A DNA stretch of 64,000 nt from Adineta vaga (Eukaryota; Animalia; Rotifera). Positions 1-64,000 of the stretch are shown piece by piece. Every line of letters begins with the position of its first letter. Positions within the stretch are counted from its first letter, which is position 1. The DNA is taken from assembly GCA_021613535.1 (NCBI GenBank), contig CP075495.1, positions 5,952,001 through 6,016,000 of the forward strand. The letters are read 5' to 3'. The notes beneath the pieces are model-generated. The model saw only the letters and a program-made list of their open reading frames with translations. It was not told the DNA's origin and did not search any database. The position numbers and the translations under genes are program-made.

Positions 1-639
1 TTGTTTTGTTCTTATTTGTCGATGAGAAGATCATTTGAATGTCACGCAATTATTATGTATATAATAATATAAATATTCATCATGAAAAGAAATTTCCTGG
101 AGAATTGAATAAACAATATCAAGGTTTACGGAACTTTATGCATGATTGATATTGTTTATTCTATGAAATGAAAGTATTATCATTAAAAATCTTCTCTGCT
201 TCGCATCAGTCTCAAGAGATATTGACGAATGCACAGAAAAAATACATCTTCCTATCGTAATAGAACTCAATTAAGAATAGCTTAGTGGAGAAAATTATGT
301 TTGAGATATTCAATAGAGGTACCCGATGGAGAAGAGGAAACTAATTTCGAATATTGATTGATTTTGTTTTTGATGAAAAAAACATAGATTATATTGTTAT
401 TAACATAGTTAATAAGATAAAACTGAATTTGACAGTAAATCAATTAATAATTCTCATTACTTTCGTTTTATGGTGAATCATCAGATGAGAAAATAACTTT
501 CATAATCCGAAGTACATTCATTATAGCTCACTATACTATTATGAATGAAAAACAAATACATGAAGTGTTGAAATTGTGTGTTTGAAAACTGAGAATAAAT
601 AAATCTCATTTCATTGCCTAATTCAAATTATTATTTTAG

Positions 640-3600
640 CCATGTAATCATTTGTGGTCATATAACACCACATTCTATGACGACATTTCTACGTGATTTT
701 CTACATAAAGATCGTGATCAAGCTGAAGAACTTGATGTTGTCATTATTAATAAGTATGATATCGTATGAACTCAAAAAGTCAAAATATATTAATTGTTTT
801 TTTCTACTTTGTTTAAAGAAAAACACCAGAAATTGAAATGGAAGCTTTATTGAAACGATACTATACGAAAGTTCAATATTTTGTCGGAACTGTCATGAAT
901 GTTGCTGATTTACATCGAATACAGGTATAGTTGTATTTTTTTAGTGACAATCCAACTGTTTTTTTCTTTTCGATGATAATTATGTTCAGGTTGATAAAGC
1001 AACTGCTTGTTTAATCATTGCTGATAAAGAATGTCCAGATCCTGATGGTGATGATTCAGCTAACATAATGCGAGTGATTAGTTTGAAAAATTTCAATCAA
1101 CGTACTCGAGTGTTATTACAACTTTTACACTATAAAAATAAAGTAATATTTTACAGATAGACGAGTTCTAAACATATACAAAAAAAATCTTAATTTCTAG
1201 ATGAATGTAGCTTCAATACCAGGTTGGAGTGCTAAAGATGGAGATGAAATTATTTGTATTGCAGAATTAAAACTTGGTTTAATTGGAATGTCGTGTACTG
1301 TACCTGGATTTTGCACAATGGTATCAAATAATCGAATGTGTAGAAATTTTATTACAAATAAAATATTATTTTCCTAGATGACGAATATTTTCCGTATGTC
1401 AGCTTATAAAACACGTTCATCACAAGAAATGGTACGTTGAAAACATCATCTTACATCAACATAAGTTCTCTATGTTGTTAAATGTTTAATTCGTTTCAGT
1501 CAAAAGAGTTAGACTTTTTGAAAGGGGGGCATTAATGATGACCAACATTTTCATTTATACAGTAAAATCAAAATTCTTCTCATAGTTCTACGTATGTCAT
1601 AAATTTTCAAGTTTCGATGATGAGAATGTAAGTTCATATATAAACGCCGGGAGTTTTGTATGCTTTTTGTATATTATTATTTTATATTATTATGGGGATA
1701 TAATTTATGACCAACAGGAAAATATGACTGGTCAATTTCTTGTTGAAATCTTGATCTTTCTATATTTTTGTTGATTATTCAAGAATATGCTTATAACACA
1801 CTGGATTTATTTTATAGAATGCTTATAATAATAATAATATTGATCGATTAACTCTTTTTCGTTTTTTTTATCGACTAGACACAAGCTTGGCATTGGCGTG
1901 AATTATATCATCGTGGCGCAGCAATGGAAATGTATCTTGAAGAGTTGCCACATTCATTTTATGGAAAAACATTCACCGAAATGGCATTGTATGTTCATTT
2001 AAAAATTATTCTTTGTGAACGAAATTTTTTATTTATTTGTTGTTTAGAATTTGTTTTAAACTTCGAGTAATGATTTTAGCTGTTGAAATGAAACATACAG
2101 ATGAAAATGGAAATACACGAATGATTGTTGAAGTTGCACCAAAAGATGGTTGTATCATTCTTTCTGGTACTCGAGCTTTTATGGTATGTAGTTCAAGTGA
2201 AGATGCAAAAAGGTATGCGAATAATTCAATGAATTTTTTCTTTGTTTTCTTTCATTGATATATGGTTCTATTCTTGTTTCTAGAGTGAAATATTATTGTT
2301 CTATTTGTTATCCAAATATAGATAATTTAAAACCTACACAAGTGAAACGAATGAGAAAATGTCGACATAGTAATTTAGCGTACGATGAATCTTTCTCATA
2401 AATTGTCAAATCTTTTTTAGCTGCCGTTTCTGAGGAAATGGTACCAATCGATATACGTTCAGTTAGTCAATCATCAATTGGAAAAGAAAAGAATAAAAAT
2501 CCTATTGTGTAAATTAAACTATTGTCGAAAAAAATATCTTTTTCAGAAAAAAGATATTTCTCTACTATTTAGACGTTTATTAGAAGGTGATGTCCACCGT
2601 CCATTACTAATTTGTCAGCCAGAACAAACTGATTCAACTTCACTAACACAGAGTGAACCGTGCGTATCATATATGATTGTATACTTGTGTTGCTTATGTG
2701 TAGGCAAAATCTTGTTATCTATATATTGTTACCTGCTTTGTTTCCTATCTATTTCATTGCATGTAAGTCCAACACTTTTGTATTTCATATAATTCTTGTT
2801 AAATCTATATATTGATTTAATCAAGTTGTTTCTTTTTATTTTAAATCAGACCTACCGATGAAAATATGTCAAATTTTGATTCAACTGGAATGTTTTATTA
2901 TACACCACCACGACGTATTGAAGAAGCTGTTCTTGTATGTATTTCAAATGCAACTAAAATTCTTCATAGTTTTAATTTGTACTATCAATAGCATATGGAA
3001 TCATTACGTGAACGTCGTCTTGCATTTCGTCGACAGAATACTATGCGAGATGGAAAAACAGTTGGTTTTCAACAATCACATTTTACTCAACCAACACACC
3101 CAGTTCATTTTCAAGATCGTAAGTTGAATCCACCACTCAATCAACATAGTTCATGTAATTTATCTAATTTGATATTCCATTTGTTAGATGTTATTGTTTG
3201 TCTTCATGCTGACAAATCATCTCCAACGATTGGTTTACGTAATTTTGTAATGCCACTTCGTGCTAGTTCATTTCATCGTCAAGAATTACCAACAATTATA
3301 TTTGTTACTGATCTTGATTATATCAGAAATGAATGGGATATGATTTGTACATTTCCTGATATTTATATTCTCAATGTAAAATTTTTCGACCAAGATATTT
3401 CCTCATTGTATGAACAATTTTGTTTATTATATTAGGGTTCCCCAAGTAATCCATACAATTTACAATTAATATGTATTCAAGATTGTCGTCAATGTGTTAT
3501 TATTTCGACATTAGATCGAGAAAATCTTGATACATATCTTGTCGATAAATCATCGGTACTTTGTACATTAAATATTCGACAAATTGAAATGAAATCCGCC

Positions 3601-4664
3601 GGATATGTTTCAGTTATGAATTTAACTGGACAAAATACATTTGATATGAATACAAATCAAACTAGAGCTTTACTTCAAAATACAATTCGAACATTAACAA
3701 CATTAAGTAAGAAAATAAAATGATCGGATTTGTTTGATATTAGTTTCTTGTAGCTATTGATTCAAATGTACAATATGTTGAACAAGGTAAAGATAAGATT
3801 GTTTTTCTTTAAAATTGATTATCTTATTGATATATTCTAGGTGATACAGATGAAGTTGAATTAGAATTTTATTTAACTACACCATTTGCATCTGGTATGT
3901 ATAGAATTTATTGAGTTTTACTGGTTTTGGAGAAAATCAAATGATATTTGTTTGTTTAAGGAGCTGCATTTGCTGATAGTGTTCTTGATTGTATTCTAAG
4001 TTGTGTAAGTTCAATTTATTATATTTGAATTCAGAGTATGAATATGTTGTTGATTGTTTTTTTCAAGGCTTATTATAATGATAATGCAGTAAATTTACTT
4101 CGAAATATTTTAACGGGTGGTGTCGATTTACAACTAGAAGAAATTCTTGCTGAGGGTGGTGGTTTTACTCGGTGTGAATCCATAGATATATTGAAAAAAC
4201 GGAATCGAGCTCGTGTTGCTGTTCTTGAAATTCGAGAATTAATACCAGATATTGATATTCGAGTATGAAATCAATAAATCTTCTTATATACTATGCATTG
4301 TTTCATTTAATTCTTTTTATAGACCGATCCAATTACTTTTAGTGTTTTATTTTGTGAAGCCATTCAACGTCATCATATGATTGTTATGGGTATCTATCGT
4401 TTATTAGATGTATTGCTTCGAAATGATCCAAAAACGAATACAAAGCAATTTATCGGTGGTCATAAACGTATCGTTATCTGTTATCCACCATATGATTATC
4501 ACATGGATCCATCGGATATGGTTTGTAGATTAGTTTTCTTTCGTTGATTTTGAGAATAAGAAATACTTTTTTTAATCTATTAGGTTTATGTCATGCAACA
4601 ATCTCGTCCATATCTTGATCAACTTTCACGACAAAATTCTTGCTCATCACCACAAACACGATAG
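640..4664 (+). CDS. slo: Slo/BK-family K+ channel alpha subunit, C-terminal RCK1-RCK2 part (multi-exon; 5' part lies upstream of the window)
   Basis: Spliced translation gives HVIICGHITP..FLRDFLHKDRD, DSANIMRVISLKNF, ICIAELKLGLIG, IGLRNFVMPLRASSF and a Ca-bowl-position segment NVQYVEQGDTDEVELEFYLTTPFASG. Stop TAG at 4662-4664. Confidence 0.9.
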
Positions 4665-5502
4665 ATCTTATTTTTACCTCATGTAGCTGTTGTATTTTAT
4701 CAAATCTTTTTTCGTATGAATATCTTTATTGACGTATATTTTAGTGTTTTGTTTTTTATTCAACTATATTAACGATTATATTTCAATTAAAATGATGGCC
4801 GATAATTTTCAACTAGGAATTTCTAAAGAATGACTCGTATTATACATAATCAAAATATCCTATAGTGAAAATCGTACATCAAATCAATTAAATAGAGAAA
4901 TGTTTTCATATACGCAACAATTAGTTAGACATCAGTAGAGTTTATTATGTAAAAGATCTGTTAGTAATGAATCAGATAAATCAATATTAATCGATAAACA
5001 TACTCAACTAGAGTAGTTCCTTTTTATCCATAATAAATCTTGCGTAGGTTTATATGAAAGATACAATCATTCGATAAACGTCATCAACGTATTTTTTGTT
5101 ACAATAGAGTCAAACTTTCTGATACTTATCATTGAGAAAGTTTATCTGAGAATAAAAAATGAGTAATGATTTTCTTTACATACAATTATTTAATTTGTGA
5201 ATGTTCCCTGTTATGAAAATATTTTACTTGTCAACAAACTTAACTATGCATTTTTCTATGAAAGAAAACATACGCACTTTTTATTTCGAAATGCTTCAGT
5301 TACAAAAACGAACGAACGAACGAACGAATCAATTACATAGAGACTATTTCTCATCAATGAGTCACATCCCAATACGATGAGAGAAAAAAAAATCAAACGT
5401 CGATTTGTCAGGTAGTTACAAGGTTATTCTGTTTCATTTGGTCACATTTTTACTTGTTTTAGTTTATTATTCACAAGACAATCTTTTGTGTAGCATTCAA
5501 CT

Positions 5503-6127
5503 ATGTAAGAAACTATCTTTTGATTGAAAGTGATATGGAAATATTTGTTTCTGATCTAGGGATACAGGCATTGTTAATCCAAATTATCAACCACAGAGTG
5601 TTTATTACACATCTCCAGGACAATTCCAACATCTACAAGGACAAGTTAATGATGTAAATAGAGGAAAAAAAGATTCTTTCTTGTTCTAAAATGATTTGAT
5701 TTAAGGTTACGGAAATTATGAGAAATAATATTCGATTAGGATTAGAACGTGGTGCAAATCTTGATGATCTCGAAATTAAAGCAGGTAAGATATTTCTATA
5801 TCAATAGGAAATAATCATTCAATATTTTTTTTGTTCTATAATTTAGAGGATTTAAGTAATACCTCGAATGAATTTGCTCATAGTGCACATCGAGTTCGTC
5901 AAAAATTTTGGTGGCAAAATGTTCAGGTAAATATTTGGTTTGTGCAAGTTTATCTTATAAAGTATTTTTGTTTTCTCTAGATGTGGATTATCATCGGTTT
6001 AATTGCTACTGTTATTATTGTTCTCATCATTGGTAAGATGATTTTATTTGTATTTATATTATTTTTATATTGAAATATTCGATTATTTCTAGTTCTTTCT
6101 GTTCTTGCTGCTCAGAAGAAAATCTAA
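5503..6127 (+). CDS. Synaptobrevin/VAMP-family R-SNARE, copy A (6 exons, split start codon AT|G)
   Basis: Spliced: MDTGIVNPNYQP..LQGQVNDVTEIMRNNIRLGLERGANLDDLEIKAEDLSNTSNEFAHSAHRVRQKFWWQNVQ plus C-terminal TM. Zero-layer Arg in LERG. TAA at 6125-6127. Confidence 0.88.
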
Positions 6128-6708
6128 TTTCATATCGATTAATATTCATGTGATCAAATGTCTTTCAATATATTTTTTTTCTTTAATTATTCATTTGCGG
6201 GTAGTAGGTCTATGTTTTGTAATCACTTTTTGTCTCTTTTTTTTCTAAAATAAACAAAGGAACAAATAATAGAATATCTGTCGAAAATATATATATATAT
6301 ATATGTTTAATAAATCATTAGCTACGATTCGATTTTCTTATCAATTAGAAGATATATATTAATATCGAGTGAACAAAGTTTTTCGTATTCGATTGTAGAG
6401 TTATTTCTTAAAGATTATTGAATCAATTATACATACATAGAATTAGATTGCAAGAAGAACTAGACAGAACGTCTCTTGTTTTTGTAAAATATGTCGACTT
6501 CTATTGAGTATATCCTATTCATAATTCTGACAATATTACAGATATGAAAATATGAAAATTTTCAAAGATAATACAATCTGTCTTTCAATGATTCATATCA
6601 TCAACTGATAAAACCTAAGTGACTAACCAGTAAACTGATACTAATTCATGAAATATTTCTTTCGGTCATTTACTTTTAGTGTTCTACTAGATATAAAACA
6701 TATCAACA

Positions 6709-7367
6709 ATGTAAGAATTTTACAAGAACTAAACTGATTATAAGCTTTTGATTATTGTAGGACAGCGAAATTTTCAAATCCTAATTATCATCCGACTACT
6801 AGTGTTCATTATACTCCATCCACACATATTCAAGAAATACAAAAGGAAACTGATGATGTTAGTTTCAAATGAATATCTTTATTATCATACATTTTCTTTT
6901 GATTCAGATCATACGCATACAGAAAAAAAATTTAGTAGCAGTACTTGACCGTGAAGAAAAAATTGGTGATCTACACGATCGAGCTGGTGAGCAAAAAAAT
7001 ATTTTTCCAAAAAAAACTTTTTTCTGTGATTATTATAGAAAGACTAAATCAAACTTCAGATTTGTTTTCCATCAGTACAGGAAAAATTAAAAGAGGATAT
7101 CAAATAAAGAATCTTAAAGTACACACGTCTATACAATAAATTCTTCATAGTAATTCTCTCATTTATAGATGACTATTATTCTGGCAATTGTTATTCTTCT
7201 CATAATTACTGTTATTATAGGTATATGAATTCGATTTTTTTCCGAAACAGTTCGTATAAAATATGTTTGCATTCATTTTAGTTAGTATTGTTCTTTCCCT
7301 AAAATGTAGGTCAACATCTGTTTTATTATTTCAATCTGTCTGCGGCTATATTATGGAATTTTTGTAA
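6709..7367 (+). CDS. Synaptobrevin/VAMP-family R-SNARE, divergent tandem copy B (3' end uncertain)
   Basis: Same exon and phase pattern as copy A, including AT|gtaag: MTAKFSNPNYHP..IQKETDDIIRIQKKNLVAVLDREEKIGDLHDRAERLNQTSDLF plus TM (MTIILAIVILLIITVIIV). Confidence 0.8.
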
Positions 7368-8445
7368 TATTGATATCCCTTTTTTTTCCAATGTTGTAAT
7401 TAAAGTAAAATAAAACTTATACAGTAGTCAAGTCAAACTCTTGATGAATGATTCGAAATTCAAATGGATTCTTTATTTATTGATTGAATAAAACTAGTTC
7501 ATTCTATGCAAGATTCATATAGACATAAAGCAATTTGATACATAAGTTGTCCATTATCAATAACATTCTTCGGTGAAAAATTAGGACAAAAAAGTTTTGT
7601 TAGATACTGTAACATACAATTTCATGAAATATCTTTCAAGTAAATAGTGAATGTACACATCGTTTAAGAGTTTTCTTTTAACCTTGAAAATCTTTTTTCG
7701 ATATGTCAACCGTAAAGTGTACTTCACACATTTTGCCTTTTCAACAATATAAAGAATCTCGCGTGCATTTCATGGGGTTATAAATTTTGCTTTCATCAGA
7801 TATACTTTTCGTAAGATAAACATTTGAATAAAAATGATAGTAATCATTCTATTCCAAAATTTTCTTAATAGAAAGAAAAGGCTTTTTTCTGAACAGATGA
7901 TGGCGCCACTTGTCAATAATATTATTTGTAAACTAAATCTTAGTTTTTTTTTGTATAAATTAGAAAAATACAAAAATCATTTTGGAAATTTTCTTTTATT
8001 GTTTGACTGATAAAATATCTAGAGGATATAGTTGATAAATCTATGGTATACATGCTTGTCGAATGAAAATAGAGTGAACGTTAGAGAACAGCAAATACGC
8101 ATGCAAGCAATTTCTTCGTTCATTCATACATTCTAGAAGAAAAAAAAACCGCTTCCTGCTGATTGATTGACAGGGTTATCCTTCGCTTCTAGCATAATGT
8201 ATTGCATTGCCACATTCATCTCTGCATATACTCAGATAGGAAAGAGATAGTTTGCTCGTCCATGTTCATAAATTGACCTCGGAAAGAAACGAAAGAAGAT
8301 TCTTCAACTACTGTCATGCTTCTTCTTCTTCGATCGATTGAATAATCATTGACAAGATTACAAGGCAAACCAATTATTCTATATATCTAAGTGATACTGT
8401 TCTTCTCATTATTTTCTAACATCTATACATACAATAAATATATAT

Positions 8446-11400
8446 ATGGCTACAACAAATCAGTCGATTCATCTTGCCTTACCTTTGGATATTCAACAAA
8501 AACTTCAAGAACTTGAACTTGAACTAGCTGAAGGTATAATTTCAATAGAAATCAATTCTATTTTCGCTAATCTTTTCCTCTAGGTGATATTACACAAAAA
8601 GGTTTCGAGAAGAAACGTATTAAATTACTCACTCCATATCAACAGCAACTGGGTAATAGAATAATATTGATTTCAAACAAAGAAATTGAGAAAAGTAAAT
8701 CTTGATTTTTCTTTTTTAGTACAAAATTCAGTAAATACAAATAATATCAACAACAACAACAACAATAATAATAATCATCAAAAACAACATGAAAAATCTT
8801 CCAATCGTCATTCAAAAATTCATGGTCGACGTCAAAAACGTGATGGATATAATCGATACCATTCGGGTAAGTGTATCCATCTTGAAATAAGTTTTATATT
8901 TGATTGAATCTGTTAGACGTTCGGCAAGAAGCAGTTAAACAAGCATTGGAACAATTTGGAGCACGTCCAATTCCGTCATCGAAACGAATTCTCAGTTCAC
9001 AAACAAAACGTAAATAAAACAAAAGAATTTTTGCAAAAAGAAACTTCATTTTATTTTATTTATTTTAGATGAATCATCCGATGATGATGATGATGATGGT
9101 GAAAGTAGTTCAACATATGCAACAACGACGGATGATCAACAAAACAAAGAATCATCTATTTCACCCATTCCTATACCTATACAAAATCATCATTATCAAA
9201 ATCCTCCTACAGTTGAAGCAATTCTTAAAAGTAACAATTTCAAACTTTATCATAATTTTTTTCATTGTAATTTTCTTTCACAAAGGTATACAAGCACCAA
9301 CAGCACCACCACCACCTCTCATATCCTCATCAACATTTCTCTCCGATTTCATTCATCGTAGTCAAGAACCATCATGTACGTATCGAGATAACTAAACTTT
9401 TTTTGGTCATCAATTTAACTCTCATGAGAATTGTTGATTTTTCCCCCCCGATAATTCCCATTGGTAATCGAAGAAATATAAATAGATTTCTTTTTATTTC
9501 CTTCTTCGATAGTATCAAATATTGAATGTGATCTAACGCGAAGTGCTGGCGCACGTTATCGAGATTCAAATTCGGATTATGTTAATACAAGTCAACAACA
9601 TTATGTATTATATGGAGATCGAAATGCATCTATCGATTCATCGCTATCTATTTCGAATTCAATCAATCAAAATGAAGGTATAATTAATAAGTCACAAATA
9701 ATCGATTAAGAATAATTATTAATTTGAGCCACGAATGAATGTTCACTGTGTATTTAGAGAAGAAAAAGGAGAAAAGTGAGTGAGGCCAGAAAATATGTCC
9801 ATGAGTAAAGAGTGAAAAAGACAACTCTTTCCTTTTCTCTCTCTCTCGTTCACACACACGTACACACATTAACATCGTTCTTTGAAAGACATCGTATATG
9901 TAGACTCAATTGACATTTCAATTCATTTCTTTTCTTTCTCCTTTTTATGTCGCTGATTGTCGTATATGTATACATACATACATACATACATAAATAGGAG
10001 ACCTTATCGTTTCACGCACAAAATACAAAAAAAGAAAAGAATATAAAGAAGGAAAGAATAATCAACAGTTCACTATTCAACAAAATCCGAAAGACGGTGT
10101 TGATGATGCTGATGCTGAATGAACAGCCAAACGATGAGATGACAGACAATCGAGACATTTTAATACTTTCCACCAGACGAACCGCCTTCGGTATTATTAT
10201 TTTATAATAGAAGCAAATCATTAGACACTTATTACATATATATATATATATATATGTATGTATATATTTAGAACGTAAACCAAGCTTACGTGTTTCATCG
10301 AAAATTCTTGCACTTGTCAATACATTAAAAGTATGTCTCGTAATCAACAAGCGAAAAGAAAACTAAATGACTTTTTAATCTTTTCTTAATACTTTATTAG
10401 CGTCCTAAACGTAAACCAATGAAAGAATATTATGAAGATAATGAAGAAGAATTAGCAAGTAAGTTAATTCCAACCTAATTAACTTGAATTAATCATCTAT
10501 TCATTCAAGTTTCACCCATTGATCCTCTTTCACCAAGACCCGAAGGTGGAATATCAGTTCCATCGTGTGGTGAACAATTAGTTGTTTCATCCCAATGGCC
10601 TAAAACATTTCTAGCTGCATTACAACAACATGCGCTTCAACAACCTCGTACCAATGCTATTACAATACTCGATGAACAAACAAAACCTGCACATACACTT
10701 ACATTTCGTAAGTAGAGCAAAAAATTCAAACAATCTGATTTGATTTCACTTCATTAGTTATCTATAAATAGAATTCATTGATATAATTTTCTACATGAAT
10801 GAATCTTTAAATTTTAGTTAAACTATTCACACGTTCACAAAAGATAGCTTATAATCTTCTTCATAAAGTTCATTCACATGGTAATACTGGTAGTAATTCA
10901 CGAGAAAATTTACTTAAACCAGGCGATCGTGTACGTAAAAGAAAGCCTTTGATTTATATAAATAATTTGAAATTAATATTATCCTTCGTGTCATTTGATT
11001 TTAGGTTGCGCTTGTTTATTCAAGTAATGATCCAATTAATTTCATTTGTGCTTTCTATGGATGTTTACTTGCTGGAATTGTTCCATTACCTATTGATGTA
11101 CCATTAGCACGACGAGTATGAACTTATATCAATGAAAAATAATACAACAAGGAAATTAATTTATATATATATATAAATCTTTTTAGGATTGGCTTTCACA
11201 ACGTATTGGTATTCTTCTTGGTCAATTATCTATCAAAGTTGCATTAACATCTGATTCCTGTTACCGTCAATTACCCAAAGTGCAACAACATACAGCACCA
11301 CCTTCAGCAACAAATCTCAATGAAATTGTATCATTTAAAGGTTGGCCAAATTTAATTTGGTTTATTACTGAACATTTAACAAAACCACCAAAAGATTGGA

Positions 11401-14400
11401 CAACTACTGATTTACCACGTTCATCGTATGAAACAACACCAGCATATATTGAATATACATCTGTTAAAGATGGTAGTATTGTTGGTGTGACAATTAACTA
11501 TGAACAATTATTTGTACATACTCAAACACTTGTTAATGCATGTAAATATACGTCAACAGATATATGTCTGTGTTGTGTAGATTATAAACGTCAAATTGGT
11601 TTATGGCATACGATTCACGCAAATATTTTATCAGGTATGCAAGTTATATTTATTCCAACATCAATATTAAAATCTCAACCATCATCATGGTTACTATCCA
11701 TAACAAAATATCATGTAACAACAGCTATTGTACGTTCACGTGACATGCATTGGGCAGTATTAGCCATACGTGAAATGACAAATGTTTCAGCAACAATAAA
11801 TTTATCATCATTACGATTATTATTATTAAGTGATGGTTCAAATCCATGGTCATTAACTGCTGTTGATACATTTCTCTCAACATTTGTTTCTCGAGGTCTT
11901 CGGTCCGATTGTTGTTGTCCTTGTTCATATTCGTCGGAAACATTAACATTATCAATTCGAAGACAATATCATTCATCTTCATCAACACATCAATCAGGTC
12001 GTGGTATACTTTCAATGCATGCTTTAAGTTACGGTGTTGTACGTGTTGATCAAGATAATAGTTTAACGTCATTAACTATTCAAGATGTTGGACATGTTTT
12101 ACCTGGTGCCATTATTGGTATTATTAAAGTCGATGGACCACCATTACTTTGTCAAACAGATGAAATTGGTGAAGTTATTATTTCATCAAAAGCAACACCG
12201 AATGGTTATTGGGCATTGCCAGGCTTATCAATAAATGCATTCAAAGTTATACCATTAGGATCCGATGAAAGACCTATTGGTACACAAGAATTTGTTCGAT
12301 CTGGTTTACTTGGATTTCTTGGACCAGTAAGTTTAGAAAATTTTATTAATTTGTCTAAATTTGATATAAATGTTTCATTAGGGTGGTCTTCTATTTGTCA
12401 CGGGTAGTCGTGAAGGTTTAATGCAAGTGGCTGGTCGTAAACATAATAGTGATGATTTGATAGCAACAGCTTTAGCTGTTGAACCAATGAAAGTTGTCTA
12501 TCGTGCACGTGTTGTCATTTTTTCCATACGTGTTCTACGTGATGAAAGAATTGTTATTGTTGCTGAACAACGACCTGACATTGGTGAAGATGATTGTTTT
12601 CAATGGATGAGTCGTGTTCTTCAAGCTATTGATTCTATTCATCAAGTGGGAGTATATTGTCTTGCACTATGTCCAGCAAATACATTACCCAAGGTAGTCT
12701 AATTCATATTTCATTTTGTCTATTAAATAATGAATCAATTTAATTCAATTTTTGTAGAGTCATTCTGGTATGATCCATGTTCAAGAAACACGCCGACGTT
12801 TATTAGAAGGAAATCTACATCCATGCTCGTATGATATGAAAAGAGATGTGTAAAGTTTGATTTCTATTTCTATTTTCTTTTATAGAGTACTCATGTGTCC
12901 ACATTCATGTATTCTTAATTTACCTAAACCACGTGAACATCATCCTGAACGAGAAGTTGGTCCAGGTGCTATTCTAGCTGGTACAATTATTCAAGGGATG
13001 CGTTTGGCCGAAGCTAAAGGTGCCGATATGACTTTTAATGATGATCAAGAACCAACTGACCAAGGAAAAAAAGTAAGTTCTTATTCGAATAACTTCACAA
13101 TTCTGAATTATATTCATATATATCTAGTTTCAATATATCGATGATATTCTTCGATGGCGTGCAATAACAATGTCTGATCATATTCTTTATTCAGTTATCA
13201 ATGCAAAAGTACAGATTTGTGTTACATTTAAAACCACGTCATTCTATTTTTTGTTTCAAATAATTTTCAGGGACAAGAATCCGCTCATATTACTTGCTCA
13301 GCAATGCATAAGCGTAGTGAACGTATAGCATTAACAATGTTAGATCGAATTGAATTGAAATCATCCGATCACGTTGCGTTATTATATCCACCATGTGTAG
13401 ATCTTGTTTCAGCATTCTATGCTTGTTTATATATTGGTAATAGGAAAATGATACATCTTATCAAAATAAAACTATGTTTCTGTCTTTAGATGTTGTACCA
13501 GTATCCATTCGACCACCACATGCACAAAATCTTTTAAATACATTATCAACTGTGAAAATGATGATTGAATTAAGTCAAGCTAAAGTTATTTTAACAACTA
13601 GTTCCATTGCAAAATTACTTCGATGTAAAGTAAGCGAAAAAATTACTTCAATCTGTTCATCATCTTCATTGTCATCCATGTTTTTCATTGTTTTAGGAAG
13701 CAGCATCATTACTTGATCCAAAATTATGGCCAATGATCATTGATACAGATGATTTACCTAAACAAAAGAAAAATCAAGTTCTTCCAAAAAAATCCATCCC
13801 AACACAAGCTCAATCACTTTGTTATTTGGATTTTAGTATTTCAACAACAGGCTCATTAACTGCCGTGAAAGTATGTCAAACGAATTATTTCGAAATCTTC
13901 TATTTTGAATAATATATTTTTTTCTTCTCAGTTATCATATGGTGCTATTGCTAATCTATGTCGCTCAATTAAATTAGCTTGTGAGTTATATCCAAGTCGA
14001 GAACTTGTTCTTTGTTTGGATCCATATAATGGACTTGGATTAGTACTATGGTGTATCATTAGGTACGTATAGACTCGCGAAAAAATTACGTTTTTGTAGT
14101 TAATTAGGATATTCGCTACATAGTTTGAGAGGATGTGCAATTATTTAGTAATAATATTTGTTATTATTTAGTATCTATGCTGGTCATCATTCAATTCTGA
14201 TTGATCCAGCCGAAGTTGAACTCAATCCATCAGTATGGATGAATACAATTAGTCATTATAAAAGTAAACAGTCATTTGTTTATTCGAATTTTGACTTTTG
14301 TTTATGGATGATATCTAATTCTAGTTCGTGATACTTTCTGTTCCTACTCGGTGATGGAACTTTGTACAAAAGGATTAAGTACATCCATTGTTGATCTTAA

Positions 14401-15656
14401 AGTAAGTTTTTAGAAAATCATATTTTATATTATATTATCAAATACATAAATATCTATCTTTTTAGAATCGTGGTTTATCATTATCATGTGTTCGAACATG
14501 TGCTGTTGTTGCTGAAGAACGACCACGTTTACAATTATTAAATTCATTTATAAAATTATTTCAAACTATAGGTCTCAATCCTCGAAGTGTTAGCACAACG
14601 TTTGGTTGTCGAGTAAATATAGCCATTTGTTTACGAGGTGCAAGTGATCCAGATCCAGCACCTGTGTACGTTGATCAACGAGCATTGCGAAATGATCGTG
14701 TAACTCTAGTCGAAAAAGGTAGTCCACATAGTTTATGTTTATTAGAATCAGGAAAAGTAAGATATTTCTTTGTTATATTTTTCTTTTCAAAATATAAAGT
14801 CATTTCTTATATTTTAGCTTTTACCGGGTGTAAAAGTGGTTATTGCTAATCCAGAAAGTAAAGGTCAATGTGCTGATGCCCACTTAGGCGAAGTAAGTAT
14901 TGTTTTATATATATATATATATGTATTTCTTGTACTCACTATTCGAATAATTATTTTAGTTATGGGTTCAAAGTGGCCATAATTCTCTTGGTTGTCAGAT
15001 AATTAGTTATGGTGATAATCATCAACAACATGGATCAAATCATAATTCAGATCAATTTTATTCACATATGGCAACGGGTGATACACGACAATTATATGCT
15101 CGAACAGGATACTTAGGATTTGTTCGTCGAACAGATTCCATTGCAGCCGATGGAAGTAAGTTCAATTACTTTGCATTGCAAACTAATATAATTAAATTGA
15201 TTTTCATTTCTTCGTATAGAAAATCATGATGCTGTTTATATCGTCGGTTCTTTGGACGAAACACTTCTCATTCGTGGTATGCGTTATCATCCAACAGATA
15301 TTGAAAATACAGTTATGCGCACGCATAAACGTATTTGTGAATGGTATATACATTTATTTATTTCTGAAAGATTTTCTATTGTTTTTTTTTCTATTACTAT
15401 TAGTGCTTGTTTTACATGGACAAATTTACTTGTGGTTGTGGTGGAATACGATGGTCTCGAACAACATTCACTTGATCTTGTACCATTAATTACAAGTGCG
15501 ATTCTCGAAGAACATTATGTGATCGTTGGCGTTCTTGTCATTGTTGATCCGGGTGTTGTACCGGTCAACTCACGTGGTGAAAAACAACGTATGCACTTGC
15601 GTGATGGTTTTGTCTCAGATCAACTTGATCCGATATTTGTTGCTTATAATATGTAG
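8446..15656 (+). CDS. DIP2: Disco-interacting protein 2 homolog (DMAP1-binding domain + two AMP-binding/FAAL-like domains), multi-exon
   Basis: N-terminal LQELELELAEGDITQKGFEKKR; RVSSKILALVNTLKRPKR; GRKHNSDDLIATALAVEP; C-terminal NSRGEKQRMHLRDGFVSDQLDPIFVAYNM*. Confidence 0.96.
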
Positions 15657-16129
15657 TTCTTTCTTTCTTTCTTCATTCATTTTGTATACATATACATATA
15701 CTTATACTTTCTCTCCCTCTCATGTTCGTTCGTTCGTTCGCTAATACTCACCGAATATTTGGCAGATATTTTTTAATAAGAAAAAAAAGAACAAAAATTT
15801 GTTTTGTAAGAAAGACGAAAAAAAAACAGTAGTAGTCATTTGGATCTTTGATATTGTCTTTTTGTGTTTGTTTTTGCACATCTAAAAAATCTAATAAAAA
15901 AATGCACGTGTTTCTTATATTGCAACTCGTCTTTTCTTGTTTTCTATTTCATTATGTATTCCATTCTATTCTCTCTCTGCTATGAATTCTTATGTTCAAT
16001 TTTTTTCTTCTTTCTTGCTTCGAATTGAATTGTGACACCTTTTTTTTCATAGTATGAAAAATAAAAGTTTATTACAAGAAATCAATTAGGATGGTTGAGT
16101 ATCACTTCTCTCTCTCTCTCTCTTTCCAG

Positions 16130-16798
16130 ATGGCTTCGACTAGTATACCATCAGAAAATGAAACTCCCATAGAAGATCATAGTACATTTCAAAATATCAT
16201 GCGCCATATCATGTCGGTGAAAGATCCACCGATTTCTATTCTACTTATTCGTCATCCCCCGGTACGCACTAGTATCGAAGCTTCAAATCAACGACAAGTT
16301 CCATTGCATAGTGGAGCAAAAGCAATGCTTGTCTGTCAAAAAAATACGGATCAATTTACATTAATTGTTCTTCCAGCTCATTTATCTTGTGATAATAAGA
16401 AAATTGCTGCAACTCTTAGTATACCATCATCAAAATTACGTATGGCTACTGAAGATGAAGTACGAAAAATTACTGGTTGTATACCTGGTGCTGTACCACC
16501 ATTTGGAGCTCTTTTTCCTCAAAATGTACGAACAGTAATAGATGAAAAAATGGCTCAATCAACGGCTCATCCTCCACCATTAACATTCAATCCACAAGTA
16601 ACATTATTTTCTACGAATGATTCTGAATGGCCAAATGATTTAGCTCAAGTTGCTTTACCAAAATTTACAGATCATGAACGAATTGATTGTATTAATTTTA
16701 ATATTGGTTTACGCACAATATCCTGTTCAATACCATTCAATGATTATTTGAGAATTTTAGGCGAGAACAATTATTCTATTTGTGATATTTCAAAATAA
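16130..16798 (+). CDS. YbaK/ProX-superfamily aminoacyl-tRNA deacylase, YeaK/ProXp-y-like, intronless CDS (alternative in-frame ATG at 16091)
   Basis: HPP-x-RTS-x-EA, GAKAML (family-conserved Lys), LIVLPA, TGCIPGAVPPFG (GxxxP loop), INFNIGLRTISCSIPFNDY. Confidence 0.85.
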   Translation: MASTSIPSENETPIEDHSTFQNIMRHIMSVKDPPISILLIRHPPVRTSIEASNQRQVPLHSGAKAMLVCQKNTDQFTLIVLPAHLSCDNKKIAATLSIPSSKLRMATEDEVRKITGCIPGAVPPFGALFPQNVRTVIDEKMAQSTAHPPPLTFNPQVTLFSTNDSEWPNDLAQVALPKFTDHERIDCINFNIGLRTISCSIPFNDYLRILGENNYSICDISK

Positions 16799-16864
16799 AG
16801 AAAAAGAAAACATGAAAAAAACCGAATGTTTACGCTGTGCTAGCATTTTTTGTGTCAAAATAAT

Positions 16865-17356
16865 TTAATAATAAGAATGATAATAAGAATACGTTGGTGG
16901 ATAACCAAAATATGATGAATGTTGATAGGTTTGTTGTGAATGATCGGATAGTTGATATGAACAATGACTTGTTGGTGATGAATGATTATTGTCATCAAGT
17001 AAATCAGTTAGAAGACGAATATATGCTGAAGCAGTTCGAAGAGTTTCAATTTTCGTCAATTTATCTTCCATCAATGTACAATGTTGATTTGATAAATCAG
17101 TTGAGTAAGAAGAAGAAGATGATGATGAAGATGAATCAAGAGGTAATAATGTTCGTAAATGTTCAAGAGCTTCATTGAGTGAACGCATACGTGTACGTTC
17201 ACGATCATTAGCACGTGAGCGACGATGTCGTCTTAATTCTGTAGCTAAGACTGGATCAGTAACTCGTTTACGACCACGGCGTGATTTTGTTGGAGGAATT
17301 GTAGCAGACAAGTCGATAGAAGAGAGTTGATTTTTATCATTCATTGAAGAATTCAT
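16865..17356 (-). CDS. Atonal-group bHLH transcription factor, neurogenin-like (intronless)
   Basis: RRSRANDRERTRMRSLNEALEHLRTLLP...KLTKIETLRTASAYIRLL. Confidence 0.85.
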   Translation of the reverse strand: MNSSMNDKNQLSSIDLSATIPPTKSRRGRKRVTDPVLATELRRHRRSRANDRERTRMRSLNEALEHLRTLLPLDSSSSSSSSSYSTDLSNQHCTLMEDKLTKIETLRTASAYIRLLTDLLDDNNHSSPTSHCSYQLSDHSQQTYQHSSYFGYPPTYSYYHSYY

Positions 17357-18616
17357 TCTAATTAAAGATCTATTCGTTCAAATGAAATGAAATGAAATGA
17401 AATGATCGTTTGGAAGATGTAGATATATTAATAGTACCATATATCTCCTTTCTGATTTCTTTTTCTTTTCGTTCGGAAAAACAGGCTATTGGCTAATGAG
17501 ATAGTGATTTATCCAATGGAAGAATTTTTCTCGTTGCACAGCAGGATTCTGCGATCGATAGATCGTTTGTACATATAATTATCTTCACACAGCACGGTGC
17601 CGTTCATGTGCGTCGCACTTGCTCACCTTATTTTTCTCAAACAACAATTGTTAAAAAAGGCGGAGTAGGAAACTAAGTTGTCAAATGAAATTGGATGTAT
17701 CATAGATATAACTATGCGAATAACTTCAAAGAAAGTAGTAATTTTATTCATTTGCTTTTATTTGAAATAGTAGTGATTTATGGAATGTGTATTGTTACTT
17801 TCATATTGCAACAAAAAAATAAACAAGAAAAATATGTTGAAAGCGTGATCGACAAATATTTCCCTTTCGTTTTTTTTGCTTAGCAATAAGTGAGAAGGAT
17901 ATCGATCAAAATAGTTGATCTTGATTTTTCTTAACACTTTAATAAGAAATGAATATTGAACACGTGTCTAGTTAATCGAATTTTTCTAGTCGTTAAAATC
18001 ATCAGGAGGTCGATCACATTTTCTAGAGTAATACTTGAATTTGACGTTTGAATAACTGATTTGCCATTGGGCATACACATATCAGAATGAATTTTTTAGA
18101 GAGAGAAAGATTCGATTCAGTTTTCATGCTGTGTTTTGTTCTGTCAATCATTTGTCGTTGATCCAAATAAGTGTAATTATCGATGTGCGGTAGCATTCTA
18201 TATTGTTTGTTCTTTTCGGTTCATATATACATGTGTCGAGAAAAAGAAAAGAAATTAGTCAGGAAAAGGCTGTCAACCAGAAAAGATGACATACCTTTCA
18301 ATTACATCAGTCAAAAGGTTTGATCTTTTCTTTTTGATGTTCTTTAACTTTACAGTTATGGTACTGTTCGTTCAGTACATGACATGATGATATAAACGTT
18401 GAAAAATCGTAATGTAGTATAGAAATTTTCTTCTAGAGAGAAAATATGATTTAAATCATTTTTCTAGAATAAATTAAAAGTTAAAAATTAATCGAAAGAT
18501 AGAATGATTTGTATTGATTGATATTTTAATCCCAATCAAAAATCAAAGATGTCGTTAGAAATCGTGATTGAATTTCTTGTCCAAATATCTATTTCGGTCA
18601 ACCATTAGTTGATGTT

Positions 18617-18630
18617 ATTGCCATGACAAC
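18617..18630 (+). promoter_or_regulatory. RFX X-box-like motif upstream of DCLK
   Basis: ATTGCCATGACAAC vs consensus GTTNCCATGGNAAC, ~195 bp before the ATG. Confidence 0.45.
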
Positions 18631-18824
18631 GAAAGGAAATATTAACTAATTTTATTTGTCGATCTTTCGGTCCACGAAAAGATCTGTTTTACGTACATAT
18701 TTGCATGTCAAAAAAATCTGATTTTTCTCCACTGATCAACAAATCCGGTGGTGCTCATTGCTAAGTCTTCCTCGTATTTTCTCTTCTATTCTTTTCATTA
18801 TTTCTCGATCAATTTCGTTCTTAA

Positions 18825-21800
18825 ATGACGGATATCCTTTCATCGCACATTGCATGGTCACGCAGTCCTATGCCAAGTGTCGGACAACAACAACAACAAC
18901 AACAAGAGCATCAACAACAACAAAATTTTCAAAAAAATACACGTCGTACATTACCAAAATTAAGAAATGATATCTCGCCACAAGCAACACCACGTAAAGT
19001 AACTCTTTTTCGTAATGGTGATCGTTATTTTCCTGGCAAACACACTGCTATTATCCCACAAAATTATTCTAATCTTGGACAATTATTACAAGAATTATCG
19101 ACTACTATTGATTTACCCTATGGTGTAAGACGCTTATTTACACCTAATCAAGGATCGGAAGTAACCGATGTTAGTATTATTAAAGATGGTGCTTCCTATG
19201 TTTGTGCTTCATTTGAACCATTTCAACAAATAGATTATACCACTATTTCTGTACCACGTTTAACATTCAATATTGAACAACGTAAGTTTTCTTCGACTCC
19301 TATTTCCTATAGTTTTCATAATCATCTATCTCTATTATAATAGAGCTGTCTTAATTTCTATTAGAATATTCATCAAATTTCTACGTATCAAAAGAATTTC
19401 TTTATGTATTGATGCATGTCTAAGTTCTCCACATCATTTCTTTCTTTTTGCTTCTTTCTCTTCTATCCGTTTTTAATTACTACTATAAAAATGTATTATT
19501 ACAAAATCAGCATAAATAAGAAAGAAAAATAAGTCGAGATCGAACGAAACACAATGATGAAAAAAAGCCATTATCCTTTTAAGGATTTCTAACTTAATGA
19601 CTATATAAATCGATTTACATTGTATTTATTTAACTCTTCTATATATTCGTGTCGATATAAAAAAAAAGCTTGTTTATCCAATAAAATACGATAGCATAAC
19701 AAATATGTATATATATATACATATATTATTAGAATAATTTATCAATGCTATCTGTCTCTGTACTAAATGTCCTTTTTTCATTCAATATTAGATATTAAAA
19801 CTAATGATAGAGAAAATTGAATCGCATATTTTTATGTAGGAGGTTTTGTCACTTGAAGTAAAAGGAAATGAAATGAATGATATTCATCTAACTAATTATA
19901 TTATTAAAGGACTGTTAACATATAAAGTATTGAGTAGATTAATTGAGGGAAAGAAAAATAGAGAATAATTATCATAGATTCGATGTTTTGCTTTTCAATT
20001 TCTAGTTCGGCATCCAACACATAATGTCTTTCCTTCACATCGACTTAATGTACGTCACTTACCAACATTACCGAATTCCAAACCTGCTCCTCTTAGTACA
20101 TCACCAACGAATTCAAATGTAACTTCAACAACGAATCGTTTTCCAGCAAATAATCTTCTCTTACAATCGGTTAGTCCATCAATAAGTAACTCAAATCAAC
20201 AAACACAGAAAAAAATTCTTCCAAAATCAAATAAATATTCGTATGATTCACCATCAAATAAATCTCGTCAAATAACAATTATTAAACAAGGAAATGAAAA
20301 ACCGCATAAATCTATTACTATTTTTCTTAATCGACGAACAGTTCAAACTTATGAACAACTTCTATCTGATATATCTGAATCCTTTGGCTATCAAAAAAAT
20401 CGAGCAGATAAAGTAAGCCACTCACACGTATAGACACCAAGAGAGGGGAAAAAGATAGAAATGCTTCTTATTTCATTGAAAATCTAGTCAAGAGAAAATC
20501 TCATTTCTTTTTCGCGAGAAAAATTTTCTTTCCGCATCGTCTTTCTAATATCAAAGGTTTATTATTAAAAGGTAAAAAAACTCAGACTACAACAAACAGG
20601 ATGAGAAATTTTTTCCTTTCATCTTTCTATCTCGTGCGTAGTTCATTCTCTGGCGACTCCTTGTCTTTCGTATAGATTTTCCTAAGAAGAATAGTTTCAC
20701 TTTCTAGATCCGACGATTATTTACGCTTAAAGGCAAACAAGTGAATGGTATCAATGATTTTTTTCGTGAAGGTAAATTCCTGATTAATTGATGTGTCAAA
20801 GAAATAATCTATTATCTCTAGATGATGTCTTTGTCGCATCAACCAATGTTATTGAACTTTCATTAACTGATTTACGAGAAATTAGTGTAGAAATGTTGAA
20901 TGATCCTCAACGTTCAACATCACGTAATGCAAGTGTCAATCGAAATCAATTTAAACAAAATTTACAACCGCTTCCAGATCGTGATACACCAAATACTCAG
21001 ATAGGTGCAACAGCGACAGATGGAAAAAAGATAGTTAATGTACGTGATAGTGGATTCCTCGATGATGAAGATGGCCTGTCGGGTAGAGATAGTGAACTAA
21101 CAACATCACGTAAGACACCATCACGACCAACAAATAATACGATGAAACAGTATGAACCAGTATCGGAAGATGCACCAACTCCTAGTGATCTTATTGGACG
21201 AAAACAAAAAAGTAAGAGAAATCTTTGAAAGAAAAAAAAATGCAATCTATTAATCATGATGTTTTTCTATCTAAAATTAAAATATGTCGTATTTAATTAA
21301 AGAAACAACAACTAAACCGACAAATACTCAAACTGTCGAACAACAACGTGACCGTGAACGACAACGTTTAAAAGAAGAAGATGAACGTCGAAAGAAATTA
21401 TTAATTCGAAAGGATCATCAATCAACACCACAAGTACCACCAACATCAAAATTTGAACCATTAGCAGTTGATATTAATAATGATGAATCTCGTGGTCAGA
21501 AATCAAAAACTCCGATCACAGGGACCGGTACATTTTCTCCACATTTTCCTTTAACTAGTGGTGCTACAACGAAAATAGCAAATAATAAACCCTCTTCCAA
21601 TACATCTTCATCTCGTTTAAATCGTCATGATGAAAATAATCCACTGAATCATGAGACAAATACTGCCGTAGGATCAGCAGTAGCAGTACCAAAAAAAGCT
21701 GTTCTGAAGAAACGTTCATCTGTTTTAGTAAATTTGATATTTTTTGGAGGAAATCTTTCTTTTCTCACCATGTATTCTTTTTCTAGCATACTTCATCAAC

Positions 21801-22925
21801 TGTTGTTACTGATCGATATGAACTTGGTAAAAAGATGGGTGATGGCAATTTTGCTGTCGTTCATCGATCAAAATTACGTGGATCTGATCGTGAATATGCA
21901 ATCAAAATAGTAGATAAATCAAAGATGAAAGTAATTTTATATCAATTAGACATATGTGAAATGTTAATCTCTTTCATCTAATCTAGGGAAAAGAATATAT
22001 GCTTGATCATGAAATAAACATAATGTATATGTGTAACCATCCAAATATCATACGTTTATTTGAAGATTATGAAACACCTGATGAAATTTATCTCGTTATG
22101 GAATTAATTAAAGGTGGAGATTTATTTGATTATATAACAAAACATCGCCGTTTTGATGAACCAACGTCTTCATTAATGATTAAGGATGTAGCTGAAGCAC
22201 TTTTATATTTACACGCCAAAAAGATTGTTCATAGAGATTTAAAACCAGAAAATTTATTAGTAATGCAAAGAAGAGATGCACGAATTACAATCAAATTAAC
22301 TGATTTTGGTTTAGCAATGCAAGTATCTGGACCAATAAAAACAGTCTGTGGAACACCAACGTAAGTCATTAATATTTCTATTTTCAATTAATACTAATTC
22401 AAAGCATCCATTGTAGTTATGTCGCACCGGAAATACTCGCTGAGACTGGTAAAACTTGATATTCTACGGAAGAAAAATAGACTGTAATAAGTGTTATTTT
22501 TAACTTAGGTTATGGAATGGAAGTTGATTGTTGGGCAGTAGGAATTATATTATATATTCTTCTTTGTGGTTATCCACCATTTAAAAGTCCCGATCGTAAT
22601 CAAGAAGCTTTGTTTCAATTGATTCAACGTGGAAAATTTACCTATGATACAGAATATTGGAGTGCCATTTCAGCGAGTAAGATCTGTGTAAAGAAAACAC
22701 AATAAATTGTTAATAAGTTATTGTTTAGACGCAAAAAATTTAATCGATCATTTATTAGTTGTCGATCGACATAAGCGAATGCGTTCTGATGAAATTCTTC
22801 TACATCCATGGATTATGAGTGTAGGCCAATCAAAACCAATACGTAATACGGAAGAACTAAAAACTGCTTTACGCTCGAAATATGATGCAAAAATCAAAGA
22901 ATATACCGAGAATCAAAGTCCGTGA
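18825..22925 (+). CDS. DCLK: Doublecortin-like kinase (two DCX domains + CAMK-group kinase), multi-exon
   Basis: DCX: KVTLFRNGDRYFPG..GVRRLFTP..YVCASFEPF; second DCX LNRRTVQTYEQLL. Kinase motifs GDGNFAVV, YAIK, HRDLKPEN, DFG, CGTPTYVAPE. Confidence 0.93.
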
Positions 22926-23751
22926 TTCTATAAACTATAAATGGCATTTAAAGTGCCGTTAACGCGTCAGATTTTGGTTTCTTCCGTCCACCTATATAAC
23001 CATTAACGTCTTTTGAATCTCTTGTTTGATTTTCTATTTGTTGACGGCACACGTTATTCACTCGATTGCTATATTTGATAGACAAAGAAAAAAAAGTATA
23101 TATCTATATATATGTAAGCGTCATCATTTTTTTTGTTCCCTGAAAAAAACGAAGTTTTTATTTTAAAACTTAATTTGCTTTGTTTGATGAACAGTGGAAA
23201 GATAAGAATGTGATATGTAGAAATGAAATAAAAATTCCGACGAATTGAACTGTCCTTATTGTATAAATCAAGTACATTTTTGTTATCTGTATTGAGTATT
23301 ATTTGATCCAGGTTTTTCGTTTCAATAAGTGTCATCTTAAGGATGAATACGTTGCATAAAAACAAATTCAACTAATTAAATCTGTGTTCTAATGAATGTT
23401 TCCTCCGGAAAAGATTGTTCTAATTTTCTGAATTGAACTTTTCTTCCTAAATCAATATGATACGATAAAATCTTGTATTACAATAGTATATGAGAATCAA
23501 TGTCTGGAAAAAATACAAAAAGAACATCATTATATATGATTATCAAGATCATCTACGTAATAGATAATCTATTGAAAAATATTTTTGAAGTAATGAGTAT
23601 ATAGTCATTCTTAGAAATTCATAACCATTGGCATGACGTTCCATTTAGTAGTGGAAGCAGAATTATCTAGTTATTTTATTAAGAAATGAAAGTATGTCGC
23701 GAAAACTCTCTTTCATACATAGGTCATAAAACGATTCTCATTAAAAACTAA

Positions 23752-24777
23752 TTATAAATACGGCAAAATGCTTTGAATCCATGGTAAATAGAATCCAACA
23801 CGTGTATAAATTCCTGAAGAAATCGATGTATCACATTGACTATTTCCATAACTAACAATACCGGTTGCGACAAAATGTCCTTGTTTTTGATTATTGTATT
23901 CTACAACTAATAATGGACTACCACTATCACCAGAACATGTATCAATCGGAAGATGATTATAACCTGCACACAATTGTCGAGCGGTGTCCACAATTGATTC
24001 TCGACATTTGATATTTTGTTCATCAACAATTGGCATAACGACATGTTGAAGAGTGGGTGAATTTCGAGTATTTGGTCTCGAATTAAGTTTTCCCCAACCA
24101 CTGACAACGGCTGATGTTTGTGCTCGAGGATATATCGATGATTGCATTGTTGGTAAACAACAAGGTTGTAAATCAGAAGCAAATACATGTCGAATCTTAA
24201 TCACTGCTATATCATTTAAATGTATACTATTATTATATCGATATTCAGGATGATTAAACCATCTATCAACATCGTATCGTTCACCATTGAATTGACGAAG
24301 ATCATGCGCTCTAGCTAATATCTGTATTTGATTAGGACTACGGCCATTTAGACAATGTGCTGCTGTTAAAATTGCAGTCGAAGAAATAATAGATCCTGTA
24401 CAGAATGGTTCTGTTGAATATCGATCAACTAATGCAACCAACCATGGATATGTAAATGGCAGTGCATCTTTACCACCGACGATTTTACCCTTGATCGTTT
24501 TTTGTTGATTAAAATTTGGACAACCACATGGTCGTGGTCCACAAATGAAATCTGGATACGATAAGAGTGATGAAACTGTATGTCGATAACGAACAAAATA
24601 CAGAACGAGTAATATAATTAAAGCAATAAGTATAAGTAAAGAACATATACCACCAACACAACATAGAAGATAACGAACAGAAGGTCTTTGTCGTAATCGC
24701 ATGCGCGATAATGGTCTTAGTGAGGGAGGAGATGGCAATGGTGCTTGTGATGTAGCATAAGGTTGTTCAAAGTACAT
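23752..24777 (-). CDS. Type II transmembrane trypsin-like (S1A) serine protease, intronless
   Basis: N-terminal signal anchor, K|IVGG activation site, triad motifs TAAHC / DIAV / GDSGSP, Asp189-equivalent in DTCSGDS. Confidence 0.95.
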   Translation of the reverse strand: MYFEQPYATSQAPLPSPPSLRPLSRMRLRQRPSVRYLLCCVGGICSLLILIALIILLVLYFVRYRHTVSSLLSYPDFICGPRPCGCPNFNQQKTIKGKIVGGKDALPFTYPWLVALVDRYSTEPFCTGSIISSTAILTAAHCLNGRSPNQIQILARAHDLRQFNGERYDVDRWFNHPEYRYNNSIHLNDIAVIKIRHVFASDLQPCCLPTMQSSIYPRAQTSAVVSGWGKLNSRPNTRNSPTLQHVVMPIVDEQNIKCRESIVDTARQLCAGYNHLPIDTCSGDSGSPLLVVEYNNQKQGHFVATGIVSYGNSQCDTSISSGIYTRVGFYLPWIQSILPYL

Positions 24778-25979
24778 TTTTGGTTTTTTATGCGACTAAC
24801 TATTAGACTCGTCGATCTATTATATATTTTAAGGACAAAATCAAAATGATTCAGATACTAATTCTCGACCTTTTCAAGGATTAAGGATAAAGAAAAAATG
24901 ATTCATCTTTTTCTTGACAAAAGTATATCTTTTCGAAAGCATGATCACAATTAATTTCAACTTTTTCTTGTTTAAAAATATTCAAAATATTGCAATGTAT
25001 ATTGTTTACTTCTAGAATCAAATAAGAATATGAAAATACTTTTCGAAACTACAACAATTTGTTCATGAAAGTTACTCAAATATCACCTAATAGAAATATT
25101 TTGAATAACAAGATACAAAGTTAAATCATTTTATAGGATTAACATTTTTTAAATCTTGTTTGTCATGTCGATTAAATCTAGACAAACACATATGATTTTT
25201 TATTACTATAATGAAAAAAAGCTTATATCTCATCGTGAATTATCGTCCTTCATCATCGATGTTGACATTGCAAAATAATGATCTGTTCTAAGAAAATTTG
25301 TGTGTGGTGATCAACTGATGTAAATGCATTTGATTACGCTTCATTTTACATTCTATTTGATATGCTAAGTCTTATAAAAGTTCTTGTGCGCGCAAATGAC
25401 ATAGTTGTTTGTTTATCGTATTGTTGTTCGCATCTTCTACCTTTCATAGTTGAACAAAATGGTAAACAAACGTAGCAAATCGAATGGTACCAATTCGTTC
25501 AATATAGTTAGAATCGTATTCTTAGCTGCATTTTCAGATTTATTTTTTGGTACAACAAATTCAGTGAGATCAGATTAGCATGCTTCTCTTCTATCTTCGA
25601 AGGTCAATATTAAATATATCCTGTATTAAATTCAATAACCTACTTGCCAACATTGCTATAACCTGAAATGCGTACTTTTTATCAAGAATCAAGTCTGCGA
25701 TAGATATTTTAATGTAATCACGTACTTGTTGTTGATGTATCCATATAAAAAAAATCATAAATATTGCTTTATAATCTAAGTAGATAATATATTTTTGAGT
25801 CTCACTATCAGCAATATGACTCTATTCTATATCTAGGATACTTTTACTGTCTGTGATAACCAACAAAATTAATAGTCAAGAAAAACACTCATATTCTTTC
25901 ATTTATTTTATGTCATACATAACATCAAAACTAAGAAGGAAACCTCTAAGAATAATTATAAGACAAAGCCATCGTCGAA

Positions 25980-27188
25980 CTATGTATAATGTTTCAAGAT
26001 TTTTTTTCTTGATACTATTTCATGGCAAAGTAATTGATACAGTTCCATTGCACGTAGTCGAGATTTATCATGCTCAGAGATCGATTGATTAGATTGTTCT
26101 TGATGTTCATCATTCGTTTTGATAAAATCTGCAAGTAAAATATATCCTGTCGTAACTATCCAAATGATTAATGCCGAAAACAAAACTAACCTGCTGAATT
26201 TAATAGAACTGTTTCATTTGATATATTTGTAATAGGAGCAATTTGTTTACTTTCGTTCTTTGGTACAGAAAATTCTATACGATCTGATCGATATGTTTCT
26301 GTTCCATCTATAGGAAAATAAGTTTACTATTTCTTGAGATATTTATACGATTAAAGTCAACGAACTAGAAAGTTTGGCTATAATTTGAATGACATGTTTG
26401 GTTCCTGATTGAAGATTATGTAGGTACACTTTTATGTGTTCATGAATGGATTCGTTATTAATCTATATTGCACTTTTATCATCTACTATTAAAAGAATGA
26501 AATATTATACATACATGTTGAATTTCTTTGTCATTCAAGTAGATACTATATTTCGGTGCACAGTGGTCACCAATATGATCCCATACAATAGTAACAATTG
26601 GTTTTACCTTATTTTCATTCCATTGAAAACAAATTAATGGATTGATCCCAATACCATACTCAGTAAAATGAAATTTCTAAAAAATAACATCTATATTCTA
26701 GTTTTATTCTACAGGATAAAGGTGACGTACGCATAAATTTGATTGTTTATTTGTCATTGTTTCATTCGTCTTTATTGAGATTGCTTCAACTAGAACAGCG
26801 ATTGCCTTTCCTTTTTCGACCGGAAAACCAGATAGTGATATATCACGATTGTAACGACTGAATTCTCCGCGAACAATATTGTCAACTCTTAACTACAGTA
26901 GTATGATTAATATGTGAAATCTATTCTTTGTCAACAATCAGTTGGGTTACTTTAAATTTATCAATCAATTCTCGAGCGTAATCAGGTTCAACGTTAATAG
27001 TTGCATACACTTTATTATATGGAGATCTTGGTATTGCATGTTTCAACTCAATAGAGAAAGTGTCCCACAATTTCTTGACATTCTAACATAATATCATAGT
27101 GAATTATGAATGATAGAACTTATTAACATCTTACCAATCGTTTTGATGTTGCGAACAAGTCACTATGGTCAGCTGGTTCACCATTCAT
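25980..27188 (-). CDS. Hypothetical ~290-aa FN3-like-domain protein (7 exons, mostly absent from the ORF track)
   Basis: Exons 27188-27135, 27082-26951, 26892-26731, 26676-26515, 26462-26366, 26307-26191 and 26128-25980 are all GT-AG, phase-compatible and stop-free. FN3-like VTIVWDH..KYSIYLNDKEI..LHNLQSGTKHVIQIIAK. The last exon boundary is uncertain. Confidence 0.7.
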
Positions 27189-27489
27189 AGTCAGTAAATG
27201 ATCGATTCAGAGTTGTTCGTATACAATGTTAAGATCAGTCTGCTCTTCTTGTATTACTTATGAGAATAACTACTTGCAGGTTTTCTATAACGCAAGATTC
27301 ATTTAAATACAAATAAAATGTGTTTTTCGAGTCCTTTGTATCATTGATTTTTTTATTTGTCTGATTCATATAATTATAAAATCTTGTAATGATTCTTCTT
27401 TTTTCATATAACTTCTCAATTGAATCGACTGTTCGATTATTAACTGTTGATTTAACACGACAGATATTATAAAATTGTTCTTTCGACAA

Positions 27490-30400
27490 ATGAATATTGT
27501 TAGTCCTGAAAAACGTTATCAGGTATATTTGAGCATATTTTTTCATTTGACTTTATTCGATTGATTTTAGCCAACCTGTGACTTGAGTCCAGATCAAATA
27601 ATTAACCAACTGAATATTTGCTATCGAGTATGCTATAAATATACTCCAAATAAATCAAAGTAATATTCAACAATCTGATCTTTGTATACATTAATACGAA
27701 ACTCTATTTATTATAGTAAAGATGAGCAAGATCTTTGTCAATGTAATCATCCAAAGATGAAGCATAAAGATGAAACAAGTTCATCGAACAAAACTAAATG
27801 GAGTATGGAAAATAATACTAAAAGAAAGCCAAATTCAAAACATGGACCCGTCGTGAACGATGGAAAGGTAAATATAGAAAATGAACAATTTTGTTTTTTT
27901 ACTTAGTTTCATATATATTTCGGATTTAGTATGTTCAACTTGCTTTGGATACACCAGTAGAAATAGTAGAGAGAATTCTTCTTGAAGCGTGGAAAATTCC
28001 GAAACCTAGTTTTATTGTTTCGATTATCGGTGGTGTGGAATATTTTAAATTACATGATCGACTCGAAACGAATTTTATCAATGGAATTATTGATATTGCT
28101 CGGAAATCAAGTATATATCTAATCATACAATTCCACAGTAGTGATATTTATTTGAATGTCAATTTAGATGCATGGTTAATTACGACGGGTTATCGAGTTG
28201 GAATTGCTCAACTAGTTGGTGAAGCAATTAGTAAAGTTAAATATATGTACTTGGAAAATAAACAAATTACTGCTATTGGTTTATCCAAATGGGGTTGTAT
28301 CAGCAATCAAGACCAAGTCTTACGTTCAAAAGCTGATGATTTACAGGAGGTCTGGCCATATTAACCTCGCTAGATGACATAAACAAAACAACGGTTCTTT
28401 TTCTCTATAGAAAATTGAAGCATATATATCAAAACCTACGAGTAGGAAGAAACCAAAAACAGAACGTCTTAGCGGACAATATGATTTAGAAATGAATCAT
28501 AGTCATTATCTGATGTTAGATGATGGTACTATTCGTTCAGATGATACAGGAGATTATCGAACGCGATTAGCAGTCCATCTCGGAAGATTACAACGTAAAA
28601 ATGATGTTTTCAGTATGTATTTACTTTTTATTAAACGAAATATTAAGTACTTAAATAAGAAGTGAATACAGTGATATTTGAATTTCAAGTATAAACAATT
28701 CACAGTTATATCGTAAAGGAATACATAAAGAAAGAAAGTCATAAATAGTAAGTAAACACATCTATCGATAAAGAATATCAAAGGTTTCTTGGCAACAGAA
28801 TTCTCAAGATCGATAGATAGATTTAATTGTGAATGTATTTATTTAAATTTAGTACCAGTTGTCACATTAGTCGTCGAAGGAGGAAAAGATACTATAACAA
28901 ATATATATTATGATTTGAAATCCAATATCCCCGTTGTAATTGTTGATGTAAGACACTAGACGAATATGGAATTCTTTTTTTTAATAAGAAGCCATATATT
29001 AATACAATTAGGGTAGTGGAAGAGCGAATTTCTTGCACCAGTGGCTATTGAATACAAAAGAGCTTGATAATGATGCGGAAAATCGAACAAAAATTTATGA
29101 AATTAATGAATTAGAGGTGAAATATGAAGAAAATCATTCAAATCATGACTCTAATGCAGAATCAAGGTAGTTTTTATATGCTTTTCGTTGAACTCAATGA
29201 TATATTTATTATATAGTATTCGAAACTCTCAAGTTATTCATCTTTCTGGTTGTGAAAAGTTAGTTTTGAACATCGTATTCATTTCTTTGCTATTCGAACT
29301 TCTTCTAGACTTCTACAAATATTTAAAAACTATCGAGAACGATTAAAAAACGATTTGAAAAATGTTCTAATTTCAACTAAAGGTTCATCCAGCAGAGATA
29401 ATGAGGAATTCGAAACTTTAGTTAAACAGGTTATGTATTGTTTACAACCAGCTGTACGTTCGGATATTACAATATTCGATTTCAACTCTGATGGAAATTT
29501 ATCGGAAGCGATTTTTCGAAGTGTCTGTCGATGTAAGTTGAGATATAATTGATATTTGTTTCATCAAGTTATACTAAATATGAATTTATTTTAGCACGTC
29601 AAAAATTATCGAAAACAAAACGTATCGAATCGGGCGATTTATTTTCACACAGGCAACACCATAAATCTCATGATTCCATTTATCAAAAAGAACAAAATGC
29701 TGAACGATCACAGTTACTTGATGTAGCAATGGATTGGAATTGTATCGATGCAGCAAAAGAATGGATTTTCCGTGGAGCATTAGATAACATTTTGGTAATA
29801 CTACTGGTTTCATAATATAATATATATATACATTTCCTTTAGGATAAGCATCAAGCGTTTATCAATGCTTTACAAAAGAATTTACCATCATTTGTTTATG
29901 AATTTCTCAACTTAGGAATTGACCCAAGTGAAACATTTTTCGAAAAGAAAACACTTTCACAAGATAATCAATATAGAAAATTCCTTCGAACGTTATATAC
30001 ATCCAGAGAAGTGGTATGAAATCGATTCGACATTGACTACTTGTCGCAATAAACTTTTGTTTTTAGAATAGTGAAAAACGACATTTAAAATATTTCATTG
30101 ATGAAGATAGTGCAGTTAAAGGAAGAAAAATTGAATCTGTTGAAAAATTAAATATGATTCTTTCGACTCTCATTGATCATAAAATGCATAACCTATATTT
30201 CAATACATTGAACGAAGAAGCTCAATACCGAGAAAGATGGGGTTTATCAAAAATACCTAACAACAAATATCCGAACGAAAATGGTGATAGTGAACGTAAA
30301 AATTTATTCAAAGAAGAAAATAAAATTGATCACAAGGAAAGAATTCGAGATTACATTATGCGTGATTTGTTTCTATGGGCAATTCTTATGAATCATATTG

Positions 30401-32988
30401 AATTGGCAAAAGTCTTTTTAGCTCATATGAAATATCGAATATGTCCAGCATTGATCGCGACAAAAATTCTCAAACAATATTATCTAAAGGCAACTTACGG
30501 TGATCTTAAAACTAGTTATGAAACAAGTGCACACTATTTTGAACAATATGCTATCAATTGCTTGGATAAATGTGATAAATATGATCGTGTTAAAGCATGT
30601 GAAATAGTTTTACAACAAAATGAAGTCTATGGATACGTTACTTGCTTACAAGTTAGTTTCGATCGTAGTTCTTCCGAATAAAAATAATTATTATAATATG
30701 TTATTAGATTGCTGCAACTGCAGATGATAAAGATTTCATCGCCACTCCATGTTGTGTTCAAGCTCTCGATAATATTTGGTATGATAAACTATATCCAGAA
30801 CAAATGAAAAACTCTAATATAATATGGTTAATACTCGGATTTGTAACATGTGGTCTGGTGGCACCTGTATGTGTTACATATAGAGAAGGTGAAGAGGTTA
30901 GGATAAAAAACAAAATTATGTTGAGATTCGCATAATTGATTTTGTTAGAGAATAAAAATCGTTTTCGTAATCCATGAAGTTTTATTTTAGAAACCAAAAG
31001 GATTCGATCAAACATGCAGGAAGTAAAATATTCGGCCGTCAAAATAGGATAACGATGAACATATTAAGTTATCTCTTTAGATTAAAATCAAATGGATTGA
31101 ACTATTGCGAACCATTTCTGCTTGAATATCCACACGAATCTGTACCAAAACCAGCACATCGTCGTTATTTACCGAAATTAGCCAAATTTCATGAATCACT
31201 TCCTGTCAAATATAGTTATCATTTGGTTTGTATATGAATACAATTAAAACAGTTACTTCAAAACATACATCTCAATTGTTTTTAGATATCCTACAGTTTA
31301 TTTCTTCTACTTTTTTCCTATGTTCTTCTTTTTAACTTCTCGCCACCTACCGATAAGATTCCGTCAATACATTGGACTGAAATCTTAACTATTCTTCTAA
31401 TTCATTTCATGTTAGTTGAAGAAATTCATTTTGTGAGTATTTCTTTATTGTAAATCAGTCATGGTTTATCAATGAACTAATTTCTAGTTTGTCAATCAAG
31501 ATAGTTTACACTGGTCGGAAAAATTTAAAAACTATTTCAGTAGCTTTCTAAAACAAATGACAATGCTTGGCTTTTTATTTTTCTACATTGGATTAATTGT
31601 TCGATTTACCAACGTTGACTCGGAAGACAAATTTGTTGCAGCACGGTTTGTTTTTTTTTTCTTCCATTTGTATAAAATGACATACATATCTAAGTGTAGA
31701 GTGATTATGGCTATTGATCTGGAAATATGGTGGCTCCGTTCTTTATCATTTATTATTGTACTACCGTTTCTCGGACCTCATCTCGTTGCCATTGAAAAAA
31801 TGGTAACAAATATGTTCTTTTGATGTCTCTAAAATTGTTCTATTTCAATTTCTTACAGCTAAAAGATTTGATATTTTTCATTTGTATTATTGCAATTGTT
31901 ATGGCTGGTTATGGTGTCGCATCTCGTTCTATGACCTACTATCCAATAGTCAACAATTTCACTCAAGAAACAGGCGGCCCTATCGATGCTCGATTCGATG
32001 GTCGAAGTATTTTTCGTAACATTGCTTATCCTGTTTATTATCTCTTGTATGGAGAATTCGGCAATGAACTGAGTAGTCTAGATGGTATGTACACATAATC
32101 TAATAGATTTTTCAATTCTTATTTGTGATTGTATACGATTGAACAGATCATAGTGATGCTGGATGGTCGATTGCAACTCATGTGTTACTTGCTATTCATA
32201 TGATATTTGTGAATATTCTACTAACGAATCTTTTGATTGCTATTTTTAGGTACGAGTATTTGTTTGGAATCATTATATATATATATATATATATGTATGT
32301 AAATGAATATTGAGTATATTTTAGTAAACGATTTGATGAAGTCTATGAAGATACAAAAAAAATTTGGCATTATCAACAATATTGTTTTGTCCGTGATTAT
32401 TTTGTACGTTCACCATTTATACCTCCAATTAGTTTTATACACAATATGTATAATTTATGTCGAATGTTCGTCTTCTTTCTACTACAGCATTTTTCTGAAA
32501 ATAAATCGGGAGATCGTCGCATGAAAGTATTTAGTAAGTGTACAACAACAGTTTCTCAGTTTATTTTCATAAATTTCTTCCAGAAATGATCGCGAAAGAA
32601 AAGGCTCTGATAAAACAATGGCAACAATTCGAAGAATCATCAACATTTGAGTATGCTCACGATGAAGTGAAAATAGCAAAATCTGATTCGAACGGGTAAA
32701 TAAAAAAGAAAGATACTTTACTCTCTAAATATTAAAATGAATTTAGACCATCTAAAGGATCAGATACGTTTAATAAAGAAAACACGAAAGACATCATGAT
32801 CAAAGATAATACTACGAATGAAACATTGCATAATCTTCAACAGACACAAGATGATCTAATCGAATTGCATTGTATAATGGAAGAGGTAAAAACCAGACTC
32901 AATGATATACTAAAAGTAAATATTTGTTTATATAAATTAGATCATAAACTTTATGAGTATTCACTCTATTTAGCAAAAGAAACCATGA
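27490..32988 (+). CDS. TRPM-like cation channel, copy A (SLOG/MHR + 6TM + TRP box; no C-terminal enzyme domain)
   Basis: WKIPKPSFIVSIIGG, AWLITTG, LEMNHSHYLMLDDG, VPVVTLVVEGG, RDLFLWAILMN, LGPHL, pore YLLYGE, NILLTNLLIAIF, TRP box IWHYQQY..SPFIPP. Confidence 0.88.
31854..32240 (+). repeat. 387-bp near-identical duplicated segment (partner 37651-38037)
   Basis: By-eye comparison finds 4 mismatches in 387 bp, spanning an intron. Confidence 0.9.
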
Positions 32989-33487
32989 AACGAAATCATT
33001 CTTCTTGGCTCTCCTCTTCGATTGAAATTATCTTTTTACTAATCTAAACTAACTCCTTTGATGTAGCATTCATCTAATATGATTGACTTAGTTTCCAGAT
33101 ACCATTGTTCGATTTTTTCGAAATTCAAAATAAAAACTAAAATCATGATTTAAAACCAATGACTATATATATATGTATGACCTTCTATGAATATACCTAG
33201 GTGTTTGTTTATCTATAAATCAAATGGTTTCACTGATTTTATATTAAATTTTTTTTTTCGATAAATAAACTTTCTCATTTGCTTAATGAATTATTAGAGA
33301 AATATATAATGTTTATAAAAAATGACTGGAGCGACATTTAATTTCATATATTCATAACTTTCTCATTCATTATTTATAGAAGAAGGAAGACTTATAATGA
33401 ATGGTTCGTATATTATGGTACAATTCTCATACCAGATAAAATAACGAAGTAACTTTATCATAAGTTAACTTTACATAATTCGAATAA

Positions 33488-36400
33488 ATGTTGCCTTCTA
33501 TTTCATCAACTAAATATCGAGTATAAAACAAGTATAAATTAATAACACCAGTCGGATCTTTCAATTATTATAGGTTGCTAAACAATGTTTATCGACAGAA
33601 CATTCAAGTAAACCCGAACTTTACTACCGAGTTTGTACACAATTCTCTCCAAATAGGTTTTCTTTAATTTTTATTCTTATTCTTGAGTTCATTTGAATTT
33701 TCGGTTTTTCTCTTAGTGAAAATAAAGATGTCTGTGTATGCAATCAACCAGAACAATTCCATACAGAAAGAGAAAACGAATGGAAAAAATGGAGCATGCA
33801 AACTCATACTAAAAAGAAAAGATTTGACCATTCTGGTCGATTTTTGAACATTGATGCTTCCGTATAAAACTATTCATTGAATTATTCAATTTATTAACAA
33901 CTTTTAAAATAAATTTTTAGTTTGTTCGAATTGCACCAGATACGAAAATGAATGAAATTGAAAAACTTCTTCTGAAAACATGGAAAATTGCAAGACCTAA
34001 ACTAATTATTTCTATTATCGGTAGCACGAAATATTCTGATTTAACAGATCGATTGGAATCAGATTTAATTAATGGGATTGTTGATATTGCAACAAAACCA
34101 GGTATGATTCGAATTATCTACAAAAAAAACATATTTGAACTCTTTTTTCAAATAGATGTGTGGATGATTACAAATGGATATAATATGGATATTGTACGAC
34201 TTGTAGGACAAGCAATTAAGAAAAATAAATTAAAACAATCAAAACAGGAAATGATTGCGATTGGCATATGTAAATGGGGATGTATTAAAAATGTAGAATA
34301 TTTAACAGATTTCAAAGAAGAAGAAGAAGAAGAAACACAGAAGGTAGAATGTATATGTATCATAGATGTGATTCTGTACAGATGGATGCTTTATTAGCAG
34401 ATAAGAAGACATAGACTTAGTAATTTCGACAAAGATGAAGGAGAAAAATACTGCAAAGGTGGTCAATACGAACTTGAAATGAATCATAGTCATTATTTAA
34501 TGTTAGACGATGGACGATATGGATATACGGATACGGAAGATTTTCGAACGCAATTATGTTGTCGAATGGTAAATCTCGATGATAATGATAAATCATACGG
34601 TAGATTAACAATAAATTAGATTCTTTACTTCTGTTGTTTTATTTCTAGTACCGGTTGTTACGCTCGTCGTAGGAGGAGATCTCAATACTATAGAAAACAT
34701 TTATTATGATTTAAGTAACAATATACCTGTTATTATTACTATCGTAAGATCGTATAAAAGTCAATCAATTTTAATTCTGATTAATTTAACAAAAACGATA
34801 GGGCAGTGGACGAATTTCTCAATTTTTCACTCGTTGGTTGAAGTATACTAAACGATTTGATGATCTATCGGAAGAACGTAAAATACTATATGAAATTAGT
34901 GAATTGAAGGAAAGCAAAATGAAATCTTCCCATTTACGAGCTCATAATGTTATTATCGATAGAGATAGGTAAGATCAACTTTCTAACAATGTTTTTTTTG
35001 TCTTATTCTTTGAATTATAACAGAACGATTGTTTATACTAATTTATACCTGGATCGTTCAGTAACAAAGTAAATGATGGGTTTTCCATTTCTAAAAATTG
35101 ATTGATATATTTATGTTTTTCTTTTACTAAAGACTTGATGAGTTGTTTAAAGATTATAAGAAACACTTGCAAGATGATTTAAGATATACTCTTTATGGTG
35201 AAGATGATTCGGATACTCGAAACGATACTTGTGAAAATCGACTATTTTCTAAAGCAGTTCAACAAGTTCTATTTTGTCTTCAACCATCTGTTCGTCATAA
35301 TATTACCATATTTAGTATAAATTCAGAATATAATTTTTCTGAAACATTGTTCAGAAGTATCTGTACATGTAAGTAAATAACAGTAAAATATCTGTATTTA
35401 TTTTCACTAAGTTTTTTGTAGCTTATGAAACATTTACAACAATTAAAGAAAAACGACTTGAAGAAATCACTTCGCTTCGTCAAATTGCTGATAGAGAAAA
35501 TCAAAATGATGGAAAATTAAAATTACTTGAATTAGCAATGGATTGGAATTGTATTGAAGTAGCCAAAGAATTTGTTTTACAAAATTCTCTACATAACATA
35601 TCGGTATCAGTTATCTACATTGTCAATTTCTATGTTCATATATTTTGTATGTTTAGAATCAAGAAGAAACATTTATTAAAGCTCTTACAAATAATCTACC
35701 TTATTTTATCTATGAATTTATTAAACTAGGTATTGATCCAGGAGAAATCTTCTTTCCAGGAGATACATTTAGTCGATCATCTGAACGATATGATAAATTC
35801 ATAAAAGTTTTATACAATAAACAAATTACGGTAAGTGATAAATATGAAAAATATTGTAAGTTGTTTATTTTTATTTTGGTAGAAAAATGCTGAATCACGC
35901 CTTCAGTCTTTTATTGACGACAATGGGAAGTTAGCTAACAAAGCAATCGATTCTACCGATGCACTCAATGTTATTCTTCGTGTTCTTATTGGTGATTATA
36001 TGCATGAACTGTATTTCGATGGATATCAAGGAGAATATTTGAAACGAATAGAATCTGGCTTAAAGAAACCGATCAAACCTAAAATTGATGATGAATCGAT
36101 AACTTTTCCATTTCCATCAAATGAAATGGCCAAAGAACTTGCACAAGATTACATTATGCGTGATTTATTTCTATGGACTATACTTATGAATTACATTGAA
36201 ATGGCAAAAGTCTTTTTATCTCATATGAAATATCGAGTATGTCCAGCATTAATCGCGACAAAAATTCTCAAACAATATTATCACTATGAAACTCATGAAG
36301 ATATTCGAATTATTTATAAAAATAATGCAAATTATTTCGAAAAATATGCTATTAATTGTTTACGTGAATGTGTTGAGCATAATGCAGAACGAACATGTAA

Positions 36401-38703
36401 AATTATTTTACAACAAAATGAACTCTATGGATATGTCACTTGTTTACAAGTAGGTTTCGATCGTATGTTTTTTTTAACGAATAGCTGCTTAATATGCATG
36501 TAGGTTGCGGCTGACGCAGAAGATAAATTATTTATTGCTTCTCCATGCTCTGTTCAAGCAATGAACAATATTTGGTATGATCAACTCTATCCTGAACAAA
36601 CAAGAAAACGTGATATCATAGCATTGAGTGTCGGATTTGCGACTTTTGGTCTAACAGCACCTGCATCCGTTTCATATAGAGAAATAGCTGGAGTAAGATT
36701 AGTTTTCGATATTGAAAATAGTATGAAACAAATGAAAAATTTTGATTATAGGGTCGTGATGGTGAATCTTTGAAGCAAATGTATGTCTATGAAGTGCACC
36801 ATAAGAAATAATACGTTTGTTTTGTTAATTTAGTTTACGATCAAATGGCATTACTTATTGTGATTCATATCCACTTCAACATCCGCCCATTTCTGATTCA
36901 GCTTCTGCATTAAATCGTTATCTCCATCGATGGAAAAATTTTCATCTATCATTAATGATGAAATTTTGTCATCATTTTGTATGTATAATTAGAATAGGGA
37001 AACATGTCATAAGATGAACAATAAACTGTTTTTGTTTTAGATATTCTATTGCTTATTTCTTCTATTTTTTTCCTACTTTCTTCTATTCAATTTTTCACCA
37101 CCAACGAATACAGTTCCATCAATTCACTGGACAGAAATTATTACAATTATTTTTGTTACTGGAATGTTAATTGAAGAAATACGTTTTGTGAGTATAGTTT
37201 GAGTTGAATAACGTTTATTTTCATTTTGTATTATGATTATTTCAGTTCTTCATTCAAGCAAATCTTACTTTCATTGGAAAACTCAAAAATTATTTCAGTG
37301 ATCTGTTTAAAATGATGACTTGGCTTGCATTAATACTTTTTTACATCGGATTAATTGTACGATTTACATATGCAGATTCAGAAGAGAAATTTATTGTTGC
37401 AAGGTAAGAAAATAAGTTTGTTTTATTGTCTAAATTTCATTCTACGACACAGTTGATGTAAACAGAATACACAAAAATACTCTTCTTTATTCACAGAGTA
37501 ATCATGGCTTTCGATATTGAATTGTGGTGGTTACGATTCTTGTCCTTCATTATTGTTCTACCATTTCTCGGACCTCATCTTGTTGCTATATCGAAAATGG
37601 TATTCATTCTATTTCCAATATTATTTGAAAATCATTTTATTCTAATTTTTTACAGCTAAAAGATTTGATATTTTTCATTTGTATTATTGCAATTGTTATG
37701 GCTGGTTATGGTGTTGCATCTCGTTCTATGACCTACTATCCAATAGTCAACAATTTCACTCAAGAAACAGGCGGCTCTATCGATGCTCGATTCGATGGTC
37801 GAAGTATTTTTCGTAACATTGCTTATCCTGTTTATTATCTCTTGTATGGAGAATTCGGCAATGAACTGAGTAGTCTAGATGGTATGTACACATAATCTAA
37901 TTGATTTTTTAATTCTTATTTGTGATTGTATACGATTGAACAGATCATAGTGATGCTGGATGGTCGATTGCAACTCATGTGTTACTTGCTATTCATATGA
38001 TATTTGTGAATATTCTACTAACGAATCTTTTGATTGCAATGTTCAGGTAAGATTACCTTTATTTGCGATTATAATATATGGATGCTAAGTGTATTGTAGT
38101 AAACGATTTGATGAAGTTTATGAAGATACGAAAAATATCTGGCATTCTCAGCAGTATTTGTTTACGCGTGATTATTTTTTACGTTCACCATTTTTTCCTC
38201 CAATAAATCTTGTGCAAGATTTATTTTCTCTACTTAAAATGGTCTGTATCTTTTTGATAAAACTTAAAATTGATCGCGAGCCTTCAAAACTAAAACGAAA
38301 AGTGTTCAGTAAGTGTGCATGGATTAGTGTTTATTAATTTCGACGATTTTGTTTTTGCTAGAAATAATTCCCAAACATGAACCACTTATGCGAAAATGGC
38401 GTGATTTTGAAGCTGCATCAACATATAAATATGCTCATGATGAAGTAAAAGCATCCAAAGTATCGGCAGCAAAGTAAGTCTATAAAAAAATACAGAATAT
38501 TTCGAGGAAGAATATTATTTAGATTGTACAATGGACTAGATTCAAATGAAGTCAAAACGGGAGAAGACATAATTAACAAGGATGATAATTCCAATCATAT
38601 GGCGAATAGCGTAAAACAAGTTCAAGATTGTTTGTTAGAGTTGAATCCATTATCTCAAGAAATAGTTGGGCTACTCGAAAACTATACAACCAATAGAACA
38701 TGA
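33488..38703 (+). CDS. TRPM-like cation channel, tandem copy B
   Basis: Same motif order and largely shared intron positions with copy A: WKIARPKLIISIIG, LEMNHSHYLMLDDG, RDLFLWTILMN, YLLYGE, IWHSQQY..SPFFPP. TGA at 38701-38703. Confidence 0.88.
37651..38037 (+). repeat. 387-bp near-identical duplicated segment (partner 31854-32240)
   Basis: Same comparison as the partner segment. Confidence 0.9.
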
Positions 38704-38828
38704 CACATCAATATTTTATATCAATCAACACTGACAAATGAAATATTTTAGTATTGATTAGAATTGTTTTTTTTGCTTAGCTAGATTTTGATAGTCATCT
38801 GTCAATTTTTAATTTTACTAACGGTATT

Positions 38829-39052
38829 GTTGCACAATCGACATGAATATATCAATGACGTTATTTAATGTTTGCTATACTGAATCCTTGAATAGATCGA
38901 ACACTATTATATTGAGTACATAACACGATCTTATCAAGCACTTGATTTGTTATTGCGAAATGACATTCTCAATGTAATTTCGTAATTTCTCACCGACGCA
39001 AAAGAACGGTCTTTCGCAATTACCTCTATACGATACATTCAAGTATAAAAAG
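38829..39052 (+). promoter_or_regulatory. Putative promoter of the eEF2 paralog: C/EBP-like bZIP motif cluster + TATA box
   Basis: GTTGCACAAT 38829, ATGACGTTAT 38855, ATTGCGAAAT 38952, ATTTCGTAAT 38977, CTTTCGCAAT 39011, TATAAAAAG 39044. Confidence 0.5.
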
Positions 39053-39175
39053 CGTACGAGAATTGTTGTATCTCCATTCTTTCACATTCTATGCTAATAC
39101 AAAGGTAGTATTTCATTCTATCAATCAAGCAAATTCTTTGATTTTTTATCAAATCTTACGCGTTCACCGTTCATT

Positions 39176-41849
39176 ATGGCAAGACAACGTTCCGAAGCTG
39201 TGGCAGAGACTATGTCCAAGCCGCATAATATACGTAATATGTGTGTTATTGCACATGTTGATCATGGTAAATCAACATTGACCGATGCATTAGTGTATAA
39301 AGCTGGTATTATTACCGAACAACAAGCTGGTCAACGACGATTTACTGATTCATTAGAAGCAGAACAAGAAAAAGGCATAACAATCAAATCATCGGCTGTT
39401 AGTATGTTCTATGAATTAGATGATCAAATTCTTGGTATGTAGTTTATGAGAAAGGCTGAACTCTCTTTAGAAGGATATATATTCATATATTTTGTATAGG
39501 TGATTTGAAACGGGACGGTAATGGATTTCTAGTCAATCTCATCGATTCTCCAGGTCATGTTGATTTTTCATCAGAAGTTACAGCTGCTTTACGTGTAACT
39601 GATGGTGCATTACTGGTTGTTGATGCTGTCTCAGGAGTATCTGTACAAACTGAAACTGTTCTTCGACAAGCTCTTTCTGAGCGTGTACAATTAACCTTAA
39701 TTATTAACAAAGTTGACCGTTGTATATTGGAACAAAAGGTAGAACCGGAGGAACTCTATCAAAAATTATCGGGTATCATTGCACGATGTAATGCATTGAT
39801 TGCAACTTATCGAAGTACTGATGATGCTATTTATTCGGATGAACATTTCAATCCAAAAATAGGCAATGTTGCTTTTGCTTCTGGTAAACATGGTTGGGCA
39901 TTTACCATTCCTCAATTTGCCACGTTTTTGGCAGAAAAAACGAAAGCAACAAAAGAAAAATATATGGATCGCTTATGGGGTGAATCATACTATTCATCAT
40001 CGAGTAAGAAATGGTTGTCCTATGAACAATCAAGATCATCTGATGATGCTAAACGTGGTTTTACTCAATTTATCCTTCAACCACTCTATCAAATCCTCAA
40101 TGCATGTGCCGATTTAAATATGGAAGAAGTTCGAACATTATTGTCGAAAATCGATGTTAAATTAACGCCTGACAAACTTGATGCAAGTATTCTCGATAGT
40201 AAAACAATTACGTCCAATGTAATGAAACGTTGGTTACCAGCTAGTGAAGCTATGTTACATTTAATTGTGCTTCATCTTCCATCACCTGTTCAAGCACAGG
40301 TTTATCGTATTCAACATTTATACGAAGGACCTCAAGATGATCAAGTCGCATGTGCAATGAAAGCTTGTGATCCTAAAGGTGATGTCATGGTCTATATTAG
40401 TAAGAAAATTCCAGCACAAGATGGATCTCGTTTTCTTTGTTTTGGTCGTATCTTTTCTGGTACAATTGTTTCGGGTACTAATGTTCGTATTCTTGGTCCT
40501 GATTTTCAACCCGGTTCAAATACTGATCTACAAATTAAAAATGTCACAAATGTTGGTGTTATGGTTGGTGATCGTTGTATTTCTATGAATAGTGTACCAG
40601 CGGGTAACGTTGTTGCATTAACTGGTATCGATAAATGTTTATTAAAAACAGCAACAATTACAACAAATGCTGAAGCACATAATTTTCGTGTAATGAAATT
40701 TTCTGTTAGTCCTGTCGTACGTGTTGCAGTTGATGTTAAAGATCCAGCTGATCATGCTAAACTTGTTGATGGTTTGAAGAAATTAGTTCAAGCTGATTCA
40801 CTTGTACAAGTTTTGAATGAAAATGGACAACAAGTTATTGCTGCTGCTGGTGAATTACATTTAGAAATCTGTTTAGCTGATCTAGAAAAAACACATGCAC
40901 GTTGTCCATTAAAAGTTGCAACACCTATTGTTACTTATCGTGAAACGATTATTGCAGAATCACGACAAACAGCATTCACTAAAACAACAAATAAACATAA
41001 TAAATTCTTTATGCGTGCTTTACCATTAGAAGAAGGTTTAGCTGAAGCAATTGAATCAGGTCGCATATCATCGAAACAAGATCCAAAAGTAAGATCCAAA
41101 ATTTTAGTTGAAGAATTTGGTTGGGATTTACCTTCAACGAAGAAAATTTGGGCTTTTGGACCACACGATAATGGTCCAAATATACTTGTTGATGCAACTA
41201 AAAGTGTTGATGGTCTGAGCAATATTCAAGATGCTGTTGTTGCTGCTTTTCAATGGACGACTCAAGAAGGTGTTGTAGCATCAGAAAATCTTCGTGGTGT
41301 ACGAATTGAATTATTAGATGCTGAAATTCATCGAGATTCAGGTATGATAAATTATATTTTTCAATTAAAAAACGACAAAAATTTAAATATTTGTTTTTTC
41401 CTCTTTTTTTAGCTCATCGTCGACCTGATCAAATCATTCCAGCTATTCGTCGATGTCTCTTAGCTAGTTTACATATGGCTCAACCACGTCTTCTTGAACC
41501 TATATTTTTGGTTGATATTGAATGTCCAACACGTATGATCGGTAAAGTTTATTCAACATTAAATAAACGTCGTGGTCAAATCAGTGAAGAGAATGAATTA
41601 CAAGGTACAACTTTAACTCGTATCAAAGCCTATCTACCAGTAAATGAATCATTCGGTTATACCGAAGAATTACGTCATGCAACAAGTGGTACAGCATTTC
41701 CTCAATGTCAGTTTGATCATTGGGCTATCTTACCTGGTGAACCATTTGAAATCAATACCAAATGTGGTCAAATTGTTAGTGAAATACGACAACGTAAAAG
41801 CTTATCTGAACAAATTCCTACCATAGAATCACTTGTCGATCGACAATAG
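39176..41849 (+). CDS. eEF2: Divergent eukaryotic elongation factor 2 paralog, 845 aa (exons 39176-39434, 39500-41341, 41413-41849)
   Basis: G1 [16 protein letters not shown]3 DSPGH, G4 NKVD. eEF2 signatures [49 protein letters not shown]. Length and absence of EFL1/Snu114 insertions match eEF2. Confidence 0.95.
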
Positions 41850-41925
41850 ACTTAAATCAATTTTCCTTTTCTTTTCTTTCCCAGTCTTTTCTTTATATAT
41901 CGATAAGGAAACAAAACAATAAAAA

Positions 41926-44239
41926 CTAAACATCAGTACCGAAATCTGATCTCATAACATGAAAATGTGGTAATAATGTTACTTTCGTTGTTAATTCAGG
42001 TGCATGAAATTTTTCTACAATTGATACGGATGATGTTGGTCGATCTAAATTCATTGTTGGATCGATTGTCTTCTGTTTCCTTCGATAACATAAGAAAATA
42101 ATAATTAAAATCAAGATAAAACAAATAAAAGAAAGAATAATAATTAAAATTATTAAAATAACTTGTTCAGAATATTTTTCTTCTTCAATCAAGGCAATCG
42201 ATGATCGAATCATTCGCGGAGTCGAACTAATTAATGGTGTCCAAAGACGTATTTCATCTGAAAGACTACGATATATTGTCGTACGATTTTTTGTTGAATC
42301 AAAATCAATAAGTATAAGACGATAGGAGATTTGACCAGTTATATTATGAATAATACCTAGGAGAATGGCTGCATTAGAAATTGGTGTTGTACTTGTAGGA
42401 GGTAAAAATTGAAATAGAAGAGAACGAGATTCGCTTGTAAATAACATCGATCCAAATTTAGAATCTAAAATAATCGAAAAGAAACGTAATTCATTCAAAA
42501 CTAGAATAATATAAATTTATACATGATATGATTGTTGCTAGACTATCTGTTACAGTAACAGTATGATTTCGTTGTTGACCTGATGCGATGAATCTCATAA
42601 CTTCATAACCATTTTGACGACAATTTGAATAACATTCTGGTTGACGTTTGGATGTACATGTACATAATGTACAATTATTCAATGGAAGATAAGATCCTTC
42701 CTATGATAGAAATAGAATTTCTTCTAATTTTTCTTTTGTTTTTACCTTAAAAATATAACCATTCAAATAGCATTGTTTCGGTTGTCGACATGATATACAA
42801 CAACTATCCGATCGTGATTCTTGAATTTCATTTTCCAAACAAAATTGATGTTCACATTGAATACTTTTACATATAATTCGATTATGTCGTCGACATGTAC
42901 AATATTGACATGCTGATGTATACCAAATATCATGTTCATAATAGATTTGATAACCTTTATTACCATAGAATCGACAAACATGTCGATTACTACATATTGA
43001 ACAACAACTATTTGGTAAACGAATTAGTTTTTCATTCTAAATACAAATTAATAGAAACGATTGTAAAAATCTTTTTGAAAATTAATCATTTCACATACAG
43101 ATTTACATTGTAAGATTGGACATGTTTCTTCTGTACATATAGTTAATCCATTTTGACAACGGCAATGTGTACAATTACTTTTTCGACTCCAAACATCACC
43201 ATTCTAAATCATGCATGAAATAGAAAAGTTTGTTTTTATTTTCCTTGTTTTCTATCACTAAATTAGTCATCACTTTACTTGATAAATAAGACCTGCTTGA
43301 TCATGACAAACAGTTGCTCGACATACTGGACAACATTGACCTGGAATGAATTGAAGCGACTAGAAATCAATATATTTAGTGTAATAGAAACTGAAGATTC
43401 ACATTCAATCATTCCTACTTCACGACAAGTTTTTATGATTGGACATTGTTTAATGTAGCAAATTGATGACACATTTTGTTTGGATGCTGGTTGTATACAT
43501 TGGCATATGATACATGGTAACGGTGACCAGACAGAATTTAGTTCATGAAATTCATTATCAAATAAACATTTGTCTACTAAAATTAACAAAAAGTATTTGT
43601 TTAACAAACAGAAGAAAAAAACGAAATGTTTCATCTAAAATAAACAAACTCGATAATTACTTTGTGAAATGGATGGACGACAGATATTATCACAAAATAG
43701 TTGACCATCTCGACAACGACATTGAAGACAGGATTCGGGATAGAATATTGTATTATGCTAGATAGGAGAAAAATAAAAATGAGTAAGCAATGAAAAACAA
43801 CATATTTGTTTACGTACAAGGATAGCAGTACCATCATAGAGACAAGAACGTCGAACTGATGCACATATGGGACAACAGGAACCTGTTTTAATTGTTAATT
43901 GTTCACCCTAAATGTAATTTTATATTTGTTTAATATTTAAAATAAAATTTTATTCTCCTACCATTCGACAATCTTTCGATAATTGACATGTTCGATTTCG
44001 ACAAATAATAATCTGATTTGGTAAACATTTACATGTTTGACAAGACTCTCCTAATGTCCATTCAGTATTAATCTTAAATAAGTAAAAACAAAACTTTGTC
44101 TATGATTGATTTAGCGATCACTTCTATTTATCTTTACCGGATAAGTCGTAGAATTATATTCACATCCAAATTGATTTGTATGAATAGTATTCAATAAAGA
44201 GAAAATTAATAGAAGTAAAAGAAAAACTTGTGATAACAT
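41926..44239 (-). CDS. Type I membrane protein with multiple VWC (chordin-type Cys-rich) repeats, kielin/CRIM1-like
   Basis: Signal peptide MLSQVFLLLLLIFSLL; repeated W..CxxCxC..CxxxxC..CCxxC exons; TM VILIILIIILSFICFILILIIIFLCY-RRK; C-terminus GTDV. Confidence 0.8.
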
Positions 44240-44955
44240 GATTGCATATACCACATGACTTGATCAATAGAAATCATTAACTATCATCTATATAGAGAAA
44301 GAGAAAGAATAATTTAAATTAAATCATGATTATATCATTTGATTGATATAAAAAAAAACCTTTTCATATTGATTTCTTCGTTTATCTTGTTTAAATGTTG
44401 TTGATGATCTCTAGAATAAGATGAAAAATCAATCAAGATAGATTCGATATTCGTTAAACTTTCTCATTGTGCATTATGAACTATAATTGATTTCTTTCGT
44501 TGTTCTTTCTGATGATGCGAAGAGTACAATAAACAAAAAAAGGTTTCCTTTCCTTTTCTTTTTCTTTTCTCTCTTCTCTTCTCCTCTCTTCTCTCCTTCA
44601 TTCAATCGGAATGTTTTATGGACAACTCACTGATTGACATAAGCATACACACACAATATATACACATTTACCTCTTTTTTCAAGTTTCAATCATGAAGGA
44701 CTCTCGACTTTCACCAAACGAACATGTTCAAATGGCACTATAGTTTTTTTTTGAATTTTTTTTCCATTACTATTGTCAACATTTGTTGCTGATATTACCC
44801 TGACTTTCTGTTTAAATATACATACAATGACAAAAAAAAAGTTGTTTACCATAACAATCAAAAAGAAAACATTAACGCCTGACTAGACTTCGATTTACCT
44901 GATTGAATATATATGTACATAGAAAAATGAATTTGATCATTATCATTTTGAATGC

Positions 44956-44960
<5 letters not shown>

Positions 44961-44987
<27 letters not shown>
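44961..44987. repeat. (TC)n microsatellite
   Basis: Perfect tctctc run. Confidence 0.9.
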
Positions 44988-44993
<6 letters not shown>

Positions 44994-45321
44994 CCTACAA
45001 TAAAAAAATGATGTCATGACATCCGTTTCCTCATCCGATTTTCAAAAAGATTCAACATAGTGACACATTACTTTAGGAGTGTTAATTGCTTTAAATGAGA
45101 CCCTCAGACTACGACGTATTACTTAGATGAATAGATTAGAAGCATTTAATGCTAATGAGACGTACGACAATAGGTTCCGGTTATACACATACGGTTGAGT
45201 TAAAAGATAAATGAAATTCTGTCACGCTATATTGTCTCTCAGGACATCATACTTATTCATTGTCTTTGTATATATTGATCTGTGTATTTAGGAATAGAAT
45301 AAACTATAGATAGATGAATGA

Positions 45322-45350
45322 ATGTATGTATGTATGTATGTATGTATGTA
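45322..45350. repeat. (ATGT)n microsatellite
   Basis: atgtatgtatgt run. Confidence 0.9.
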
Positions 45351-47089
45351 CAATGCACTCGACCAGACAGAAAAATGGTAATCTAAGAAGAGCAAAGATT
45401 TATTATTGATGAACAACAGAGCTAACATGTTCAGTACAAATGATTCTCAAATGTGATTGATACTACCCTCGAGTAATGATTGTCATTGTAATAGAAGACA
45501 CATACATGTAGATCGATTTTTAACAAATGTCTTCATCATTTTACTTAGATATTCATTCGTTTTTTTCGTTTTCCTGTTTAAATTCGTAATGAAATAGGTG
45601 ACGACATTCTCATTGAAATTGTATTCGATTGTCTATTCGCAATCATTCAGTCATTGCCTCAAGCATTATCTTTAAATAAATATGCATATAAAGTAACTAT
45701 AATCTTGTTTATTATTATTCTCAATGTTGAATGTTGATATGATCAACTTCAGTCGGATTGAAGAATGTAAATATAAGACGAAAGAGAAGACATTTCACTT
45801 TACATGCGTATGTTGTAAAATATTTTTTGTGTGTCACTGTAAATGATTTTTTTTTTCTTATTCACAGATTTCTTACAAATATCCTGAAGAAAAGAGAGAA
45901 TAATATAAAAATACATTATGTCTATAGAATGATTTCACGATTGTATCCGGTTGTGATGTAAATAATATCTGTGATCATAAATGAAACAGCTGTTTAATCC
46001 AAACAAAATAGTTCAAATGATGTTCTTTTGTCCGTTTTTATTCATTATAAAAATACAATTCGATGTTTATTCACGTCACAGATGTGAACAACTGATATTA
46101 TTTTATTTCTGATTTATAGAAAACGATTGAATAGGAAAAGAAAATGAACGCAATCATTGAACAGTTTATTTTATCAGTATGAACTTGCAGAATTACTTCT
46201 TTTCGAATAGTTTCAGTTTTGGTTGCTATCGCTTGATACTATCCGATATGATTCGATTGGCAAGTCATTCAACAAACTATGTAAGAAGAAAACGATCACA
46301 GATAGTATTGATTGTTAAACTATGTTGGGTAGGAAATGATTCTTGATTAAATTTGGAATTAATCCAAAAACTATTTGATTGACTAGTTAAAGGATATGAT
46401 TGTCGAATAATACTATTGGAACCAAATAATGATTCATTGATATGAAGAAGTGGAAGATGATGATGATGGACTATTACTACTAGTAATAGTAGATGAAGAA
46501 TCGCCATTAAGAAAGTCAATTTATATTGAAATATTACAAAAAGAATGAAAAGAAACTTGAAAATATGTTTTACATCAAAGGTTGTTCACGCTAATGTTAG
46601 ATTATAGGATGCAACATCGATTAAACCTTCAACATATTAATTACTGTTCTATAGTTGCTAGCCAGATGTTTGACACTCGGATTGATTTGAAGGCGGACAA
46701 TTATTATTAATCGAAAATGTTGAGAGTTGAAGATTTCCGGTAGCCATATATACATCGCATTTATTGTATGATATATATCAGAACTAGACAAAGCTTCAAT
46801 ATAAAATTGAGTTAAACATATGATAGGATGCATTCAAGTAAAGTAGTCGTCGATGAAACAGAACACATTAATATATAAAGTTAGACGTGTTATGTAAGTT
46901 TAGTTTATTGAAATCAAAGAAAAGAAAACTAAATAAACTCTCTAAACTGGCTTACATAAAATCGAATACATATTTTGTAAAAACATTCGATTCTACTAAA
47001 CTTTAATGTTGTTCTCTTACAGACATTGTTTGTATACGGGTTAACACTAATAGAGAAATAGAAAGTACGACGAGTCATCAGGATACATC

Positions 47090-47994
47090 TTAATGTTTGC
47101 CACCTGCAGCTATTTTCTTCGCATCACCGTGTCCATGTCCATGTCCACCTTCAGTTAATGCTTTTGTTGGTCGTGGTGGTGCACCAATAGGATCAAGTGC
47201 TTCATCTGGCATAACCCATTCATGCTTATGTGGTAATAATTCTCCACCTTGTTCGACCCACCAACGTAATGAATCTCGTTTTTCATATGGTAAAAATTGA
47301 ACATCTTTCAATTTATCATGTTCATCTTTGTCCCAAACACGTGGATAGACAGCTTCCGGCATATAAAATGAAGCTAAACATAAAAAACAATAATGATTGT
47401 CTTGTTTAAGTTTAATAGAAGAAAAAAACGAAACAAACCCAATTCAAGGTGACTTCATCAGCAGGAGGTACATTATCCCATCGATCGAATTCTTTACGTA
47501 ATTTTTCTACTTCAGTTTCAGCTACTTGAATAAATTCTTGGGCACGTTTTTCTTCAGTTTTAGCATATTCTTCTAATTCTTTCATACGATTTGCTGCATC
47601 TTTTGGATAAGCAATTTGGGCATTTTCATACTAAATGAGATTAATTTTTAACTATGTAAACAAGATCAAATATTTGTTTGTTTTTCTTACTTCTTTTTGT
47701 AGTTTATCAACCAACGTTGGATCAGCTACCATTTTTCGGTAATATGAAAAATCAATCTTTGGTAATGAATCGGATAAAGAATTCATTCTAATAAATAAGA
47801 ACAAGATTCATTTATGAAATTAATTGTCAAATTTCTTCTACTTACTTAATTGCAGCCTGACTCCATTTAGCTTGAAGATTCGATACAGTTGTTGTATGCG
47901 ATCCACTTAATTTTAATAAACGATTCCAATCTATTTTGCTGCCAGCAAAACGAGATGCTGCTGCTGCCGCCGATCGGCCAACTTGTTGGGCCAT
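47090..47994 (-). CDS. ATP5PD: Mitochondrial ATP synthase subunit d with a C-terminal extension (4 coding exons)
   Basis: KIDWNRL..SLPKIDFSYYRKMVADPTLVDKLQKEYENAQIAYPKD..VPPADEVT..PE. Confidence 0.88.
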
Positions 47995-48491
47995 GAAGAT
48001 TCTAATTTAAATCTGAAGGAAAAGAAACGAATGGCTTTGTTTCTAAAAACAAATTAAGTGCGGCAATAACCCTCAGGAAGACTAATCGATTTTGATAATC
48101 AAGAATTTTTCATGTCGAATCAAAGTTCTCATCATCGGGTATGCGCGCACATAATATATAATTGAACATCTAATTTCATCTTTCATGCAAAAGGGTAATA
48201 ATTGGGACTCGAACCTTGTTCTTTCGTCTAAATCAATTCGATTAAAATAGTATTATGAAAAGAAAAATGCAAACAAGAACATATTAGTCTGATCTTTTCA
48301 TTTTGGTTGTTTTCTTTTTGGTGATAGAAATACAATAATGCTAGAGAAGTTTGATTGAATATCCAAAAGGAGAGAAGAAGAAAAAAAACAAAATCATACC
48401 ATTTGTCGTAAAACCAAGAAGGAGAAAAATACAAAAGAGTGAAAGAAAGAATAATAACAACTACTGTATAGGATATTTTGTTTTTTTTTCT

Positions 48492-49060
48492 TTAATCAAG
48501 ATCATCAGGTGGAATACCCAATTCTGCATCACTAAATTTCGACATATCAGGATAATGAGCATGACCTAGAAACCACGTAGGTTCTTTCATAAAACGCCAA
48601 AAAATATACCACCAAAACCAAATGGAAAGAATGAGAGCAGCATGATACATCCACATATCATAAATATGTGCTTGAGTTCGATATGGGAGAGTAAGAGCAA
48701 CTTGACCAAATGCAGGACGATAATCATGATAATTAGATCGTTCTAAAAGTTAACAATATTCATTGATTATTCAGTTGAATACATTTGAAACTGAATTCGT
48801 TTACCTTGTACAAAACTTATATTTGGATCTTCTGATTGATTTTCATATTTCGATTGAATTCCTGAATGATGACGCCAATCATGAGTTTTTCTCAATTCTG
48901 GTTCATGATGGTGACCATGGCCATGGGCATGATCGTCATGATGATCATGAGCTTTTCCTGTACCATGGTGTCCAGCTGCAGTAGTTGGTTTCGTTGATGC
49001 ATAAATTCTTGGTACGAGTCGAGATGATGATGAAAAAAGTTTCAAAATCGCCCGATTCAT
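48492..49060 (-). CDS. NDUFB2: Complex I accessory subunit NDUFB2 (AGGG), 2 exons
   Basis: C-terminal WWYIFWRFMKEPTWFLGHAHYPDMSKFSDAELGIPPDDLD matches the NDUFB2 signature; N-terminal mitochondrial targeting peptide. Confidence 0.88.
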
Positions 49061-49266
49061 TTTTTATTTAACTTTTTAATCTAAAATAAACCGAAAAAAA
49101 GAAATGAAATCTAATTTTATAAACTTTTATGTTTGTTTCTTTCTTCTTTTCTAAGTATATATGTATAAATTATACGTTTTTACTAAGATGCAAAAGACAA
49201 AAAAAAGAGAGTGAAACAAAGAAACTGAAGAAGAAGAAGAAATCGGGTTTGAAGTTATAATTTCAT

Positions 49267-50752
49267 CTAAGCCGTTCTTGGTAATGTACCAAGTCCAATT
49301 GAATTTGAATAAGCTTCAAGTAATTCAGATGTTTGTTTCTTAGCTAAATAATTGCGTGTATCATTAATCCAGGATTGTGCTACATTACGAGGTTCACCTG
49401 ATAATAATTGCATTAGACGTAATGCATTATACCATTGATTATGTTCTAAATATGATTGAACATAATTTAAAATTGTAAATGTACTTAATTGATTGAGATC
49501 AATGGCATCATCAGTTAAAATTGAATCATCACGTTGTCGAACAATTAATAAACTTTGTAAATAGGAAAGAAAATAATTCCATAAAGAATTATGTTCATTG
49601 TCGATTAATGCTAAACGACGACATAATTTATTGACATGAGAAAAACGTTCACGTAAGACTTCTTCATTCGTTACAGGTAAATCATCGGATTTTAATTCAT
49701 TTAAAAGTATATGAACAAACTTTTCATTAGGAACTATTTTTGAAATAACATCAATATCATCTGCTGTTGTTTTACCATGAACAATTTGATTGAGAATATT
49801 CTGAGCTTGAATCCATAATTGTTGTGCTTGACGGCCACGTTGTTGACTATCATAATTTGCTTCAATTGCTTGTTCAATAGCGTGTAAACGATCTAAAGTT
49901 GATCGTAATTGATTTTGTAAATTTAAATTAATCTTTATTGATTCATTTTCAAGTTGTTTTTCATATTCACGTGCCCATTCTTGATATTGTCGTGAAAGAA
50001 CATCAGCTAAATATTGTGTTAATGCTTGATGTTGTAAAACAATTTCATATTTTAATTGTTCATCAAATTGTTGACGAAGATTTTTTTCATAAGACTTCAA
50101 TTCTTCGGTTAATTGTTCTGTGGTTTTTTCGACACGTTGAAGGACACGTTCTTCAACAAGTCGATCAATATCGGACCGAGCAACTTCGACACCGGCTTTG
50201 ATGGAATCCGATTCATTAATACGCATACGTGCAATATCATTTTGAAGTTTAACAATACGACGATGTGCATGAACTAATAAAGCTTGTAAATCTTCATGTG
50301 TTAATTGTGTGGGATTTTTACCAGCTAAACTTGGAAACATAGTTTCAATTTCTTTTTGAAAAGATTTTGTTGCTTCATCGATATACGTTCGAAAGTTTTT
50401 TACAAATGTCGATGTTGTATATTGTTTATGTAATTCTTGATATTTTTCATCAAGTTTCTTTTCTTCAGGATGAATTTGACCATTTGTTGCTGTTGTATAG
50501 TCAACTAATTTATCTTTCCATTCACGAAGTTTTTCTGTTACTTTTTCATAAGATGTTTTCACTTGTTCTTGTAATTGTTCTGCTTTTTTCCATGTTTCAT
50601 GATCCGAAGTAGAAATATGAGGATTATCAATTAAAGTTTTCATATGTGAAATATGTTCACGTGCAGCTGCTAAAGCATCATCCATTTGAGTAGATAAAGG
50701 TGCAAATAATTGACTGATTTCTTCTTCGAGTCTAAATGAAATGAAAATATCG

Positions 50753-50783
<31 letters not shown>

Positions 50784-51886
50784 GAAAGTATTCGTTTGAT
50801 TTACTTTTTGTATTTATCTTGAGGGATAGGTGGTGGAACGCCCATTTCTCCAGGTTCTTCCACAAAGACTGGATCACCAATTTTACCGGATAGTTCACCG
50901 GATTGACCTTTGGGTAAGGTGGGTAAAGCATCTTTGACAGTTTCTTTGACAATATGTGTTGCATCTTGAACTTGTTCTTTAGCATGTGCTAAATTCTTTT
51001 TCAATCCTGCTGTATCGGGTAATGCATCACGAACTGTATGAACAGCATCTTTAACCTGAAAATAACGTATAAAACAACAAAAGTTGATTGATGTTCATCG
51101 AAGAAGCAATATAAAAATTTTTACCTGATCAGTAGCTTCAGTAACAATGCCTTTAATTTTACTTTGATCTGTTAATTTATCTGATGCCTTATTAATCGCA
51201 TCTTTAGCCTGTTCACCAGCTTTTTTTAATGTATTTTTATCGGGTAATTTATCCAAAACATTGTTGGTTGTATCTTTGACTTGTTCTCCAAGTTTTTTAA
51301 TTTGATCTTTAGCCGATATTTTATCTTTGACATAAGCGAGATCAGGTAATTTGTCTGTTATAACTTTCGTTATTGGTTTTTGTCGTCCTAAAATAGGATC
51401 AATCACTTGATCAATACCACCTAAAACTGTTGAAGTATATGGAATGGTCGATTCAAGTTGACGACGAAACGAATCATTTTCATATTCAGCATAGACTAAT
51501 GTTGCTGCAACACCAAGAGTAACACCATAGATAATAGTTTTAACTATTGAGCTAGTACTACTTCCAGACTTTCGACCAGAAGGCGGACTTGTGCTTTGTG
51601 ATGAAGGAGGTATATAAGAAGATGTTGGACTAGTCGTCGTTTTATATGGATTATTCGTTCGATCGATCGGTGCATTAAATGATGGTCTCGCTGCAGCTGT
51701 TTGTGTTTTCAATGTAGATGAAGGATTATTAATAGCATATTGAGTTGTATTTGAACCTGGTGTTGATTTTGTTGAAGCAGTTGTACCCGTACCAGGTGAA
51801 GCAGGCGTTTGTTGCCATCGCTTATTGACCAGAAGGAAGTTTAAAACTGATGGCTGAGAACGAGGCAAATGAGCTGCACGAAGCAT
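49267..51886 (-). CDS. IMMT: MICOS subunit Mic60/mitofilin (3 exons)
   Basis: Presequence, single TM (IIYGVTLGVAATLVYA) then ENDSFRRQLE..PY; DLQALLVHAHRRI; mitofilin domain LRERF..SYLQSLL..LSGEPRNVAQSWINDTR. Confidence 0.92.
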
Positions 51887-52035
51887 CGATTAAAACTAAT
51901 TTTGAATTAAAAATGCTATGTAAAAAAGTCTGAAACAAAGATGGAAAATTTTTGGAACAAAATCAATCGTTGGTTGACTGAAAAATAATAAACTTGGTGA
52001 CTTATTATTATTTTTCTCTACTCCCATACAAGCGA

Positions 52036-52046
52036 CGGCCATCTTG
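52036..52046 (-). promoter_or_regulatory. YY1/PHO-like motif near the Mic60 5' end
   Basis: CAAGATGGCCG on the minus strand, 150 bp upstream of the ATG. Confidence 0.5.
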
Positions 52047-53255
52047 AGATAGACTTAGACTTCTCCAATCATAATTTTGCTCATCAACTCAAACTTTCGT
52101 ATTATGACGAATAATCAACTTCAATAGTGTTTTTTCATATACAGTAAATAATTAGTTCACATTTTTAATACGAAAACATCAATATTCGAACATTATTTCA
52201 TCATAGATGTCACCAGACAAACATGCAAATGTACGAGTCGCTGGTGTGCGTATTATTCAATTTGCTATTATATTCATTACTAAATTCTATTTCATTGTTT
52301 TAGTATTGAAAGAATATCTGAGGTATTACTAATTAATCGATGGTCTTCGACAAAGTTTCTGATAATGAGAATTACCATTACATTTCTTTTTAACTTGAAA
52401 GTTAGTTCAATTATTTATTTTCTCAAAATAATATGCGATAAAATAAATAAAAGATCTTCTATTCCACTGAAATGCATAAAAAACGTTATGCGACTTAAGA
52501 TTGCGATGAAACATACATCGTCTATTAATCAATTCAAGAACATCATATCTATCGATTACTTCTCCAAAGACAATCTATTAATAAAGAAAGCGAGTTTATA
52601 TAATGAAAATGATAATAATTCGAAAAATACGTTTGGCTGATCTAACGATGAAGTTATTTCACCAGCTAGAACAAAGAAAAGTAAATGCTCTGATTATTTT
52701 ATTCTTAGAAAAGTTTTTACCTTCTAAATATTGCTTGGGAATCAAAACCCCGTCGTCCTGTGCAAATTGATCGAGAATAAACTAAAAAGAAAATATCAAA
52801 TAAATAACTAATTTAACATCATTAGAGAACAAAACTGTTTTCGTTATTTCTAAACAATATCATATCTTAATGACATCGATTACTAGAGCATAGTTTAATT
52901 CCTTTTTTGCTTTTCGTCATTAAAAACTACATAACTTGCGAGAGATTCGAATAAAATCAATGAACAACAACTTACCAAATGTTAGTGGTGCTGTGTCATC
53001 GAGTAGCTAGAAAAATATACGAAACATCGTAGAAGTGTTTTTCAAACAAGTATATCCACATATCTTGATGACTATCGCATTGAACGATTTTCCATTGATT
53101 TGAATGCCAAGATAACAGTATTTAGTTTGTTAAACCTGAAGCATGCATTTTTCAATAACGATATGAGATTAAGCAAATTCTGAAACACTTACTACTGAAA
53201 TATTTATGTATTTCATCATTCTTATCTTTCAGCATGATTCCGAGTTTTTCTTATC

Positions 53256-53529
53256 CCAGCTCGGTCGTTCCGACCTGCGGAACCGACTGAAACTATGGGG
53301 AAAATTCTGATTTTTCGGCACAATTCACCAGGATCCATTCAAAATCCGCCTAAATACCGTACTGCGAAACCTACCATATTCCAACGGCAGAAATTCTCAG
53401 GAAACATCGTTTTCCTGTAGAACAGAACTGACTTTTCGACAATAACTCACTTCATAAATGATGAAAAATCATATTTTGGAAGTTTTTTGGATCCACAAGT
53501 TCTCATCCGTTTCCGACCGGCCGATCTGG
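53256..53529. mobile_element. Putative degenerate MITE (~274 bp)
   Basis: GC-richer non-coding island with imperfect 18-bp inverted ends (ccagctcggtcgttccga vs reverse complement ccagatcggccggtcgga; 14/18). No clear target-site duplication. Confidence 0.45.
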
Positions 53530-54629
53530 TAATTTCTATCAGCATTTTTTTAATTTCATTAGCTGTTGTATCTAATTCAACTTCATTGACAATGAATGGT
53601 GGTGGTGAAAATGACGAAGGTAAACTTTTCTATAAAGAATATAAAAACAACATAGTTCGATCAGAGATGCTTAATCTATTTGTCTATTTAGGCGCGCGTT
53701 GAGGAGAACTGACTGTCTCTGAGAAAGTTTTTGATCGTATTGTTGAATAAAAACGTATTTTTCAGTTTTTTTCTTAGCGATAAGTTTTGTAAAAAAATCA
53801 TTCGCACACGTGCAAATTCTACACTTCTCTATACTCGAAACTGTTTTTTTCTTCGAGTGACTGTTATCTTATATGAGGACTACTTCTTTTCATTGAAATA
53901 TATAATGTAAAACGTTTTCTATTAGAAATTTACTGGATAATGAAATATTTTATTTGTGGGGAAATTTTCTGAATGAATTCTTTCGCTTTGGAAGTTTTTC
54001 CATTTTAATGACAATAATTCATATAAATTAACATTATGCTATGTTACCTCGCAGAATTAATTGAAGTATGAGAAGTCAATTACTTGCAATATCCTTATCG
54101 CTATTCGAATCGATCATTTCAACCGTATGATTATGATCAGCTGGTAAAAAACTGTTTGATTCAGATGTTGATACGTTGTCTATATATGAAAATAATTCCC
54201 GGTCTATCGATCTCGCCTTTCGATTTTGCTGTACGCCAGACAAGAAATGAAGATAAAAGATAAGAAATATAGAAACATCGATCCTTACTCATTCATAATT
54301 ATAAACAAGATTGAAGTCACCATTCATTCTAGATGAGCGCTAAGAAAAAATCCTTTGTTTGACATAGATGTTTAATGAACTAATAACAAAATTCACAAAA
54401 CCGTGACTGACATTTTACTTCATGGTGACATCTATTTTGAAAATCGAAACATGAAACATATAGCAGTGTATAATTTTAACTGTACTATATGAACTAGTGT
54501 TGAGATTATGTGTTCTGACTTTCTTAATCATTGTGAACAAATTGAAGACCAATAGTTTTGATAGATAAAGGCTCTCTCTACAATACCAAACACTTTTTTC
54601 TCTTGAGTTAAATTTTACTGAGAAACTTT

Positions 54630-55540
54630 TCTAGTCACGTTTTGCAATATAATGGGCAGCAAGAGCTATACAAAATGAAGTCCATATTTATATTCACAAG
54701 ATCTACATAAATAAATGATCAATAGATTAACATTAACATCCTATTATCTTTCTCGTGACGACGACTTCGATTAGAAGCAATTATTATTATTATCATTATA
54801 TTTAGCGTGCTCACGTGTGAAGCTAGTTTTCAGGTTATAATGGAAGGTGTTCGTTCTGTTGTTGAAGATATTAGTTATTTTCGAAATGTAAGTGACTATG
54901 TATATGAAAAACTTTCGGTTGATATTAATCCAGCAGCAATATCAATTATGTTTATAACAGTTGATAAATTCTTTTATTTCCTAAAATGTAACTACAAACT
55001 TTGTCTTCTATGGAAGTAATTAAAATTGTTTTGATGATGTTATGCTATCGTGTTTCGACACCTATCATGTCGGCACTTGCTGCTGATCATCGAAATGATA
55101 TTGTAGCAATATTAGCAGCATTAATATTTAGGATTATTGGTGAGATTAGTGAAGATGAAGACAACACTTTATCTCCTTATCGGCTCTAAAGCTATAGATG
55201 GTAAAATTAAACCAAGAGGACTTTCACTAATTGATCTAGTTCGTTAGTAACTAACAGCATAATTTGTTGGATTCCGCAAGTTCTTGATCAGTATCTTCAC
55301 AGTTTTCTCTTTATCAATTTCTGCTGAGTATTTATATTTTTCTTTCTAGTCCATATTCGTAATTTAACTGGTTATACTGCACCTTGTCATTTTCTTCAAC
55401 AATTAACTTGAATCGCATTTCATCATTTACATTTTCTACGCAAAATCGATCCCGTTCGTGCGTATTATTTTGTTACACATTTTCTTGCTAGAAATCAACT
55501 CGAACAAAAATTAGAAGCATTACTATAGATGTTGAACGTG
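54630..55540 (+). pseudogene. Decayed cation diffusion facilitator (Mn-CDF/MTP8-11-like)
   Basis: Fragments RRRLEAII, ALAADHRNDI, LTGYTAPCHFLQQLT*IAFHH, KIDPVRAYYF. In-frame stop, frameshifts, and the VEVDIVLP segment appears to be missing. Confidence 0.7.
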
Positions 55541-55873
55541 ATTTCTTTTATCAAATTGTGAAAATACAAATACGAATACTAATAACTGCAATGAAATTAA
55601 TGATCAAGATTATCAATTGATTACAGCTGTCTAATGACGCCAGCCAAGGTTGTTCAAATAAATACATATTTTTACGTCGAATTTTCCCCACTCGCTAATA
55701 TATTAGTAGTACAAGGTCTTACTTTTAACTGATTCTTACGCTTGATTAAATATGACCATTTTATTGTATCAGTTTACTTTTTTCGTCATTCATGTTTACT
55801 CAACAAGGGTCTTTATTTTTTAGAAAAAATTTCTGTTTCTCTCTATTTGGATAACATCAATAGTAACAAATAT

Positions 55874-57733
55874 ATGAATACAGAAGTATCAAATTCGAAT
55901 GATTTGGCATTGGATGCGATTGATATAAAGAAAACTTCGGATGATATTGAACCAACCGCAGAAGAGCTCAACACTTTAGAACACATTTCTGATCGTCTTC
56001 CCTTAGTTGCATGGTTAATTGTTCTATGTGAATTATGTGAACGTTTTGCATACTATGGTATATCAGGACCATTTCAAAATTATATTCAATTTCCAGTACC
56101 TGGTCCTAATGATACACAACCAGGTGCACTTGATCGTGGTCATCAAACAGCTACATTATTGACCACATTCTTTCAATTTTTCTGTTATTTAACACCCATT
56201 GCTGGTGCGATTATTGCTGATCAATTTTGGGGCAAATACAAAACAATATGTGTAGCATGTATGATCTATATTATGGGTCTTCTGATACTTGTTTTAACAA
56301 GTATACCAAATTCAATCAAAACTGGTTTTGCTTTGCCAGGTCTTGTAATTGCTATGATTGTCATAGGAATTGGAACAGGTGGTGTAAAAAGCAATGTTAG
56401 TCCATTGATGGCTGATCAATATACAAGAAAAACACCAATAATTAAAGGTACAATGAATAGTTTTAAAAAAGATATGACGAGTATACAACATCTTTTTTTT
56501 ATCTCCATTTTAGAAATTCGTGGTAAAAAGAAAATAATCGATCCAAAAATGTAATTAAATCTCTAATCTATTTCACATTTCATAAACGAATATGTATATA
56601 TATATATATATATTTCTCATAGAACTATGCAATCTTTATTTAATTGGTTTTATTGGGCTATTAATTTAGGTGCATTATCATCGATTCTAACGACTAGTAT
56701 TGAAAAACATCATTCATTTTGGTTAGCATATCTTATTCCATTGATTGTCTTCATTGGTTCAATCGTTATTCTATTAATTGGACGACATAAATACATTCGT
56801 GTACAACCAACTGGTTCATTACTTGTTCAAGCATTTCATGTAATTAGAACAGCACTGCAAATGCGTCGAAAATTAGGTCGACAAGATCATATCAAACATT
56901 TTTTAGATTATGCAAAAGAAATTCCGTCATCGACTAGATATGAAGAAACAGAAACGAACATGAATCAATTTATCGAAGATTTGAAACAAATCATTCGTAT
57001 ATGTCGAGTATTTGCATTCTATCCATTTTATGTCATTTGTTATAATCAATTAACAGGAAATTTAATATCACAAGCAGCACAAATGAATGTTGGTAAGAAG
57101 TTTTCCTATTCGAAAAAGAAAATATCAATTTTCATCTGAATTTTTATCAATTTAGGTTCATTGCCTAATGATATTCTACTAAATATTGATCCACTTGTGT
57201 TAATTATATTTATTCCAATATTTGAAAAAATTATCTATCCGTCACTAAGACGATATCGTATCAATTTTAAACCTATGTTTCGTATTACTTGTGGATTTAT
57301 CTTTGCATCGCTTTCAATGGCATGGACAGCTTTTGTCCAACATTTAATTTATTCAACTGGACCAAATTATTCCTTCACTGCAAAACCTTGTTCAACATGT
57401 CAAAAACATAATAATATCAGTGTTGCTTGGCAAATTCCATCCTATTTTTTAATAGCTGTCTCAGAAATCTTTGCACAAATTACAGGTTTAGAATATGCCT
57501 ATACGCATGCACCAGTATCAATGAAATCAATCATACTCTCATTGTTTTTATTAACATCAGCGATTGGTAGTGCATTGAATTTTGCACTTCTACCAATTAC
57601 AGTTGATCCAAAATTAATATGGATGTATACATCATTAGCAATAGTTGCATTCGTAATTGGCATTATATTTTATATAGTCTTTCGTCATGAAGATACACCA
57701 AACGAGTCAGTAGAATCGACAGTATCAACTTAA
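55874..57733 (+). CDS. POT/PTR-family di/tripeptide transporter, fungal Ptr2-like (3 short introns)
   Basis: PTAEELNTLEHISDRLP, ExxER motif ELCERFAYYG-ISGPFQNYIQ, GTGGVKSNVSP, WFYWAINLG, PNDILLNIDP, WQIPSY..ITGLEYAYTHAP. Confidence 0.92.
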
Positions 57734-57901
57734 TTTGATTTGTTTCATGAGTAATGTAATTTTTGTTGAATTAAAACTTCTGTCAAGAAAAAAAACGAAT
57801 GTCTGTTTCCTATTTGAACGATTAGAAAACGATGTTTATAATTAAAACACACATCATAAACACTTTTTTTTAAATTAAACTAGAAAACAAACAGAATTTT
57901 A

Positions 57902-60900
57902 CTAAAAACCATAATTCCATTTTGCTTCTTGTGCTACTTGTCTTACAGTATAGCAAATAATTTGGTCACCTTTTTGAAATTTAATGTCATGATTTGCAAA
58001 TGACAAACCGCATTCAGCACCTTTCCTTACTGATTGTACATCATCACGAACATGTTTCAATGATGATAAAGTATCTATTCAAAGAAAATAATTTTAGTTT
58101 TTTTCTACAAAATAAAGTAAAAAAAGTAATTTATTTGTACCTCGGTGAATAATTTGTCCATTACGAATGAGTTTAAATAATTGTTTTTTTTCTAAAATAC
58201 CATCTGTAACACGACAACCAGCAACAGGAATCTTCTTATTACGTTCATTGATATCAAATGTTTGTAAAACATCAGCACAACCGGTTTGAACATCTTCTTC
58301 TGTTGATGGAATACGTTTTGTTAATTCATCTTTGATATCATTTAACATATGATAAATAACATTAAATGTACGAATAGGAACATGTTTTCGACTAGCTTCA
58401 AGTGCTATTGTTTGATTAATATTTGTATTAAATGCATAGATTGTAGCTACGAAGAAAAACTAACAAAGTTTAGTTCAAGATGATTGATTTATGTAATTAA
58501 AAGCATTGAAGTAGAATTATTTCGTATTAATCATGGATGATGTGATACTTTAAGGGTTGATTTAATCCATGTGTCAAGATATACATCGATTGAATTATTC
58601 CTATAGAAGTAATCAACCAATTTATTCTTAATTTTATCATCTATCTTTATTCGTGAATGAGTTCTATTAGACTATACAAACCATTGAAAAGTTCAGCTGC
58701 TTCTAAATCATCTTCATTAACAGAACCAACAGCAGCATCAATTACATCCAATGGACATCGCGTATCATTGTACATATTAATAATCTTTGTTAATGCTTCC
58801 AAAGTACCAAAAACATCCGCTACAATAGATTTGAGATTGTACATCATTGGATTAATTAACTATATATGTCAACTTACTTTTAAGTAAAATAGAATATTTT
58901 AGTTTTTCTTCTTTATCTTCTATATGTTGACCTGAACCTTTATCACGTTTACGAAATATAATACCTAATTCTCGACGACGTTGAAGTTCTGCGCTATAAG
59001 AACAAAAGCAAGAACTTTTCTTCATTCAGTAAATATTTTCTGTTTCCTAACCGATATTTTTGTAAATGTTCTTCATGTTTTTGTGTTACAGCAACAACAT
59101 CAATTTCCATTTTCTTTGCAGTTTCATCTGCTTTACGTTGAGTCGCAATTCGATTAGCTAAATTCTATTTCAATTACAAAGAAAAACATTTTTCTTCTAT
59201 GTAACATACGAAAGAATCGAATCTTACTTCACTTTCAATTTCAAAGACTTCATCACCAGCAACTGGTAGCGTTTTCCATCCTGTTACTTGTACCGGCATA
59301 CTTAAAGTTGCTCGTTCGATTCGAACACCACGTTCATTATATAAAGCACGAACCTTAATGAATAGAAACGATTGAATCGTTAGAACAAACATTAATCGTC
59401 TCGAGATAAAACATACTCTTGCAACACTTTGACCAGCAAGTAGAATTGTACCTTTTTTCAAAACGCCACGTTGAACAAGAACAGTCGCAAGATTTCTGCA
59501 GAAGAAAAATAAACAACCGATAGATATCATATCGACCGATAAGTTCTTACCATCCAAGGTTCGCTCACCCCTTCCGTTGATTGCTATCGAATGTATTCTC
59601 ATTCTCTTCTGTATCTTCTTCATGTTTAGATTCGAGTATAGTACCTTCAACCGGACCAGTTGGATCACCATGCAATTGTTGTTGTTCAGCAACAGCTAAG
59701 ATGGATTCCAGTAATTTATCAATATTAATATTCTATAAAATACAATTTTATTAAAAAACAAAAAAGGAACGTTAGATTTAAATCTTTACTTTCAATGCTG
59801 AAATCGGTACACCAACAACATCACCACCAATGGATTCAAGTTGAATTCCATGTTCGGCAAGCATACTTTCCGTTCGTTTCTGCAATAGATACAAAACAAA
59901 CTATCAAACATAGAACTATTTTGATTTGTTTATCTTACGATGTTTGAATCAGCTTTATCAATTTTATTGATAGCAACAACAATCGGAACTAAACAGATTT
60001 GTTGTAAATTTCTTGTTCGAATGAAATAAGTCACGTATTACCTTTTGCTCTATTTGCATGCGCAATACTTTCTAATGTTTGAGGCATAACACCGTCGTCT
60101 GCAGCAACAACAAGAACAACGATATCTGTGACTTGGGCACCACGAGCACGCATTTCTGCAAAAGCTAAATGTCCAGGTGTATCAATAAATGTAATAGTCA
60201 TCGATTTGGATACAGGGACTAAAATAGGATTGAACAGTATAAAATACATCATATTACAGGATCATCAAACTAACCAATAAAGGCACCAATATGTTGTGTT
60301 ATTCCTCCAAATTCTCCTGAAACAATATTACTATTTCTTAATGCATCTAACAGACTAGTTTTTCCATGATCGACATGACCCATAATTGTAACAACAGGTG
60401 ATCGAGGTTTCAATTTCTCTTTCGATGGCATAGGTCTATCGAGAAATAAATACTTTCATTATTCTCTTTTCGAATCTAATGAAGTATAAACATACGTTCG
60501 AACAAATTTGACAACATTTGCTGTCCCCTTCTTTTTATCATTGGCAAATGGTGATGGAATAAGTCGATGTTTTCCACCACATAAATGCACAACTTCAACA
60601 ATAACATTAAAATCATCAATTTCTAAAATATAATCATATGATTAAAAAGATTCGAATCGACCTAAACTTCACAAACCTTGATTATCAGATGAATATTGAT
60701 CACCATTTTTTATATGAATAAGACAATCATATATATGATCTAGTGATAATATTTTCAATAGAATATCAATAAGGAAAAGAAGACGAATGAAAACATACCA
60801 ACATCAATACCCATTGCTTGAGCAAGTGCTTTGATTGTCATTTTATGATAGATTTCTATTATTGGTCGTTTACTTTTTGGACCATAAGATACTGGCTAAA

Positions 60901-61160
60901 TATAGAGAATGATGACCGTTATCGAGAGAGTATGGGTGTGATATATGTTTACAAACTTGATATTTTTTATTAGTCTTAGTAGATTTGGAATGAAAACGTA
61001 TAGAATAGACAGATACATGGGACGATGTTCGAGGTAAGAGAGTAAACATATTTCTGCGCTGTTGGTTTACATGGAACAAATTAAGAGGAGAAGTAGTTAG
61101 TCGTTGTTGGCAGGAACGACATAGCGTCATAGTCGATTTGAATAGAAATCGACCGATCAT
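57902..61160 (-). CDS. MTIF2: Mitochondrial translation initiation factor 2 (multi-exon)
   Basis: Presequence; [62 protein letters not shown]. Confidence 0.93.
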
Positions 61161-61939
61161 TTTATCTAAAATAGATTCATTGAATACTTAGTTGCCATGC
61201 TATCTTACACAAACTGTACACTATTCGTCACACTAGAGTTTATTTGACTTCTCTTATATTTAATCATAATAACATAGTACTGTGTATAGTTTTATCGATT
61301 ATCAGTTTAACAATACAATCTAACTGAAAAATACACGAACATCTTTGTTTCATTCATCTGCAAAAGTAATAAATCTCTAATGGAAGAAAAGATTAATAAA
61401 AATGATCGTTTTTATTCTTTCTATGGAATGAATTGTATTTTATTGATTTTTATTGAGTATATATAGAGATACACTATAGAACTATACAAATACAGAAAAA
61501 AAAGAAAGAAGAATAACAAGGTAAATAGTCAATCAATCAATCAATTAGTTAATAAATCGAGAAAAGAAAAGCAGAGAAGTAGAAGCAAATATGATTTGAT
61601 TAGATGAAAATAGAACAAGTTTTTTGATTGTGCTGAGAAAGTTCACAACGTCGTTAATTAAAAGATATTCTTTCTCAGAAATATATACTTTGAGAATGAA
61701 AAAAAGAGAAAAAAAAATAATCACCATCCGCAAATAAGAATAGAGTATTGGATTTTTTTTGACATATTAAATTAACAAGACAATGGAATGTGATTATTCG
61801 CTTTTTTTCATTAGAGTGAAGTATAAAACACTGTTGAGCTAATGCGAAAAGAAACGAAACGTTCTTTTTTTTTTATTTCATGCATATTGATTATAGTCTA
61901 TTGAATTAGGTAACACGCGCACACGTACACACATACATA

Positions 61940-61956
61940 CACACACACACACACAC
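61940..61956. repeat. (CA)n microsatellite
   Basis: acacac run downstream of the coiled-coil gene stop. Confidence 0.85.
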
Positions 61957-62023
61957 TCATACATATCTACAAGTAGATTATTTGATCGTAAGAAATTGTT
62001 TTGCGGTTTTTCATTTCAAATTA

Positions 62024-64000
62024 TTAAACTTCACTTTGAGTTTGTAATGGATGTGAGGACGGACGGCTTTTTAATGATATCGTTTCAGTACCATTGATAC
62101 TTGCTACATCTTCACTATAACTAAATATTGACAAAAAAAAGTTATTATTTTTCTTTCAAAAAAGGTTCTTTGTACCTAGTATCCGACATTTGTTCCAAAT
62201 CATTGTCAGCATTAATTAATGCTTCATTATAACGTTGAATACGATAAGTTGTTGCTTCCATTTTTTGTTTAACAATTAATAATTCTTGTTCAACAATATC
62301 TTTATCTTTTTCCGTTAAATTCAAACGTTTCTCTAAATCCATAATTCTTAATTGTAAAATTTCACATTCATCTTTATTATCACGATTCAATCGATCAGCT
62401 AATTTCATTTGGTCATCAGCACGTTTGACTTTTTCATCCATATAAGATAATTCCGATTGTAATTGTTTGATATTATCTTGTAAACGTGCCAATTGTCGTT
62501 CACAATGTTCACGTTTAGCAACTTCATAATCATATTGTAATGTTAAAACACGATTGGATGAATTTAATTTTTCTAATTCATTTTTATCCACTAAAGATAT
62601 TTGTTTTAATTCAAGTTTTTCTTCAAGAAAAACACACTAGAAAGAAAAGATTCACATCGTTAAATTTGTTTATCGTAGAAGAATACATTTCATCATCATC
62701 ATCAAGAGCAATCGTGCATTGAATACATGCATGTCAGTATAGGGATTTTAAAAAAAAGAATATATACAGAGTCATAGATGGTTTTCTGGCAAACTAACAG
62801 CGAAGATGTGTTGTTCTTTCAACCTACATTGTCACTGATGCTGCTTAGAATAAAAGAATAATGTTATCTAGAGAAACTGTATGATATAAGAAAAATAAAC
62901 TGATAGTTACTTTTTCTTTTAATTGACTATTTTCTTTTTCTATTTGTGCCATTGAATCATATAATTTACTCATTAATCCTTCATGTATTGCATACTAAAA
63001 CAAATGAATGTAGATAATAAAATAGAAATGATGTTAAGTCTTTGCTTTTTTTTAAATACATTTTTCACATGATTTTGATAATTTTGTAGAACGATACGAT
63101 TATGATCATTTAATTCTTCAATCGTTGCTCGTAATTCTTTATTTTCTCGTGTTATCATTGCATTTGCATCCTCAACCTAATTGAAAGAAATTATTAAATA
63201 TACAAATATCTTCGATACATTGAATGTTTCAATTCTACTTACAGATTTCTTTTGTGATTCAAGTGTAACGATTTCTTTTTCCAATTTTTCAACTTCATGC
63301 TTCAATGATTCTTTTGTTTTTTGTAATGTTTTGGTTTCCCATCCCATTTCACTGATATCTTTACGTAAATCGCTGATTAATGCATCTGATGAAAGAAGAT
63401 TATTTGTTGATAAATGCTTTGTTAAACAATTCTGCGATGAAAGTTCTCGTTGAGCTTCTTTGAGACGACTTCGAGTGCGGAATAATTCCCGGCGTAAATT
63501 AATTGAATCAACTAAATGAAAAAATATTTATGTTATGTCTATCTGCTTATATCCTATTTCTATTTCTTATCATTGAAACATTCTCTTCTCTTTTTTGATT
63601 TTACATGAAAAGGTTAATATTACTCAATGAGTTTTGTCTTGATTTCTTATTCAGTTTATTTTTTTGCCTTCATAAATCTCAAGATTCTATCGTGTTTGGA
63701 TCTTTTCGAAGTTTTTTTTGTCGATAATTACGTTCATCAGCTGAATCAATTCGTCTTATTGGTGTTGTTGATACGGAAGAATTCGAACGTGGTGCTGATG
63801 TTGGTGTTTGCATTGTACTTGTTTTTACGGCTAATTCATTAACTTCATTTGTTAATTCTGTAATACGTTGTTCTTTCGTTTTCAAGGTGATTGTCAAAGA
63901 TTTGACCTATATAAATAGATAGGAAAAAACGTAATTGAGTTTTTTTCTAACAAGGAGAACAAAATATGTTATCATACTTGTTGTTCGGTTTTTTTACATT
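62024..64000 (-). CDS. Coiled-coil protein 3' end, myosin-XVIII tail-like (5' part outside the window)
   Basis: Heptad-rich exons. VDK..RLQDNIKQL..RDNKDE..RIQRYNEAL resembles the remembered MYO18 tail (RLKENMEKL..RDTKEE..RIGDLQAAI). Ends QSEV*. Confidence 0.55.

Follow-up and report, generated by a model that had tools for sequence, protein, structure and literature searches.

An elongation factor 2 with an altered diphthamide loop is transcribed and conserved in bdelloid rotifers and belongs to a spiralian-wide clade

Introduction

Diphtheria toxin, exotoxin A and cholix all act on diphthamide. To our knowledge, this modification is near-universal on animal elongation factor 2 (eEF2). The substitution G717R blocks its synthesis. 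The 64-kb stretch of Adineta vaga DNA analysed here, hereafter the window, contains an eEF2-like gene that encodes an Arg at this position. What might such a gene be for? An initial annotation, made from the DNA letters alone, proposed a backup factor that lacks diphthamide and defends translation by target replacement. In the open-access literature, to which our search was confined, we found no description of a loop-altered eEF2 paralogue in an animal.

Results

The gene has three exons and is transcribed

The gene lies on the forward strand. Exon 1 (39176..39434), defined from the sequence and spliced contigs, starts with ATG and encodes the G1 motif AHVDHGKST and an altered switch I. It is followed by a 65-base GT..AG intron (39435..39499). 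Exon 2 (39500..41341) encodes the G domain, G', domains II and III, and most of domain IV (Pfam GTP_EFTU, EFG_III and EFG_IV). The second intron (41342..41412; 71 bases) interrupts the diphthamide loop. Exon 3 (41413..41849) encodes the tip of that loop, domain V (Pfam EFG_C) and the stop codon. When joined, the three exons form a single open frame of 845 amino acids with one stop.

The second intron was a prediction of the initial annotation. We compared it with contigs from four runs; X1, X5 and X6 represent three studies, and the RNA status of the runs is a guess. Contigs of X1, X5 and X6 have a precise 71-base gap at 41342-41412. The first intron is also spliced out in the X1 and X5 contigs. 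In one of the four runs (X15) the contig carries the eEF2 copy unspliced. Around this intron, 14 GT/GC..AG combinations keep the frame, and 41342-41412 alone restores the eEF2 loop register. The 13 others break the register, and none is present in the contigs. The spliced contigs from public runs show that the gene is transcribed, as the proposed role assumes. A spliced X1 contig has its 5' start at 39093. One X6 contig has a loose poly(A) end at 41944, which delimits a 3' untranslated region (41850..41944, forward strand). Runs X22 and X23, from the same study as X6, contain 0.03-0.04 of the words, compared with 0.35 in X6, and are no evidence either way.

The loop is split by an intron at the same position in loci L001, L002, L006, L007 and L008. 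Loci L003 (3001-5538) and L004 hold an intronless orthologue with an open frame of 845 codons and conserved promoter and neighbours. Both introns have been lost in this one bdelloid lineage.

The product is an eEF2

The protein is approximately 51% identical to canonical eEF2 (yeast Eft1/2, PDB 1N0U; human EEF2), which provides the best PDB matches by sequence and by fold. It shares with these proteins its length, the five-domain fold, the histidines of the loop and the lysine of loop 2. Pfam and alignment recover the domain order of EF-G/EF-2 proteins, and the alignment shows that the G1, G3 and G4 motifs are intact, as the initial annotation had stated. It differs from canonical eEF2 in its degree of identity, in HRRPD for HRGGG, in I714A and P596T, in Asn for the loop 3 Glu, and in switch I.

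EFL1 and Snu114 were rejected as identities by bit scores, Pfam and fold matches. The Adineta steineri orthologue, P0002, scores 975 bits with eEF2, 573 with Snu114 and 419 with EFL1, in agreement with the initial annotation as an eEF2 paralogue. The top 29 fold matches to its AlphaFold model (pLDDT 81.5) are all eEF2 entries. EFL1 proteins have approximately 1100 amino acids with insertions; the rotifer copy has 845, and its PF25118 score, 25 bits, falls below the cut-off of 30.9.

All three loops of domain IV are altered

Narrowe et al. (10.1101/262600) defined three loops in domain IV and a bridge between E660 and R702. Loop 1 of the rotifer copy reads HRDSA-H702-RRPDQ. The canonical signature is HxDxxHRG, for which the rotifer has HRDSAHRR. 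At the tip (41415..41429, forward strand), the target histidine H702 is retained and is followed by R-R-P-D, the equivalents of G717R, G718P and G719D. In an alignment with insect eEF2 numbering the changes are I700>A, G703>R, G704>P and G705>D; these correspond to I714A, G717R, G718P and G719D in the human numbering of the initial annotation, which had identified them correctly. H696 and H701 (insect numbering) are retained; in the alignment, the rotifer copy keeps H697, H702, R703 and K585.

The other loops have changed too (S581T, P582T and E660N, insect numbering), a point that the initial annotation had overlooked. Canonical loop 2 reads SP(H/N)KHN. Here, SPNKHN is replaced by TTNKHN (40984..41001, forward strand), with the Pro lost and the Lys retained. 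In loop 3, the equivalent of Glu660 is Asn. Changes in switch I are T59S, R60L, D62A and R66K. Altogether, 74 of the 324 columns that are near-invariant in canonical eEF2 have changed, switch I included.

Some of these substitutions have been studied elsewhere. The earlier statement that G717R gives resistance to DT-A is supported by PMC4616595. G717R also stands in for diphthamide and rescues loss of DPH1 (PMC11053169). The initial annotation named G719D as a further resistance allele; passages of PMC3009735 gave no confirmation. In yeast, I698A (equivalent to I714A) and P580H are −1 frameshift mutants (PMC6193676). Fidelity could suffer from the changes in loops 2 and 3, judging from sequence. 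Because these columns include switch I, the Pro of loop 2 and the Glu of loop 3, translocation may be impaired.

Might the protein have left routine translocation altogether? It could be a ribosome-binding GTPase that acts on stalled or damaged ribosomes in rescue, repair or dormancy, a role proposed for the archaeal paralogue aEF-2p. Such a role would fit the numerous fixed substitutions in switch I, in domain III and in loops 2 and 3, as well as the long stem branch of the bdelloid copies (length 0.98) and the disturbed reading frame of the yeast I698A and P580H mutants (PMC6193676). However, the protein retains its GTPase motifs along with H702, H697 and K585, whereas aEF-2p has lost its loops, and G717R is itself functional (PMC11053169). 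We regard this explanation as unlikely.

The copy is conserved in bdelloids under purifying selection

The best 120 matches to the exon 2 protein comprised 36 at 70-93% identity, followed by eEF2 at no more than 53%. The named sequences in the first group come from Adineta ricciae (93%), A. steineri, Rotaria and Didymodactylos. Twelve of these bdelloid-type matches have a spliced loop of the HRRPDQ type, 23 are unspliced calls that end at the same intron and one is divergent there. R704, the equivalent of G717R, is present in all 12 orthologues tallied, even with overall identity down to 70%. Two proteins of Rotaria sp. Silwood1 have HRRDDQ, so fixation is stricter for the Arg than for the Pro; one further model gave no match.

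Substitution rates were estimated (Nei-Gojobori) from nine of 19 metagenome loci, after exclusion of one duplicate, two short pieces and seven non-orthologues. In all nine comparisons of the window with a locus, dN/dS was 0.09-0.18, so the purifying selection that a working gene predicts is present. Values of up to 0.44 were obtained for close pairs of loci with low dS. The genes on either side, TRPM-like (upstream) and VWC (downstream), are found again next to orthologues. The divergence from canonical eEF2, at approximately 51% identity, might suggest a duplicate decaying under neutral evolution. Against this stand the low dN/dS, the fixed loop, the conserved neighbours and promoter, and the spliced transcripts; we give decay next to no chance. 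A pseudogene is refuted by the same dN/dS values of 0.09-0.18.

Some other features of the window were apparent. Two tandem TRPM-like channel genes lie immediately upstream (27930-38703, forward strand). Downstream, a transmembrane protein with several VWC repeats is encoded on the reverse strand (41926 to about 44100 and beyond). Its stop codon is located ~77 bases from that of the eEF2 gene, within the eEF2 3' untranslated region. An intronless open reading frame with an aminoacyl-tRNA editing (tRNA_edit) domain is present at 16058-16798 (forward strand).

Related copies occur in molluscs and annelids

Searches with a divergent hit and with an alignment recovered loop-altered eEF2 from Capitella, Crassostrea, Patella, scallops, Solemya, Mercenaria, Mytilus and hemichordates. 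We built a tree of 31 rows with loops 1 and 2 masked; its sampling left aside rotifer canonical eEF2, EFL1 and Snu114. The bdelloid, annelid and mollusc copies form one clade (support 100/99), apart from the canonical eEF2 of annelids and molluscs. Pecten and Argopecten were assigned to the clade by alignment and an earlier tree. Forcing the bdelloids together with canonical spiralian eEF2 was rejected (p-AU 0.006). The length of the bdelloid stem makes branch attraction a risk. Among 357 invariant columns, 19 are changed in both the bdelloid and the annelid/mollusc group, where 6.5 are expected, and this excess counts against an attraction artefact. Thirteen of the 19 have changed to the same residue, and eight of those 13 lie outside the loop. 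The bdelloid copy is part of a spiralian-wide clade of loop-altered eEF2, which the initial annotation had not recognised. We also considered a horizontal origin and found nothing in its favour: the copy clusters with sequences of animals.

The mollusc and annelid members, entered as 'elongation factor 2-like' for Crassostrea, Pecten, Mizuhopecten, Argopecten, Patella, Solemya, Mercenaria, Mytilus and Capitella, bear only generic automatic names. They share the clade and derived residues with the rotifer copy. They differ in their loops (HxDPAHR[RK]GAQ, HxDPxCR[RK]GGQ or HxDPSHRGG) and in a G1 motif with GKTT. Across 16 non-bdelloid members (annelid, mollusc and unnamed), the G717 position is R or K in 11 and G in five, and the target His is Cys in three. 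Mytilus entries also retain G717. Hence, escape from toxins is not universal to the clade.

Hemichordate copies were tried as members. They joined the clade at 96 in an unmasked tree and separated once the loops were masked; we therefore take them to be independent. Ptychodera and Glandiceps (P0048/P0343 and P0339/P0161) each have a canonical eEF2 plus a copy 73-74% identical to it. These altered copies lack two residues of the diphthamide loop and apparently arose independently. These two hemichordates are the only organisms with both eEF2 types among the matches listed. Another non-canonical copy is P0067, a yeast-like eEF2 with the loop HRDSVHRGGNQ.

Is there a canonical eEF2 in bdelloids?

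We saw no canonical bdelloid eEF2 among the best 120 matches per search, for which divergent queries were used, or in cluster and Atlas look-ups. The window holds no second eEF2. Its second EF-G-like match was discarded as a mitochondrial IF2-like gene (Pfam EF-G_D2; about 58000-61200, reverse strand). A diphthamide synthase gene model of the DPH6 type (PF01902/K06927) is reported for A. vaga in the supplement of PMC12220480. DPH1, DPH2 and DPH5 do not appear among the rows listed of that supplement. In Crassostrea gigas, an eEF2 serves as a housekeeping gene (PMC7488030).

Bdelloids might have this eEF2 only, adapted to diphthamide loss as in parabasalids. The matches listed, with no canonical bdelloid sequence among them, agree with this, and G717R is able to replace diphthamide (PMC11053169). 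However, the lists hold only the best 120 matches to divergent queries, and A. vaga has the PF01902/K06927 synthase model. Furthermore, an AU test rejects a placement with the canonical eEF2 of annelids and molluscs (p 0.006), and parabasalids were the only eukaryotes without dph genes among 168 surveyed (10.1101/262600). A sole bdelloid eEF2 is very improbable in our assessment; a canonical eEF2 is presumed in bdelloids.

The promoter contains conserved C/EBP-like candidate sites

Upstream of the gene, a candidate TATA box (39044..39050, forward strand) was identified from the sequence and is aligned in six related promoters. The promoter alignment also revealed three C/EBP-like candidate sites, TTRCGAAA, within 38953..39019 (38953 on the forward strand; 38978 and 39012 on the reverse strand). 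The promoter can be aligned across six related loci, including the TATA box and the TTRCGAAA sites. All seven related loci have two to four such sites no more than 300 bases before the ATG. Pooled over the seven loci, of which two are near-identical, 18 of the 20 matches fall within 300 bases of the ATG; the pattern was chosen after viewing the alignment. The window as a whole is not enriched (11 matches compared with 9.4 expected), and three of the 11 fall within 38953-39019.

The pattern is similar to NTTDYGAAAH, the motif of C. elegans CEBP-1 (PMC5141650). That published motif gives a weaker signal, with two matches in the promoter, a number reached in 16 of 300 shuffles; at least two matches occur in nine of 213 tiles of the window. 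In C. elegans, CEBP-1 is part of ToxA surveillance and is a negative regulator of protection (PMC5143455).

Elongation-factor genes are induced in infected Adineta

Published data for Adineta infected with Rotiferophthora set the induction threshold at >4-fold (PMC11258130). We interpreted the sheet names of the GO workbook as species and time points (7 h or 24 h). Among the induced genes of both Adineta species, the term 'translation elongation factor activity' is enriched; the elongation-factor genes induced are 11/60 and 20/60 in A. ricciae, and 6/48 and 9/49 in A. vaga (PMC11258130). For A. ricciae at 7 h, the top term is 'Translation factor activity' (26/230, FDR 4.6e-10; PMC11258130). 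The main text and preprint of PMC11258130 do not mention elongation factors. Two induced genes, g35357 and g51143, are annotated as GTP-binding and have low values (1.7 and 1.2) in another condition (PMC11258130). Terms for GTP binding, ribosome binding, elongation and defence to Gram-negative bacteria are attached to A. ricciae g14780 and g34671 (PMC11258130). None of the induced ids was matched to the rotifer copy or its clade, whether directly or through neighbouring ids. The GO set of g14780 and g34671 fits an eEF2 and is presumably the C. elegans EEF-2 annotation. We know of no use of diphthamide toxins by the fungal pathogen with which these genes were induced. In molluscs, clam 'Elongation factor 2' rises by log2 2.5-3.8 after Vibrio (PMC9125321), and an oyster 'elongation factor 2-like' is induced by acidification (PMC9498863); both are unmatched to the clade.

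The induced set also includes eIF5A-like genes, genes of the eEF1 complex and RNA ligases, according to GO terms (PMC11258130). This co-induction would suit an inducible alternative translation kit directed against ribotoxins, small-molecule inhibitors, eEF2-binding effectors or abiotic stress, with a loop change unrelated to ADP-ribosylation. The distribution of changes over all domains, the retention of HRGG by some clade members, and the acidification response of the unmatched oyster protein (PMC9498863) point the same way. Yet the loop change coincides with a substitution known to confer resistance, and R or K is found again at this position in other phyla. Such a kit is a rather unlikely explanation.

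Two A. vaga genes with the automatic label NAD+-diphthamide ADP-ribosyltransferase, g29963 and g54161, are induced by the fungus (PMC11258130).

A further possibility is self-immunity: the rotifer would induce an ADP-ribosyltransferase on infection to attack fungal diphthamide, and this eEF2 copy would protect the animal from its own enzyme. Genes with the term GO:0047286 are induced (2/2 in A. vaga at 7 h and 1/1 in an A. ricciae table; PMC11258130). However, that label is automatic, and the mollusc and annelid copies are left unexplained; we consider self-immunity improbable.

Discussion

We judge the odds to be about even that the transcribed, conserved, loop-altered eEF2 of bdelloids is an inducible, diphthamide-independent backup translocase, used when microbes inactivate a presumed canonical eEF2. 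The promoter sites and the induced elongation-factor genes of unmatched identity favour a defence role, though indirectly. The Arg beside H702 would block diphthamide formation and, with it, ADP-ribosylation by enzymes of the exotoxin A type. The same Arg might replace diphthamide in the decoding centre, like engineered vertebrate G717R. On sensing of infection or of blocked translation, the C/EBP-like promoter sites could activate the gene. The copy may translocate with lower fidelity, given the I714A and P596T equivalents, and this would explain a reserve rather than a housekeeping role.

Engineered mammalian eEF2 G717R carries the same substitution adjoining the target His. By contrast, the rotifer Arg is natural, is fixed in bdelloids and stands amid more than 70 other changes in conserved columns. 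The aEF-2p proteins of Asgard archaea and Korarchaeota are likewise divergent EF-2 copies that retain the GTPase motifs and have a modified domain IV (Narrowe et al., 2018). However, aEF-2p has lost the His as well as loop 2, and most of its hosts lack dph genes (10.1101/262600), whereas the rotifer copy retains both His and the Lys (H702, H697 and K585) and is nested in eukaryotic eEF2. In parabasalid eEF2, the same glycine is substituted (G703N) as a proposed replacement for diphthamide (10.1101/262600). That protein is the bona fide factor of organisms that lack dph genes. In the rotifer copy, the residue is Arg, the protein belongs to a paralogue clade and A. vaga has a DPH6-type gene.

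A broader proposal is that spiralians (rotifers, molluscs and annelids) have kept an infection-inducible, diphthamide-free eEF2 since their common ancestor. This eEF2 would replace the toxin target as part of a switchable, attack-resistant translation kit that includes eIF5A and eEF1 paralogues, and would amount to immunity by translation-factor swap. We put this forward tentatively, as a possibility that may well not hold.

The rotifer gene is a natural animal copy with a laboratory resistance change, conserved across phyla that include farmed oysters, scallops and clams. If the backup role is true, defence by target replacement would operate within the core translation machinery. It would also provide a handle on why diphthamide persists despite being a liability, since in one animal with both versions of eEF2 the trade of fidelity against resistance could be measured.
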